From: an uncultured Chloroflexia bacterium
GTDB taxonomy: Bacteria; Chloroflexota; Limnocylindria; Limnocylindrales; CSP1-4
Direction: 5' to 3'
DNA length: 64,000 bases
Assembly: GCA_963740825.1 (NCBI GenBank)
Contig: CAVUFD010000002.1
Span: 4,267-68,266, forward strand
Numbering within the stretch: position 1 is the stretch's first letter; every line of letters begins with the position of its first letter. The notes under the pieces are model-generated. The model was not told where the DNA came from and searched no databases. It saw only the letters and a list, made by a program, of their open reading frames with translations. Positions 1 to 64,000 of this stretch are shown here, piece by piece. The position numbers were made by a program, and so were the translations under genes.

Positions 1-285
1 CGGATCGACCAGTAGACGCTCCCCGGCAGATGGCCAAGAGCGGCACCCCGCATGCGGGAGAAGAACCCGGCGCGCTTCGAGTTTGGTGTCAACGTCATCC
101 CTCGGCACCTCAACGGCGGCCATGCTACGTGATCGCCACGCCCCGACCATTGGTACGAATTCGGCGGACAGCGACGACCAACGTCTCACGCCGAGGCTGA
201 ACTTGGCACGAGGGATCTCCGGTCGCGCTCCTCAGCGTACGAGCGATCGGCGCACGGCTCGGATCGTCGGCGGCCTCCTCATGCC

Positions 286-1374
286 CTAGCGCCGATGTGC
301 ATGCACCTGGATGCTGGCGCCAGTGCCCAACGGTCCCGCAAGGAGCGACCACGCCACCGCAGCCGGGCTGAGGAGCAGGGCGAGCGCCGCGGAGGCGCCG
401 ATCCTGGGCCCAAATCCGACGCTTGGGTCGCGCTTGATGAAGCTGTACAGCTCATCTTGGCCAAAGCCTGAACGGCTGAGTGCGGTCTGCACCAAGCCGA
501 GCACCTCCATCTCTGGATAGAAGGAGTCGATGTGGTCGACTGCGAGGCCTCGGGATTCGAGCAGCGCAACCAGCGATCGCGGCGTGAACTGGAAGAAGTG
601 CCTCGGCAGGTCGAGGTGAAACCACGCATCACCTCCGAGGCGAGCCTGGAGACTCCTTGAATTTGGGACGGAGACCACCAGGCGACCTCCCGGACGAAGC
701 TGTTCACGTGCGCGCTCAATAGCGGCGCCGGGATCCGGAAAGTGCTCGAGCGTATGCCAAATCGTGATGGCGTCATAGCCTCGCTCAAGCGGGGTGGTGA
801 GGTAATCCCCGACCACGACTCTCAGGCCGTACGCGTTTCGGGCAAAGGATGCGGCCGCCTCTGAGAACTCAACGCCAGTCACGTGCCAGCCGGCGTCCCG
901 CGCAGCCGAGAGGAACCGCCCTTTGCCACAGCCGACATCGAGAAGGCGCCCTGGCGTGATCCCGGAGAGCGCCCGAAGCCTGACTGTGTTGTTGATCGTG
1001 TGGAGAATGGCGGCGGCCGACCGACCACGTGCTGCGCCAGAGTAGAAGCCCGTGGCGTATAGCCGGGCGAGGTCATCGCCCTCGGGAGGATCAATCAGCC
1101 ACCGTAGGCCGCATCGACCACACTTGGCGTGTGGGTAGCCGCGAACCAACGCGCGAGACAGCGTGTTGGCCCGACAGGCCGGACATGTCTCTCCACCTGT
1201 AGCCACGAACCGAACGGACCTCTCGTAGTCTGGTTGAGATGCTGGCACGCTGGCCGTATATCGGAATCGCCTTCCTTGTTCATTGTGCCGAATTGCAGGT
1301 TCGGACGCGGCGAACGTGGGCCATACCGATCGCGACCCGAGGGCGGAATCAGTGAGGATCGCGATCGTCGGCAC
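286..1374 (-). CDS. class I SAM-dependent methyltransferase with N-terminal Cys4 zinc ribbon
   Basis: 362-aa ORF. SAM-binding motif LLDVGCGKGRF, and CPACR...CGRCG ribbon at the N-terminus. The real start may be an internal GTG. Confidence 0.6.
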   Translation of the reverse strand: MPTIAILTDSALGSRSVWPTFAASEPAIRHNEQGRRFRYTASVPASQPDYERSVRFVATGGETCPACRANTLSRALVRGYPHAKCGRCGLRWLIDPPEGDDLARLYATGFYSGAARGRSAAAILHTINNTVRLRALSGITPGRLLDVGCGKGRFLSAARDAGWHVTGVEFSEAAASFARNAYGLRVVVGDYLTTPLERGYDAITIWHTLEHFPDPGAAIERAREQLRPGGRLVVSVPNSRSLQARLGGDAWFHLDLPRHFFQFTPRSLVALLESRGLAVDHIDSFYPEMEVLGLVQTALSRSGFGQDELYSFIKRDPSVGFGPRIGASAALALLLSPAAVAWSLLAGPLGTGASIQVHAHRR

Positions 1375-2470
1375 CCGGGGGATCCCGGCCGCGTACGGAG
1401 GCTTCGAGACGCTCGCGTGGGAGCTGTCGACGCGGCTCGCCCAGCGCGGCCACGAGGTGACCGTCTACTGCCGCCGCGGGCGCACGGACGAGTCGATCCC
1501 CGTGCCGGCCGGCGTCAGGCGTCGGTTCCTGCCGTATCTGCCGGGCAAGTACCCGGAGACCGTGAGCCACACCGGCCTGCCGTCATCGACAGCCTGTTCC
1601 GCGGCTACGACGCCATGTGGGTCGGCAACGTCGCCAACGCGGTCTGCTGCGCGGTTCCGAGGTTGCGGGGCACAAGGTCGTGCTCAACGTCGACGGGATC
1701 GAGCGCCAGCGGGCGAAGTGGGGGCCGGTCGGCAGGGCGTGGTACGCGATCGGCGAACGGTTCGCGCTCGTCTACCCGAACGCGATCGTCTCCGACGCCG
1801 ACGTGATCCGCGACTACTACCTGGAGCGCTACGGCAAGCCGTCGACCGTCATCGCCTACGGTGCGCCGCTGCTGGACCGCGAGCCCGTGCCCGACCTCAC
1901 CCGTCACGGCATCGACCCGACATCGAGCCCGGACGCTTCCTGCTCTACGTGAGCAGGCTCGAGCCCGAGAACCAGGCCGACCTCGTGATCCGCGCCTATC
2001 GCGAGGTCACGGGCGACATCCCGCTGCTCATCGTCGGCGACGCGCCGTACGCCGAGACCTTCAAGGCCGGCCTGCGCGAGCTGGCGGCAGGCGACCCCCG
2101 CGTCCGCCTGACCGGCGCGATCTACGGCGACGGGTATCGCGACCTCCAGCGCTCGGCGCTCGCGTACATCCAGGCCACGTCGGTGGGCGGCACGCACCCG
2201 GCGCTCGTCGAGGCGATGGCCGCCGGCAACCTCGTGCTCGCCTTCGGGACGCCCGAGAACCGCGAGGTGGTCGCCGGGACCGGCCTCGTGTTCGCCACGG
2301 AGGGCGAGCTCACGAACTTGCTCCAGGGCGTCGTCGATGCGCCCGACTCGCCGCTGTACGACGCGTTCCGCTCGTCGGCACGCAAGCGCGCGGCAGTCAA
2401 CTACTCGTGGGACGCGGTGACGGACGCCTACCTCGCGCTGTGGACGTCGCTCGGCGCCGGGTCCGCGTGA
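1352..2470 (+). pseudogene. glycosyltransferase family 4 (GT-B), interrupted by about 3 frameshifts
   Basis: GTG start. The GT4 blocks (VRIAIVGTRGIPAAYGGFETLAWELS; AVIDSLFRGYDAMWVGNVANA; KVVLNVDGIERQRAKW; EPGRFLLYVSRLEPEN...EAMAAGNLVLA) sit in three different frames, switching near 1572, 1672 and 1925. Confidence 0.6.
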
Positions 2471-2480
2471 CGGCGGCACG

Positions 2481-4791
2481 GTGACGGCCGCACCGACCCG
2501 CTCGACGTCGATCGTCGGGCCCCTGCTCATCGTCGGCACCGCGTACCTCGTCTTCTTCGCCGGCGCCTACTTCGGCATCTATGACGTCCGGGTCCGGATC
2601 TCGAGCCTCGTCATCGTCGGCGTCGTCCTCGCCCTGTACCTCGTCGCCGCCTGGCGGTCGCCGAGCTGGTTCCCGGCGTCGCGGCTCTGGCCGGCGCTCG
2701 CGATCGGGGTCGGTGTCCTCGCGATCGACACGGTGTTCTCGCGCAACCCGCGGATCTCGCTCGACTTCCTCGCGTACGGCGTCCTGCTGGCCGCGCTGTA
2801 CCTGTTGCTCCGCTCGATCCTCGTCCACCCCGAGCTCCGGGTCCGCCTCGGAGCCGCAATGGTGATCCTCGCGTTCGTCCTGGACGTTGCCTACCTCGCG
2901 GTCGTCGTCTCCGACTGGCGCGAGTACTGGCAGGTGCTCGGCCGGTTCTCGATCCCGCCGCTGCGCCCGTTCTTCGAAGGCCTCACCTACGGCAACCCGG
3001 GGCTCGTGGCGGCGATGGCGGTGCTCGTCTCGGTCTCGGCGAGCGCGCAGCTCGGCGGCGCGACCCGTCGGTCACAGGCCGCGATCGCCGTCCTGTGGGC
3101 GCTCACGACGACCGTCGTGATCGTGTCGGGGACACGCGGTGCCTGGTTGGCGCTCGCGTTGACGGGAGTGGTCGCGCTGGCCATGTGGATCGCCGGTGGC
3201 CGGGCGCGGACGCGACTCGGTGCGCTCGTCGGGACGACGCCCGGGCGGGTCGCGCTCGCAGGCATCGCGATCGTGGGCGTCGCCGGGATCATCGTCTTCG
3301 GGCCTACCGTCGCCGATCGCGTCCTGTTCGGCAACGACGGTGGGCGGATCTCGTACTGGACGGCCGCCTTGCGCATGTTCAGCGACGCGCCGATCACCGG
3401 CGTGGGGCCGGGCATGTGGGCGCCGCAGCGGATCCTGCACACGGCCGAGGGCGAGATCGACTTCTACATCCCCCATGCCCACAACGTGTATCTCCAGACC
3501 GCCGCCGACAGCGGGCTGGTCGGGATCGTCGCCGGCGTGGTCGTGTTCCTCCTGGTGGCGCGCCTCGTGTGGGCGTCGCTCCGGTCCGGCGACCCGGCCG
3601 TCCGGCGCTGGGCCGTGGCCGGGGTGCTGGCCGCCGTCTACTTCGGCGCGCACCAGCTGTTCGACGTGTTCGTGAACATGCCCGCCGCGATCTTCGCGTT
3701 CGCCTTTCCGATCGCCTGGCTCGATGCGGCCGGGGCCGGCGAAGCCTCACCTGCCCGGTGGCCGGCCGCGCTCGGCTCGCGGCGCGCCGTCCTCGCGGCG
3801 GGCGCGCTGGCCGTCGTCGTGGCCATGGGCTGGAGCCTGGCGAGCGAGCGGTCCGCCCTGCAGCTCGACGCCGCCAAGAGCGCCCTCGACGCGGGCGACG
3901 CCGCCCGGGCCGTCGCGCTGGCCGATGACGCGCTCGCCGTCGACCAGTCGATCCCGCCCAACCAGCTGGTCCTCGCGCTGGCGGCCGCCCAGGCGGGCGA
4001 CATCGCCACCGTCGGCCCGGCGCTGGAGGCCGTCGTCGGCGCGGACGGCCTCCCGGCCGCCTGGATCGACCTGGCGTGGCTCCGTGCCGGGGCCGGCGAC
4101 GCGGCGGGCGCCCAGGCCGCCATCGGCGAAGGCCTGCGACTCGGACGCCAGCAGGCGGCCCTCACGCTGGCCGCCGGCGGGGTGTTCGAGCGCCTCGGGG
4201 ATCCGGCGTCGGCGGACCACTGGTACGCGACCGCGATCGCGCAGCTGCCCAGGCTGGCCGCCGACCCCTACTGGCGGGACCCGGCCCGCAAGGACCGATG
4301 GGGCGGGCATCGAAGCCGAGACCGCGGACCGGCTGGCCCCGGAGGAGCGCGTGGACCTGTATCTCTCGGCGGGGGAGCCGGAGCTTGCCAACGAAGCCCT
4401 CGTGGACGTGACCGATCCCGCCGACGAGGCGATGCTGCGGCTGGTGATCGACGCTTGGGGTGGGGACCCGGACGCCCGAGCGACGCTCGACGCCCAGGCG
4501 ATCGCCTCGCCGCGCGATCTCGCCTTGCTGGCCTGGGGTTCGCGGGTGGCCGATCGCGCGGGCGATCCCGACACGGCCGTCCAGTACCGGTTCCTCGCGG
4601 ACATGCAGACCCCGAGCGCCGGTGACGAGGGCAGGGAGGTCGCCGTGGTCACGCGAGGTCCGCCCGCCGCAGGGCATCGCCGGGGCCGTGTGGGCGCCGT
4701 ATGGGATCTACACGTACCGCCGGCCGACGCCCAACGCCCTGCTGCTCAGCGGGATGCCGCAGATCGTCTGCGGGCGCGACTAGGCGCGTGA
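2481..4791 (+). CDS. O-antigen ligase (Wzy_C / PglL-PilO-like) family polytopic membrane protein with C-terminal TPR-like repeats; one frameshift near 4300, 3' end uncertain
   Basis: Many TM helices, followed by the Wzy_C signature GTRGAWLALALTG ... HAHNVYLQTAADSGLVG and an Ala-rich TPR-like tail. The reading frame changes about 4300 (DPARKDRW | AGIEAETADRLAPEERVDLYLSAG). Confidence 0.55.
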
Positions 4792-6368
4792 AGGTCGGGA
4801 GGTCGGGCTCGCGGCCGGCGCGGCGGCGCGCGTGCCGCGAGACCGCCCAGGACGCCGGTCCACGCAGGAACGCGACGAGCACCGCGGGGTTCGCCACGAG
4901 CGCGGCACGCGCGTCGCGCGCGGGGCGACCGCGAGCGCGGGCCGCACGACGACGAGCAGGATCGACACCTGGTACATGAGCGTGAACGGCGCGACGAGCA
5001 GCGCCGCCAGCATCGCGGCCACGAACCCGCGCCGCTCGTCGGCGAGGATCGCCCAGACCGCCGCCACCACGGCCAACGCTGACAGCCCGACGATCAGCGG
5101 CGTCGATTCGAGGACCGTCAGCGAGAGGTTGCCGGACCGCGTGATCTGCCCGGTCGCGATCAGCGCGTCGATCCAGGCGCGATACAGGTCGACGCCCAGC
5201 AGCGCCACGCCGATCAGGGTGCGCGAGGCCGGCGAGGATCGTGCCCGCGAGGGCCCGGCGGCGCCGGACAAGCATCCACAGCAGCACGAGGCCGAGGACC
5301 GGCTTGGGCGTGAGCGCGAGCATGATCCCGAGCGGGATCCCGCGAGCCGCGCCGTCGCGGTCGCGCACGAGGAACACCGACGCCGCGAGCAGCATCGTGA
5401 CCTGCCCCACGACCAGCTCGTACACGACGGGGATGAAGCCCAGCGCGGCGATGGCGATGAGGACGCGGTCGATGGGGTCGAGGTGCCTGGTCTCGATGAC
5501 GAGGCCGGCCAGCAGCAGGACGAGGCCGATGCCCGACATCACCGCGGCGGCGGCGGGGAACGGCAGCCAGGTCAACGGGAGCGCGATCACGCCCGCGAGC
5601 GGGGCGTAGAGGAAGTCGGTGGCGATGACGCCCTTCGCGATGCCTTCGGCGCCGCGTCGGAAGATGTCGACGTCGCCCCCGAACGTCAGGGGCGCGAGGA
5701 TCGCCAGCGCGACGATGCCCATGATCCCGTTCAGCACGGCCAGGGCAAACAGATAGGGCCGGCCGCCGAGTGCCCGGTCCACGGTCGAGACGATCGCGAC
5801 GGCGATGCCGGCGCCCACCTGCGTCCGGCTCGAGGCTCCCGGCAGCGCCGCGAGCAGCAGCCCCATAGGCCAGCGGGTACCACGCGTCGAGGTTGCCGAA
5901 CAGCACCGCGATCGCGAACGGCAGCACCAGCGGCGCGACGGCGATCGCCCGGACCGCCATCGGGAAGCGCCGGATGGCCGGCGCCGACCGCCAGGCGGGC
6001 CGCGACCCAGCGCGAACCCGAGCGTCGCGCCGACGCCCCACAGCACCAGCACGACGCCGTTCGGGCAGCCACGACGACCAGCGTCATCGCCTGGGCGACG
6101 GGCGGCGGGTACGAGTAGAACAGCTCGACGGCGTCGGGCGAGGCGCCCGGCGAGCATCGCCGGGTCGTACGGGGTCTCGCCTGCGAGCACGCGCCGCGCG
6201 CCCTCGAGCAGCAGGGCCAGGTCGAAGCCGGCCTTCGGCGGGCTCGCTCTGCCACAGCGTCCAGCCGATCCAGGCGACGCCCAGCCAGACCACGAGGCCG
6301 GCCACGACCCACGGCCCGAGGCTGTCGGCGCGGAGCCGGCGATCGGTGGTGCGCGTGCCATCCGCCAC
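4780..6368 (-). pseudogene. DUF2029 / GT87-family polytopic membrane glycosyltransferase (copy A), at least 4 frame disruptions
   Basis: Membrane-protein segments are spread over three minus-strand frames: MADGTRTTDRRLRADSLGPWVVAGLVVWLGVAWIGW; GFDLALLLEGARRVLAGETPYDPAMLAG; PMGLLLAALPGASSR...IPLGIMLALTPKPVLGLVLLWML; LIGVALLGVDLYRAWIDALIATGQI... Confidence 0.5.
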
Positions 6369-6378
6369 GGCACCCAGC

Positions 6379-7276
6379 CTAGCGATCGGCCGGCACCCCG
6401 GGCCGAGCGGCGACGGCCGGGGCGGTCGCTTCGTGCCGTGGGCCGCCGAACGCCGCCAGCAGCGTCAGCAGCTGGTAGACGAGGAGCCGGGGATAGGCGA
6501 ACACCGACAGCACGACCGCGAGTGGCCAGCCGTACCGGGTCGGGGCGTAGCGCAAGCGCCAGGAACGCCAGCACGACGACGGTGGCGAGCCACAGGGCCG
6601 GGTGGATGGCGAACGGCGAGATGTTGCGGAACGCGAACGCGCCGTTGAGCCACTCGAGGCGGACGTACGCGATGCGTCGCCGCCGGCTCCAGCACGAGCT
6701 GGACCAGGCCGAGCGCGAGCAGCCACGCCACGAGGTGCAGCAGCGGGCGAAGCTCCCGCCGACCGATCCAGTAGACCGCGACCAGCACGGGCAGGAGCTT
6801 GAGGCTGCCGGCGACCGCGACGCTGGCGGGCGTGCCGAGCGGTCAGCATCAGCATCACGACCAGCTCGGCCTGGCCGACGCTGAACGCCCACAGGATCGG
6901 GAGCGCGAGGCAGCCGATGGCGATCAGCACCGGCTCGCGGAGGCCGATCCGCCGGACGGTCAGCACGAACGCTGCCGTGATCACCACCTGCCAGATCGCC
7001 GCGGCGACCGGGAACGGCAGCAGGGCGAGCGGGCGGAACAGGATGGCGAGCAGCGGCGGGTTGACGTACGGGCCGACGCCCTCGCGTCGTCGATGGGACG
7101 TACAGGGGCAGGCCCTCGTTCAGGCGGGTGCCGGCGTCGTAGTACAGGCGGGTGTCCGCGAACGGGTCGGTGGTGAGGTGGAGCACCATCGCCTGCAGGC
7201 CGATGGCCAGCCCGAACAGCGCGACGACGATGGCGAAGTAGCGCAGCAGGCGGCGGCCGCCCGGCGACAGCGGCAT
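6379..7276 (-). pseudogene. DUF2029 / GT87-family membrane glycosyltransferase (copy B), at least 3 frame disruptions
   Basis: N-terminus MPLSPGGRRLLRYFAIVVALFGLAIGLQAMVLHLTTDPFADTRLYYDAG. Later TM-like blocks (IAYVRLEWLNGAFAFRNISPFAIHPALWLATVVVLAF; LVAVYWIGRRELRPLLHLVAWLLALG; MVITAAFVLTVRRIGLREPVLIAIGCLALPILW) lie in other frames. Confidence 0.45.
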
Positions 7277-7407
7277 CGATTCGGCGGTCAGCACCCGCGC
7301 ACGATACGCCGCGTCCGCGCCCCTGCGCGAGGCGACGGCAGGTGGGTCCGGGTAGCCAATTCGTACCCCCATGAATGGCCCGGGTCCGGTGCTAGGCTGC
7401 ACCGGCC

Positions 7408-9046
7408 GTGCGGATCCCCGTGGCCCTGTACCTGCTCGCGCTCGTGGCCCGGCTCGCCGTCGCGGCCCTGTTCCCCGACCCCGCGTACCCCGATTCCTTC
7501 TACTACGTGGACGTCGCGCGCCAGCTCGCCGCGGGGCACGGATTCAACGTCGACTTCATCTGGATCTTCCCCGAGGTCGGCGGTGCGATCCCCGCCAATC
7601 CCATCCTGCCGATCCCGTCCAACGCGCACTGGATGCCGCTCGCCTCGATCGTCCAGGTGCCGTTCATCTGGCTGCTCGGCCCGACGGCGATGGCGTCGGC
7701 CCTGCCGTTCGCGTTCATCGGGGCGCTGGCCGCGCCGCTCGCGTGGGCGATCGGGCGGGACGCCGGCGCGCCGCGGTTCGTCTCGATCGGCGCCGGGATC
7801 CTGACCGCCTTCCCGGCGCTGTCGTTCGTGTACATGGCCCAGCCGGACAACTTCTCGCTGTACCAGCCGCTGGTCGCCGGGCTCGCTGTGGCTGGCCGGA
7901 CGCGGTCTGCGTGGCCACCCGCGCGACTTCGTCCTCGCCGGGCTCCTCGCCGGCGTCGCGACGCTGTCGCGCAACGACGGCGTGCTCGTGCTGGCCGTCA
8001 TCGTCGCGACCGTGCTGTGGGACCGGGTCCGTGCCCGCTGGGCGTCCGGCGGGAAGCCGGCCCGGCCGCCCCGGATCCCCCTCGCCGCGGCCGCCGGCTC
8101 GGTGGGCCTGTTCGTGCTCGCGGTCGTCCCCTGGTACGCGCGCCAGCTGGCGGTGTTCGGCCAGCTCTCGCCATCGACCTCGTCGGGCCGCGTGCTGTTC
8201 ATCCGCGACATCAGCGAGTGGAACAGCATCACGATCCCGGCCACGCTGGACCACCTCCTCGGGATGGGCATCGGCCCGCTGCTGCTGACCCGGGTCGGTG
8301 GCCTGGTCGCCGCGGCGTTCATCTTCTCGATCCTGGTCGGCGTGCTCGTGTTCGTCCCGTTCATGGTCATCGGGGCGTGGCGCCGGCGGCGCGACGCGCT
8401 GTTCGGGCCGTTCCTGGGCTACGTCGTGCTGCTGTTCGCGTTCAGCGCGATCGTGTCGGCGGTCCACGTCCCGGGCGGGACGTTCATCCACTCGGCCGTC
8501 GCGCTGGCCCCGCAGGGGTACGTGCTCGCGCTCGAGGGGATCGTCGCCGGCGCGGCCTGGCTCGCGGCACGACGGCGGGGCTGGGACTCGACCTCGGCGG
8601 CACGCGTGTTCGTCGGCGGGGCCGTCGCGTTCGGCGTCCTCGCCGCGGTCGTGGGCGCGAGCGCGGTGCACCGGAGCTGGGACGCCAAGCGCCAGAACAT
8701 GCAGGCCGTCGCGACGGCGCTCGACGCCGCGGGCGCGCCCGCGACCGACCGCGTGATGTCCATCGACGCCTCCGGCTACCGCTACTGGACGGGTCATCCG
8801 GGCGTGGTGCTGGTCAACGACCCGCTCGACACCGTGGAGCGGGTCGCGCGCGCGTACGGGATCCGGTGGCTCGTCCTCGAGCCGAAGGACAGCGTCGAGG
8901 CGGTGCGCGAGATCCTGGTCGACGACCAGCGGCCGCCGTGGGTCGGCCCGCCGATCCTCGAGCGCGACGGCGTCTCGCTCTATCCCGTCTGCCTCGACGC
9001 CGGTGACACCCGGTGCGCCACCGCCCTCGCGGGCACCAGCCGATGA
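7408..9046 (+). CDS. GT-C fold ArnT/PMT-family (COG1807, GT39/83-like) membrane glycosyltransferase #1; one frameshift near 7880
   Basis: GTG start. N-terminus MRIPVALYLLALVARLAVAALFPDPAYPDSFYYVDVARQLAAGHGF..., many TM helices, and a soluble C-terminal domain (...GIRWLVLEPKDSVEAVREILVDDQRPPWVGPPILERDGVSLYPV). It is transcribed divergently from the DUF2029 genes. Confidence 0.6.
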
Positions 9047-10690
9047 GCCGGCGCGAGGCGTGGGTCACGGCCCTGGTCGTGTTCGCGGTCGCGATCGCCG
9101 TGCGCGTCGTCGCCGCATCGGTCATCACGTTCCCCAAGCCCGAGGACACGGCCTACTACGTCGGCGTCGCGCGGAACCTCGTCGAGGGCCGCGGCCTCGT
9201 GTCCGACGCCCTGTGGAGCTACGGCACGCCGCCGCTCGTGTTTCCGCGGCCGGCGTTCGAGGTCTGGCTGCCGCTGCCGTCGCTGCTCGCGGCCATCCCG
9301 ATGGCCTCTGGCGGGCGGGCCGCGCCCCATCCCGCTCGAGGCGGCGATGCGGGCGGGCCAGGTGGTCTCCGTCGTCGCCGGCGCGATCGTGGCCGTCCTC
9401 GCCTGGCGCCTCGCCGCCGACGTCGCGGCGGAGCGCGGCCTTCCCGTCGGCCGGGCGCGAACGCTCGCGGCCGGAGCCGGGCTCACCGCGGCGGTGTACC
9501 TGCCGCTCCTGCTCCACTCCTCGCTGCCCGACTCCACGATGCTGTTCGGCGCGCTGGTCCTCGGCGCCGCGCTGCTGATGACCCGCGTCCTGCGCGACCC
9601 GCGCGGCGGGCGAGCGCTGGATGCCCGGCTGCTCGGGATCGGCGTGCTCATCGGCCTCGCGGCCCTCACGCGCAACGAGGCCGTCTGGCTCGCGCTGACG
9701 TGGGCGTGGCTGGCCTGGCGCGCCAGAGGCGCGCCGCGTGGCGTGCGGATCCGCCTCATCGGCATCGTCGCGGTCGTGAGCCTGCTCGTGTTCGCGCCGT
9801 GGGCGATCCGCGACTGGGCCGTGTTCGGGAACCCGCTCCCGGGGCAGGCCGCGACCAACGCGCTGTCGCTGAGCGGGTTCGACATCTTCGCCTGGAACCA
9901 GCCGCCGACCCTCGCCCGCTACCTCGCCGCCGGACCCGGGGGCCTGCTCGAGATGCGCGTCACCGGCCTCGGCCACAACCTGTTCAACGTCCTGCTGTTC
10001 CTGGGCATCCCGGTGTCCCTCATCGGGCTGTCGCGTGCCCTGGCAGGGGCGCGACCGGGCCCTCCGACCAGTCCTGCTGCGTGGCCGTGCTGACGTTCCT
10101 CGCCACCAGCCTGCTGTTCCCGGTCGCGACGACGTGGGGCACGTTCCTGCACGCCTCGGCGCCGGTCGCGGTGCTGCTGATCGTGTCCGCGCTCGGCGCG
10201 CTCGACGCGGGCATCGCCGCGCTGGGGCGGCGACTGGGCTGGACGCGGCCCGTGGCGTGGCTCGGGCCCGCTGCTGGCGATCTTCGCGTCGGCGCTGTTC
10301 TCGGTCGCGCTCCTGCCAGGCTTCGGCGGCAGCGCGCGATGCCTACGGCTCGCACCTATCGGGTACTGGCCGAGCAGATGGCGTCCATCGGGGCCCCGCT
10401 CGACGGCAGCGCCCCCGTCATCCACGACTTCCCGATCTGGCTCGCCGAGACCGAGCGCGTCCCCACCCTCGCGCTGCCCGACGAGGCCCCGTCGGACGTC
10501 CTCGACCTCGCGACCCACTTCGGCGCCAAGTGGCTGATCGTCGCCAAGGCCGAGCACGGCCAGTGGCCGGCGGTCCTCGACGGGCCGGACCCCGACGCGT
10601 CCTGCTTCGAGGAGGTCCTGCTGCCGATCCCCGCCGACCCAGCGGACGCGGAGGCGATCGAGGGCATCCGCGTGTTCCGGATCGCGTGCG
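9043..10690 (+). pseudogene. GT-C ArnT/PMT-family membrane glycosyltransferase #2; at least 4 frameshifts; 3' end uncertain
   Basis: The ATG overlaps the stop of gene #1 (ATGA). N-terminus MSRREAWVTALVVFAVAIAVRVVAASVITFPKPEDTAYYVGVARNLVEGRGL. Later blocks (AGQVVSVVAGAIVAVLAW...; VAVLTFLATSLLFPVATTWGTF; LLAIFASALFSVALLPGFGG; KWLIVAKAEHGQWPAVL) are in shifting frames. No in-frame stop precedes the downstream kinase. Confidence 0.45.
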
Positions 10691-10763
10691 CGGGCGTTGC
10701 GACCACGAACGGGCGCGACCGCGTGGACGGCACGCACCGCGGCGCCGGCGAGGCCCTCGCCGT

Positions 10764-11898
10764 GATGGCCGCGGCCGATACACTCCGCGCGATGGATGCA
10801 CCCAGGGGGGAGCCCGCGGCGAGCCGCTACGACGAGCTCCACGCACAGGCCGCCGACGCCTTGGGCTTCGCCGCGAACACGCTGCGCGGCATCCGCGATC
10901 GCTACCGCCAGGCGTACATCGACGAGATGGCGCGCTGGGAGGACCTGGACCAGGACCTCGTGGGGCTCGAGCGAGCCGGCGGGCTCCTGACTGCAGAGGC
11001 CGACCTTGCCTCCGTCGCCCCCAGCGATGGCGCGGCCGTGGCCGCGGAGGCGGGCGCCGCCGACGCGCAGCTCCGCATGGCCCGCACCGATGCCGTGGAG
11101 TCGACCGACGCCCTCGGCCGCCACGAGGCCGAGCTGTCGCGCCTCGAGCTCGCCATCCGCAACCTCGAGACGACCTGGCTGTTCGTGGAGCGGGGCGACG
11201 CGTCGCTCGTCACCGACCAGGACATGCCCAGGCTGCCCAGCGAGCTGCAGATGCGGATCGTCGAGGCACAGGAGGGCGAGCGCGTCCGCCTCGCCCAGGA
11301 GATCCACGACGGACCGGCGCAGGCGCTGTCGAACGCGATCTTCCAGGTCGAGTTCATCGACCGGGTCTTCGACTCGGATCGCGACATGGCCCGGACCGAG
11401 CTGCGGTTCCTGCGCGAGCTGCTGCGGCGCGAGCTCGGCGACCTTCGCACCTTCATCGGCCAGCTGCGGCCGCCCGTGCTGGTCGAGCTCGGCCTCGATG
11501 GGTCGATCGCCGACACGGTCGCCAACCAGGCGGCGCTGTCGGGCCTGCGCATCACGACCCAGTTGGTGGCCCCCGCGGGCGACATCCCCGAGGCTACGCA
11601 AACCGTCGTACTTCGCGTCGTGCAGGAGGCCCTGCAGAATGTCCGCAAGCACGCGGGCGCGACGAACGTGGTGGTCGCCACGCTGCTGGACGGTGGAGAA
11701 TGGGTGTTGGAGGTCCGCGACGACGGTCGCGGGTTCGATACCGGAGCGGTCGCGGCGCGAGGTCGTCGCAACTTCGGGCTCCAGTTCATGCGCGAGCGGG
11801 CCGAGCTTGTCGGCGCACGCTTTGAAGTACGTTCGCGGCCAGAGGCGGGCACGGTCGTCCGGCTGGCGATTCCGATGACGCGAAAGGAGAGCGGATGA
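10764..11898 (+). CDS. cytoplasmic DegS-like sensor histidine kinase (coiled-coil N-terminus, HisKA_3, HATPase_c)
   Basis: No TM segment. H-box RVRLAQEIHDGPAQALSNAIFQ, N-box VVQEALQNVRKHAGA, G-boxes DDGRGFD and GRRNFGLQFMRERAELVG. The start at the ATG near 10764 is inferred. Confidence 0.65.
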
Positions 11899-12638
11899 CC
11901 GAGTACCAGGGCCCCGAGCGCCGAAGGGGCAATTCGGACCGGCGCAACCAGTCGTACGAACGGGTGCGGATCGTCATCGTCGACGACCACGCCCTGTTCC
12001 GGGTCGGCATCCGCCAGATCCTCGAGCGGGAGCCCGACTTCGAGATCGTCGCCGAGGCCGATGACGCCCGGTCGGCGATGGATGCGGCGTTCGCGACCAA
12101 CCCCGACGTGATCCTGATGGACCTCTCGCTGCCCTCGCCCGGCGGCATCGAGACGACCCAGCGGGTCAAGCGCGAGCTCCCGGCGGCGGCGATCGTCGTC
12201 CTGTCGACGGAAGAGGACGAGGACGCGCTGTTCGACGCCATCAAGGCCGGCGCGGCCGCGTTCATCCTCAAGGACATCGCGCCCGAAGACCTCGTGATGA
12301 TCATCCGCCGCGTCGTCGCCGGCGAGTACCTGATCAACGACAAGGTGTTCGCCCGGCCCGCGGTCGCCTCGCGCGTGCTCAAGGAGTTCCGCGAGCTCGC
12401 CGTCTACGGCCAGGAGGCCGCCCCGATCTTCGCGCCGCTGTCGCCGCGCGAGGTCGAGATCCTGGACAACATCGCGCAGGGCATGACCAACAAGCAGGTC
12501 GCCTACGCCCTGTCGATCTCCGAGCAGACCGTCAAGAACCACATGAGCTCCATCCTCCGGAAGCTGTCCGTCAACGATCGGACCCAGGCGGTCGTGTACG
12601 CGATGCGCCAGGGCTGGATCCGGATGCCGGAGGACTGA
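11895..12638 (+). CDS. NarL/LuxR-family response regulator (REC + LuxR HTH, unusually long interdomain linker)
   Basis: ATGA overlap with the kinase stop. RIVIVDDHALFRVGIRQIL...VILMDLSLP (REC), and a LuxR HTH (LSPREVEILDNIAQGMTNKQVAYALSISEQTVKNHMSSILRKL) separated from REC by about 70 aa. Confidence 0.8.
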   Translation: MTEYQGPERRRGNSDRRNQSYERVRIVIVDDHALFRVGIRQILEREPDFEIVAEADDARSAMDAAFATNPDVILMDLSLPSPGGIETTQRVKRELPAAAIVVLSTEEDEDALFDAIKAGAAAFILKDIAPEDLVMIIRRVVAGEYLINDKVFARPAVASRVLKEFRELAVYGQEAAPIFAPLSPREVEILDNIAQGMTNKQVAYALSISEQTVKNHMSSILRKLSVNDRTQAVVYAMRQGWIRMPED

Positions 12639-12671
12639 GGGGAAGCGCCCGAGCGGGGGAAGCGTCACGCG

Positions 12672-13848
12672 ATGACCACGCCCGCCGACCCGCCGCCCGC
12701 CTCCGGGGCCCAGCTAGCCGTCGTCCTGGGCGCGGATGTCGTCGGCCTCGACCGCGAGCTGACCGAGATCGACATGCTCGTCGGACAGGCGAAGGCCGAG
12801 GCCGTCCGCCACGAGCAGAAGCGCGCGCAGCTGGCCGAGAAGCTGTCGTCCGCCGAGTCGGCGCGAGGGCACCGAGGCCTGGGCGCAGCTCGTCACGCTG
12901 ACGCGGCGATCCGTGCTGATGGAGGCGCAGGTCGACGTCCTCGAGGGCAAGCGCCGCGCGCTCGCCCGTCATCGCGACGCCATCGCGTCGCTCGTGGACG
13001 CCCTCGACGCCTTGCCGGCTGCCGAGGGGGCCCCGTCCGACGTGGCCGGTGCCGCGGCGGCCTCCGCGTCCCTGTCGCGGGTGGTGATGAGCGCCCAGGA
13101 GGACCTGCGACGCGACATCGCCCGCGCGATGCACGACGGCCCCGCGCAGTCGCTGACCAACATCGTGCTCCAGGCCGCGATCGTCGAGCGGCTGATGGAC
13201 CGCGAGCCCGACAGCGCGAGGGGCGAGCTGCGGCTGCTGGTGGCGATGGTCCAGCAGACCCTCGACGCGACCAAGAACTTCATCTTCGACGTCCGCCCGA
13301 TGGTGCTCGACGACCTGGGCGTGGTCCCGACGCTCCGGCGCATGGCGCGCGACCGGGGCCGGAAGGCAAAGATCCCAGTGGAGTTCGACTCGCTCGGCCA
13401 GGACCGGCGGCTGCCGATGGACATGGAGAGCACGATCTTCCGGATCCTCGACGAGGCCCTGGCGGCCTACCTCGGCCTGCTCCCCGATCGCGTGCTGGTG
13501 CATCTGGACTGGACGGACGAGCTCGAGGCCCGCGTGGTCGCCGAGCGCTCGGCGGCGATGCCGGGCGACGGCGAGGCGCTGCCCGAGGTCCCGACCGGGG
13601 ACGTGCCCGACGCGATCAAGCAGATGATCCAGGACCGCCACGACGCCCACCAGGCCGCCGTGGAGGCGGCCGAGCACGCCGCGATCGTGGAGCTGCCGGC
13701 CGGCGCCCTCAAGGACGTGACCGATCGTGCCTCGTCGATCGGCGGACGCGTGGAGCTCCTGGCGGGCGGCGGCGAGCTGCGCCTGCTGGTTCCGCTGCCG
13801 CGGGAGACGGCCGCGACGACCGGTGGGGGCGCGATCCGGGCGTCATGA
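12672..13848 (+). CDS. second DegS-like HisKA_3 protein with degenerate ATP-binding domain (putative pseudokinase/phosphatase partner); frameshift near 12866
   Basis: Coiled-coil N-terminus and H-box RRDIARAMHDGPAQSLTNIVLQ. The C-terminal domain lacks recognisable N, G1 and G2 boxes. No TM segment. Confidence 0.55.
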
Positions 13849-14018
13849 TCGACCGGCGCGTGCCCGGCAGCGGCGGCGAGACCGGCCCCGGGATCCTCGA
13901 GACCTCGATCGTGCTCGGCCTGGCCCTGCTGCTGGCCGCCGTCATCGTCGTGTTCTTCGGCGGCGCGCTGGCGGACACGATCGGCCTGCTCGTGGACGCG
14001 GCCCACGGCGGCTCCTGA
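13845..14018 (+). CDS. Flp/TadE-like prepilin (57 aa)
   Basis: The ATG overlaps the TGA of the upstream HK-like gene (ATGA). Sequence MIDRRVPGSGGETG|PGILETSIVLGLALLLAAVIVVFFGG: a G-XXXX-E prepilin-type motif followed by a hydrophobic helix. Confidence 0.5.
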   Translation: MIDRRVPGSGGETGPGILETSIVLGLALLLAAVIVVFFGGALADTIGLLVDAAHGGS

Positions 14019-14159
14019 CCGGGTTGACCGGCCGCACCGGGAGGGTCCTCCGGCCGGTCACGAATATGACCATCGTCCCATTGCTGGAGCGTGAGAGCGC
14101 GGGCTACGTTATCGCGGCCCTGGACCTCAGGGTGGCTCTCATTCGGGAGGCACATCTAC

Positions 14160-14330
14160 ATGGCGCTCATCACCTCGCTGCTCGCCTCGTTCCAGAAGGA
14201 CGAGGAAGGCCAGGGTCTCGCCGAGTACGCGCTGATCCTCGCCCTCATCGCGATCGTCGCGATCGTTGCCCTCATCTTCCTGGGCAACCAGGTCTCGTCG
14301 ATCCTGTCGACGGTCGGCGACTCGATCTAG
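14160..14330 (+). CDS. flp: Flp-family type IVb prepilin (56 aa)
   Basis: MALITSLLASFQKDEEG|QGLAEYALILALIAIVAIVALIFLGNQVSSILSTVGDSI. Classic G-XXXX-EY Flp motif, with an SD gggagg 8 nt upstream. Confidence 0.85.
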   Translation: MALITSLLASFQKDEEGQGLAEYALILALIAIVAIVALIFLGNQVSSILSTVGDSI

Positions 14331-14351
14331 TCGCTCACCGAAACGCAGCCT

Positions 14352-14380
14352 GAAGGCCGCCGAGGTGTTCGGCGGCCTTC
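14352..14380 (+). terminator. perfect 12-bp-stem hairpin downstream of flp1 (GAAGGCCGCCGA-ggtgt-TCGGCGGCCTTC)
   Basis: Inverted repeat located 22 nt after the flp1 stop. There is no U-tract, as is common in high-GC genomes. Confidence 0.5.
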
Positions 14381-14522
14381 GCGCATCCAGGCACCAAGCT
14401 CAGGGTGCCGGCGTGCAACAGTGGCCTGATGGTCAGGGTTGACGCAGTTGAGCAAGGCAACCTATTGTTCGCCCTCGCCGCGGCTGGGTCCGCGAGCTTT
14501 GTGGAAAGGAGGTGAACCATCC

Positions 14523-14687
14523 ATGTTCAATGCACTGATCGCTCTCATCAATCGTGACGAGGAAGGCCAGGGTCTCGCCGAGTACGCGCTGATCCTCGCC
14601 CTCATCGCGATCGTCGCCATCGTGGCGCTGATCTTCCTGGGCAACCAGGTCTCCACGATCCTCTCGACGGTCGGCGACTCGATCTAA
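14523..14687 (+). CDS. flp: Flp-family prepilin paralog 2 (54 aa)
   Basis: MFNALIALINRDEEG|QGLAEYALILALIAIVAIVALIFLGNQVSTILSTVGDSI. The mature part differs from flp1 by a single residue (S/T), while the leaders differ. SD AGGAGGTG. Confidence 0.85.
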   Translation: MFNALIALINRDEEGQGLAEYALILALIAIVAIVALIFLGNQVSTILSTVGDSI

Positions 14688-14802
14688 CCAGGTCGACAGC
14701 CAGAGTAGCGAAGCGCCGGCTGCCGACCAAGGCGGCCGGCGCGTTGCTACCGGGGGGCTGGACGCTCCGCGTAGAGTTGGATCGAATGGAGGTGACTCGA
14801 GC

Positions 14803-15000
14803 ATGATCGTCTTGGCGTTCAAGGCGCTCATTCAGCGGTTCACCGATCGTGACGACGACAACGGCCAGGGGCTGGCCGAGTACGCACTCATCCTTGCTCT
14901 CATCGCCGTCATCGCCATCGTCGCCCTGTTCTTCCTGGGAAGCCAGGTCAGCGACAAGCTCAGCGTCATCGGCGACACGATCGACTCGGTGGCACCCTGA
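14803..15000 (+). CDS. flp: Flp-family prepilin paralog 3 (65 aa, diverged)
   Basis: MIVLAFKALIQRFTDRDDDNG|QGLAEYALILALIAVIAIVALFFLGSQVSDKLSVIGDTIDSVAP. SD GGAGGTG. Confidence 0.8.
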   Translation: MIVLAFKALIQRFTDRDDDNGQGLAEYALILALIAVIAIVALFFLGSQVSDKLSVIGDTIDSVAP

Positions 15001-15032
15001 AGGGGCGCTCCACTCAACCAACGCACCACAGC

Positions 15033-15069
15033 GACGACCCGCTGGCCTAGCCGGCGGGTCGTTTCGTGT
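15033..15069 (+). terminator. intrinsic-terminator-like hairpin after flp3 (ACGACCCGC ... GCGGGTCGT followed by TTCGTGT)
   Basis: 9-bp GC stem followed by a short T-rich tail, 33 nt after the flp3 stop. Confidence 0.45.
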
Positions 15070-15312
15070 CCGGCACCACGGACAGCTCCGGGACCGGCAG
15101 CTCCGGGCCTGATCGCGCGCGTCCTCGAGCGGGTGGTGCGCGCCCAGTGTCGGGCTGTTGACATCGACGCACGCAGCCTTGCAGCGGACCTTACGATGTG
15201 CGGCGGTTCCCACCATTTCCTGCCAATGGTCCTAGGCCTATTGGCTGGTATCCGGCCAAAACACCGCTGCTAGAGTGGTGCCACCTGTCACATCCGGCAC
15301 GGGGAGGTTCTG

Positions 15313-16311
15313 TTGAAGCGCTCGAACCGGTTGGTCCTGCTTATCGGGATCTTCCTCGCACTCATCGCGTTCGTCTTGATCCTGGTGACCGTCAGCGGCG
15401 GTGGAAACAAAACGACCACCGAGAAGCCGACGACGACGACGTTGGTCGTGGCCACGAAGGCCATCGACCTCGGCGCCATCATCCAGTCGACCGACGTCAC
15501 GACCAACGACGTCGCGATCACCGACTTCCCGCCCAACGGGATCAAGCTCACCAGCCTGGTCGTCGGCCAGCTCGCGCGCCAGCCGGTGACCTCCGGCCAG
15601 GCGGTGACCACCGACGTCCTGCAGGGCGCCTCCGGCAGCATCCAGAACATCCAGGTCCCCGTCGGCCACGTCGCGATGGCCGTCCAGGTGGACCAGGTCA
15701 CGGGCGTCGGCACGATCATCAAGGCCGGCGACTACGTCGACCTCGTCACCGGCATCACCGGGACCGACAAGGTGCCGCTCGTGGTGTCCCCGACGATCCG
15801 ACCCGGTGGTGGCGGCGGCAACGCGACGCCGGCCCCGCGCGGCGGCTTCGCGCCCGAGGTCCTGCCCTACAACCCGACGACCGTCAAGACGCTCATCCAG
15901 GGTGTCCAGGTGCTCGGCACGCTGCTCCCGCCGCCCAGCTCGTCCAGCAACGGCAACGCGCAGGCGTCGCCCGGCACGGGCGCCGAGACGACCCTCAACG
16001 GCCAGCAGCAGATCGTGGTCCTCTCGGTCACGTCGCAGGACGTCGAGGTCATCAAGTTCGCCCAGATCGACGGCAACATCTCGCTGGTCCTGCGGTCCAC
16101 CGATGACTGCCAGCCCCTCGAGAGCCCGTCGCCCTCGCCGAGCGCCAGCCCGTCCGCGTCGCCCGGCCCCAGCCTGGCTCCGCTCTCGCCCTGCCCGGCC
16201 TTCCCGACGACCGGCGTCACCCTTCGCAAGCTGGTCGACGACTTCGGCGTCCTGCCTCCGCAGGTGATCGAGGTCATCCAGCCGACCCCGTACCCGCAGT
16301 TCGCACCGTAA
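15313..16311 (+). CDS. cpaB: Flp pilus assembly protein CpaB/RcpC (SAF domain)
   Basis: One N-terminal TM (LVLLIGIFLALIAFVLILV). SAF/CpaB-like core LVVATKAIDLGAIIQSTDV...QVPVGHVAMAVQVDQVTGVGTIIKAGDYVDLV, and a Pro/Ser-rich linker. Confidence 0.8.
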   Translation: MKRSNRLVLLIGIFLALIAFVLILVTVSGGGNKTTTEKPTTTTLVVATKAIDLGAIIQSTDVTTNDVAITDFPPNGIKLTSLVVGQLARQPVTSGQAVTTDVLQGASGSIQNIQVPVGHVAMAVQVDQVTGVGTIIKAGDYVDLVTGITGTDKVPLVVSPTIRPGGGGGNATPAPRGGFAPEVLPYNPTTVKTLIQGVQVLGTLLPPPSSSSNGNAQASPGTGAETTLNGQQQIVVLSVTSQDVEVIKFAQIDGNISLVLRSTDDCQPLESPSPSPSASPSASPGPSLAPLSPCPAFPTTGVTLRKLVDDFGVLPPQVIEVIQPTPYPQFAP

Positions 16312-16424
16312 GCGCGCCTCCACCGCGGGTCCACGACCCGCTCCCGCGACCCGATGGGCCGGTACACCACCGGCCCATCGACGTCCGATCCATCTGACAT
16401 CCCGGCCACCTGAATCCGAGACCC

Positions 16425-17699
16425 ATGGCAGACCAGATCCGCGTCCTGATCGTCGACGACATCCCGGAGACCCGCGATCACCTCTCGAAGCTCCTGGGCT
16501 TCGAGGCGGACATCGAGGTCGTGGGATCGGCGGCGTCCGGGCGCGAAGCCATCGAGATGGCGGCGAAGCTCACGCCGGACGTCGTCCTGATGGACATCAA
16601 CATGCCCGACATGGACGGCATCTCGGCGACGGAACGCCTGTCCGCCGAGGTGCCGACGGCCGCCGTCGTGATGATGTCGGTCCAGGGCGAGGCGGACTAC
16701 CTCCGCCGGTCGATGCTGGCCGGGGCTCGCGAGTTCCTCGTCAAGCCGTTCTCCTCGGACGAGCTCACCTCGTCGATCCGGCAGGTCTACACGCGCGAGC
16801 AGGAAAAGCTGTCGCGCATCGCGCTCGCACCACCCGTGGCCAGCAGCGCCGGCGGCACCGCCGTCGCGGTCCGGCCGGTCGTGGAACGCGAGAGCGGCGA
16901 GCCCGGCCGCGTGGTCGCGGTGTTCGGCCCCAAGGGGGGCGTCGGGCGCACGACGCTGGCGGTCAACCTCGCGGTTGCCGCGGCGACCGAGCTCGGCCAG
17001 CGGACCTGTCTCGTGGACGCGTCGTTCCAGTTCGGGGACATCGGCGTCCTGCTCAACCTCAACCCCAAGAACAAGTCCATCGCGGACGTCATCCCGGAGC
17101 TCGAGCACGGGGACATCGAGTCGCTCGACGCCTTCGTCATCAGTCACTCGGCCGGGATCAAGGTCCTGCTGGCGCCCCCGTCGCCGGAGATGGCCGAGCT
17201 CATCACCCCCGCCGGCGCGAAGCGCATGGTGGAAGCCCTCCGCGCCCAGAACGACCTGGTCGTCGTCGACTGCCCGTCGACCTTCAACGACACGACGCTG
17301 GCCATCCTCGACCAGGCCGATACCGTGCTCACGATGCTCTCGCTCGAGATCACGTCGATCAAGAACATCCGCCTCTTCCTCGAGGTGGCGGACCAGCTGG
17401 GGTACAGCCAGGACAAGGTCCGGCTCGTCCTCAATCGCGCCGATTCGTCCCTGGGCATCCGCGTCGCCGACGTGGAGCACTCGATCGGGCGGCGCGTGGA
17501 CCACACGATCGTCTCCGATGGCCGGAGCGTCGTCTACGCCCTCAACCGGGGCGTGCCGTTCTTCCTCTCCAATCGGGAGGCGCAGGTCTCACAGGACGTG
17601 CTGCGTCTCGCCTCGGCCGTGGTTGGCGCGACTCCGGCAGACGCCGAAGAGCCCAGCCGGAAGGCCGGTCAGAAGAAATCGCTGTTCGCGTGGCGATGA
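16425..17699 (+). CDS. cpaE: CpaE/TadZ pilus-assembly ATPase-like protein (ParA/MinD fold) with a canonical N-terminal REC domain
   Basis: REC (IRVLIVDDIPETRD...VVLMDINMPDMDG) followed by a deviant Walker A GPKGGVGRTTLAVNLA. Confidence 0.85.
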   Translation: MADQIRVLIVDDIPETRDHLSKLLGFEADIEVVGSAASGREAIEMAAKLTPDVVLMDINMPDMDGISATERLSAEVPTAAVVMMSVQGEADYLRRSMLAGAREFLVKPFSSDELTSSIRQVYTREQEKLSRIALAPPVASSAGGTAVAVRPVVERESGEPGRVVAVFGPKGGVGRTTLAVNLAVAAATELGQRTCLVDASFQFGDIGVLLNLNPKNKSIADVIPELEHGDIESLDAFVISHSAGIKVLLAPPSPEMAELITPAGAKRMVEALRAQNDLVVVDCPSTFNDTTLAILDQADTVLTMLSLEITSIKNIRLFLEVADQLGYSQDKVRLVLNRADSSLGIRVADVEHSIGRRVDHTIVSDGRSVVYALNRGVPFFLSNREAQVSQDVLRLASAVVGATPADAEEPSRKAGQKKSLFAWR

Positions 17700-17747
17700 A
17701 TGCGACAGCGCGCACAATGGCCGCACACGGCTGAAGGGGTGTAACCG

Positions 17748-19154
17748 ATGTCCCTCTTGAAGCGGATCGAAAGCGCTCGACCCGGCACGGGTCCGGCGCC
17801 GGACGGATCCAACGTTCCTGCCCCGGCGCCGGGTGGCGGCGGGAGCCAGACGCCGGCCGCGCCGCAGGGTCGCCTCATGAGTCAGGCACCTGTTCGCGAG
17901 TCGTTCCGGGACGTCAAGTTCCGGATCCAGAGCCGCGTCATCCAGGACCTGGACCCGAAGCTCGACCTGTCCAACCAGGTCGAGGTGCGCCGGCAGATCG
18001 AGGAGATCTTCGGCAAGGTCATCGACGAGGAAGGCCTCGCGCTGACCCGCGCCGAGCGCGTCCGGATGCTGGAGCAGATCACCGACGAGATCATCGGCCT
18101 CGGCCCGTTGGAGCCCCTGCTCCGCGACGAGTCGATCTCGGAGGTCATGGTCAACGGGCCGCGCCAGGTCTACATCGAGCGCAGCGGCCGCCTCGAGCTC
18201 ACGAACGTCGTGTTCCAGAACGACGACCACGTCATGCGCATCATCGATCGGATCATCGCTCCGATCGGTCGCCGCGTTGACGAGTCGTCGCCGATGGTCG
18301 ACGCTCGCCTCACCGACGGCTCCCGCGTGAACGCCATCATCCCGCCCCTGTCCCTGGTCGGCCCGGTCATCACCATCCGGAAGTTCTCGGCCTCCCCCTT
18401 CACGGTCGACGACCTCATCCGGTTCGGCACGGCCACGCCGGACATGTTCGAGTTCCTGCGCGCCGCGGTCGAGGCCCGCCTGAACGTCTTCGTCAGCGGC
18501 GGCACCGGCTCGGGCAAGACCACCACGCTCAACGTCCTGTCCTCGTTCATCCCGAACGACGAGCGCATCGTCACGATCGAGGACGCCGCCGAGCTGCAGC
18601 TCCGCCAGGAGCACGTGGTGACGCTCGAGTCCCGGCCCCCCAACATCGAGGGCAAGGGCCAGATCCCGATCCGTGAGCTCGTCCGCAACTCGCTGCGGAT
18701 GCGGCCCGACCGCATCATCGTCGGCGAGTGCCGCTCCGGCGAGGCCCTGGACATGCTCCAGGCCATGAACACCGGCCACGATGGCTCGATGTCCACCGGC
18801 CACGCGAACAGCCCGCGCGACATGCTCGCCCGGCTCGAGACGATGGTGCTGATGGCGGGCGTCGACCTGCCGGTCCGCGCCATCCGCGAGCAGATCGCCT
18901 CCGCGGTGGACGTCATCGTCCACCAGTCGCGGCTCAAGGACGGCACGCGCCGCATCACGAACATCACCGAGGTCCAGGGCATGGAGGGTGATGTCATCGT
19001 CATGCAGGACGTGTTCGTGTTCGAGCAGACGGGCGTCGTCGAAGGCAAGATCCAGGGCCGCCTGAAGCCGACCGGCATCCGGCCCAAGTTCGTCGAGAAG
19101 TTCGAGGTCCAGGGCATCCACCTGCCGCCGGGCCTGTTCGGCTTCAGCTACTAA
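17748..19154 (+). CDS. cpaF: CpaF/TadA secretion ATPase
   Basis: Walker A VSGGTGSGKTT, plus IVTIEDAAEL and IIVGECRSGEALDMLQAMNTGHDGSMSTGHANS. Confidence 0.9.
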   Translation: MSLLKRIESARPGTGPAPDGSNVPAPAPGGGGSQTPAAPQGRLMSQAPVRESFRDVKFRIQSRVIQDLDPKLDLSNQVEVRRQIEEIFGKVIDEEGLALTRAERVRMLEQITDEIIGLGPLEPLLRDESISEVMVNGPRQVYIERSGRLELTNVVFQNDDHVMRIIDRIIAPIGRRVDESSPMVDARLTDGSRVNAIIPPLSLVGPVITIRKFSASPFTVDDLIRFGTATPDMFEFLRAAVEARLNVFVSGGTGSGKTTTLNVLSSFIPNDERIVTIEDAAELQLRQEHVVTLESRPPNIEGKGQIPIRELVRNSLRMRPDRIIVGECRSGEALDMLQAMNTGHDGSMSTGHANSPRDMLARLETMVLMAGVDLPVRAIREQIASAVDVIVHQSRLKDGTRRITNITEVQGMEGDVIVMQDVFVFEQTGVVEGKIQGRLKPTGIRPKFVEKFEVQGIHLPPGLFGFSY

Positions 19155-19179
19155 CCAGGCTGGAGAGGGAGACATCGCC

Positions 19180-20197
19180 GTGGAGCCCACGACCATCCTC
19201 ATCGCCGGCATCGCCGCCCTCGCGATCCTCGTGATCGCCGTGGGCATCGCGATGTCCGGTGGCGGCTCGGGCGTCAACGCGCGCCTCGAGCGCTACGCCT
19301 CGGGCCGGGAAGCGAAGCCCGCGGCCGGCGCCTCCGGGCAGGGCGGCCTCCAGGAGGCCCTCCAGTCCAGCCAGGCCATGGCCCAGCTCAACAAGGTCGT
19401 CGAGCAGCGCGACTTCGGGGCGAACCTCGCCCGCGAGATCGCCCGCGCCGACCTGCGGCTGAAGGTCAGCGAGTACCTCGTGATCTGGGCCGCCTGCATC
19501 ATCGGCGTGCCGATCCTCATGGTCGTCGCTGTCGGTGGCGTTCCCCGCCCTGCGCAACCCGATCGCGCTCCTGATCGGCGCGCTGATCGGGTTCATGCTC
19601 CCGCGCTTCTGGCTCAACCGCCGCAAGTCGAGCCGGCTGAACTCGTTCAACAAGCAGCTGCCGGACACGATCACGCTGATCGCGAACGCGCTCCGCGCGG
19701 GCTCGTCGTTCCTCCAGGCGATCGAGCTCGTCGTCCGCGAGTCGCGGCCCCCGATCTCCACGGAGTTCGGGCGAGTCATCCGCGAGGTCAACCTCGGCCT
19801 GTCGTTCGAGGTCGCGCTGGAGAACATGGTCCGGCGCGTGAGGTCGGACGACCTCGAGCTGATGGCGACCGCCATCTCGATCCAGCACACGGTCGGCGGC
19901 AACCTCGCCGAGATCCTCGACTCGATCGCCTTCACCATCCGCGAACGGGTCCGGATCAAGGGCGAGATCAGGACCCTGACGGCGCAGCAGCGCCTGTCGG
20001 GCTACGTCGTCGGCTTCCTGCCCATCGGCCTCGCCGGCTTCCTGTTCATCGCGGCGCCCGGCTTCATGTCGCCGATGTTCGACAACCGGGTCTCCCTGCT
20101 CGGCCTGCCTGGTGGCGTGCTCATCCTGTTCCTCGGCGGGTTCGCGATGTTCATCGGGTTCATGCTCATCCGCAAGATCGTGGACATCGAGGTCTAG
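19180..20197 (+). CDS. tadB: TadB (T2SS-F domain inner-membrane platform protein); frameshift near 19540
   Basis: N-terminal TM and periplasmic part lie in one frame. The T2SSF domain (LPDTITLIANALRAGSSFLQAIELVVRES...) lies in another. The join sits at a G/C run. Confidence 0.75.
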
Positions 20198-20200
20198 CCG

Positions 20201-21137
20201 ATGGAATCCCTGTTGCCCTTTCTCATCGCCGGCGTCGCGGCGATCGCGATCCTCCTGATCTTCGTCGGCCTGGCCGGCGGCTCGCCCGTGGATCCCGTCC
20301 AGGCGCGCCTGACCCAGCTGGGCACGATGCAGGCCAAGAACCTCGAGGAGCTCGAGCTCCAGCAGCCATTCATCGAGCGCACGCTGCGTCCGCTGGCGCA
20401 ACGGTTCTCGGGTGCGACCTCGCGCATGGCGAGCACCTCGTTCACCGCGACCACCGAGAAGCGTCTCGCGCTCGCCGGCAACCCGGGCGGCCTGCGCGTC
20501 GCGGACTGGCTGGGCATCAAGGCGGTCGGCGCGATCGTCGGCGGCGTGATCTTCGGCCTGTTGTTCTTCGTCGTCGGGTTCATGAACCTGCCGCTCATCC
20601 TGCGGCTGGCGATGATCCCGATCGGGATTGGCGTTCGGCTACACGATCCCCGAGTTCTGGCTCGGCGGCCGCGTCCGCAAGCGCCAGAAGGCCATCCTGC
20701 TCATGATCCCGGACGCCCTGGACCTGCTGACGATCTCCGTCCGCGCGGGCCTCGGCTTCGACGGGGCGCTGGGCAAGGTCGTCGAGAAGCTCAAGGGACC
20801 CCTCACCGAGGAGTTCCGGCGGGCGCTGGCGGAGATCCGCGTCGGCAAGGCCCGGCGCGACGCGCTCCGGGACATCGTCCCGCGGACCGAGGTCCCGGCC
20901 CTCACCAACTTCATCGGGGCGATCATCCAGGCCGAGCAGCTCGGCGTGTCGATCAGCAAGGTGCTCCAGGTCCAGTCGGAGCAGCTGCGCATCGAGCGCC
21001 GGCAGCGCGCAGAGGAGATGGCGGCCAAGGCGCCGATCAAGATGCTGTTCCCGCTCGTCGGGTGCATCTTCCCGTCGCTGTTCATCGTCATCCTCGGCCC
21101 GGCGATCATCCTGATCATGATCAACCTCCACACCTAG
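20201..21137 (+). CDS. tadC: TadC (T2SS-F domain platform protein); frameshift near 20628
   Basis: MESLLPFLIAGVAAIAILLIFVGL... then, in a second frame, IPDALDLLTISVRAGLGFDGALGKVVEKL... Confidence 0.7.
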
Positions 21138-21149
21138 GCCTCCCGTCCG

Positions 21150-21539
21150 ATGGCGACCACCGCCGCCACCGGTGTCGCGCGCAACGTCGAGCGATCGACG
21201 CTGCTCGCCGAGCGGCTGGAGACGGCCGGCTCGCTGTGGGCCAAGTTCATGGGGTTGATGGGGCGGCCGAACCTGCCGCCCGGCGACGGGCTGTGGCTGC
21301 CGGCCAGCAACGGGATCCACATGATGTTCATGCGCTTCCCGATCGACGCCGTGTTCGTGACGCGCGCGGATCCGTCCGGCGTGCGGCGCGTCCGCTCCGT
21401 GCACCCGTCGCTGGCCGCGTGGACGGGCCTCGTGCCCTTGATCCGGGGCGCCGACGGGGTCCTGGAGCTGCCGGTCGGGACCATCGCCGCGACCGGGACC
21501 GTCGTGGGCGACCGCGTGGAGATCGTGGAGCGCTCGTAG
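21150..21539 (+). CDS. DUF192 (COG1430) domain protein
   Basis: LWLPASNGIHMMFMRFPIDAVFV, typical of DUF192. It is the last gene of the tad operon, 13 nt after tadC. Confidence 0.6.
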   Translation: MATTAATGVARNVERSTLLAERLETAGSLWAKFMGLMGRPNLPPGDGLWLPASNGIHMMFMRFPIDAVFVTRADPSGVRRVRSVHPSLAAWTGLVPLIRGADGVLELPVGTIAATGTVVGDRVEIVERS

Positions 21540-21589
21540 GCGAGGAGCCGGGTGAGTCGCCGTGAAGTGGCGATCGACACACTCGCGCC

Positions 21590-22268
21590 ATGGCGACGAC
21601 GCTGCGCAGGCCGCTCGACCGGCTCCTCGATCTCGCGCTGCCCGCGACCTGCCCGGGCTGTGGGGCGGAGGGCCCGCCGATCTGTGCGTCATGCCGGGTC
21701 GCCCTCGACGGCCGTCTGGCGCTGCCGGCCGGGACGCCGCTCGGGCTCGCCGACGGCCCGCCGGAGCCGCTCCTCCAGCTCGAGTGGTGTGCGCCGTTCA
21801 GCGGCACGCTCCGGCGGGCGCTCCACGCGCTGAAGTACGCGGGCGAGCGCCGGCTCGCCGAGCCGCTGGGCCAGGCCGTGGCCGACCGATGGCGCCGGGC
21901 GGGCGCCGGCGGCGACCTGTTCGTCCCGATCCCGGTCCATGCCACCCGACGCCGCGAGCGGGGCTACGACCAGGCCGAGCTGATCGCGGCGGCGGCCGGC
22001 CTCGCGCTCCCGCTGCCGTGTGTCGCCGGCCCTCGACCGCGTCCGCGCGACGACCGCCCAGTACCACCTCGACCGACGCCACCGGGCGGCGAACGTCGCC
22101 GAGGCGTTCGTCGTGCGGGCGGGCGCTCGCCAGGCGGTGCATGGGCGCTGGATCGTGCTCGTCGACGACGTCGTGACGACCGGCGCCACGCTGAGTGCCG
22201 CGGCGGAGGCGTTGCTCGACGCCGGCGCGCTGGCGGTCAGCGCGATCGCGGTCGCCCGCGAGCGATGA
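21590..22268 (+). CDS. comFC: ComF family phosphoribosyltransferase (ComFC-like); frameshift near 22020
   Basis: N-terminal zinc finger CPGCG...CASCR, and a PRTase motif WIVLVDDVVTTGATL located in a second frame. Confidence 0.65.
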
Positions 22269-22397
22269 CGTCGCGGGCCGGTCGAGTCATCGGTGGCCGC
22301 GCCTGCCCCGTCTATACTCGACCTCCCAGCGGGCCCGGTCCGCCGGCCCGTCGCCCCCCGCAGCCAGGTGCCGAGTCCGCGCCGGGAAGGTTTGCCG

Positions 22398-23039
22398 TTG
22401 AGGACGATCGTCAGGGGCAAGAACCTCGAGGTTCCCGACCGGGTCCGGCTGTACGCCGAGCGCAAGTTCTCGCGCCTGGACCGGCTGTTCGACGACAACA
22501 CCGACGCGGTCGTGGAGCTCTCCAACGAGGCCCACCGCAGCGCCTCCGACGCCCACATCGCCGACGTCACGATGGTCGTCGACGGCCGCACCATGCGCAG
22601 CCGGGCCGCCGCCGGCTCGTACCAGGCCGCGCTCGACACGGTCGTGGACAAGGTCGAGCGGCAGGCGATCGACCACAAGGAGAAGCCGCGGGTCCGCGCC
22701 CGGCCCGAGGAGGAGAAGGCGATCCTGCGCCGGATCGCCGACGGCACGGCCGAGCCCGGCAACGATCGCGAGATCGTCAAGACCAAGCGATTCGCGATCG
22801 AGCCGATGTTCGAGGAGGACGCGGTCACCGCGATGGAGGAGCTCGGGCACGACTTCTACGTGTTCGTGAACGCCGAGAACGAGCGGATCAGCGTCCTCTA
22901 CCGACGGCGCGACGGCCACTACGGGCTGATCGAGCCGATGATGGGCGGCGACTACACGCCGGACCGGCGGAGCGGCAGCAAGGGCGGGACGAAAGCCGGC
23001 TCGAAGGGCGCGGCAAAGGCGGGTCGAGCCCAGGGCTGA
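22398..23039 (+). CDS. hpf: ribosome hibernation promoting factor (long HPF/RaiA)
   Basis: TTG start with SD GGGAAGG. RTIVRGKNLEVPDRVRLYAERKFSRL, plus the C-terminal dimerisation domain FYVFVNAENERISVLYRRRDGHYGLI. Confidence 0.8.
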   Translation: MRTIVRGKNLEVPDRVRLYAERKFSRLDRLFDDNTDAVVELSNEAHRSASDAHIADVTMVVDGRTMRSRAAAGSYQAALDTVVDKVERQAIDHKEKPRVRARPEEEKAILRRIADGTAEPGNDREIVKTKRFAIEPMFEEDAVTAMEELGHDFYVFVNAENERISVLYRRRDGHYGLIEPMMGGDYTPDRRSGSKGGTKAGSKGAAKAGRAQG

Positions 23040-23043
23040 TCCC

Positions 23044-23751
23044 TCAGGGCGCGCGCTCCTCGGGCGCCGGTCCGCCGGGCGAGGTTCCAGCGAACACCCG
23101 CCGGTACAGGCCCGCGTCCCGCGTCACGTACCCGTCGTCGACGAGATAGCGCCGCAGCGCGGCGACGTCCGGGTTGAACAGCGCGAGCCGCTGGTTGACC
23201 TCCTTCTCGGGGTACTCGCGGTCCTCGACGAAGACGCGCTCGAGCAGGAACCGCAGCACGACCTGGCGCTTGCGGTGCTGGGCGGGGATCGTCTCGAGGC
23301 GGCCGTCGATGAAGAACGAGCGGACGACGCGGGCCTCTTCGGGCGTCGCACCCATCCGGTCGAGCGTCTCGGCCAGGGTCTCGCCGTCGTGTGGCCACGC
23401 CCCGTCCGCTCCAGGGGCTGCCCCGGCCGAGCCGTCGGCCTCGAGCGTCGCGAGGGCCTTGGCCAGCTCCCCCACCCGGTCCCAGCGGGCGCGCAGGGTG
23501 TCGTGGCGGTCGCCGGTGCGTTCCACGAGGCCCGCGGCGAGCAGGACGTCGACCTGGCGGGCCACGGACGGCACGGGCTGCCGCAGCTCCATCGCGAGGT
23601 CGTCGAGCGACGCCGGTCGAGCGCCGACCCGCGCGACGATCCGGAGCCGATTGGTGTCGACGAGGGCCCGAAGTCCCGCCAGCAGGTCCGTATCCACGTC
23701 GCCAGTGTAGGGAGGTGGCGGCCCACCCGGCTCCGGTACGCTTCCGGCCAA
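23044..23751 (-). CDS. DUF2087-domain transcriptional regulator with ArsR-like wHTH
   Basis: wHTH LVDTNRLRIVARVGARPASLDDLAMELRQPVPSVARQVDVLLAAGLV, and the DUF2087 C-terminus ...ETIPAQHRKRQVVLRFLLERVF... The start position is uncertain. Confidence 0.6.
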   Translation of the reverse strand: MAGSVPEPGGPPPPYTGDVDTDLLAGLRALVDTNRLRIVARVGARPASLDDLAMELRQPVPSVARQVDVLLAAGLVERTGDRHDTLRARWDRVGELAKALATLEADGSAGAAPGADGAWPHDGETLAETLDRMGATPEEARVVRSFFIDGRLETIPAQHRKRQVVLRFLLERVFVEDREYPEKEVNQRLALFNPDVAALRRYLVDDGYVTRDAGLYRRVFAGTSPGGPAPEERAP

Positions 23752-24728
23752 TGCTCGCGAACGGCCGGCGCCTCGGCGCCCACCTCCCTCTCGGCCACGG
23801 CATGCTCCGGGCCGCGGACCGGGCCGCCGAGATCGGCGTGGACGCGATGCAGGTGTTCACGGACAACCCGACGTCATGGCGCCGGCGGTCCACGCTCCCG
23901 GGCGAGCTGCCGGGCTTCCGGGACCGGCTCGCGGCCGCCGGCATCGAGCCGCTCGTCGTCCACGCCCCCTACCTCGTCAACCTGGCCGCGCCCGAGCCCG
24001 AGGTCTTCGATCGCTGCGTCTCGCTCCTGGCGAACGAGATGCGGGTGGCCGCGGCCTGGGGCGCCGCCGTTGTCAACGTCCACCTGGGCTCCCATCGAGG
24101 CGCCGGCGTGGACGCGGGGATCCGGCGGTTCGCGGACGGCCTGTGCCGCGTTCTCGAGGCCGTCGGCGATGCCGCGCCCGGCGTCACCCTGGTGCTCGAG
24201 AACGGCACGGGCGGCGGGTTCGGGATGGGGTCGAGCGTCGAGCAGCTGGCCCGGATCGACGCGGCCGCGGTGGACGCCGGCGTGGGGCACGAGCGATTCG
24301 GGTTCTGCCTCGACGTCGCCCACCTGTGGGGGGCGGGCTACGCGATGGACCGGCCGGCCGGCGTCGACGAGCTGGTGGCGGCGTTCGACGGCGCGGTGGG
24401 GCTGGATCGCCTACGTATGGTCCACCTCAACGATTCGCGCTCGGAACGAGGCTCGCGCGCCGACCGCCACGAGCACCTTGGCGCGGGGCTGATCGGCGCC
24501 GCGGGCCTGGCGCGGGTGCTGACGCATCCGGACCTCGGCCACGTCGCGTTCTACCTCGAGACGCCGGGCATGGACGAGGGCTACGACGAGGTCAACCTCG
24601 ATCGCGCCCGCGACCTCGCGGCGGGGCGAGCGCTGGCGGCGCTGCCGCCCGAGGCGTTCGAGACCCGCAGCGCCAAGGGCCGGAGCGCGCCCGGCCGAGG
24701 CCGACGACGACGAGCCACGAGGCGGCGC
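23751..24728 (+). CDS. nfo: endonuclease IV (AP endonuclease family 2); no in-frame stop before the downstream GT-C gene
   Basis: LGAHLPLGHGMLRAADRAAEIGVDAMQVFTDNPTSW ... VVNVHLGSH ... VTLVLENGTG ... FCLDVAHLWGAGY ... HLNDS. Matches the E. coli Nfo blocks. Confidence 0.7.
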
Positions 24729-26345
24729 GTGACCGACGACGAGGCGAGCGCCCGGGAGGCGCCGTCACGCCCCACCCGGCCGACCTGGCGCGAGGTCGGC
24801 CTGCTCGTGGCGATCGTCGCCCTCGCCGCGCTCCTGCGGCTCCCCGGCCTCGACCAGCGCGGGGCGTGGGACGCCGACCAGGGCACGGACATGCTGGTGC
24901 TCCAGGGCCTGGTCGACCGCGGCGAGGTGCCGCTGCTCGGCCCGCGGACGTCGATCGGCACGTTCCATCACGGGGCCGTCTACTACTACCTGCTCGCGCC
25001 GGCGGCCTACCTCTCGGGTGCCGATCCGGTCGCCGTGACGGCCGAGATCGCCCTGTTCGGGATCGGCGCCGTCGTCGCGGTGTGGTGGCTCGCCCGGCTC
25101 GTCGCGGGACCGGTCGCGGGGCTCGCGGCAGGCCTGCTGGCGGCGGTCTCCCCGGCCGGCATCGAGGCGTCGACGTTCATCTGGAACCCGAACCTGATCC
25201 CGCTTGCGTCGGCCGTCGCGTTCGGGGCCGCGTTGTACGCGATCCGGTCGCGCCACGCCCGCTGGTGGCTCCTGTCGGCGCTCGGGGCGATGGTCGTGAT
25301 GCAGTGCCACGTGCTCGGTGTCGTCGTGGTGCCGCCGCTCCTCGTGGCGTGGCTGGCCGACGTCCGGGGGCGGCGGCGCCGGGACGAGCGCCTCGGGCCG
25401 GCGATCGGCGCGGGCGTCGGGGCCCTGGCGATCCTCGCGGCGGGCTACCTGCCGCTGCTCGCCTTCGAGCTCCAGCACGACTTCGCGGAGACGCGAGCGA
25501 TCCTCGGCTATCTCGGCGGCAGCGGCAGCAGCGCCGCGTCGGGCGCCCTCGCGCGGATCGGGATCGTCGGCGCCCGGTCGATCGCGTGGCCGGTGTCCGG
25601 CCTGTTCACCGATCGACCGCTGCTCGCGACGCTGGCCGTGGTCGCCGCCTGCGTCCTGGCGGTCATCGCGGTGGTCGCAGGCCGTGGGACTGGCCGGCGC
25701 GCCGCGGCGTGGCTCGCGGGGTCCGTCGCGTGGGCGATCGTCGCGCTGGCCCTCTTCGCACCGAGCCTCGCGGTCATCACGCCGGGCTTGGCCAACGACC
25801 ACTACCACTCGTTCCTGGACCCTCTCGTCCTCGCATTGCTGGGCGCCGGCCTCGCCCACCTGGCCGGGCGTGCGACCGGTGCGGGCGAGGCGCCGCCGCC
25901 GGATCCGGTGCCCGCCGTGCGGACCGTCGCCGCCGCGGGACTCGGCGTCCTGCTGATCGCGGTGTCCGTCGTCGCGTGGCCACCGGCGACGTCTCCCGAT
26001 GGCGGCTGGCGGCTGGCCGACGAGGCCGCGGCTCGGACGATCGGGGCGACCGGGGATGGGCCGCTGGTCCTGGTCGGGATCCCGTCGTTCAAGAACGCCA
26101 ACGCGATGCGCTTCCCGCTGGTGCATCGCGGCGCGACCCCGCTGCCGGATGACGCTTCGGTGGCCGCCACGGGCACGCTCGTCGTCGTGTGCGACCCGCT
26201 GTTCGCCGACGTCGTCGGCGCCGCCTGTGGTGGTCCCGCGGAGGATGCGCTGCTGGCCGAGCGAGGCGCCGCAGGGCTCGGCCTCCTGGACCGCTTCGAT
26301 GCCGGCCCGCGGCGCGTGATCTCGGTATACGGCACCGCTCCGTAG
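24729..26345 (+). CDS. GT-C ArnT/PMT-family membrane glycosyltransferase #3 (in frame with nfo; start inferred at GTG 24729)
   Basis: LLVAIVALAALLRLPGLDQRGAWDADQGTDMLVLQGLVDRGEVPLLGPRTSIGTFHHGAVYYYLL, followed by at least 10 TM helices. Confidence 0.5.
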   Translation: MTDDEASAREAPSRPTRPTWREVGLLVAIVALAALLRLPGLDQRGAWDADQGTDMLVLQGLVDRGEVPLLGPRTSIGTFHHGAVYYYLLAPAAYLSGADPVAVTAEIALFGIGAVVAVWWLARLVAGPVAGLAAGLLAAVSPAGIEASTFIWNPNLIPLASAVAFGAALYAIRSRHARWWLLSALGAMVVMQCHVLGVVVVPPLLVAWLADVRGRRRRDERLGPAIGAGVGALAILAAGYLPLLAFELQHDFAETRAILGYLGGSGSSAASGALARIGIVGARSIAWPVSGLFTDRPLLATLAVVAACVLAVIAVVAGRGTGRRAAAWLAGSVAWAIVALALFAPSLAVITPGLANDHYHSFLDPLVLALLGAGLAHLAGRATGAGEAPPPDPVPAVRTVAAAGLGVLLIAVSVVAWPPATSPDGGWRLADEAAARTIGATGDGPLVLVGIPSFKNANAMRFPLVHRGATPLPDDASVAATGTLVVVCDPLFADVVGAACGGPAEDALLAERGAAGLGLLDRFDAGPRRVISVYGTAP

Positions 26346-26413
26346 CCCCGCGCGCGCGGCGTCTTGCCGCGTGGCCCGCCGCCGCGCACCGCTCCGCCGC
26401 CCGCGCCGCCCAC

Positions 26414-26634
26414 ACGCCTTACCACGTCTCGCGCTCGCTCCGCGCCGCCTCGCGTCCCCGCGCTCGTATGCGCACCACGTTTACCGGCGGCGGATCCACG
26501 GGCCCGCGGGGCCCCGGATGCTCCCCGCAGACCTGGGACGCATACCACGGTCGATTCGGGCGCGATTCGCGGTCGCGTGACGCCTCACACCGGCCCAACA
26601 GGCGCTTCGCTAAACCTGGCACGCATACGGCGGG
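26414..26634. repeat. array of five short imperfect direct repeats (consensus ACGCATACCACGG) spaced about 45-60 bp
   Basis: Copies at about 26414, 26468, 26537, 26579 and 26620, inside a 570-bp convergent intergenic region. Confidence 0.45.
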
Positions 26635-26795
26635 GCCCGATGCGGCCGGGCCGAGGCCGGCCAGGCGTAGAGCGGAGTCGAGGGCCGGCCGAGTCGAGGG
26701 GCGGGGCGGCGCGGGGCCCGATGCGGCCGGGCCGAGGTCGGCCAGGCGTAGAGCGGAGTCGAGGGCCGGCCGAGTCGAGGGGCGGGGCGGCGCGT
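26632..26795. repeat. tandem direct repeat, 2 x about 82 bp (one mismatch)
   Basis: GGGGCCCGATGCGGCCGGGCCGAGGCCGGCCAGGCGTAGAGCGGAGTCGAGGGCCGGCCGAGTCGAGGGGCGGGGCGGCGC is repeated head to tail. It contains GGCCGG/CCGGCC hairpins. Confidence 0.7.
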
Positions 26796-26917
26796 GGCCC
26801 GAGAGGCCGCGCCCGCGCCGAACCCCTCAAATGCGAACGCCGGCCCCTGCAGACCGGCGTTCGCTGTCCCCGAGACCCGAACGTGGAGGGACGTTCAGGT
26901 CGTGCCCTGGAGGTGTT

Positions 26918-27466
26918 CTATGGTCGACCCGGCGTGCGGGTCGGTGGCCGCGCGGGCGGCCGCTGGACGCCGTAGCGCGGCGGGAGGGCGCGGACCGCGG
27001 GAGCCGCGGCGACGCCGGCGACGCCGTTCTGGCGCCCGTAGACGGAGCCGGAGCTCATCGAGCCGTTGCCGTTCGAGCCCGGCTCGGCGGCCCCGACGCT
27101 GGAGTAGGTCCGCGCGAACCGGCGCACCCGAACTGCCAGGTAGTACTCCATGATCTGCCGGACCTGCGGCTCGGAGAGCGCCTCGTCCGCCCGCAGCGCG
27201 TACTCGACGCGCGCGGTCGGGTTCTGGGGCCCCACGGACACCACGCCGAGCGCGGTGGACGTGTCGGAGTCGTCGCGAATCTCACGCAGGCCGCGAGCGA
27301 GCTTGGTCGCCGTGCCGAGGGAGGGCATCCGGTCGCCGCGGATCAGTCGGGAGATCGTCGAATGGTCGACACCCGACTGCTGCGCCAGCTGGCGCTGCGA
27401 CATCTTCTTGGCCTTGAGCTGGGCTCGCAGCCATTCGTTGAACGCGCGGCCGTTATCGGTCGTCAT
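26918..27466 (-). CDS. XRE-family HTH transcriptional regulator
   Basis: HTH SQRQLAQQSGVDHSTISRLIRGDRMP, with a low-complexity C-terminal tail. Confidence 0.6.
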   Translation of the reverse strand: MTTDNGRAFNEWLRAQLKAKKMSQRQLAQQSGVDHSTISRLIRGDRMPSLGTATKLARGLREIRDDSDTSTALGVVSVGPQNPTARVEYALRADEALSEPQVRQIMEYYLAVRVRRFARTYSSVGAAEPGSNGNGSMSSGSVYGRQNGVAGVAAAPAVRALPPRYGVQRPPARPPTRTPGRP

Positions 27467-27703
27467 GCTCGCCTTGGGCTAGGCTCCCGACGCCCGGTGC
27501 GCGGGATCGATTGGAGTGTCGGATGTGAACCTTGCAGGCCCAATCACCCGTTCGTACGGGACGCCTGATCGGATGCCCGTGTGGCCCCGAGAGGTCTTGT
27601 GGGGTCGCGTGCGGTGCGGGCGTGACCCGTTCGGATGGCCCCCCGGCGGTACCCCGGATCGCGGCCCTGCGGCGGCCCGATCGCGGCGCCCCGAGAGTCC
27701 CGT

Positions 27704-28861
27704 TCAGGCCGTCGGCGCGGTGGCCTCGATCGGCTGCGAGAGGCCCACGCCGCGGCGGATCGGCGACACCAGGTACAGGATCGAGCCGATGACGATGATC
27801 GAGAACACGCTGATCAGGCGGTCCACCAGGACGATGGTCGTCGCCTCCTGGGTCGGGAGCCCGTAGGCGAGGGTCAGCACCCCGACCACGCCGAGCTCGA
27901 CCGTCCCGAGGCCCGCAGGGCTGAGCGGCACGGCGGTCAGCAGGGACCCGATGAAGGCGACGAAGAACGCGCCGGAGATGCCCATCGAGACGCCCGGCAG
28001 GCCCAGCGCCTGGATCACCAGCCACAGGCGCAGGCCCTCGGTCACCCAGATGAGGACGGTCAGGATCGCGAGGGGCCCGAGCGTCCGCCGGTTGATCGAG
28101 AACAGACCCTCCTCGAACCGGTCGTAGAACTCGAGCGCCCGCTCCGGGAGCGGGAGCTTGCCGAGGATCGCCCGGCCGAAGTTGCGCACGGCGAACAGGA
28201 AGCCCGCGAGCACGACGATGACGCCGATGCCCAGGACGGCGACGAACTGGATCTCGGGCGGGAAGCCGGTCCGGAAGCTCCAGAAGCCGGCCAGCAGGCC
28301 CAGGATCGCGATCGCGAACAGGTCGAAGATCCGCTCGATGAAGATCGTGCCCAGCGTGCGGGAGCCCGACACATCGGCGTTGATCTTGAGCAGGAACGCG
28401 CGGTAGAGATCGCCGAGCTTGGCCGGCACCAGGCAGTTCACCGTCCACGACAGGAACAGGATCTCGGTCGCGTCCTTCGTCCCCACGCGCATGCCGGCGC
28501 CCTTCAGCAGGAGCGCCCAGCGCGCGCCGCGGATCGGGAAGCCGGCGTAGAACACGAGGAAGGCGGCGATCAGGAGCAGCTTGTTCGCGCTGGCGACGCT
28601 GTTGGCCAGCTCCGCGAAGTCGACGTTCAGCGCGACCCGGAAGATCAGGACCAGCAGGACCAGCGGGACGCCGAGGGAGATGATCGTCCGCGGCTGCCGC
28701 AACCGGGCACCGAGCGAGATCTGGCCGCCATCGTCGTCGGCGCGGCCGTTGCCACCCTCGGTGGGGCGCGGCGTGCGGGTCGATCCGGCCTGGCGGGCCA
28801 GCGGGTTGGCTGCGGGGATCGCAGGGGTGGCGTCGGCGTCGGACACGGGCGGTTCACTCAT
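27704..28861 (-). CDS. lysylphosphatidylglycerol-synthase-TM-region (UPF0104/flippase-like) family membrane protein
   Basis: Eight predicted TM helices. The start MSEPPVSD overlaps the stop of the upstream PHP gene (ATGA). Confidence 0.7.
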   Translation of the reverse strand: MSEPPVSDADATPAIPAANPLARQAGSTRTPRPTEGGNGRADDDGGQISLGARLRQPRTIISLGVPLVLLVLIFRVALNVDFAELANSVASANKLLLIAAFLVFYAGFPIRGARWALLLKGAGMRVGTKDATEILFLSWTVNCLVPAKLGDLYRAFLLKINADVSGSRTLGTIFIERIFDLFAIAILGLLAGFWSFRTGFPPEIQFVAVLGIGVIVVLAGFLFAVRNFGRAILGKLPLPERALEFYDRFEEGLFSINRRTLGPLAILTVLIWVTEGLRLWLVIQALGLPGVSMGISGAFFVAFIGSLLTAVPLSPAGLGTVELGVVGVLTLAYGLPTQEATTIVLVDRLISVFSIIVIGSILYLVSPIRRGVGLSQPIEATAPTA

Positions 28862-29568
28862 GTGCTGGCACCCGCGTTTCCGGACGGGTCGTTGGAGACC
28901 CGCCTGTTCCCCCGGGCGCGATTGACGAGCTTGGCAATCGGCGTGAGCGTCCGGACGATATACGAGGCACGGCCGGGTACAAGCGAGACGTTGGTCAGGG
29001 CTGCCATCAACCCTTCGGCGGTGGAGGGATTGCCCTCGAGCACGGTGTACGCGACGCCGACCTCCACGACGCTGTGGGCGTCGGACACCGCGATCCCCGG
29101 CAGGCCCATCTCGAGCGCGAACGCGGCGGCCTGCTCGTTGCCCGATCCACCCACCACGCGCGCGTTGTGGGATTCGACCCAATCGACGAGCGGCGCCATG
29201 GCCTCCAGCCGCGGGTCCTTGAGCATCGAGCCCCGGAACCGGTCGAACGGGTGCGGGATCCCGACCAGGCCGCCCTGCGACCGAATCTCGTCGATCGTGT
29301 CCCGCGCGGGCAGCCCGGGGGCCACGGCGCGCTCGAGGAACAGCCCGATCAAGTCGCCGTCGAGGGTCTTGATCTCCTCGCCGACGATGATCGTGAGGTC
29401 CGCGGGCGCCGCGTCACGTGCCCGGAGCGCCCCCTCGATCCGGTCATGGTCGGTGATCGCGAGATGCGTCAGTCCCCGCGTCGCCGCGGCCTTCACCACG
29501 CTCTCGGGATTGGCGAGGCTGTCGAACGACACCGACGTGTGGCAGTGCAGGTCGACGAACGCCCTCAC
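28858..29568 (-). CDS. PHP-domain metal-dependent phosphoesterase
   Basis: FVDLHCHTSVSFDS ... HLAITDHD ... IPHPFD ... VSDAHS. Confidence 0.75.
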   Translation of the reverse strand: MRAFVDLHCHTSVSFDSLANPESVVKAAATRGLTHLAITDHDRIEGALRARDAAPADLTIIVGEEIKTLDGDLIGLFLERAVAPGLPARDTIDEIRSQGGLVGIPHPFDRFRGSMLKDPRLEAMAPLVDWVESHNARVVGGSGNEQAAAFALEMGLPGIAVSDAHSVVEVGVAYTVLEGNPSTAEGLMAALTNVSLVPGRASYIVRTLTPIAKLVNRARGNRRVSNDPSGNAGAST

Positions 29569-29648
29569 GCCAACCCCCCGATGAGAGAACGTCCCTCGAC
29601 GGCAGCAGACGCGTTGACCTCGCAGGGGAGGTGGCGCGGGCTACCGGA

Positions 29649-29683
29649 CGCGATCTCAGTCCCCCCAGGGACTGGAATCGCGG
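29649..29683. repeat. short palindromic element GCGATCTCAGTCCC-ccca-GGGACTGGAATCGC (family shared with the atpD-atpC spacer)
   Basis: 7-bp stem hairpin between mreB and the PHP gene. Its flanks GATCTCAGTC / GACTGGAATCG recur at 32892-32947 and, inverted, at 32704-32760. Confidence 0.5.
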
Positions 29684-29722
29684 AGGATGCCCACGTCGCC
29701 AGCCCGCCCTGAACCACGGGCC

Positions 29723-30721
29723 TCAGATCTGCTGCACCAGGGACTTCTTGAAGAAGTCGAAGTGCTCGAGGGCGAGGCCCGTGCCGAGGGCGACGCAGTT
29801 GAGGCTGTTCTCGGCGACGTGGCACGGGACGCCGGTCACCTGGGTCAGCAGCTTGTCGATGTTGCGCAGCAGGGAGCCGCCGCCGGACATGACCATGCCC
29901 TTGTCGATGATGTCCGAGGACAGCTCGGGCGGGGTCTGCTCGAGGACCGTGCGGACCGCGGCCACCAGCTGCTGGAGCGGGACCTCGATCGCCTCCATGA
30001 CCTCGGACGAGGTGATCGGGATCGTGCGCGGCAGGCCCGCGATCAGGTCGCGGCCCCGGACCTCCATCGTCAGCTCGCGCTCGAGCGGCAGCGCGGCCCC
30101 GATCGCGATCTTGACCTCCTCGGCGGTCCGCTCGCCGACCATCAGGTTGTACTTCTTGCGGATGTAGGTCGCGATCGCCTCATCGAACTTGTTGCCGCCG
30201 ACGCGGAGGCTGTTGGAGACCACGATGCCGCCGAGCGCGATCACCGCGATCTCGGACGTGCCGCCGCCGATGTCGATGATCATGTTCCCCGACGGCCCGC
30301 TGATCGGCACGTTGGCCCCGATCGCCGCCGCCAGCGGCTCCTCGATCAGGAACGCCTCCTTGGCGCCCGCCTTCAGCGCCGCATCGCGGACCGCGCGCTT
30401 CTCCACCGAGGTGACGCCCGCGGGGACGCTGATCATGACCTCGGGCCGGCCGACGCCGATGCGCCCCTTGGTGGCCTTGCCGATGAAGAACCGGAGCATG
30501 GCCTCCGTGATGACGTAGTCGGCGATGACGCCGTCCTTCATCGGCCGGATGGCCTGGATGTTGCCGGGGGTGCGGCCGATCATCTCGCGGGCCTCTTCGC
30601 CCACGGCGACGATGCGGTTGTCCTCGCCGACCGCGACGACCGAGGGCTCGGTGATGACGATTCCCTTGCCCTTGACGTAGACGATGACGTTCGCGGTACC
30701 GAGGTCGATTCCAATCTTCAT
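29723..30721 (-). CDS. mreB: rod-shape determining protein MreB/Mbl
   Basis: [16 protein letters not shown] ... [20 protein letters not shown]. Confidence 0.9.
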
Positions 30722-30830
30722 GGGGCGGTGAATGCTACTCCGGGTGGCGTGGTCGCCCGGGACGGCGACCGGGGAGGTGATGGATCGGTGGGGGGCCGGG
30801 GCGACGGCTGGGCCTCCGTCGCGGGCGGTG

Positions 30831-32162
30831 TCAGGCCATGTCGGCCGAACGGGTGATGCTCGCACCCAGCTGCTGGAACTTGCGGTCGATGTTCTCATAC
30901 CCCCGCTGAACGTGATGCGCGCCGTGAATCAGCGAGGTGCCCTCGGCGGCCAGCGCGGCCAGGATCAGGGACGCGCCGGCGCGCAGGTCCGAGATGTCGG
31001 CCTCGGCGCCGCGCAGGGTCGCGGGGCCGAGGATCGCCGCATGGTGGGCGTCCTCGATCTCGATCCGGGCGCCGAGCTTGCCGAGCTCCGCGAGCCATTC
31101 GAGGCGGTCCTCGAAGATCGCCTCGTACACCCGGGAGGTGCCGTTCGCCTGCGTCAGCAGGACGCAGGCGGGTGGCTGGAGGTCGGTCGCCAGGCCCGGG
31201 TAGGGCGCGGTCTCGATGTCGCACGCCCGCAGGTCGCCCGGGCGCACGCCCGTGGCGTCGATCTCGATCGAGCGCTGCCCGCAGGCCACCGGGACGCCGA
31301 CCCGGCCCAGCAGCTCGACCAGCGACTCGACGTGCTCGCAGGGGGCGTTCTCGAGCGTGATCCTGCCGCCGGTGACGGCGGCCGCGACCAGGAACGTGCC
31401 GGTCTCGATCCGGTCGGAGATGACGGTGTGGTCGGCGCCCCGGAGCCGGCGCTTGCCGTGGACCTCGATCGTGTCCGGGCTCGTGCGCTTCACGTCGGCG
31501 CCCATCTTGTGCAGGAAGTCGATGAGGTCGTCGACCTCCGGCTCCTGCGCCGCCGGCCGGATCACGGTGTGGCCCTCCGCGAGGGTCGCGGCGAGCATCG
31601 CGTTCTCGGTGCCCATCACGGTCACCTGCGGGAACGTCACCTCCCCGCCGTGGAGGCGACCCGGCGCCTGGGCGAAGTAGTAGCCGTCGCGATAGGCGAT
31701 CTCGGCGCCCAGCGCCCGCATGGCGTCGACGTGCAGGTTCACCGGCCGGCGCCCGATCCGGTCGCCGCCGGGGTTGCTGATGATCACCCGCCCGAAGCGC
31801 GACAGGAGCGGCCCGAGCAGGATGAACGACGCCCGCATCTTGGCAGCGGCCTCGAGCGGGACGAACAGCCAGTCGACGTCGCCCGCGGCGACCTCGTACA
31901 CGCCGTCGGCCGGGTGGTCCACGACGACGCCGAGGTCCCTGAGCACCTCCGCCATCACGCGGACGTCCTCGATCTCGGGCACGTTCTCGAAGCGGCACCG
32001 CTCGCCCGTGAGCGTCGCGGCGGCGAGCAGCTTGAGGGCGGCGTTCTTGGCGCCGCTCACGTGGACCGTGCCGCGCAGGGGCCGCCCGCCCTCGATGCGG
32101 AACGCCTCAGGCGGTGGGACCTCGGGGTTGAACTCCCAATGGAAAGGTCTTGCGTCTGCCAA
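30831..32162 (-). CDS. murA: UDP-N-acetylglucosamine 1-carboxyvinyltransferase
   Basis: [15 protein letters not shown] ... catalytic Cys region [10 protein letters not shown]. Confidence 0.9.
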
Positions 32163-32231
32163 TTAACTCTCCGAGAGCCGAGGCGACGCTCCTGCGAGCC
32201 ATCGGCGCGAGGACGTTGCGTCGGCCATGGA

Positions 32232-32660
32232 CTAGGCGCCGCGCCTGGGGCCCTCTCGATGCCGACGCTCCGCCACCCGGATCCGGAGCAGGGCCGACTG
32301 GAGCTGGGCGCGCGCGGCGGCCAGGTCGGCACCCTCGACGTAACCGGACTCGAGCGCCCGCTCCGCCTCGCGACGGGCCTCCTGGGCACGCTCTAGGTCG
32401 ATCTCGGAGGCCAGGTCGGCCGTCTCCGCCATGACCACGACCTTGTCCGGCCGGACCTGGAGGAAGCCGCCCGCGATCGCGAAGCTCTCCTCCTCGCCGC
32501 CCTTCCGGATCTTGAGCTCCCCCACCCCGAGCAGGCTCACCAGCGGCGTGTGATGCGGCAGGATCCCCAGCTCGCCCTCGGCACCGGGCACGAGCACCAT
32601 GTCGACATCATCTTCGTACGCCAGCCGCTCCGGCGTCACGATCTCGAGGTGGAGTGTCAT
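32232..32660 (-). CDS. atpC: F1 ATP synthase epsilon subunit
   Basis: MTLHLEIVTPERLAYEDDVDMVLVPGAEGELGILPHHTPLVS. Confidence 0.9.
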   Translation of the reverse strand: MTLHLEIVTPERLAYEDDVDMVLVPGAEGELGILPHHTPLVSLLGVGELKIRKGGEEESFAIAGGFLQVRPDKVVVMAETADLASEIDLERAQEARREAERALESGYVEGADLAAARAQLQSALLRIRVAERRHREGPRRGA

Positions 32661-32703
32661 GTGCGTGCCCCGTTCCAGCGGCCGCTCTCGGCGTCAGGCT
32701 GTC

Positions 32704-32947
32704 CGGCCAATTCCAGTTGCCGTCGCCGGCTTCGCGCGGCTCGGCCACTGAGATCGCCGGCCATCCTGCCGCCTACGCGGCCGCTTGGCAGCACCCCCAA
32801 ACCCCTCAACGCGAGATCGACGCGCCCGAAACGTGGCGTCCACGTGGGGGGAGGGCAGAAGGCACCCGCCTCCGCGTAGCCGGTTGGACGGCAGCCGATC
32901 TCAGTCGCCGAGGCGCGCGCAGCCGCCAATGGCGACTGGAATCGGAC
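32704..32947. repeat. inverted pair of about 52-bp palindromic elements inside the 328-bp atpD-atpC spacer
   Basis: 32892-32947 is GCCGATCTCAGTCGCCGAGGCGCGCGCAGCCGCCAATGGCGACTGGAATCGGAC. 32704-32760 is its reverse complement at about 80% identity. A further inverted repeat CCGCCTACGCGG / CCGCGTAGCCGG (32769/32866) lies between them. Confidence 0.55.
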
Positions 32948-32988
32948 GGCCGGCCGGCCGGCGAAAGCGGAGGCGAAGACCACGGCAC

Positions 32989-35291
<2,303 letters not shown>

Positions 35292-35487
35292 CGCGAGTCT
35301 CCGCCCTCGTCGGCCGCCGCCCGGCCGGCGCGCGGCGGCTCGCCCACGACGGCTCTCCTACGCCCCTCTGGAGTGTTTGAGCGCGATGCGGCACCCGCAG
35401 ATCCCACGTCACCACCGCAAGGCGTAGACGGGCGTCGTTCGAGCCGGTTCCGGCCACAACACCACGCCCAGGCGTAAACGAGGCACG

Positions 35488-35595
35488 TTGGGCGGCGGGT
35501 TGGGCGGCGGGTTGGGCGGCGGGTTGGGCGGCGGGTTGGGCGGCGGGTTGGGCGGCGGGTTGGGCGGCGGGTTGGGCGGCGGGTTGGGCGGCGCG
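35488..35595. repeat. 12-bp microsatellite (TTGGGCGGCGGG) x 8 perfect + 1 imperfect copy, in the 400-bp atpA-atpG intercistronic spacer
   Basis: Perfect head-to-tail copies. The plus strand is G-rich, carrying GGG tracts separated by 2-4 nt. Confidence 0.9.
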
Positions 35596-35690
35596 CGGCA
35601 ACCCGAGAAGCGGACGCGCGGCGCGCGCACCAACGACTCGCCACCCGCGGGGGCGGACGAGCCGGGCGGCGGAGCCGGACGCGACCACCG

Positions 35691-37223
<1,533 letters not shown>

Positions 37224-37245
37224 GGCGTCTCCGTTCGGGCGGGGG

Positions 37246-37797
37246 CTAGCGGGGGCGGGTCCCCGTGTGGAGCTGGTCGCGCAGCCGCTCGAGGCGGCCG
37301 CGGATGGAGGCATCGAGGAGCCGGTCGCCGATCTGGACGGTCAGCCCGCCCAGCAGCGCCGGGTCGACCTCGGTCCGGAGGTCGACCGCCGATCCGGCCA
37401 TCGCCTCGACCCGCGTGCGGATCTCGGCGGTCTCGTCTTTGGTCAGGGCCGCGGCGCTCGTGACCGTGGCCACGACGATGCCGCGATGGGCGTTGAGCTG
37501 GCGCTCGTACTGCTCGCTCACGGCGCGCAGCTCGCGCGCCCGGCCTCGTTCCACGAGCAGGCTGACCAGCCGCAGGGCGCCGGGGCGAACCCGGCCCTCG
37601 AGCAGCTTCGCCACCACCGCCAGGCGCTCGGCCGAGGGGATGGCCGGGCTGTCGACGACAGGCTCGACCTCGGGACGCCCGAGCATGTCGGCCGCCGTCG
37701 CGAGATCGTCGCGCCAGCCGTCGAGCTCGCCGTCGCGCAGGGCGACCTGGAAGGCCGCCTCCGCGTACCGGCGGGCTCCGGTGGTGGATCGTGCCAT
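37246..37797 (-). CDS. atpH: F1 ATP synthase delta subunit
   Basis: Size, position in the operon, and OSCP-like sequence. Confidence 0.85.
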
Positions 37798-38369
37798 CAG
37801 CCGGCGGACCCGCCGGCGGCCGGATCCGCGAGGAACTCGGCCACGAGCTTGCGCTGGCGGTCGCCCGTCATGGATTCGCCGACGACGCGGCCGGCGGCCG
37901 CGAGGGCGAGATCGGTGACCTCTCCCCGGAGCTCGGCGACCGCGCGCTGGCGCTCGGCCTCGATCTCGCTGGTCGCGCGCTCGCGCAGCCGGGCGATCTC
38001 GTCGCGGGTGGCCGCGACCTCCTGCTCACGCGTCTCGGACGCGGCCTTCTGGGCTCGGTTGAGGATCTCGTTGGCCTCGCGGCGGGCCTCCTGGAGGGCG
38101 GCCTGGCGTTCCTGCTCGGCCGATTCCCGATCGCGCCGGGCCTGCTCCGCGTCCTGCAGCCCCTGCTCGATCCGGGCGCGCCGGTCGTTGAGCGTCTTCA
38201 CCAGACCGCCGAACGCGATGCGCTGGACGATCAGGAAGAACACGACGAAGTTGGCCGCGGCGACGATGATCCAGAACACGTTGATCTGGAACTTCGTTTC
38301 CGCGGCCGCCGGCACGGCGACCTGGCGCAAGACCTCCCCGACGACGGCGAGGGTGTCCATGGGCGTCAC
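37797..38369 (-). CDS. atpF: Fo ATP synthase b subunit
   Basis: Single N-terminal TM followed by a long charged coiled coil. The stop overlaps the atpH start. Confidence 0.85.
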   Translation of the reverse strand: MTPMDTLAVVGEVLRQVAVPAAAETKFQINVFWIIVAAANFVVFFLIVQRIAFGGLVKTLNDRRARIEQGLQDAEQARRDRESAEQERQAALQEARREANEILNRAQKAASETREQEVAATRDEIARLRERATSEIEAERQRAVAELRGEVTDLALAAAGRVVGESMTGDRQRKLVAEFLADPAAGGSAG

Positions 38370-38382
38370 CTGTTCCGCTGGG

Positions 38383-38604
38383 TCAGCCTGCGGCGGGCTT
38401 GATGAAGATCGCGAGCAGGCCGACGACGACCGCGAGGACGCCGAGGCCCTCGGCGAACGCCGCGAGGATGATCGCGAGGCCCCGGATCTCGCCGGCGGCG
38501 TCGGGGTTGCGCCCGATCGCGGCCGCGGCCAGGCCGGCGAGGATGCCGATGCCGATGCCCGGCCCGATCACGCCGAGGGCCGCAAGGGCGCCAAGGTTTT
38601 CCAT
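38383..38604 (-). CDS. atpE: Fo ATP synthase c subunit
   Basis: MENLGALAALGVIGPGIGIGILAGLAAAAIGRNPDAAGEIRGLAIILAAFAEGLGVLAVVVGLLAIFI. Classic c-subunit hairpin with the essential E. Confidence 0.85.
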   Translation of the reverse strand: MENLGALAALGVIGPGIGIGILAGLAAAAIGRNPDAAGEIRGLAIILAAFAEGLGVLAVVVGLLAIFIKPAAG

Positions 38605-38665
38605 GTTCCGTGTTCCCTCCGTGGTCCGGGCTCGCGGCCCGGTCTTGGTCCCGTGGTCGGGGTGG

Positions 38666-39679
38666 TCAGTGGGCCGCTTCGACGGCGTGGATGGTGGACT
38701 CGGCGGATTCCGCCGCCTCGTGCTCCTGGCCATGACCCTCGATCGCGACGAGCGTGAACATGAGGGTCAGGGTGGCGAAGATCAGCGCCTGGACGAGGTT
38801 GAGCAGGACCTCGAGGGCGAGCATGGCCATGGGGATGATGGCGAGGGTGAGGGCCGTCAGGACGCCGAGCGCGACCTCGCCGCCGTAGATGTTGCCGAAC
38901 AGGCGCATGGACAGCGTGACGGGCTTGACGAACTCGAGCAGGAGCTCCGTCAGGCCGACGAACATGGCGATCAAGCCGGCGCCGAGGCCGTTCCTGAACT
39001 CGCCGAACGGGAAGAACTTGCCGAGATACCCGAAGCCCAGGTGCTTGAAGCCCTGGTACTCGATGAACACGAACGCGACCAGCGCGAGGCCGATGGTGAC
39101 GTTCAGGTCGCTCGTCGGCGCGCGCAGCTGGTCCACCTTGCCGATCGGCGGCACGAGGCCGCTCCAGTTGAAGAACAGGATCAGCAGGAAGAAGCCGGCG
39201 AACAGCATGATGTAGGGCTTGGCCGCGGGTCCGCCCAGGGACATCGCGAAGTTCTCGAGCAGCTCGTACACGTGCTCGATCGCGTTCTGCCCGCGCCCGG
39301 GGACCAGCTTTCGTGGCCGGCTCAGCGCCCACAGCAGCACGATCACGATGATCGTGATGATGACCATCGTGAGCAGCGTCGAGGTGATGCTCGGCTGGAA
39401 CGTGATGAGGTCGGCGCTCTGCGGCGCGCCATCGAGGCTCCAGACGATGTGCGGCGCGGGGAACTCGAGGTTCCCGTTGATGTAGCAGACCGGGAACTCG
39501 CAGGTGAGGCTGTCCGGAACCTCGCGGTCGAACGGCGGGAACAGCAGGAACGCGAACACGTCGATGACGATCACGAAGATCAGCAGCAGCCCGATGGCAA
39601 CGGGGTTGCTGATGCCGCGCGCCTTCTGGCCCGTGTCGCCCGTCACGTTTCCTCCAAGCAGCCGCGCGGCCTCGGCCAC
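38666..39679 (-). CDS. atpB: Fo ATP synthase a subunit (long N-terminal extension)
   Basis: Essential Arg region LSMRLFGNIYGGEVAL. Confidence 0.85.
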   Translation of the reverse strand: MAEAARLLGGNVTGDTGQKARGISNPVAIGLLLIFVIVIDVFAFLLFPPFDREVPDSLTCEFPVCYINGNLEFPAPHIVWSLDGAPQSADLITFQPSITSTLLTMVIITIIVIVLLWALSRPRKLVPGRGQNAIEHVYELLENFAMSLGGPAAKPYIMLFAGFFLLILFFNWSGLVPPIGKVDQLRAPTSDLNVTIGLALVAFVFIEYQGFKHLGFGYLGKFFPFGEFRNGLGAGLIAMFVGLTELLLEFVKPVTLSMRLFGNIYGGEVALGVLTALTLAIIPMAMLALEVLLNLVQALIFATLTLMFTLVAIEGHGQEHEAAESAESTIHAVEAAH

Positions 39680-39707
39680 GCTCTCCCGTGCCCGTTCCGT
39701 GGCCGGT

Positions 39708-39923
39708 TTAGTCGAACCGCTTCAGGAACCGTGTGATCAAGCGGTAGATCCCGGCCGTCCCGATCCCGGCGCCGGCGAGGAAGCCGACGAGGACGAAGAT
39801 CGGCAGGGTCCCGAGCCGCTGGTCCAACCAGTAGCCCGCTGCCACACCGGCGAGGGACGTCACCAGGAGGATCATTCCGATCTCGGAGAAGAGTGCGAAA
39901 TACGCTCCGAAACCGGTGTTCAT
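39708..39923 (-). CDS. AtpZ/AtpI-like small membrane protein preceding atpB
   Basis: 71 aa with two TM helices, occupying the usual atpI position. Confidence 0.6.
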   Translation of the reverse strand: MNTGFGAYFALFSEIGMILLVTSLAGVAAGYWLDQRLGTLPIFVLVGFLAGAGIGTAGIYRLITRFLKRFD

Positions 39924-40027
39924 GGCCGACCCATCACCGCGCGGCGACTATACCAGAGGGCCTTCTCGATTCGTAAACGCGGATGGCGCGTGATGGCCGG
40001 TTGCGCCCGCCCGTGGGCGGCGCGCCG

Positions 40028-42364
40028 TTACGGGATCGCGATCGTCAGGATCGCGTCGAGATCAACCCGGCGGCCGCTCGCGGTCACCACCTGGATCGTG
40101 TGGCTGCCGGCCGTTGTCGATCGGCTGTAGAGCACCTGGCGGTAGTGGGTCTTCTTCGACTTCGTGCTGATCGCGGACGAGGTGACCTTCACGCCGTCGA
40201 CGAAGACGTTGAAGCTGCCGTGCTTCTTCGCCTCCGTGCCGACGATCGCGAACGACCGGCCGGTGAACGTGAACGTCGCGGTCCGTCCGGTGCCCGAGGC
40301 GGCCTTGGCGCTGCCGCCCGACGGGGAGCCCGCCGTCGTCTTCGACCAGCCGGCCGAGTACACGATCGCGGAGCTCGAGTCCTGGGTCCGGACGACCCGG
40401 AACCTCGGCCCGGTGCCCGTCCCGGTGTGGCCCTTCTTGTCGGTCACCCGGATGCGAAACTGCTCGGTCGTCGGCGAGAGGGGCAGGTTGCGGGTGGTCG
40501 CGGTCGCCGTGGTCGACTTGGTGAGCGTCTTGAACGAGCCGCCGTTCTTGCTCTCGTAGAGCCGGTAGGCCTTGACCGAGGTGCCGCTCGCGGAGCCGCA
40601 CCACGAGAGCCTGACCGGCGTCGTCGAGCCGATCGTGCTGCCGGTGACGAAGGACGGGCGCGCGCCATCGGCGGCGGGGAAGGTGCTCGGGCCGCTGACG
40701 GTGATCAGCACCGTCGCGGTATCCGTCTGGCCGCCGGCATCGGCCAGCGTGTACGTCAGCGTGTCGGTGCCCGACCCGCAGCCGAACGGGTCATAGGTGA
40801 TGCCCGTGCCGCCGCCGGTGATCGTCACGAAGCCGCGCGCGGCGCCGGACACGGACGTAATGTGGGTCGGGTCGCCCTGCTCATTGGGCCCGCCGAGGTC
40901 GTTGGCACGAACGTCGATGGCCGTCGCGCTTGGCAGGCGGACGGTGAACAGGTCGTTCGCCGCGACCGGCGCGTCGTCGACCCCGGAGACGTCGATCGCG
41001 AAGGTCACGTCGGAGCTCGTGTCGGCGCCCCCGTTGGCGGTCCCGCCATCGTCCTCGAGGTGCACCGTCACGTTCGCGATCCCGTTCTTGTTGGACCCCG
41101 GCCGGAAGGTCAGGTCGCCGCTCGCGTCGACGGCGGGCTGGCCCAGTGCCTGGAACAGCGTCGGGTTGTCGTTGTTCGTGACGACGAAGGTCAGGGCCTG
41201 GCCGCTCTCGTCCGCGGCGCCCGCCGAGATCGCCGAGGCCCAGCCCATGACGGTCTGCGGGCCCGCGTCCTCGGACGCGCCGACGTCGCCGCCGCCGGTA
41301 AACGACGGCGCGTCGTTGACCGAGCCGATCGTGATCGAGAACGACTGCGGGTCGCTGGTGTTGTCGCCGCCAGCGGTCGTGCCACCGTCGTCCGTGATCC
41401 GGACCGAGAGGTTCGCGACGCCGTGTGCATCATCAGCGGGGGTGTAGTCGAGCGTGCCGCCGGCGGACACCGACGGAAGGACCGCGAACAGGCCGGGGTT
41501 CGAGTTCGTGACCATCTGGAACGTCACGTCCTGGCCGCTCTCGTTGGCGGGTCCAGTCGAGATGCCCGTCGCCCAGCTGGACGTGCTCTGCGGACCGGCG
41601 TCCTCGAGCAGAGACTCGTCCGCGCCGGCCGTGAACGACGGCGCGTCGTTGACCGGGTTGATGGTGATCGTGAAGGTCTGGGTCGCGCCGGTGTCGTCGC
41701 CGCCGCTCGACGTCCCGCCGTCGTCCGTCGGCGTCACCGACACGGTGGCGGAGCCGTTGGCTTCGTCGGCCGGGGTGTAGGTCAGGTTGCCGTTGGCGGA
41801 CACGGCGGGCTGGACCGCGAACAGGCTGGTGTCGTCGGCGCTGACGTCGAAGGTGACCACCTGCCCGGACTCGTTGGCCGCCCCCTCGCTGACGGCCGTC
41901 GCCCAGCCGTTGATCGTCTGGGGCCCGGCGTCCTCGTTGTCGGTCTGATTCCCGCCCTTTGTGAACGTCGGCTCGTCGTTGACGGCCGTGATCGAGATTG
42001 AGGCCGTGGCAACCGACGACGTCTCGTCATCGGAGTCCGTGGCGGTGAAATCGAACTCGTCGGCGCCGTTGAGGTTTGCGGCTGGCGTGAACGTCACGGT
42101 CGCCGTGCAGGCCGGAGCCGTGCTGACGCAGTCGATCGCCGATACCGATCCGAGGGAGCCCTTCGCTGGCCCATCGACGATGTCGAACGAGGTGATGGTG
42201 CCGCCGTCGGGGTCGGTGGCCGACAGCTCGATCTCCATTGCCGCGTCCTCATCCGTCGTGATCGGGGTCGCCAATGCGACAGGATCGATGGCGAGGACGT
42301 GCGCGGGCACGAGCCCGAGGAAGAGGAGCGCGGATGCGAATACGACGCCCAGGAAGCGCTTCAT
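40028..42364 (-). CDS. large secreted repeat protein with tandem cadherin-like/Ig-like domains and C-terminal beta-sandwich domains (putative adhesin)
   Basis: Signal peptide MKRFLGVVFASALLFLGLVPAHVLA. It carries at least 4 repeats of about 100 aa each, with recurring VNDAPSFT...EDAGPQ...GWA..IS.G...ESGQ..TF.V motifs. No LPXTG motif. Confidence 0.7.
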   Translation of the reverse strand: MKRFLGVVFASALLFLGLVPAHVLAIDPVALATPITTDEDAAMEIELSATDPDGGTITSFDIVDGPAKGSLGSVSAIDCVSTAPACTATVTFTPAANLNGADEFDFTATDSDDETSSVATASISITAVNDEPTFTKGGNQTDNEDAGPQTINGWATAVSEGAANESGQVVTFDVSADDTSLFAVQPAVSANGNLTYTPADEANGSATVSVTPTDDGGTSSGGDDTGATQTFTITINPVNDAPSFTAGADESLLEDAGPQSTSSWATGISTGPANESGQDVTFQMVTNSNPGLFAVLPSVSAGGTLDYTPADDAHGVANLSVRITDDGGTTAGGDNTSDPQSFSITIGSVNDAPSFTGGGDVGASEDAGPQTVMGWASAISAGAADESGQALTFVVTNNDNPTLFQALGQPAVDASGDLTFRPGSNKNGIANVTVHLEDDGGTANGGADTSSDVTFAIDVSGVDDAPVAANDLFTVRLPSATAIDVRANDLGGPNEQGDPTHITSVSGAARGFVTITGGGTGITYDPFGCGSGTDTLTYTLADAGGQTDTATVLITVSGPSTFPAADGARPSFVTGSTIGSTTPVRLSWCGSASGTSVKAYRLYESKNGGSFKTLTKSTTATATTRNLPLSPTTEQFRIRVTDKKGHTGTGTGPRFRVVRTQDSSSAIVYSAGWSKTTAGSPSGGSAKAASGTGRTATFTFTGRSFAIVGTEAKKHGSFNVFVDGVKVTSSAISTKSKKTHYRQVLYSRSTTAGSHTIQVVTASGRRVDLDAILTIAIP

Positions 42365-42374
42365 TCAGGTCCCC

Positions 42375-43643
42375 TCAACACGGCGCGACGACCGTAGTGG
42401 ACTTGTTCGTCGTTCCGCCAGGCCCGCGAAGAATCAGGATGACGTTGTGGCTCGTGCCCGGGTCGTAGCCGGGATCGGAGGCATAGTCGAAGCCGAAGGA
42501 TCGCTGGCTCGAGGTCTTTCCGTCGACATCCCAGGAGTAGCCGCCGTTCGCTTGGCTGAAGACGTTCTGGGCGTTCGAAACGTTGAACGAATAGGTTGTT
42601 GAGCCGGGCGAACAGCTCGCGGCAATCGAACCCGACGGATGGGGCTTGGGGGTCGGCTTGGGCGTGGGCTTCGGGGTCGGCTTGGGCGTGGGCCTGGGGG
42701 TCGGGCGGGGGGTCGGCTGCGGCGTGGGCCGGGGCGTCGGGCGCGGGGTCGAGCGCGGCTCCGGCTTGGTCGGCTTACGGGTGGGCCTGGGGGTCGGCTT
42801 GGGCGTCACGCTCGGGGTGGTGGTTGCGGCGGGCAGCCCGGACGCGACCGGGACGGAGCCATCCGTTGGGGCGTCGGACGGCGGCTCGGTGATGACGACG
42901 GCGATCGCCGCCGAGGTCCCGCGCTCGTCCGTGGGCAACGGCGGACCGGGTTCGAACGCGGGGCTGACGGTGGTGACGACCAGGACCACGACGATTGCGC
43001 CCAGGAGCACGGTCGCCGAGTCTCGCCACAGGCGGTAGCGGCGGGAGATCGGGACCCTCGGGTCGGCCGCCGCCGCGCGACCGGTCGGCCTGCCCGGCGT
43101 GACCGGCGTGAGCTCGGTGACCAGGGGCCTCGGCGCAGTCGGCGCGAGTGGCATGAAGGGCGTGGGCGATGCCATCGCGGCGCCCAGCGTGAGCGACGCC
43201 CCTGGCGCGACAGGCTCGGGGCGGTCCGGCTCGTCGGCCTTGGCGGGCTCGAGCGGCAGGTCGTCGGCGGCCGTGGGCGCGCGGGCGGCCGCGAAGGCCG
43301 TGAACAGGGGGTCGGGTGCGGTGGCGGGCCGGAGCGGATGGTCGGCGGGTTGGGGCCGCCCGACCTCCGCCGCTGCCGCGGCGGCGGCCTCCGTTTCGGC
43401 GTCCTCCAAGTACGCCGCCAGGAGCCCCGGGCGCTCGGTGCCGAGCACGCCGATCCGCCACGCGATGTCGTCCTCGGACAGGCTCGGGACGGGCGTGGAC
43501 GCGACCGCGATCCGGGCCTCGGCGGCCCGGCTGCGACGGCGCCGTACGAACACAACCGCCACCGTCGTAACGACGACGATGACGGCGATCAGGGCGATCA
43601 GGAGTAGCGGCGGCATGACCCCTCGGAGCCGGTCGGCAGGCAT
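42375..43643 (-). CDS. membrane protein with Pro/Thr-rich ([10 protein letters not shown]) linker and C-terminal PKD-like domain
   Basis: Two TM helices; a PTPRPT repeat run; a C-terminal WDVDGKTS...[24 protein letters not shown] resembling a PKD fold. Confidence 0.6.
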
Positions 43644-43922
43644 CCGGCCGGCCGGCCGATCCTAGCATCGGCGGCGGTTCTGCCCGGCGGGTCGATGGTC
43701 ACCCCAGGGTCCGGTGCGGACGGATGTGGTCGGGTGCGGTGTGGGGCCCTCTCGCTGCCGTCAACGGTCCACGAGCCGCCGTCGGTGCGCCCGAGCGCTC
43801 ACCCGGTGGGCGTCTTCGTCTCGGCCCGGCTCCGATCCAGCTCGGCCTGCGTGGCCATCACGGCCACCGGCTTGGCCGGCTGGCCCTGCTGCACGGGCGG
43901 ACTTGCCGTGGACAGGGACGGG

Positions 43923-45023
43923 TCATCCGGCTCGTACGACTCGGCCTCGAGGGCATCGACGCTTTCGCCGCGGGTCAGCAGGAACAGGCCCGAGGCCGAA
44001 CGCCACCGCGAGGCCCATGAACGCGTACACCTGCCCGGTCCCCGACAGGACGAAGGACATGACGGCGAGCAGGATGCAGATGCCGTAGATCACGAGCACG
44101 GTCTGGCCGTGCGAAAGGCCAAGATCGAGCAGGCGGTGGTGGATGTGGCCCCGGTCCGGCGTGAACGGCGAGTGCCCCGTCGCCAGGCGCCGGACGATGA
44201 TCCAGAAGGTGTCGATGATCGGGACGCCCAGGACGAGCAGGGCGACGGCGACCTTGGCCGAGCCCAGGATCGACAGCACCGCCAGCGTGTAGCCGACGAA
44301 CATCACGCCGCTGGTGCCGATGAAGATCGACGCCGGGTGGAAGTTCCAGCGCAGGAACCCGAGCAGCGACCCCGCCAGCGCGAAGCACAGGACGCCGACG
44401 AACGGCTGGTTGGTCGCCGTCGTCATCGAGATCAGCCCGAGGGTGACCGCCGCGATCAGCGCGATGCCCGAGGACAGCCCGTCCAGGCCGTCGATGAAGT
44501 TGATGCTGTTGATCATCCCGATGATCCAGACCATCGTGAATCCGATCGCGTAGGGGCCGTCGAGGGTGATGTTCCCGGTGCCGAACGGGTTGTTGATGAA
44601 GGTCACGGTGATCCCGGCCACGACCGCAAGGGCGGCCAGCGCGACCTGGCCGAGCAGCTGCCACCGGGCTCGGAGCTGGAGCGTGTCGTCGAGGACGCCG
44701 AGGATCGTCGCCACGGCACCGCCGACGAGGAGGCCGAACAGCTCGGGGGCCCCGATCGAGCGAGGGATCGTCACCAGGGCGACCCGCTCGTTCGCGATCA
44801 CGATCCCGATCGCCACCACGATGAACGCGGTCGCCACGGCGATGCCGCCGCCGCGCGGGATCGGTCGCTTGTTGACCCGGCGGTGATCGGGAAGGTCGAC
44901 GTTGTCGAGGCGGATGGCGAGGCGCCGGACCAGCGGCGTGATCAGCAGCGAGATCAGCGCCGCGGACGCGAACGCGAAGACGAGGAGCGGGAGCACCTCG
45001 CCGAACGACGCGATCAGGCGCAT
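43923..45023 (-). CDS. wecA: UDP-GlcNAc:undecaprenyl-phosphate GlcNAc-1-phosphate transferase (WecA/Rfe, MraY-like GT4 family)
   Basis: NVDLPDHRRVNKRPIPRGGGIAV ... INSINFIDGLDGLSSG ... motif. Occupies the same position as Rv1302 / SCO5365. Confidence 0.75.
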   Translation of the reverse strand: MRLIASFGEVLPLLVFAFASAALISLLITPLVRRLAIRLDNVDLPDHRRVNKRPIPRGGGIAVATAFIVVAIGIVIANERVALVTIPRSIGAPELFGLLVGGAVATILGVLDDTLQLRARWQLLGQVALAALAVVAGITVTFINNPFGTGNITLDGPYAIGFTMVWIIGMINSINFIDGLDGLSSGIALIAAVTLGLISMTTATNQPFVGVLCFALAGSLLGFLRWNFHPASIFIGTSGVMFVGYTLAVLSILGSAKVAVALLVLGVPIIDTFWIIVRRLATGHSPFTPDRGHIHHRLLDLGLSHGQTVLVIYGICILLAVMSFVLSGTGQVYAFMGLAVAFGLGPVPADPRRKRRCPRGRVVRAG

Positions 45024-45030
45024 CGGCCGG

Positions 45031-46401
45031 TCAGGAGCCGCCCCTCGGCAGACCCGGGACGGGGAAGCCGGCGACCAGCTCGCGCACCTCACCCCGGATC
45101 CGCTCGTGGACGGCCTCGTCGTCGCGATGGCGGATGGCGTCGACGATCCAGCGGCCGATCTGCGTCATCTCGGCGGGTCCCATGCCGCGCGTCGTGGTGG
45201 CGGGCGTCCCGACCCGGATCCCGGACGCGACGTTGGGCGGGTTGGCGTCGAACGGGATCGCGTTCTTGTTGACGGTGATGCCGACGTCGTCGAGCAGCGT
45301 CTCGGCCTCTCGTCCGGTGACCCCCAGCGGCGTCACGTCGACGAGCGCGAGGTGGTTGTCGGTCCCGCCGCTGACCAGCCGTGCGCCGGCGTCGGCCAGC
45401 GTCCGGGCGAGGACGCCGGCGTTCTCGATGGTCCGGGCCTGGTCGCGCCGGAACTCGCCGGAGGCGGCGAGGCGGAACGCGACCGCCTTGGCCGCGACCA
45501 CGTGCATCAGCGGGCCGCCCTGGACGCCCGGGAACACCGACTTGTCGATGGCCTGCGCGAGCGTGCTCTTGCCGAGGGCCGGGAAGTCGGCGCGGTCGAC
45601 GCCGTCGGGCAGGTCCGCGCGCGCGAACACGATGCCGCCGCGCGGTCCGCGCAGGGTCTTGTGGGTGGTCGTGGTGACGAGGTCGGCGTGCGGGAACGGG
45701 CTGGGGTGCAGCCCGGCCGCGACGAGCCCGGCGACGTGGGCCATGTCGACGAACAGCAGGGCGCCGACGCCGTGGGCGATCGTCGCCAGCCGCGCGAAGT
45801 CCCACGTGCGCGGGTAGGCCGAAGCGCCGGCGACGATGACCTTGGGCCGGACCTCCACGGCCTGCGCGGCGAGGGCGTCGTAGTCGATCAGCTCGTCGTC
45901 GCGCCTGACCCCGTAGGCGTGGACCTCGTACAGGCGGCCCGAGAAGTTCACGGGCGAGCCATGGGTGAGGTGACCGCCGTGGGCGAGGTTCATGCCCAGG
46001 ATCCGGTCGCCCGGCCGGAGCACCGCGAAGTAGGCCGCCATGTTCGCCTGGGCCCCGGAGTGCGGCTGGACGTTGACGTGGTCGGCGCCCGGGAACAGGG
46101 CCAGCGCGCGCTCGCGCGCGAGGTTCTCGGCGATGTCCACGTACTCGCAGCCACCGTAGTAGCGCTTTCCCGGCAGGCCCTCGGCGTACTTGTTGGTGAG
46201 CCACGACCCCTGCGCCTCGAGCACCGCGGCGTAGACGTAGTTCTCGCTGGCGATCAGCTCGATCTTGTCGGCCTGGCGGTGCCGCTCGGCCTCCATCGCC
46301 GCCCACAGCTCGGGGTCGAGGTCCGAGATCGGCGCCCAGGCGGCGGCCGGCGCGGTCGTCCGAGGGGAGGAGGTCTCCGGCGAGGCGATGGCGTCGGGCA
46401 C
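45031..46401 (-). CDS. glyA: serine hydroxymethyltransferase
   Basis: [19 protein letters not shown] ... [17 protein letters not shown] start with SD AGGAGG. Confidence 0.95.
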
Positions 46402-46766
46402 GGACGGACCTCCTGGCGAGTCGGCGCGGGCTCGGGTGGCGCGCGGGCGCTCGGTTGGCGCGCGCGAGGCTCCGCGGCGAGGCCCGCGCGGGTCGTCCTA
46501 TCTTCCCACGTCCGGAGCCTTCGACGGGCGGGAACCGTTTACCAATTCACCGCGATGGCGCGACGACCATGTCGCGCCGGTACCGAAGGTGGACCTTGGA
46601 CCAGCGAGAGCTCCTCGAGCGAGCGATGCGGGGCGATCGTGACGCCAAGCAGGACGGCTCGTCCTGGCTGCTCGATGCGGCCGGCGGCCCCGGGCGGCAG
46701 CTGGACTAGTCGTACGTCGGCGGGCCGGCCTGGCGGCGGCTGGCTCGCTGACGGCGGACGGCCGCG

Positions 46767-47428
46767 CTACCGCTGAGCCTCGACCTGGTGCGGGATCCCC
46801 GCCTCGTCGAGCGCCGCTGCCAGGAGCGATGCATCGATCGCCCCCGATCGCAGGATCGCGGGGCGATCGGTCGTGCAGTCCACGACGGTCGAGGCCGGGC
46901 CGCCGCGGATCGGGCCGCCGTCGATGACCAGCGCGATCGCGTCGCCGAGCGTCTCCGCCACCTCGCTCGCGTCCGCGGCGTCGGGCTGCCCCGACAGGTT
47001 GGCCGAGGTCGTCGGCAGCGGGCCGAGGGCCGCGGCCAGCGCCCGCGGCGCCGGGTGGTCAGGGACGCGGACGCCGATCGTGGGCGCGCCCGCGGCGAGG
47101 ACGCGCGGCAGCCGGGCGTCGGGGTGAACCGGCAGCACGAGGGTCAGGCCGCCCGGCCAGAAGCGATCGGCGAGGAGCTGCCGCGGCCGGCGACCGAGAC
47201 GCCCAGCGTCCAGGCCTGTGCCGCGTCGGCGAGCAGCACCGCGACCGCCTTCTCGGGAGGCCGCCGCTTGGCGGCGAACAGGCGCTCGATCGCGTCGGGC
47301 AGCGCGAGGTCGGCGGCGATCCCGTAGACGGTGTCGGTGGGGATGGCGACGATCCGCCCGGCCCGGAGGTGCTCGATCGCCTCGGCGCGTGCCGCGTCCC
47401 CGTCGGGGAGGACCCGGGTCGCCGTCAC
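46767..47428 (-). CDS. tsaC: L-threonylcarbamoyladenylate synthase (TsaC/YrdC/Sua5 family); frameshift near 47180
   Basis: N-terminus IVAIPTDTVYGIAADL and C-terminus PLPTTSANLSGQP...STVVD lie in two frames. Confidence 0.7.
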
Positions 47429-48381
47429 GAGGCCGACGCCACCGCGACGCGGGCGGCCTCCGCGAGCCGCTCGCCGCTGCGCGCCGCCTCCTCGGGCGAC
47501 GCGAGGACCAGCGCCTCGATGAGGGCCCCGACGCCGTCCGCCTCGACGGGCGCGGCCACGTACCGCCCGGCCGCCCGGACCACGGCGGGGGCCGTGGCCA
47601 TCGCCGCCCCATGCCCGGCGTCGCCGATCATCTCGATGTCGTTCAGCGCGTCGCCGACGGTCATCACCTGGCCCATCGGGACCCGCGCGCGGTTCGCCAG
47701 CCAGGCGACCGCCCGGCCCTTCGACACCCCCGGCGCGACGAACTCGAGGAACCGCGGGTGCGAGACCGTGGCCCCGGCTCGCCCGGCGAACGTCCGCCGC
47801 GCCTCCTCGATCAGCTCCATCGGCCTCGGCGGATCCCCGACCGCGATGACCTTGGACACCGGCTTCCGGATCGCGGCCGCGAGGTCGCCCACGATGTCCG
47901 CCTCCGGCCCGAGGTAGCCCGAGTAGTCCTCGAACCTCGAGTCGCCGCGCCACACCACGATCCGCTCCAGGTCGTTGACATGCGGATCGAGGCCGCGTTC
48001 CAGGCACCACGCGATCGCGGCCCGCGCCACGTCGGCGGCCATCGGGGTGTGGTGCAGGATCCGGCCCACGGGCGCCCGGAACGGGAGGTCGGCGGCGTCG
48101 ATGACGGCGGCAGCGACCGGCATCGCGCGGATGACGGCGCCCTGGTGGCCGATGATCGGGTCCGTCAACCCCAGCTGGTGCGCGTAGACCGCCGCCGAGC
48201 TCGCCATGCGGCCGGTCGCGATCGAGACGTGGACGCCGCGCCGGACTGCCTCGCGGATCGCCTCGGCCGTGCGCTCGGACACCCGGAAGTCGGGGCCGAT
48301 CACCGTCCCGTCGAGATCGAGGGCGATGAGCCGGACCGGGAACGCCGGGGCGGGCCGGTCGGCCAAGGGCAGCCCGTCCAT
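47425..48381 (-). CDS. Cof-type HAD-IIB family hydrolase
   Basis: LIALDLDGTVIG ... MTVGDALNDIEM. Confidence 0.75.
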   Translation of the reverse strand: MDGLPLADRPAPAFPVRLIALDLDGTVIGPDFRVSERTAEAIREAVRRGVHVSIATGRMASSAAVYAHQLGLTDPIIGHQGAVIRAMPVAAAVIDAADLPFRAPVGRILHHTPMAADVARAAIAWCLERGLDPHVNDLERIVVWRGDSRFEDYSGYLGPEADIVGDLAAAIRKPVSKVIAVGDPPRPMELIEEARRTFAGRAGATVSHPRFLEFVAPGVSKGRAVAWLANRARVPMGQVMTVGDALNDIEMIGDAGHGAAMATAPAVVRAAGRYVAAPVEADGVGALIEALVLASPEEAARSGERLAEAARVAVASAS

Positions 48382-48404
48382 CCGGTCCGGGCGGGCGCTC
48401 GCGC

Positions 48405-49319
48405 TCACGCCGGTGACAGGTCGATCCGCACGAGCCTCGGGCGACCCGCCAGGTCCGGCGTCACGGTGCATCGCGCCCTCGGGATCCGGTCCGCGACCGC
48501 GCGCACGGTCGCGTCGCCCTGGTCGGCGCCGATCTCGAGGAACGCGACCCCGCCGATCTCGGTGACGGTCGGCAGGCGGTCGATCAGGCGGCGCACGACG
48601 TCGAGGCCGTCCGGCCCGCCGTCCAGCGCGGACGTCGGCTCGAACGCGATCTCGGGCGACAGGCGCGGCAGCTCGTCGGTCGGGACGTACGGGAGGTTCG
48701 CGCACACGACGGCGTACGGCGGCTCGACGTGGTACGGCAGCAGGTCGGCGGCGACGAACACCATCCGATCGGCCACGCCGTGCCCGACGGCGTTCTCGCG
48801 AGCCAGCTGGAGGGCCTCCGCCGACACGTCGACGGCGATGACCAGCACCTGGTCCGCCATCTTCCGGCGCCGCAGGGCGGCGAGCAGCGAGATCGCGATG
48901 GCCCCGGTCCCGGTACCGACGTCCACGACCCGGAGCGCCGGCGCGCCGTGGGCCCGGGGAGTGGTCGTCAGCCGCGTCGTGATCTCGGCCAGCGCGGCGT
49001 CGACGAGCAGCTCCGTCTCGGGCCGCGGGATGAGGGCGCGCGAGTCGGTCGCGAACGCGAGCCCGTGGAACTCCCGGAAGCCGCGGATGTAGGCGACCGG
49101 CTCGCCCCGCTCGCGGCGCTCGACGGCGGCCTCGAACGCCAGCCGGGCGTCGGGCCCGACGGGCGCGTCCGGGTGGGCGAGGATCCCCGTGCGGTCCATG
49201 CCCAGCGTCTGGCCCAGCAGCAGCTCCGCGTCGAGCCGCGCGGATCCGGAGCCCGATGCGGCGATGCGCTCGGTCGCCACGCGGACGAGCTCGGACACGG
49301 TCGATGCGGCGTCGGCCAT
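48405..49319 (-). CDS. prmC: release-factor glutamine N5-methyltransferase PrmC/HemK
   Basis: VVDVGTGTGAIAISL ... VVCANLPYVP (the NPPY-type motif). Confidence 0.8.
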   Translation of the reverse strand: MADAASTVSELVRVATERIAASGSGSARLDAELLLGQTLGMDRTGILAHPDAPVGPDARLAFEAAVERRERGEPVAYIRGFREFHGLAFATDSRALIPRPETELLVDAALAEITTRLTTTPRAHGAPALRVVDVGTGTGAIAISLLAALRRRKMADQVLVIAVDVSAEALQLARENAVGHGVADRMVFVAADLLPYHVEPPYAVVCANLPYVPTDELPRLSPEIAFEPTSALDGGPDGLDVVRRLIDRLPTVTEIGGVAFLEIGADQGDATVRAVADRIPRARCTVTPDLAGRPRLVRIDLSPA

Positions 49320-49323
49320 CGCG

Positions 49324-51660
49324 CTACATCCGGATGGTGACGTCGAGGTCGCGGCTCTTGCGCAGCACCTCCGCCGACGTGCCGCCGCGCCAGCGGTGGA
49401 ACAGCAGGTCCACCGCGCCGTCGCCGACACGCAGGTTCGAGATCGTGACCTTCTGGAGCCACTCCGGCAGCTCGGGGCGCTCGAGCTCGAGCTCGTGCCG
49501 ATCGGCATGCGGGCGGAGGCCCAGCATCGTCTCGATGAACAGGAACAGGGAGCCGGCGGCCCAGGCCTGCGGGGAGCAGGCGACCGGGTACGGGACGGGG
49601 ACCGGCGAGTGGTCGCGGTCGAAGCCGCAGAACAGCTCGGGCAGCCGGAAGTCGTCGAAGTGCTGGGCGGCCTCGAAGATCCGCCCGACGAGGCGGTTCG
49701 CGTCCTCGTGGCGGCCGTACCGCTTGAAGCCGGCGGCGATCAGCGAGACGTCGTGCGGCCACACGGTGCCCGAGTGGTAGCCGATCGGGTTGTAGCCCGG
49801 CTGGCCGGAGGCGTAGGTGCGGATCCCCCAGCCGCTGAACATGTCGGGCGCCATGAGCCGGTCCACGACCCGCCGGGCCCGGTCGGGCGAGACGATCCCC
49901 GACCACAGGCAGTGGCCCGCGTTGGAGGCGATCGCGTTGGCCTGCCGCTTCTCCCCGTCGAGCGCCATGACGTAGAACCCCTGCTCGTCGGACCAGAACG
50001 ACTCCTCGAACCGCCGGCGCAGGGTCTCCGCGTCGGCCTCGAGGCGTCGCGCGAGGTCCTCGTCGCCGCGCATCCGCGCGAGCGCCGCCAGCCGGGTCTT
50101 CGCGTCGAACACGTAGCCCTGGACCTCGGCCAGCGCGATCGGGGTCGGCGCGAGCTTCCCCTGCCGGTCGCGAATGCCGTCGCTGGAGTCCTTCCAGCCC
50201 TGGTTGACCAGCCCTCGCGGCGTCCGCCGCTCGTACTCGATGAACCCGTCGCCATCGCGGTCGCCGTAGTGGTCGATCCAGTCCAGGGCCCGCAGCGCGT
50301 TGGGCCACAGGCGGTCGACCAGCGCGCGGTCGCCGGTCCAGTCGTACGTCGCGGCGAACAGGATCAGCCACAGGGGTGTGGCGTCGACCGAGCCGTAGTA
50401 CGGGCGGAACGGCAGCTCACCGGTGCGCGCCATCTCGCCGGTCCGCAGCTCGTGCAGGATCTTGCCGGGCTCGGCGTCCCGGTCCGGATCCTCGTCGGCC
50501 GCCTGGAGCGACGCGAGGACCTCGAGGGTCTCGACGGCGACCTGGGGCCGCACGCACAGCGCCTGGAACGAGGCGATCAGCGCGTCCCGGCCGAACAGCG
50601 TCGTGAACCACGGGACGCCCGCGGCCAGGTATCGCTCGGACTCGCCCGGGCCGTCGTTGATGAGCAGCCGCAGGTCGCTGGTCGAGCGGTTGATCGCGAG
50701 GTTGACCAGCTCGTTGTCCGTCCGGATCTCGGAGACGCTGCGATTCCACGCGTGGTACGAGGCGGCGACCTCGTCGGACGGCACAGCCGGCTCGGGCGGG
50801 AACAGCGCGTCGTCGGGGTCGACGCCGTCGCCGGCCTTGGCGCCCTTCGCCGTCGGCCGCTCCTCGGCCGACCAGGTGACCCAGCGCAGCTCCCGCGCAT
50901 CGCCCGAGTTCAGCGGCCAGTGCCAGGTGAGCCGCACCCAGCCGGCGTTGACGGAGCCCGCGACGTCGGGTTCCACCGCCTCGACGGAGTCCGCGCGCTC
51001 GCTGAACGCGACGTGGGTGGACGTGCGGCGCCCGTCGAGGCCGGCGTAGCGGAACGTGACCCGGTCGCGCCGGGTGGCGATCGGCAGCTGCCGGCCGCGC
51101 TCGACGCGCGTCCAGCCGCGGACCTCGAAGATGTCGGCGGCGTCGGCGGCCAGCTCGAGCGTGACCTCGACCTGTTCGTCGACCTCGGCGTAGTTCACGA
51201 CCCGGACGCGCTCCTCGAGCATCCCGCCGGCGATCAGGCGCTTGCGCCCGATGCCGAGCTTCTGCGAGGCGAGGGCGTCCTCGGGCCGCACCTTGTCGGC
51301 GACGTTGCGCTCGAGGCGCGGGTTCGTGAGCTGGATCGCGCCGTGGTAGTTGCCGCCGGCCGACGCCTGGAGCAGCACCGGGCGCTCGCCGTTCACGCGC
51401 AGGATCGAGGCCGACAGGCGGCGGGTGTCGCCGTCGTACAGGCCCAGCCCGCGGCTGTCGGGGTGGACGTCGCCGAACGGGTCCGAAAGCAGGTACACGT
51501 TGCCCTGCTTGAGGACCTGCACCGAGCCGAGGTCGGTGGCCTTCACGATCGGCCGGACGACCGGGTCGAAGAACCGGGTCGCCTCCGCCTTCGCCCCCCG
51601 CGAGCGGGGTCGAGGTTGCGCCGGCGCCGCGGTCGAGGCGGGGTTCGGCGCCTCAGCCAC
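49324..51660 (-). CDS. glycogen-debranching-type enzyme (bacterial GDE_N + amylo-alpha-1,6-glucosidase GDE_C, GH-15-like (alpha/alpha)6 barrel)
   Basis: 778 aa. N-terminus [21 protein letters not shown] start overlaps the prfA stop, and the stop lies 5 nt before the prmC start. Confidence 0.75.
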
Positions 51661-52784
51661 GGTCGGTCCCGTCGGCGCCGGCCCGGCCGTCCGAGTCGGT
51701 CAGATGGCTCAGGCGGTCGGCCTGGTCGGCCATGACGAGGGCGTCGATGAGGGGGTCGAGCTGGCCCTCGAGCACGCCCGGCACGTTGTGGATCGTGACC
51801 CCGATCCGGTGGTCGGTGACCCGGTTGTCGGGGAAGTTGTAGGTCCGGATCTTCTCGGACCGGTCGCCCCCACCCACCATCACCTTGCGTTCCGCGCTCT
51901 GCGCCTCGCGCTGCTTCGCGAGCTCCATGTCGTATAGCCGGGAGCGCAGCACGGACATCGCCTTGGCCTTGTTCTTGTGCTGGCTCTTCTCGTCCTGGAT
52001 CTCGACCACGAGGCCGGTCGGCAGGTGCGTGATCCGGACCGCGGAGTCCGTGGTGTTGACCGACTGGCCGCCGCGGCCCGGAGCTGCGCTTGACGTCGAT
52101 CCGGAGGTCCCGCGCCTCGTCGATGTCGACCTCGACCTCGTCGGCCTCGGGCAGGACGATCACGGTCGCCGTGCTCGTGTGGATCCGGCCGCTCGACTCC
52201 GTGCTGGGCACGCGCTGGACGCGATGGACGCCGCCCTCGAACTTGAGCCGGCTGTAGGCGCCGTCGCCGGCCACCTCGAGGATCGCCTCCTTGGTCCCGC
52301 CGATGCCGGTCTCGTTGACGCTCATCAGGTCGGTCTGGAAGCGGTGCTCCTGCGCGTAGCGGCTGTACATGCGGAGCAGCTCGGTCGCGAACAGCGCGGC
52401 CTCCTCGCCGCCGGCGCCGGCACGAATCTCGACGATGACGTTGCGGTCGTCGTTGGGGTCGCGCGGCAGGAGGGAGACGCGGAGGTCGTCGACCAACGCC
52501 GTCTCACGTGTCTCCAGCGAGGCGATCTCCTCGCGCGCGAGCGTCTTCAGCTCCTCGTCCGACTCGGCGTCGCGCATGTGCCGGGCGCCCTCGAGCTGCG
52601 AACGGACGTCGACGAGCTCGCGGTAGGCGCCGACGACCGGCTCGAGCCTGGACAGCTCGCGGCCGAGGCGGCGCATCGCGGCCGGGTCGCCCAGCACCTC
52701 CGGGGTGGCGAGCTGGGTCGACACGTCGTCGTACTGGCGGGCGAGGTCCTCGAGCTTGGCGTCGAGGCCGTGTTCGTCGGTCAT
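51653..52784 (-). CDS. prfA: peptide chain release factor 1; at least one frameshift near 52075
   Basis: GGQ motif region ...[38 protein letters not shown] (RF1-type). The N-terminal and C-terminal halves are in different frames. Confidence 0.8.
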
Positions 52785-52803
52785 CGGTGCCGTCATCCCG
52801 GCG

Positions 52804-53871
52804 TCAGCCGGGCAGCGGCGGGTCCGCGGACACCGGCCCGATGCCGTCGGCGTCGACGACGGGCGTGCGGCTCGCGGCGGTCGACGCGGCGGGATCCGCG
52901 ACCGTGCCCTCGGCGAGCTCGGCGGCGGCACGCACGCCCGCGGCCGTCTCGCCCGGCAATGGCATCGGGTCGCGCGGGAGGTCGAGGCTGCCGGCCGGGA
53001 CCTCTGAGCCATCGGCCAGGATCGCTTCCTCCATGGCCACGATCGCGACCTCGATCATGTCGTCGGTGGGCTGCTTGGTCGTGATCTTCTGGACCAGGAT
53101 CCCGGGCCACATGATCACGCGCACCACGGGGTTGGACCGGTGCCGGGCGCCCAGCCGCAGCAGCTCGTAGCCCACGGAGGCGATCACCGGGATCAGCAGG
53201 ATCCGGCTCGCGATCATGATCAGCGGCGGCTGGCGTCCAACGAGGCTGAACATGAGGATCGACAACAGGATCACGACCACCAGGAACTCCGTGCCGCAGC
53301 GCGGGTGGGCCGTCGGGTACTGGCGGACGTGCTCGGTGTCGAGCGGGTCGTCGTGCTCGAGCGCGTGGATGGTCATGTGCTCGGCGCCGTGGTACTGGAA
53401 CACGCGCTTGATGTCGGGCGTGCGCGCGATCAGCGCGAGATAGCCGAGGAACAGCGCGACCCGGATCAGGCCCTCGACGAGGTGCTGGACCCAGCTCGCC
53501 TCCGCGTTGCCGACGGTGAACGTGGCGATCGCGAGGGGCAGGATGAAGAAGATGCCGATGCCCACGACGGCCGTGATCCCCAGCATCAGCGCGACGCTGC
53601 CCTTGCCCAGCTCGACGCCCTCGTCCTCCGCCTGGAGGCCGGCGGACCGGATGAGCCAGCGGGTGCCGACGATCAGCGTCTCGTACAGGACGACGAGCCC
53701 GCGCACGAACGGCGCGCGGGACAGGCGGTTGCCGTGGAAGCCGGAGTCGAGGCGCTCCGTGGCGAACACGATTCGGCCGTCGGGGTGACGAAGCGCGACG
53801 GCGATCGCGTCGCGGCCGCGCATCATGACGCCCTCGATGAGCGCCTGGCCGCCGTAGTTGAAGCGGGGCAT
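52804..53871 (-). CDS. DUF1385 family membrane-associated protein
   Basis: MPRFNYGGQALIEGVMMRG ... QYHGAEHM. Its start is 15 nt from the IS110 transposase stop. Confidence 0.75.
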   Translation of the reverse strand: MPRFNYGGQALIEGVMMRGRDAIAVALRHPDGRIVFATERLDSGFHGNRLSRAPFVRGLVVLYETLIVGTRWLIRSAGLQAEDEGVELGKGSVALMLGITAVVGIGIFFILPLAIATFTVGNAEASWVQHLVEGLIRVALFLGYLALIARTPDIKRVFQYHGAEHMTIHALEHDDPLDTEHVRQYPTAHPRCGTEFLVVVILLSILMFSLVGRQPPLIMIASRILLIPVIASVGYELLRLGARHRSNPVVRVIMWPGILVQKITTKQPTDDMIEVAIVAMEEAILADGSEVPAGSLDLPRDPMPLPGETAAGVRAAAELAEGTVADPAASTAASRTPVVDADGIGPVSADPPLPG

Positions 53872-53879
53872 GCGTTGCT

Positions 53880-55150
53880 CCTATGTCAAGCGGCCATGAC
53901 GAGCGGTGCTCGTCCGGCTGCCTGACCGGCTTCATCGTCGCGCATCCGGCGGAAGACCTCGTCGCTGATCCGGCGGCGGAGGGCACGAATCGCCTCCGTT
54001 TTGGTGTCGCCAGCGGAGCGCCGATGCTCGATGTACTCGCGACCGGGTCCGGGCCGCTGCAGCTGGGTGATGGCGATCCGATGGAGGGCGAGGTTGAGCT
54101 GGCGGTTGCCGCCGCGGCTGAGCCGGTGGCGAACGACGTTGCCCGACCAGACCGGGACCGGTGCGGTGCCGTTGTGGCGGGCGAAGGCCGCCTTCGAGCG
54201 GAAGCGGCCGATGCCCGCCGACTCGCCGAGGAGCTTGGCCGCGGTGAGTCGGCCGCAGCCGGTCAGCGCCAGCAGGCTGGGGCAGAGGCCCTCGACCAGG
54301 TGGCCGATCTCGCGCTCGAGCCGATCAATCGCGACGCTTAGCTCGCGGATGCGCGCGACAAGGTCGCGGGCCAGTCGGGCAACGACGCCTGGCTCGTCGA
54401 CGAGACGGATCTCGAGCTCGGCGAGGACATGGGCCCGATCCAGCGAGCGCGGCCCTGGCTCCTCGCCGGGCATGAGCTCGTGGAGGTGCCAGCGGAGCCG
54501 GTTCTGATCGCGGGTCCGGGTCGCCACGAGGTCCTCGCGATGGTCGACCAGGAGGCGCACCTCGCGCTCGGGGCCGTCGAGGGTCGCAACCGGCAGGTCA
54601 GGTTCGCGAAGAGCGGCCCGGGCGACCGCAAGCGCGTCGATCGGGTCACTCTTGCCGGGCTCGCGGGTCGAGCGCCTGGCTCCGGCCATCAGCTTGGGCG
54701 GCACCCGGACGACGCGCTCACCGGCGCGCACGAGGTCGCGCTCGAACGTCCTTGACAGGTGGCGGCAGTCCTCGAGGGCGATCATCCGGTCCGGCCACCG
54801 GCCGAGCCAGCGGCGGAGCTCGAGATGACCGGCCGGGGTGGCGCTGGCGGTCTTCTCGGCGATCGGGCGGCCCGCCGCGTCGACCGCGACCAGGGTGTGG
54901 CTGCGCTTGTGCAGATCGGCGCCAATGACGACCATATCCCGTGTCTCCTCCCAACCAGGGGCGACAGCTGAGGACCGGTCGACGGACACGCCTGAGTGGG
55001 GGCGTTGCCACGCTCCTATGAAGTCACGTCGGCCGGTCCGACGCGTCCGACGGCCGGCACAACGCATGGATGCCACACCAAGGCGGTGGGCAGGCAGTCT
55101 AGGAGCCAAGCCGTCGGACACACGAGAGGGTGACACTCAGGCCAGTCTAC
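53880..55150 (-). mobile_element. IS110-family insertion sequence (boundaries approximate)
   Basis: Contains the transposase gene 53886-54935. An outward-facing TTGACA overlaps the transposase stop. IS110 elements lack terminal inverted repeats, so the ends are not resolvable by eye. Confidence 0.5.
53886..54935 (-). CDS. IS110-family transposase (DEDD N-terminal + Transposase_20 C-terminal)
   Basis: MVVIGADLHKRSHTLVAVDAAG ... LLALTGCGRLTAAKLLGE ... RQLNLALHRIAITQL. Confidence 0.85.
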   Translation of the reverse strand: MVVIGADLHKRSHTLVAVDAAGRPIAEKTASATPAGHLELRRWLGRWPDRMIALEDCRHLSRTFERDLVRAGERVVRVPPKLMAGARRSTREPGKSDPIDALAVARAALREPDLPVATLDGPEREVRLLVDHREDLVATRTRDQNRLRWHLHELMPGEEPGPRSLDRAHVLAELEIRLVDEPGVVARLARDLVARIRELSVAIDRLEREIGHLVEGLCPSLLALTGCGRLTAAKLLGESAGIGRFRSKAAFARHNGTAPVPVWSGNVVRHRLSRGGNRQLNLALHRIAITQLQRPGPGREYIEHRRSAGDTKTEAIRALRRRISDEVFRRMRDDEAGQAAGRAPLVMAA

Positions 55151-55269
55151 CGGGTGGTTCGTGCGGGGACCGACGGCCCGATGGTCCTGGGCACCGACGC
55201 CGGCGCACGTGGCGGGGGCACCGTGGCGGGGCCCCGCGCCCGGCCCACGCGGAGTGCATGATCGGCGCG

Positions 55270-55952
55270 TGAAGGGTGCCGGGCTACGGGTGGTGATCGC
55301 CGAGGACTCCGTGCTGCTGCGCGAGGGCCTGGTCCGACTGCTCGAGGACGCCGGGGCGTCGGTCGTTGCCAAGGTCGGCGACGGCCCGTCGCTCGTCGAC
55401 GCGGTCGTCGAGCACCGGCCGGACGTGTCGGTGGTCGACGTCCGGATGCCCCCGACCCAGCGCGACGAGGGGCTGCGGGCGGCGATCGAGGCGCGCCGCC
55501 GCGTGCCGGGCTCGCCGGTCCTCGTGCTCAGCCAGTACGTCGAGCGCCAGTACGCGAGCGAGCTGCTCGCGGACCGGGGCGGTGGCGTGGGCTACCTCCT
55601 CAAGGACCGCGTCGCGGACGTCCGCGAGTTCATGGACGCGCTCGCCCGCGTGGCGGCCGGCGGGACCGCGCTCGATCCGGAGGTCGTCGCCCAGCTCATG
55701 GTCAGCCGCCGGCGCGACGACCGGCTGGCGGCCCTGACGCCGCGCGAGCGGGAGGTCCTGGCCGCGATGGCCGAGGGCAAGACCAACGTCGGGATCGCCG
55801 CGGCGCTCGTGATCAGCGAGGGCGCCGCGGAGAAGCACATCACGAGCATCCTCGGCAAGCTCGACCTGCCCGACACCGAGAACGACAACCGGCGGGTGCT
55901 CGCCGTGCTCGCCTACCTCGACGCGGAGGGGGGTCCCGACCCGGGCGCCTAG
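55270..55952 (+). CDS. NarL/LuxR-family response regulator (LiaR/VraR-like)
   Basis: GTG start. LRVVIAEDSVLLREG...VSVVDVRMP (REC). LuxR HTH LTPREREVLAAMAEGKTNVGIAAALVISEGAAEKHITSILGKL. Confidence 0.8.
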
Positions 55953-56165
55953 CCCGTGCCGCCGGGTCCCGAAGCGGAGCCAGGCCGCGCCGCCGGGTCC
56001 GACCCCGGGCGCCTAGCCGCGCCGCCGGACGCCATCCGCGCCGCCGGCCGAGCTCGCGCCTGCGGGTCCCAACCCGGGCGCCTAGCCGCACGCCGGCCGA
56101 CCCGGGCGCCCCGACCCGGGCGTCCAGCCGCGCCGCCGGCCGACCCGGGCGCCTCGCGTCACGCC
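55932..56165. repeat. array of about 5-6 imperfect direct repeats derived from / overlapping the 3' end of the response-regulator gene (core GACCCGGGCGCCTAGCC)
   Basis: Copies at about 55932, 55994, 56062, 56099, 56114 and 56150. Period about 62-68 bp, then shorter. Each of the first three carries the regulator's terminal ...GPDPGA-stop coding string. Confidence 0.6.
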
Positions 56166-56720
56166 TGCGTGTGGTGTTGGAGCCGGGCGATCCGGCCATC
56201 CCGCCTTGGATACGCCTCCCGATGGTGCCGCGAGGTGGATCGGCGTATCGGCGGGTCACAGCACTCCACCCAGGCGTAAGACGCGAGAACCTTCGGCTCC
56301 GAGCCGGCCCGGCGGTCGGCCTGCGTCGGGTTCGCGAGACCGGCCGATGCCCGCCCGCTCCGGGGACCAGGCGTTCGAGTCACATGTCCGCGGTGCGGGC
56401 GCTACCGCACGCGGCCATGCCACGCGCCCGCCCCGCGAGCGCAACCGACATGACGACCGCCAGTTCGTGCCGGCGGTCCGCGGTGCGGGCGTTGGTCACG
56501 ATGGTCGTGACCACGGTCCGCGAGATGGCCCGCTGACACCAGTGGTGGTCGTCGGCACGCTCGACCGGGCCCGCCGAGACCGGCGCGGGCGCCACCAACG
56601 CAACTACGGTCCGCCGCGTGAGCATCTGCCGAATTCGGGGCCGGCCGGCCGACGAACGATGGCGCGGCCGACGGCGACGGCGCGACCGACGGCGACGGCG
56701 CGACCGACGGCGAGCGACCC

Positions 56721-58073
56721 TCAGTGCGGCCCCAACGGCAGGTCGATGCGCACGACCGTCGGGCCGCCGGCGGGGCTCGTGACCGCGAGATTCCCGTCGA
56801 GCGCCTGCGCCCGATCGCGCAGGCCGGCCAGCCCGCCGCCCGACGCCGGTGTGGCGCCGCCGACCCCGTCGTCCCGCACCTCGACTACGAGGGCCCACGG
56901 GTCGCGGCGGACCGCGACCTCGCAGCGGGTCGCGCGGCTGTGCTTGGCCACGTTCGCGAGCGCCTCGACGACCACGAAGTAGGCGGCGCGCTCGACGACC
57001 GGCGGCAGCCGCTCGCCCGGTCCGAGCGTGCTGATGACGGTGGTCGGCACGGGACAGCCTGCGGCGACCGCCGCCAGGGCCGCGTCGAGCCCGCGGTCGA
57101 CGAGGATCGCCGGCATCGTGCCGCGGACCAGGTCCCGCAGCTCGGCCAGCGCAAGCCGGGCCTGCGCCCGCGCGTCGGCGACGATCTCCTTCGCCAAAAC
57201 GGGATCGGTGTCGATCCGCTCCTCTGCCCGCCCGAGGTCGATCGCGAGCGACACCAGCCGCTGCTGGGCGCCGTCGTGGAGGTCGCGCTCGATGCGCCGC
57301 AGCTCCGTGGCCTCGAGCTCGAGCGCCGCGGAGCGGCTGCCCCGGAGGCGCTCGACGTCCTGGCGAAGGGCCGCCGTCGGGTCGACACACAGCAGCCCCT
57401 GGACGACCGCCCTGTGGAGGATCATCAGCCCGCGCGAGACGACGGCCGCGACCGGCACCAGCACCAGCCCGACGAGGAACGCGATCGGGAGCACGCCGGG
57501 TGCGGACTCCGGCACGCGGGCCAGCAGCTCCGGCGATCCCACCGAGCGGATGATGCGGTCGATGAGCGGGGCCGCCAGCAGCGCGAACGCCGCCAGCCAC
57601 AGGCCGATGGCCACGAGGAACTCGAGGATTCCGAGCGGCAGCAGGACCAGGACGTAGACCACGTCGCGCCAGCGGTTCGCGTCCAGGAACTGCGCCTCGG
57701 CCCAGGTCCGCAGCCACGGGCCGTACGGCGACCGCGGCCAGCCGTTGAGCGGCTGGTAAGCGTGGGGGACGAGCGGCCGCGGGTCCGCGAGCGTCATCCG
57801 CCAGCGCTCCACCCGCGCGAACAGCCGGCTGACCTCGATGCCGAGCGCGATGATCGGGATCCCGATCAGCCAGATCAGCAGCGAGCCGCCGGTGGAGAAG
57901 CACACGCTGAGCGCGGCCGCCGACAGGATCGCGACCCCGAGGCCGATGACGATCGCGACCGTCGCCAGCCACGTCGCCGGCTGGAGCGGCGACCGGATGA
58001 AGGCGCGCAGTAGGTCGGCCGGTCGGGCGACGGTCGGGGCCGGGTCCTGGAAGCCAGCCGTCCCGCTCATCGC
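56721..58073 (-). CDS. membrane sensor histidine kinase, HisKA_3/NarL-type (LiaS/VraS-like)
   Basis: At least 5 N-terminal TM helices. H-box ERDLHDGAQQRLVSLAIDL. ATPase VVVEALANVAKHS ... DDGVGG ... GGLAGLRDRA. Confidence 0.8.
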   Translation of the reverse strand, partial: AMSGTAGFQDPAPTVARPADLLRAFIRSPLQPATWLATVAIVIGLGVAILSAAALSVCFSTGGSLLIWLIGIPIIALGIEVSRLFARVERWRMTLADPRPLVPHAYQPLNGWPRSPYGPWLRTWAEAQFLDANRWRDVVYVLVLLPLGILEFLVAIGLWLAAFALLAAPLIDRIIRSVGSPELLARVPESAPGVLPIAFLVGLVLVPVAAVVSRGLMILHRAVVQGLLCVDPTAALRQDVERLRGSRSAALELEATELRRIERDLHDGAQQRLVSLAIDLGRAEERIDTDPVLAKEIVADARAQARLALAELRDLVRGTMPAILVDRGLDAALAAVAAGCPVPTTVISTLGPGERLPPVVERAAYFVVVEALANVAKHSRATRCEVAVRRDPWALVVEVRDDGVGGATPASGGGLAGLRDRAQALDGNLAVTSPAGGPTVVRIDLPLGPH

Positions 58074-58196
58074 CGCGACCCTATCACCGGGACCGGGACG
58101 CGAGGCGACGCCCGGCGGCACGGCGGTCGCATCGACGACCGGGGCACCGACGAGCGTCGCATCGGGAGAGGATCCGGCGCGCCGGCCGGGACCAAC

Positions 58197-59126
58197 CTAG
58201 CTCGCGCTGGGCAGCGGCTGGGTCGAGCCGGCCGAGCTCACGGACGTCGTGGGCGGGCGGAGGATCCGCCAGGCGATCACGAGCAGGGCGCCGAACCCGA
58301 ACAGCGTCGCGATGGCGCTGACGAAGGGGACGATGCCGGCGAGCGCGAGCACGATGACCCCGACGACCGCCGCGGCGTAGGGTCGCTCGGCCCGCGGGCC
58401 GCCCGATCGGCCGAGGATCCAGTCGCCGACCCAGATCGCGGCCACGATCCAGCCGATGAAGGCGAGCGCGGGCAGCACCAGCAACAGGGCGCCCAGGCCG
58501 AACGGCGCGCCGATGACGGTGATGGTCAGGAGCACGGCCAGGATCGGCAGCGCCACCGACCCGATCAGGCCCGCGACGAGCACCGTGCCCGGCTCGTTCG
58601 AGATCAGCGACTCCGCGTGGCGGACCTGGCGCGCGCCGAAGGCGGCGACCAACAGGGCGACCGCGATGGCCGCCACGCCGATGCCGACGAACAGGACGAG
58701 GATGAGCGGGATCAGGAGCAGCGCGAACGCCGCGACGTTGGCCTCGAACGACCGGACGGTGCCGGTCACGACCGCGTCGGCGGCCCGGTTGACCGTGCCG
58801 TCGTACGTGCGGACGTCGCCCGTGACGTGCGACCCCGCCTGGAGGTCGGCCGTGCCGTTCATCACGACCAGCGAGCCGGCCGTCGCGGCGGTGAGGGTCG
58901 CCGTGCCGTCGACGACCACGATGGTGTCCACGGAACCCTCGACGGTCGCGTCGGCGCGGACGACGACGAGCGTGTCGACGTGATCGCCGGCGGGGACGTC
59001 GACGTCACGGTCGACCGACAGGACGAAGCTCCGGGAGCTCGATGTGGGCTCGGCGGCAAGCGCGACAGGCGCCGCCAGGCCGAGCAGGACCGCGACGGCG
59101 GCGACGATGAGCAGGATGCGCGACAT
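58197..59126 (-). CDS. toastrack/DUF4097-like beta-repeat domain membrane protein (LiaF/VraT-like accessory protein)
   Basis: Signal/TM MSRILLIVAAVAVLLGLAAPVALA. Repetitive V/T/G/D-rich beta-helix-like region (GDHVDTLVVVRADATVEGSVDTIVVVDGTATL...). About 5 C-terminal TM helices. Sits directly upstream of the kinase. Confidence 0.55.
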   Translation of the reverse strand: MSRILLIVAAVAVLLGLAAPVALAAEPTSSSRSFVLSVDRDVDVPAGDHVDTLVVVRADATVEGSVDTIVVVDGTATLTAATAGSLVVMNGTADLQAGSHVTGDVRTYDGTVNRAADAVVTGTVRSFEANVAAFALLLIPLILVLFVGIGVAAIAVALLVAAFGARQVRHAESLISNEPGTVLVAGLIGSVALPILAVLLTITVIGAPFGLGALLLVLPALAFIGWIVAAIWVGDWILGRSGGPRAERPYAAAVVGVIVLALAGIVPFVSAIATLFGFGALLVIAWRILRPPTTSVSSAGSTQPLPSAS

Positions 59127-59401
59127 GTGATCAGACCTCGTGGTGGCCGGGTCGCCTTCGACCCGGTCTGGAATGCGGCCCTCGCTGTGGGCGGGCCGGG
59201 CACCAGGCACGTCGCCCGGGTGTCGAGACGAGGCTAGGCTCGCCGCCGTCGCGCGCCCATCCGGCCAGCGGGCGTCCCTGGGGTGGGGTTAGCCCCATCG
59301 GGCGCCGCCGGGTCGCGCGACGGCATGCCATTCGCCGTGCGGCCCATACTCGGACGATGCGCCTCGAGCTCGATGGCGACCCGCTGAACTGACCCTCGGT
59401 C

Positions 59402-59845
59402 TCAGCGCCGCAGGACGTCGGGGATCTTCGGCTCGTCGCCCTGCCACAGTGAGAGCTCCTCGGTCGACAGCCGGCCGAAGTAGTTCATGAAGTGGGCGCC
59501 GAACCGTTCGAGCAGCGGGCGGATCGTGGCGATCCGGTTCCGATCCGTCACCCTGACGGCGAGCACCGCTCGACCGTCCTCGATCGCCCGCTCGTAGACG
59601 AGGAAGTCGGGCAGCTGGTCCATCGACAGGAACTGGAACGCGCGCACGAGGCGCGACAGCGGGTTGGGCCGCGAGCCCAGCCCCGCGAGCTGCGCGCGAC
59701 CGTCGGCCCCGGCCAGCACCTCGACGTCGCCGGGTGCGACGCCGGCCTGGCTCAGCGCCGCCGCCGCCTCGCTGGCCCGCGCAGGGTCGTCGATCACCGC
59801 CAGGAGGCGCTGGGTGGGGTAGGTGATGATCGGCCGCGACGGCAT
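59402..59845 (-). CDS. conserved hypothetical protein (147 aa, soluble)
   Basis: Clean ORF with strong GC3 bias and no recognisable motif. Confidence 0.45.
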   Translation of the reverse strand: MPSRPIITYPTQRLLAVIDDPARASEAAAALSQAGVAPGDVEVLAGADGRAQLAGLGSRPNPLSRLVRAFQFLSMDQLPDFLVYERAIEDGRAVLAVRVTDRNRIATIRPLLERFGAHFMNYFGRLSTEELSLWQGDEPKIPDVLRR

Positions 59846-59863
59846 GCTCAGGCTCCTGGCACG

Positions 59864-61117
59864 TCAGATCGCTCCCAGGTCGCGCAGCGTCTCGACGTCG
59901 GCGCGCCGGTAGCCGAGCTCGGCCAGGATCTCCGCCGCGTGCTCGCCCAGCAGCGGCGGCGCGCTCCGGATCGACGCCGGGGTCGCCGATAGCCGGAAGG
60001 GCAGGCCGACCTGGCGCACGGCGCCGAGCACGGGATGCTCGACCTCCACGACCATCTCGCGGGCCACGGCCTGCGGCGACGCGAACGCCGCGCTCACGTC
60101 GTTGATGGGGCCCCACGGGATGTCGGCGCGGTCGAGGATCGCCGCCCAGTCGGCGGTCGAGTGGCTCGCGAACCGCGACGCCAGGATCGGCCGGAGGTCG
60201 GCCCGGTGGACGACGCGGTCGCCGTTCGTCGCGTACCACGGGTCCTGCGCCAGGCCCGGCAGCCCGATCGCCTCGCACAGGCGCGGCCACTGGCGCTCGC
60301 TCCCGACGGCGACCGCGAGCTCGCCGTCCGCCGTCCGGAACGTCTCATAGGGCACCAGGTTCGGGTGGGCGTTGCCCATTCGCTGCGGCGCCCGGCCGCC
60401 GACGAACGCGTTCTGCGCCTGGTTAACCAGCACGGCGAGCGTGGACTCGAGCAACGACACGTCGATCCGCTGGCCGGCGCCCGACTCGCCGGCTCGTGCG
60501 AGCAGCCCGGCCAGCACCGAGACCGCCCCGAACAGCCCGCTGACGACGTCGCTGATGGCCACCCCGACCTTCGTCGGCTGCCCGCCATCCTCGTCGGTCG
60601 CGCCCGTGATCGACATCAGCCCGCCGACGGCCTGCATGACGAAGTCGTAGCCGGGCTTCGCGGCGTCCGGCCCGTCGTTGCCGAAGCCGGAGATCGCGAG
60701 GTGGACCAGGCCGGGGTTCAGCCTGGTCAGCGCCGCGTCCCCGAAACCGAGCCGGTCCAGCGCCCCGACCCGGAAGTTCTCGACCAGGACGTCCGAGCCG
60801 GCGATCAGGCGCCGCAGCACCTCGCGGCCCGGATCTGCGCGCAGGTCCAGGCGGATCGATCGCTTGTTGCGGTTGACGGCGAGGAAGTAGGCGGCCGTCC
60901 GGGTTCCGGCCGCCTCGTCACCCACCCACGGCGGGCCCCAGCCACGCGTGGCGTCGCCCTCCGGCGGTTCCACCTTGACCACGTCGGCGCCGAGGTCCGC
61001 CAGCAGCATCGTGCAGTACGGGCCCGCCAGGACGGTCGAGCAGTCTGCGACCCGAATGCCGGCCAGCGGGCCGGACGCGGCGGTGGGTGGGCCCCCCTGG
61101 CCCCGCAGGCCTGCCAT
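59864..61117 (-). CDS. CoA-transferase family III (CaiB/BaiF) protein
   Basis: LAGIRVADCSTVLAGPYCTMLLADLGADVVKVEPPEGD ... catalytic-Asp region. Confidence 0.85.
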   Translation of the reverse strand: MAGLRGQGGPPTAASGPLAGIRVADCSTVLAGPYCTMLLADLGADVVKVEPPEGDATRGWGPPWVGDEAAGTRTAAYFLAVNRNKRSIRLDLRADPGREVLRRLIAGSDVLVENFRVGALDRLGFGDAALTRLNPGLVHLAISGFGNDGPDAAKPGYDFVMQAVGGLMSITGATDEDGGQPTKVGVAISDVVSGLFGAVSVLAGLLARAGESGAGQRIDVSLLESTLAVLVNQAQNAFVGGRAPQRMGNAHPNLVPYETFRTADGELAVAVGSERQWPRLCEAIGLPGLAQDPWYATNGDRVVHRADLRPILASRFASHSTADWAAILDRADIPWGPINDVSAAFASPQAVAREMVVEVEHPVLGAVRQVGLPFRLSATPASIRSAPPLLGEHAAEILAELGYRRADVETLRDLGAI

Positions 61118-61262
61118 CGAGCGATGGTAGCCCGGGGCGCCAGCGGTTCGTGACGTCCGTGGCCGCGGGCCATGGACGATTGCCGGTGGCCCAGCGACGG
61201 GTCGTGCGGCCTACTGGGCAGCACCGGGCGAACCGGCCCGGTGCCACATGAAGGAATGACCC

Positions 61263-61385
61263 ATGGAAGCCTCCCTGTTCGCGATCCTCGAGTTCGTCGC
61301 CCTGCTGGCGATGGTCGGCGCGGTCGCGGCGCTCTCCGGCAACGACACCCGCGATGGTTTCGCGCCGTACGGCGCGGGTGCCTGA
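61263..61385 (+). CDS. candidate small hydrophobic protein (40 aa), not in the supplied ORF track
   Basis: ATG preceded by AAGGAA at -11 to -6. MEASLFAILEFVALLAMVGAVAALSGNDTRDGFAPYGAGA. 37 of 41 codons end in G/C. Lies on the opposite strand between two minus-strand genes. Confidence 0.3.
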   Translation: MEASLFAILEFVALLAMVGAVAALSGNDTRDGFAPYGAGA

Positions 61386-61411
61386 ACCCGACCCTCGGCC
61401 GGGTCGCCCGG

Positions 61412-61899
61412 CTACCCGCCGGGTGCCTCCGGCACGCTGATATCGACCACGTCCGCGCCCGTGACCTTGATGAGGTCGACGGGCGCGAGGTGCACGTTGA
61501 CCCCGCGTGCACCGCCCCCGATCGCGACCAGATTCCGCTCCCGGATCGACGCATCCGCGATCACCGGCCATGGCCGGAGCGCCCCGAACGGGGTGATCGC
61601 CCCGCGCTCGTAGCCCGTGATCGCCCGGGCCTCCTCGGCGTCCGGCATCGACAGCCGGTTGGTGCCGAGGTGGGCGCGCAGCTTCGGCCAGTCGAACCGG
61701 CGCCCGCCGGGAACCAGGACGAACACGTAGTCATCGGTCGCGCGCCGGACGAGGATCGAGCGCAACAGCGCCCCCAGCTCGATGCCCTGGAATCCAGCGC
61801 TCTCCTCCGCGCTGCCGGCGATCTCGGTGCGCACGACCCGGAACGGCACGCCCGCGGCCTCGAGGGCGGCGATCGCGGGGGTGGTCGGCGGCTCGGTCA
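61412..61899 (-). CDS. YbaK/ProX-family aminoacyl-tRNA deacylase
   Basis: GTG start. GFQGIELGALLRSILVRRATDDYVFVLVPGGRRFDWPKLRAHLG...ITGYERGAITPFG. Confidence 0.7.
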
Positions 61900-61922
61900 C
61901 GGCTTCAGCGTACGATCTCGGC

Positions 61923-62969
61923 ATGAGCGAAGCGACATCCCCCCAGCCAGACCCCGATTCGACGCCCGGCCACGTGCCCACGCTGATGACCGTGCACGCC
62001 CACCCCGACGACGAGACGATCGGGACCGGCGGCACCATGGCCCTGGCGGTCCGTGCCGGCCGGCGCGTCGTGCTGGTGACCTGCACTCGCGGCGAGATGG
62101 GCGAGATCGTCGTCCCGGACATGGACACGCCCGAGAACCACCGACGGCTGGGCGAGATCCGGGCGGGCGAGCTCGAGCGGGCGATGGGCGCCCTGGGCGT
62201 GACCGAGTGGGAGAACCTCGGCTACAAGGACTCGGACATGATGGGTCGGGCCGGGAACCACGATGCCCGGTGCTTCTGGCAGGCGGACATCGACGAGGCG
62301 ATCGGCCGGCTCGTCTACCTCGTGCGGACGTACCAGCCCGACGTCATGACGACGTACAACGAGTTCGGCGGCTACGGCCATCCCGACCACATCCGCACCC
62401 ACCTCGTCGCCGTCGGCGCGTTCGCGCGGGCGGGCGACCCGGCCTGGTACCCGGAGCAGCTGGCGCCCGAGCACGGCGGCACCGGTGCGCCCGAGGGCGA
62501 GGGTGGGCTCCGGCCCTGGTCGCCCGCCAAGCTCTACATCCAGGCGATGCCCGCGTCGATCCGGACCGCGCTGAGCAAGAAGATGGAGGAGGTCGGCGAG
62601 CGCTCGTGGTGGACGCCGCCCGACGACGCGACCCCCGAGCAGATCGCGGAGTTCGAGACATTCGCCGCGAAGATGCTGGTCCCCGACGAGTCGATCACCA
62701 CCTGGGTCGACGTGTCGTCCGTGCTCGACGAGCGGTGGGCCGCGATCCGCGAGCACCGCACCCAGATCTCCGAGGACAACCCGTTCGTGCGGTTCGGGCG
62801 CGACGCGTGGAAGGAGTTCTGGGGTCGCGAGGCGTTCATCCGGCGCGAGTCGCGCGTGGCGGCGCCCGACGCCGAGACCGACGTGTTCGCGGGGCTCGAT
62901 GACCTGGCTCCCGGACCGAGCGGCTGGGGCGAGGGCGCCGAGCAGCCGGCCGCGGTCGGCGCCTCCTAG
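61923..62969 (+). CDS. PIG-L family N-acetylglucosaminyl deacetylase/amidase (MshB/Mca-like, mycothiol-type)
   Basis: LMTVHAHPDDETIGTGGTMA ... YNEFGGYGHPDHIRTHLV. Zinc-binding HxDD...H pattern of the LmbE/PIG-L family. Confidence 0.75.
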   Translation: MSEATSPQPDPDSTPGHVPTLMTVHAHPDDETIGTGGTMALAVRAGRRVVLVTCTRGEMGEIVVPDMDTPENHRRLGEIRAGELERAMGALGVTEWENLGYKDSDMMGRAGNHDARCFWQADIDEAIGRLVYLVRTYQPDVMTTYNEFGGYGHPDHIRTHLVAVGAFARAGDPAWYPEQLAPEHGGTGAPEGEGGLRPWSPAKLYIQAMPASIRTALSKKMEEVGERSWWTPPDDATPEQIAEFETFAAKMLVPDESITTWVDVSSVLDERWAAIREHRTQISEDNPFVRFGRDAWKEFWGREAFIRRESRVAAPDAETDVFAGLDDLAPGPSGWGEGAEQPAAVGAS

Positions 62970-63006
62970 CCAGGTCGTCGACCCGCTCGGGCGCGCCGAG
63001 CGCGGG

Positions 63007-64000
63007 CTACCAGGGCAGCAGGTCGCCCGACGCCCGGTACAGCTGGTTGAGGACCGGCTTGCCGTCGCCGGCCGGCTGGAGGAAGTTGGGCTGCGCCCGG
63101 TCCAGGATCAGGTGCGGCCGCATCCGGGCCTGGACGAGCTTCGTGCCGTCGAAGGTCGATTCGACCGTGATCCCCTCTTCCGTCGGGATGGACCAGGTCT
63201 GGTCGAACACGAGGTTGCCGAGCGCGTACCAGATCGGCTTGCCCTTGTAGACCTCCATCGCGCCCACCCAGTGCGGGTGGTTGCCGACGACCATATCGGC
63301 GCCGGCGTCGATCGCGGCCCGGCCGAGCTTCTGCTGCAGCGCCGTGGGCTTGGCCGTGTATTCGACGCCCCAGTGCGGCATGACGACGACCACGTCCGCG
63401 CCGGCGGCCCGCGCGGCGGCGACGTCGTGCTTGAGCGCCTTGACCGTCATGTGCGCGCTGCCGGGGCTGTCGGCCGCGGACCAGTACGAGGGCGCGATGG
63501 TGTCGTAGCCCAGCAGGCCGACCGTCACGTCGCCGGCCTTCACGAGTGCCGCCTTGTGCGCGGCCGTGGTGTTGCGACCGGCGCCGGAGTGCGCGATGTC
63601 GTGCTCGTCGAGGTTCTTCATCGTCTGGAGGATCCCGGAGTCGCCGGCGTCCCCGATGTGGTTGTTGGCCATCGAGACCCAGTCGAAGCCGGCGTCCTCG
63701 AGCGCGGCGATGTTGGCGCGGTTGGCCGAGAACACGGTTCCCGACGCATGGAACCGCCAGTCGTTGGGGGCGGGGTTCTCGAAGTTGGCAATCGCGACGT
63801 CGGCGCCCTTGAACAGGTCGCGGACCGCGCCCGCCTGGCCGGCGCGCTTGGTGTACGGCGTGTCCCAGCCGAACGGGGAGCAGTCCTTGCACGTGCCGGT
63901 GATGTCGGCGAAGCCGCCGTTGAACGGGAAGTCCGTGCCCGCGGCGTGGCCGTCGATCGCGAGCTTGACGCCCCGGTCGAGCAGGATGTCGCCGCCCGCG
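63007..64000 (-). CDS. capA: CapA/PgsA-family metallophosphatase (poly-gamma-glutamate capsule-synthesis-like), 5' end beyond the window
   Basis: ANFENPAPNDWRFHASGTVFSANRANIAALEDAGFDWVSMANNHIGDAG ... VMPHWGVEY ... VVGNHPHWV. The frame is open through to position 64000. Confidence 0.7.
   Translation of the reverse strand, partial: AGGDILLDRGVKLAIDGHAAGTDFPFNGGFADITGTCKDCSPFGWDTPYTKRAGQAGAVRDLFKGADVAIANFENPAPNDWRFHASGTVFSANRANIAALEDAGFDWVSMANNHIGDAGDSGILQTMKNLDEHDIAHSGAGRNTTAAHKAALVKAGDVTVGLLGYDTIAPSYWSAADSPGSAHMTVKALKHDVAAARAAGADVVVVMPHWGVEYTAKPTALQQKLGRAAIDAGADMVVGNHPHWVGAMEVYKGKPIWYALGNLVFDQTWSIPTEEGITVESTFDGTKLVQARMRPHLILDRAQPNFLQPAGDGKPVLNQLYRASGDLLPW

Follow-up and report, generated by a model that had tools for sequence, protein, structure and literature searches.

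An apparently locus-bound inverted pair of long predicted hairpins between atpD and atpC in uncultured Chloroflexota

Here we describe the spacer between atpD and atpC in a window of 64,000 nucleotides, the whole stretch of DNA analysed, from an uncultured Chloroflexia bacterium (contig CAVUFD010000002.1). The neighbourhood lies entirely on the minus strand in the order atpA-atpG-atpD-atpC-murA-like-mreB-PHP, with atpA at 37313-35691 and atpG at 35291-34431. Upstream of the gap is atpD, encoding the F1 beta subunit (32989..34401; Pfam ATP-synt_ab, E = 2e-73), and downstream is atpC, encoding the epsilon subunit (32232..32660; Pfam ATP-synt_DE_N and ATP-synt_DE). A murA-like gene of the EPSP_synthase family follows (30831..32162; PF00275 on the orthologous product), then mreB (29723..30898 as the ORF is listed, although the true start is probably later; Pfam MreB_Mbl, E = 3e-138) and a PHP-domain gene (28858..29568; Pfam PHP and PHP_C). 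The gap at 32661-32988 measures 328 bp, as had been read from the sequence in an initial annotation, and the Pfam assignments settle the identity of the genes on either side. It forms a single large imperfect palindrome, in which 32682-32780 pairs with 32872-32970 (99 nt, 79% complementarity, 91 nt between), the sole inverted repeat of its size in the 64-kb window. The two inverted copies of about 52 bp noticed earlier are both present within it, but they extend to these 99-nt arms, and the outer inverted repeat that had been listed apart (32769/32866) exists as a portion of the same arms. A 25-nt inverted repeat, 80% complementary, also links 29356-29380 inside the PHP gene with 29579-29603 in the mreB-PHP spacer (GCCGTCGAGGG... 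/ ...CCCTCGACGGC); it may be a product of chance.

Each arm is organised around a gapped core. The core motif CGATCTCAGTC...GACTGGAATCG lies at 32896-32944(+) and 29651-29680(+), with a diverged form, CGATCTCAGTG...CAACTGGAATTG, at 32708-32756(-); two matches to the gapped pattern occur in the window, where 100 shuffles predict 0.00. Arms at the atpD-atpC junction (type B) and at the mreB-PHP junction (type A) are 92-125 nt long (about 100 nt typically), with 29 consensus pairs. With R1, a covariance model built from 25 type-B arms, the arm adjoining atpD (32862..32986; canonical strand +, antisense to the genes) scores 82.5 bits (E = 3e-15); its hairpin spans about 32867-32975 around the core at 32896-32944 and folds at -83.5 kcal/mol (z = -7.3), or at -76 kcal/mol (z = -3.6) on the mRNA strand. 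The arm adjoining atpC (32666..32790; canonical strand -, the mRNA sense) scores 78.2 bits (E = 2.6e-14), its hairpin of about 32677-32784 enclosing the core at 32708-32756 and folding at -74.1 kcal/mol (z = -4.8). The centre between them (32785..32866) is poorly conserved and, in gene sense, passes from C-rich sequence through a small hairpin (ACGTGG-ACG-CCACGT) to G-rich sequence. In the mreB-PHP gap, where a shorter member had been noted, a type-A arm occupies 29619..29717 (+, antisense to the genes) with its core at 29651-29680; it reaches 35.5 bits with R1 and folds at -57.7 kcal/mol (z = -4.8). Taken on either strand, the window's arms fold at -58 to -84 kcal/mol, with z from -3.0 to -7.3. 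The window thus holds a full type-B pair but a single, mreB-proximal type-A arm, while type A is paired in other genomes.

Relatives were sought with the core in two scans. One covered one genome per species with a gap of N{8,38}, which missed the commonest short form (6-nt gap), and returned 19 loci, 6 of them real relatives; these all come from Chloroflexota MAGs of high GC (~0.70) that carry the labels Limnocylindrales, Chloroflexia or Chloroflexota. The other covered metagenome contigs with a slightly degenerate pattern and a gap of N{6,36}, giving 52 loci and 27 real relatives. Mapping the window's proteins onto these loci placed 32 of the 33 related ones at atpD-atpC or mreB-PHP of the same conserved cluster, in host genomes with AtpC 83-99% identical. 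The exception, L032:679-781 (Ga0126307_10310129), is a type-B-like arm 25 nt downstream of the C-terminus of pyruvate,phosphate dikinase (ppdK), antisense as are other upstream arms; around positions 830 and 1190 this contig also has another repeat, a direct one (..GGATCGC.CTGCC..CGCCTTGGCG..). The layout of the pairs is constant: antisense for the arm beside the upstream gene, sense for the one beside the downstream gene, and with the GTAG sides facing the centre, so that all pairs are tail-to-tail, with cores 150-260 nt apart. R1 picked out the three known arms and no other in the 64-kb window, and across 223 kb of related loci it gave no convincing hit away from the two junctions. Dispersal through housekeeping operons, as the initial annotation had supposed, is therefore not borne out. 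Nor is its suggestion that IS110-family elements target these sites, as none of about 45 spacers, all of 378 nt or less, holds IS110, another insertion or an extra gene. Among the loci examined no gene is flanked by two cores, and the spacers display no consistent flanking direct repeat or target-site duplication. A phage origin was considered and set aside, the core having no match in viral contigs; a literature search with sequence strings and atpD/atpC stem-loop terms returned nothing relevant. Judged from these comparisons, the family is real yet locus-bound rather than dispersed, the insert clade would correspond to high-GC uncultured Chloroflexota (Limnocylindria-like MAGs), and type A is best read as a paralogous pair at the second junction.

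Folded on itself, every arm makes a rod of some 29 consensus pairs. From the outside inward, the type-B rod begins with 7-9 bp of outer stem, followed by a 3 x 4 internal loop in which GUA faces GARA; further stems and purine-rich loops then lead to a core stem with a constant C.A/U.G step and a variable apex, which is either short (C-CGCA-G) or bears a 21-nt longer self-complementary insert. In the long form this apical insert (32914-32926 in the window, and at the same position in other long-form arms) contains GCGCGAAGCC or GCGCGCAGCC. The flanks differ by type, reading ..GCGTAGCC..core..GACAGCC..GGCGAGAGC.. in type B and ..GGCTACCGGAsG-core-CsGGAGGATGCC.. in type A. The tetranucleotide GTAG is present in 20/25 type-B arms, with GCAG, GTGG or GGAG in the others, its GUA unpaired at the foot of the inner hairpin and enclosed by the outer stem; type-A arms have CTAC where type B has GTAG. 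A K-turn or sarcin-ricin identity for the GUA/GARA loop, weighed by eye, does not fit its 3 x 4 geometry or the variation at the second purine, and no Rfam family matched positions 28000-35000 on either strand at E up to 1.

Base pairing is conserved well beyond the level of shuffled and slid controls. Across the 25 type-B arms 94.1% of cells form a standard pair, against 78.8% in shuffles and 27-40% in slid controls, and both sides have changed in 16/29 pairs; across 17 type-A arms the corresponding values are 93.1%, 80.4%, 23-44% and 14/29. In neither type do any of 500 shuffles reach the observed values. The selection on structure previously proposed from a single GCC/GGC to CCC/GGG exchange in the apical stem is thereby upheld, that exchange being real and one of many such changes. 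The initial annotation had tied its case to further copies elsewhere in the genome and covariation beyond three members; essentially no further copies exist elsewhere, yet covariation among orthologues is abundant. From the alignments, arm pairing appears to be under selection in both types, as do unpaired motifs, namely the core CGAUCU/GAAUCG with its C.A/U.G mismatch and the type-B GUA/GARA internal loop. The minimum-energy fold of the window's own RNA is a different one, an arm-to-arm duplex at -214.9 kcal/mol. We rejected this duplex as the functional fold, since it is not kept across genomes: arms of a pair are 68% identical to each other against 67-71% between genomes, and their outer stems are unlike each other while covarying inside each arm. 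Because the arms are not kept complementary, and RNAalifold resolves divergent genomes into two local hairpins, the duplex in the window is probably incidental.

A further feature of the spacer, overlooked in the initial annotation, is an open reading frame that bridges it. At atpD-atpC this frame runs for 111 codons (32657..32992, minus strand) across both hairpins, its GTG start overlapping the atpD stop (GTGA) and its TGA stop overlapping the atpC start (ATGA); at mreB-PHP a frame of 50 codons (29565..29717, minus strand) starts 5 nt after the mreB stop and its TGA overlaps the PHP GTG start. Among atpD-atpC spacers of 140-365 nt 18/23 are bridged, against 7.25 expected from dinucleotide shuffles of the interior, and only 3/23 stay bridged when the interior is reverse-complemented. 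The mreB-PHP spacers are bridged in 8/10 cases against 4.05 expected with the interior shuffled (P about 0.009), and in 5/10 with the interior reverse-complemented. The genomes are related and these statistics not fully independent, roughly 16 lineages being represented, 13 of them bridged. In L006 and L075 a -1 and a +1 indel together restore the bridging frame, and in the centre stop codons are weakly depleted (0.64 per 100 codons in the coupling frame, 1.27 in the other sense frames and 1.97 in antisense). The encoded sequence behaves otherwise. Between close relatives the three codon positions have changed to an even extent (46/103, 61/106 and 59/105), GC by codon position is flat (0.71/0.70/0.75 in the atp bridging ORF vs 0.67/0.43/0.97 in atpD), with GC3 of 0.75 against 0.90-0.98 in real genes, and Pfam gives no match to the ORF; for these reasons a conserved protein was rejected. 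In addition, the frame relative to the conserved core varies by genome (reading RFQS, DSS or IPV), and the C-terminal peptides of the window and L006 differ. With the frame kept while substitutions are even, GC flat, the core frame variable and Pfam silent, what is maintained would be translatability, not a peptide. The flat codon usage argues against heavy translation. Some AtpC homologues are called with N-terminal extensions (P0006, 248 aa; P0064, 170 aa; P0057, 157 aa), where gene callers run upstream into the open spacer frame.

Inserts of another kind occur one junction upstream. The atpA-atpG gap (35292-35690, 399 nt), absent in several relatives, contains a tandem array at 35487-35593 of a perfect 12-nt repeat in 8.9 copies, CCGCCGCCCAAC in gene sense, which reads (AAQP)n. 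Within 35284-35694 a single ORF of 136 codons takes up the whole gap, its ATG overlapping the atpA stop and its TAG falling 5 nt inside atpG. At the same junction L030 (180 nt), L060 (162 nt) and L074 (258 nt) carry inserts unrelated to it. Each of the four lengths is divisible by 3 and each insert stays open in the coupling frame, so that the rule seen at the hairpin junctions, of a frame kept without a conserved peptide, holds here too and agrees with what is described for MIRUs (PMC12548453).

The element is not invariant among relatives. In contigs whose AtpC is 100% identical to the window's, third positions of atpC diverge by 20-25% and spacer identity to the window is 62-89%; over its full length the spacer changes about as fast as synonymous sites do. 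A variant inner core (..GCCTCAGGCCCGAAGGGCATGCAAGC..) with the same outer stem and GUA/GARA loop occurs in the atpD-atpC spacers of L031, L056, L075 and L077. In L075 and L077, again with AtpC 100% identical to the window's, the variant arm sits beside a canonical atpC-proximal arm, a mixture that suggests allelic replacement by recombination. At L078:12-99 the 5' half of the core and the apex are deleted between two GGCG direct repeats, in what looks like slippage across the hairpin; at L074:2778-3000 the centre is deleted, and the L076 spacer has diverged beyond recognition. In L072-74, where AtpC is 100% identical, the type-A arm has shrunk to its first 7 nt; L018 and L081 lack it. As close relatives have lost or swapped arms, the element is dispensable in some lineages and prone to indels. 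Conversely, core, loops and pairing persist in lineages with AtpC only 83-90% identical, which neutral decay would not permit. Most safely stated, what fills the gap is a long hairpin module doubled as an inverted dimer, old and passed on by vertical inheritance, with a fixed place at two junctions of a single cluster.

Several explanations were weighed for this persistence. A genuine small protein of about 110 aa encoded by the spacer, with the nucleotide repeats incidental, we regard as scarcely credible: it would account for an open frame with coupled start and stop in most genomes, and gene callers do sometimes extend AtpC into the spacer (as in P0006), but the even substitutions, low GC3, shifting core frame, differing C-terminal peptides and lack of a Pfam family all speak against it, and what is conserved is explained by base-pair covariation. 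An independent small-RNA gene or divergent pair with its own promoter, possibly antisense to the 3' end of atpD, is nearly as improbable. The strong conserved structure would suit it, as would the canonical form of the atpD-proximal arm lying on the antisense strand. It fits poorly with the weak conservation of the centre, the maintained sense frame and the empty Rfam search, and the signals it needs were not seen: no sigma-70-like promoter was found in the centre and no terminator-like site in either spacer, the hairpins having no U-tract and being followed by a C/U-rich stretch without a U-run. An invertible promoter was discarded for a related reason, no promoter being found and the C-rich to G-rich polarity of the centre being the same in all spacers. 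A role at the DNA level is unlikely, though somewhat less so; here cruciforms or single-strand folds, one arm per strand, would be sited where heavily transcribed units end and serve as binding sites for a protein, for example gyrase or some other topology factor, a recombinase or a priming factor. The two-fold symmetry of the pair does put the same strand-specific form on opposite strands, and the upstream arms follow highly expressed genes (atpD, mreB and ppdK). The canonical strand, moreover, folds at lower energy in 23/26 type-B arms, largely because its internal loops are purine-rich, and the slippage-type deletion across the L078 hairpin is of a piece with folding in DNA. Yet this asymmetry of energy is unmatched by GU and AC counts, which are 15:13 and 5:7 when pairs are chosen symmetrically, as the union of both strands' predictions; a GU:AC count of 12:1, which would favour folding of the canonical, antisense strand, was an artefact of using the structure predicted on that strand. 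With the counts symmetric, the hairpin could act as DNA or on either transcript. The apices point to different molecules depending on the strand. On the canonical strand all arms have C-G-[C/A]-A-G (CGCAG or CGAAG), and in the long form GCGAAGC occurs, which as DNA makes a very stable mini-hairpin, while the apex on the other strand, C(UGCG)G or UUCG-like, is typical of RNA. A DNA-level role does not predict the maintained sense-strand frame, and we know of no protein partner for it.

A more serious contender, although still a doubtful one, is a palindrome of selfish DNA, either a foldback MITE or a giant REP/REPIN of the GTAG type, of old entry and without host function, whose core would be kept by recognition through a trans-acting, RAYT-like transposase or by gene conversion, and whose open frame would be the host's condition for tolerating an insert in an operon, as with MIRU and Rickettsia palindromic elements. 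In its favour, GTAG stands at the foot of the inner hairpin in type-B arms, and the variants GCAG, GTGG and GGAG may be set beside the REP degeneracies GYAG and GTRG (PMC3733652). The tail-to-tail dimers, with variable spacer and apical insert length, recall GTAG-3 and GTAG-14, and GTAG REPs are known in Chloroflexi, some nested in palindromes and some translated in genes. A third site exists, with one arm after ppdK, and arms have been lost, truncated or replaced in close relatives; in L019 the apical insert of the type-A arm matches that of the same genome's type-B arm over 24 nt, which suggests exchange between copies. Against it, there are only 2-5 arms per genome, where REP and MITE families number tens to hundreds, and these hold the same positions and orientations in genomes whose synonymous sites are saturated with change; an element with neither many copies nor a host function ought by then to have lost its pairing and core. 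Type-A arms, besides, have no GTAG at the equivalent place, no locus has two arms flanking a gene, a target-site duplication is not evident, the loci examined show no link to a transposase, and viral contigs hold no match.

We favour, tentatively and short of conviction, a role in cis at the level of the polycistronic mRNA: the hairpins would throttle or partition expression where demand falls, and translation would prevent polarity. This preference follows from three regularities: the upstream arms always come after genes of abundant products, the arms keep one geometry relative to the stop and start codons, and the sense-strand frame is preserved. We infer that the insert is transcribed and translated and that it affects expression. 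Under this model the insert would be co-transcribed with the operon, and ribosomes leaving atpD (or mreB) would read through the hairpins and be delivered to atpC (or PHP). The two very stable hairpins would throttle the flow of ribosomes and polymerase, or set segmental mRNA stability, at junctions where expression must presumably drop, from three beta subunits to one epsilon in the first case and from abundant MreB to an enzyme in the second; polarity would be averted by ribosomes translating through them. From the start codon to the outer stem there are 8-12 nt; fresh initiation there would be hindered, whereas ribosomes arriving from the upstream gene would not. Against this model stand the symmetric GU and AC counts, the lack of a U-tract after the hairpins and of a sigma-70-like promoter in the centre, the flat codon usage, and the loss or alteration of arms in close relatives. 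In a bolder version, which we think improbable, the pair would be a translation-sensing device: ribosomes close behind the polymerase would melt both hairpins and hand over to atpC, lagging translation would let the hairpins form and cut off or destabilise atpC-murA-mreB, and the module would have been reused at mreB-PHP. Were this so, a conserved core that binds a factor would link ATP-synthase stoichiometry and the expression of cell-wall and cytoskeleton genes to translational capacity.

The element matters on either outcome. If the hairpins set the beta:epsilon ratio or insulate atpC-murA-mreB, they would represent a new way of tuning the expression of an essential operon; if they do not tune expression, they would be a clean example of a host constraining selfish DNA within its operons. 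A REP-like palindrome can, it seems, persist for long as a low-copy, junction-bound feature rather than as a dispersed family. The clade concerned comprises abundant uncultured Chloroflexota of soil and freshwater, in which inserts into the atp operon are seemingly tolerated only if translatable and coupled at both ends. In practical terms, such spacers confuse gene callers, AtpC being sometimes extended into them.

Among known systems, the nearest in form are REP sequences of the GTAG superfamily, for which the tag degeneracies GYAG and GTRG have been described (Di Nocera et al. 2013, PMC3733652) and which in Chloroflexi are in some cases nested in small GC-rich palindromes and in others translated inside genes (PMC3733652). 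The likeness extends to imperfect palindromes with compensatory stem variants, to a site just downstream of coding regions between co-directional genes, to inverted tail-to-tail dimers with a variable spacer, and to apical parts that vary in length and are self-complementary, as in the GTAG-3 and GTAG-14 families. The differences are as plain: arms are about 100 nt here against 20-40 for REP, they number 2-5 per genome at fixed orthologous junctions and are not dispersed by the tens to hundreds, an additional outer stem of 7-9 bp closes around the GTAG, which type-A arms lack, and no associated RAYT gene was seen at the loci examined. MITEs share the inverted arms, but the consistent flanking direct repeat and the high copy number are wanting. 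Of the REP/MITE-like structured family first proposed, the structured palindromes stand, and REP-like traits are seen in the inverted dimers between co-directional genes and, for type-B arms, in the GTAG at the foot of the inner hairpin; the MITE affinity is not supported. MIRUs offer another parallel, being intercistronic operon inserts with an ORF coupled to the downstream start by a -4 overlap, ATGA or GTGA, through which translation is handed on (PMC12548453). The spacer ORF described here likewise ends in overlap with, or abutting, the neighbouring stop and start codons. MIRUs, however, are multi-copy direct tandem units of 46-101 bp in Mycobacterium and not long hairpins, and 32661-32988 contains an inverted pair and no tandem array; the 12-nt array of the window's atpA-atpG gap is nearer to the MIRU style than the hairpin element is. 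Rickettsia palindromic elements (Ogata et al. 2000) are reportedly hairpin-forming inserts of 100-150 bp with one frame open and translated, and are said to lie inside protein-coding genes in dozens of copies. As palindromic, hairpin-forming inserts kept open in one frame they resemble the present element, from which they differ in their unrelated sequence, intragenic position and copy number. Lastly, intercistronic mRNA hairpins set differential operon expression in the E. coli malE-malF REP, in Rhodobacter puf and in the atpH-atpA coupling structure. Stable stem-loops at junctions where product amounts differ are what our working model supposes too; the known ones are single and short, in untranslated spacers, whereas here two inverted hairpins of about 100 nt would lie inside a putative translated bridge. 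Among intercistronic palindromic elements, the present one is unusual in its size, its low copy number, its fidelity to a locus and its maintained bridging frame.

Follow-up and report, generated by a model that had tools for sequence, protein, structure and literature searches.

Why should an ATP synthase operon carry, between the genes for its alpha and gamma subunits, a 399-bp gap that contains a perfect 12-bp tandem array, and does the array serve the operon or is it merely tolerated there? We addressed this question for a complete F-type ATP synthase operon, which Pfam and open reading frames place on the minus strand (atpE, atpF, atpH, atpA, atpG, atpD, and atpC) of the 64-kb stretch of DNA analyzed here, referred to below as the window. 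Table 1 lists the features of the operon.

Anatomy of the atpA–atpG spacer

Table 1. Genes, spacers, and spacer components of the atp operon, in window coordinates
Feature	Position	Strand	Evidence or description
atpE	38383-38604	-	Pfam
atpF	37797-38369	-	Pfam
atpH	37246-37797	-	Pfam
atpA (F1 alpha subunit)	35691-37223	-	Pfam PF02874/PF00006/PF00306; atpA calls of relatives are 510 aa
atpA–atpG intercistronic spacer	35292-35690	-	399 bp, 78% GC
5' part of the spacer	35594-35690	-	97 nt; blastn against all fetched loci matches only itself
Perfect 12-bp tandem array	35487-35593	-	TRF: period 12, 8.9 copies, 100% matches, score 214
Z element (REP-like, three clustered short units)	35292-35484	-	Alignments, direct repeat, motif search
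GGAG Shine-Dalgarno-like motif	35299-35302	-	7 nt upstream of the atpG ATG; read directly
atpG (F1 gamma subunit)	34431-35291	-	Pfam PF00231, E = 1e-92; ATG at 35291-35289
atpD	32989-34401	-	Pfam
atpD–atpC intercistronic spacer	32661-32988	-	328 bp; second long gap of the operon
atpC	32232-32660	-	Pfam

The atpA gene ends with a TGA at 35693-35691. Its open frame extends back to 37313, with 30 extra codons (37224-37313, minus strand) that overlap the end of atpH; the true start is probably the methionine of MAIRSDEI..., as in the relatives, and not that of the longer ORF. A ranking of intergenic gaps was dropped because gene calls made for the window from GC3, a crude criterion, were too incomplete.

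A preliminary description of this DNA, made from the sequence alone, had reported eight to nine perfect copies of a 12-bp repeat in the spacer, with the G-rich strand serving as template and the C-rich strand appearing in the mRNA. Both statements hold: the TRF program returned 8.9 copies, and, with the atp genes on the minus strand, the plus (template) strand reads (GTTGGGCGGCGG)n and the mRNA (CCGCCGCCCAAC)n, the latter composed of 71 C, 18 G, 18 A, and no U. The label "microsatellite" needs correction, as head-to-tail units of at least about 10 bp constitute a minisatellite or VNTR in usual usage, and the array, with its 12-bp unit, belongs to this class. A two-unit pattern with up to three mismatches matched the window eight times, each time at the array, while shuffles yielded a mean of 0.01 matches and reached eight in 0 of 100 cases; no other copy of the 12-mer was found in the 64-kb window. 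Furthermore, a scan of 241 million metagenome records for two units recovered only 14 unrelated matches of two to three copies each, none in an atp context and mostly within other repeats. Thus, the 12-bp unit does not appear to form a dispersed family. Inspection ruled out a CRISPR or an iteron, the units being contiguous, free of spacers, and located inside an operon.

The last repeat unit pairs with sequence upstream of it in a 17-nt imperfect inverted repeat (35583-35599/35618-35634). A structured-RNA reading of the spacer was dropped, since its RNA fold is not more stable than those of shuffles and tends, if anything, toward less structure (z = +1.0). Rfam at gathering thresholds gave no match in the whole window. 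A scan for sigma-70 promoters and intrinsic terminators likewise found no site within the spacer. The proposal that the repeat acts as a phase-variable tract finds no footing here: the unit is a multiple of 3 and has no stop in any frame, and, as the spacer holds no promoter- or terminator-like site, a change in copy number would alter neither the reading frame nor promoter spacing.

Tandem repeats of other kinds occur elsewhere in the window. An 81-bp G-rich repeat (2.3 copies, 95% identity) lies at 26630-26813, where no gene is confidently called, and repeats of 32, 43, and 18/36 bp lie at 55931-56153 and 56642-56713, in a gap of ~770 bp that leads from a plus-strand to a minus-strand gene.

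Related loci and the elements at the junction

The comparison covered 80 loci encoding atpG relatives, all from soil or freshwater Chloroflexota MAGs, many of them labelled Limnocylindrales or Limnocylindria; closer relatives were added by protein search and exact-protein look-ups. Look-ups with atpG, atpD, and atpA found no conspecific contig, and the look-up with the 73-aa c subunit alone worked. Across the 80 loci, the length of the atpA–atpG spacer varies between 0 and 411 bp. The earlier expectation that alpha and gamma genes are separated by a few tens of base pairs is therefore right for most relatives, but not for the clade over its range of 0 to 411 bp. L095, at about 94% nucleotide identity, has a 235-bp spacer and L110 a 219-bp spacer, both free of the array. 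Among relatives at 89 to 93% nucleotide identity, the spacers are 6 to 9 bp long in L096 to L104 and 22 to 23 bp in L106 and L107; spacers of 133 to 170 bp with a different element, family X, occur in L105 and in the second copy of L108. With the nearest relatives having 6 to 23 bp or other elements at this junction, spacer length is not conserved, which is essentially the outcome that the preliminary description had named as refuting its reading. The array itself was found in 0 of 34 related atp loci.

L108 (ENA ERZ25039478 contig_8847) contains two atp gene sets in scrambled order, with a fused atpA–atpG call of 805 aa. Its two atpA–atpG spacers differ, one being short and the other holding an X-like element; the double set probably reflects a long-read misassembly or a duplication.

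The 3' ~190 nt of the spacer align with the whole atpA–atpG spacers of L095 and L110, the only related loci that share this Z element. The array and the ~97 nt located 5' of it are without match in the relatives and hence specific to the genome of the window, and the 100% identity of the copies suggests a very recent expansion. By these alignments, the array is a young, strain-specific expansion within an inserted repeat element. We consider it extremely unlikely that the copy number or the perfect identity of an existing array was produced by assembly or polishing. Related contigs do come from assemblies with visible frameshifts (L105 and L108), and the look-ups provided no conspecific contig for comparison; however, typical short reads are longer than the 107-bp array and span it easily, the sequence on either side is unique and has homologs in relatives, and assemblers collapse or miscount repeats but do not invent them. 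An error in copy number would not remove the array.

Within Z, two direct units of the form TACGCC-N-GTGGT(A/G) are located at 35461-35476 and 35411-35426 (72% identity), and a third, inverted unit at about 35351-35380. The stems of these units, weak in the window, are better defined in L095, where Z has near-perfect terminal inverted repeats (GGCTCGTTTACGCC/GGCGTAAACGAGCC). The Z motif matches the 64-kb window twice, both times in the atpA–atpG spacer. Upstream of atpG, the Z-bearing relatives have GGGAGG at the site that corresponds to GGAG in the window.

Other species have other elements at this junction. Family X, ~150 bp long with the core GTGAGCGAGCGC present twice, occurs in at least 10 loci and is inverted in L006 and L003; in L043, it is also found between atpC and aroA (8900-9000). 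Its pattern, GGCAAGGCG..GAGCACGTGAGCGAGCGCAC..GTGCGTGAGCGAGCGCGCGCAG..CAACGC, is found in either orientation at the atpA–atpG junction in many species (L004, L005, L006, L012, L014, L023, L025, L034, L057/58, L105, and L108), and X appears to be a mobile, MITE-like element. Family Y consists of three REP-like hairpins, CTACGACC...GGTCGTGGTAG, in four loci (L050, L062, L070, and L071). The Y spacers are 300 to 360 bp long, with hairpins CTACGACC..GGTCGTGGTAG or CTACCACGA..TCGTA and CTAC/GTAG ends, and L041 is similar. Y hairpins and Z units share CTAC/GTGGTAG ends, but beyond these no homology between them could be established. At least three unrelated families (X, Y, and Z) and singleton elements thus occupy the atpA–atpG junction in different species. 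Judged from these sequences, small REP/MITE-like repeats have landed at the junction repeatedly, and the long spacer is not an ancestral regulatory region.

The lack of conservation also bears on the G-quadruplex (G4) potential of the array. The preliminary description had noted that the template strand fits the G4 consensus, and as a formal motif it does: under a criterion of at least four G3 tracts, loops of 1 to 7 nt, and G4Hunter ≥ 1.5, the array forms the longest canonical (G3+N1-7)x4 cluster of the window (35490-35588, plus strand, 99 nt, 17 G3 tracts), with a mean G4Hunter score of 1.62. The window, at 72% GC, contains 10 canonical G4 clusters and 26 regions with G4Hunter scores of at least 1.5, so that the array tract is outstanding in length, not in kind. 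Its DNA hairpin fold is no better than those of shuffles (z = -0.16).

A regulatory reading would have the template-strand G4, an i-motif, or the C-rich RNA selected to modulate elongation, mRNA processing, or alpha:gamma stoichiometry. Such a role could draw on the length and strand of the cluster and on its place between a gene needed at three copies per complex and one needed at a single copy. Conservation lends it no support, however: presence at a conserved position, as expected of a functional regulatory G4, was seen in 0 of 34 related atp loci, the array is missing even from L095 at 94% nucleotide identity, and the close clade mostly has spacers of 6 to 23 bp. Moreover, atpD, whose product is also needed at three copies per complex, lies downstream, so that a roadblock would depress beta too; the spacer RNA is not unusually structured, as its z score indicates; and the 10 clusters and 26 regions, one of them in a PT-repeat coding region, look like a by-product of repeats at 72% GC. 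We therefore regard this regulatory reading as very unlikely and the G4 potential of the template strand as probably incidental.

The PT-repeat coding region just mentioned encodes a PT/PK-rich linker in a predicted membrane-anchored protein of 422 aa (42375-43643, minus strand; repeat at 42642-42806). This repeat ranks first in the window by G4Hunter (2.28, antisense strand) and second by mRNA C/G ratio.

Reading frames across the spacers

The atpA–atpG spacer of the window is open from end to end in one frame (35284-35694, minus strand, 136 open codons), in which the array spells (AAQP)9. The frame opens with an ATG (35694-35692) that overlaps the atpA stop in an ATGA ending at 35691, and it closes with a TAG (35286-35284) that overlaps the atpG start (ATGGCTAG, 35291-35284). 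For the window alone, the chance probability of such a bridge is ~0.10, and that of openness alone at such a length ~0.30; the argument for the bridge rests on the population of relatives and not on the window by itself.

A frame was counted as a bridge if it had a start codon between -3 and +8 relative to the atpA stop and a stop codon between -3 and +14 relative to the atpG start, and spacers of at least 80 nt were considered long. These two ranges were fixed following an initial inspection of the data, and identical ranges were used in the null, a dinucleotide shuffle of the spacer interior combined with a random frame shift. Among the long atpA–atpG spacers of relatives, which hold unrelated elements, 18 of 23 were bridged against an expectation of 3.55 (Poisson-binomial P = 8.6e-13). 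When each element family contributed one result, seven of nine were bridged (P = 2e-5). The effect is frame specific: bridges were present in 17 of 22 real sequences, in none of the 22 after a 1-nt deletion, and in 1 of 22 after a 2-nt deletion, while reverse-complementing the interior left 9 of 22. In addition, the seven spacers that combine an [A/G]TGA stop with a ATGGCTAG start all have lengths divisible by 3. The bridge is absent from 5 of the 23 long spacers, one of which, L105, comes from an assembly showing frameshifts. Within Z, the window, L095, and L110 differ by indels of 12 and 6 nt, and the frame through Z is the same in each of them despite the different start contexts ATGA, TAGATG, and GTGA.

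The bridging frames do not behave as genes. Their GC3 values range from 0.64 to 0.76 (0.75 in the window), compared to 0.97 to 0.98 in atpA, atpG, and atpD, and this lack of codon bias indicates that they are not genes; any translation of them would leave no trace in codon usage. When the three ORFs through the array were searched against Pfam, the sole match was a low-complexity "PT repeat" below threshold. The bridge was accordingly not accepted as a protein gene, given its GC3 of 0.75 and the absence of a protein family match. The preliminary description had dismissed the (QPAA)n ORF as an artefact; it was correct in that the ORF is no gene, but the same frame joins the atpA stop to the atpG start, an architecture that is enriched in relatives.

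The spacer could be neutral, untranslated DNA, with atpG translated from its own Shine-Dalgarno sequence and the open frame a coincidence of high GC. This account is compatible with the modest chance values for the window (~0.10 for the bridge and ~0.30 for openness), with the absence of codon bias, with the GGAG located 7 nt upstream of the atpG ATG, and with the fact that gene callers left such frames uncalled in relatives. It does not accommodate the excess of bridged spacers among relatives (18 of 23 versus 3.55), the collapse of the count from 17 to 0 and 1 with deletions of 1 and 2 nt, the frame-preserving indels within Z, or the second bridged spacer of the operon, between atpD and atpC. 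As read from these alignments, neutrality with a coincidental frame fits the window alone, not the population data, and we consider it improbable, though deserving of more weight than the regulatory G4.

The atpD–atpC bridge runs from a GTG at 32992-32990, which overlaps the atpD TGA, to a TGA at 32659-32657, which overlaps the atpC ATG. Across relatives, 12 of 25 atpD–atpC spacers were bridged, with about 5 expected, an enrichment weaker than that for atpA–atpG.

This second spacer is kept in all close relatives (229 to 325 bp; 77% identity to L102), with similar gaps in L001, L004, L009, L011, and L102 to L107, and is missing from most relatives whose atpD is ≤ 91% identical at the amino acid level. 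It holds conserved inverted blocks (CGCTCTCGCCG/CGCCGAGAGCG, ACTGAGATCGCC/GGCGATCTCAGT, and GGCTACGCGG/CCGCGTAGCC) and a C-rich/G-rich apex, and RNAalifold predicts three hairpin domains with compensatory changes in 21 of 43 pairs; Rfam returned no match for it. We regard the atpD–atpC spacer as a candidate conserved, structured intercistronic element. In L007 and L008, the atpD–atpC inserts are flanked by a repeated CTGATG (GGCTGATG...insert...CTGATGCC), as also seen in L004, L011, L017, L022, and L026. The flanks resemble a duplicated target site derived from the overlapping stop/start (TGATG) of the ancestor, and a duplication of this kind would automatically supply the coupled start and stop for a bridging frame.

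Rut sites have been described as at least 78 nt long, with C commoner than G and C residues every 11 to 13 nt (PMC6407284). The array RNA has this composition, with a C/G ratio of 4.33 and a 12-nt period, and the predicted MFE structure of the spacer RNA leaves it unpaired; the C/G ratio of the array is the maximum of any 78-nt window on either strand, the 99.9th percentile being 2.53. From this one could derive a Rho-dependent attenuator, in which the array RNA, left untranslated within a long gap, would serve as a rut site and lower the transcription of atpGDC relative to that of atpBEFHA. The extreme C/G ratio over 78 nt, the predicted lack of pairing, and the agreement with the published rut description (PMC6407284) all speak for such a site. 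Against it, an open frame coupled to atpA spans the gap, and Rho would be kept out of a gap that is translated; beta, needed at three copies per complex, would be reduced as well by attenuation; and the array is not conserved. In our judgment, an attenuator at this position is highly improbable.

Proposed mechanism and comparison with known systems

Our preferred reading, which we consider probable though well short of certain, is that the array is an in-frame minisatellite inside a MIRU-like insertion, across which ribosomes would translate so that translational coupling is preserved. MIRUs insert at start codons in such a way that the internal ORF of the element is coupled to the gene, and coupling by overlapping stop and start codons is thought to minimize the effect of the insertion on expression (PMC12548453). 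The spacer studied here has the corresponding layout, as it lies between co-oriented operon genes and contains an internal ORF that overlaps both the upstream stop and the downstream start.

Under this coupled-insertion reading, the atpA–atpG junction of Limnocylindria-like Chloroflexota would ancestrally have measured 6 to 23 nt before a REP-like element was inserted, and the 12-bp array would have expanded next to that element, most likely by replication slippage. A survivorship filter may then have operated, in which insertions persist only if they offer a stop-free frame from on or near the atpA stop to the atpG start. Ribosomes that finish atpA would reinitiate at the overlapping start of the bridge and translate across the insertion; on terminating at the atpG start, they would hand over to atpG, and coupling would be preserved. 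Such translation would also keep covered a C-rich, G-poor RNA of 12-nt periodicity, whose profile, when naked, would fit a Rho entry site. A unit of 12 nt, equal to four codons and free of stops in all frames, could grow or shrink without breaking the bridge, and this is the simplest and probable reason why the array is tolerated at the junction. Coupling may, on the other hand, be dispensable, because atpG has its own Shine-Dalgarno-like GGAG.

A further-reaching version is put forward tentatively, as a possibility that we would not expect to hold in full. The atp junctions would be hot spots for unrelated mobile repeats that survive only as coupled, translated bridges; the array would be an in-frame VNTR whose copy number could tune the number of ribosomes reaching atpG and hence alpha:gamma; and its C-rich RNA, a potent Rho entry site if translation fails, would act as a translation-dependent checkpoint for the distal operon.

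Taken alone, the array is an ordinary young VNTR and says little; more interest attaches to the MIRU-like constraint by which unrelated insertions in the atp operons of Chloroflexota keep a bridging frame. The junction amounts to a natural, replicated experiment on which insertions an essential, stoichiometry-sensitive operon tolerates, and the many independent insertions at this one place almost always retain a frame that connects the stop of the preceding gene with the start of the following one. If the bridges are translated, coupling-preserving insertion in the style of MIRUs would extend from mycobacteria to an uncultured class of Chloroflexota, and a rule for annotation would follow, namely, that such gaps are not genes and yet are not free of constraint. 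The same reading offers a simple explanation for the expansion of repeat units divisible by 3 inside operons.

Several known systems resemble parts of the spacer. Like the pilE-associated G4 of Neisseria and G4-forming minisatellites, the array has repeated G3 tracts with short loops and satisfies both the motif and the G4Hunter threshold. It differs from a pilE-type G4 in that it is not conserved and has no link to recombination or a promoter, that its G4 is predicted from sequence, and that its C-containing loops (CGGC) favor competing duplex or hairpin structures. With rut sites, the array shares a length of at least 78 nt, a large excess of C over G, a 12-nt C period, and a predicted lack of structure; it differs from them in lying inside a frame that is probably translated and in not being conserved.

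REPs located in operons can stabilize the upstream mRNA. Z partly resembles REP/BIME elements in its three short units, the third inverted, which form imperfect palindromes with weak stems in the window, in its CTAC...GTGGTAG-like ends, and its position in an intercistronic gap, and Y does so in its clear CTACGACC...GGTCGTGGTAG hairpins in relatives. Unlike REP/BIME elements, Z has only two motif matches in the 64-kb window, both in the spacer, and a GTAG-head role is not established for it; no RAYT gene was seen in the sequences covered, namely, the 64-kb window and loci of ~12 kb. Rickettsia palindromic elements (RPE) are mobile and palindromic, and they are tolerated in translated sequence because they are stop free and frame preserving. 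The spacer element, in contrast, lies between genes, has a mini-ORF of its own, does not extend a host protein, and shows no sequence relationship to RPE.

The closest parallel is with MIRU and MIRU-VNTR loci. In terms of dispersal, the Z motif and the 12-mer are confined to the spacer within the 64-kb window, while X is found across relatives at two kinds of site and in both orientations. The spacer departs from MIRUs in its unit, which is 12 bp and not tens of base pairs long and has no further copy in the 64-kb window or the related loci and no dispersed family in the metagenome scan; X, Y, and Z have no sequence relationship to MIRUs, and the host is a member of the Chloroflexota, not the Actinomycetota. 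In both cases, small and tandem repeats occupy intercistronic gaps in the operons of a high-GC bacterium, and both combine ATGA-type overlaps with a frame that is preserved across copies.
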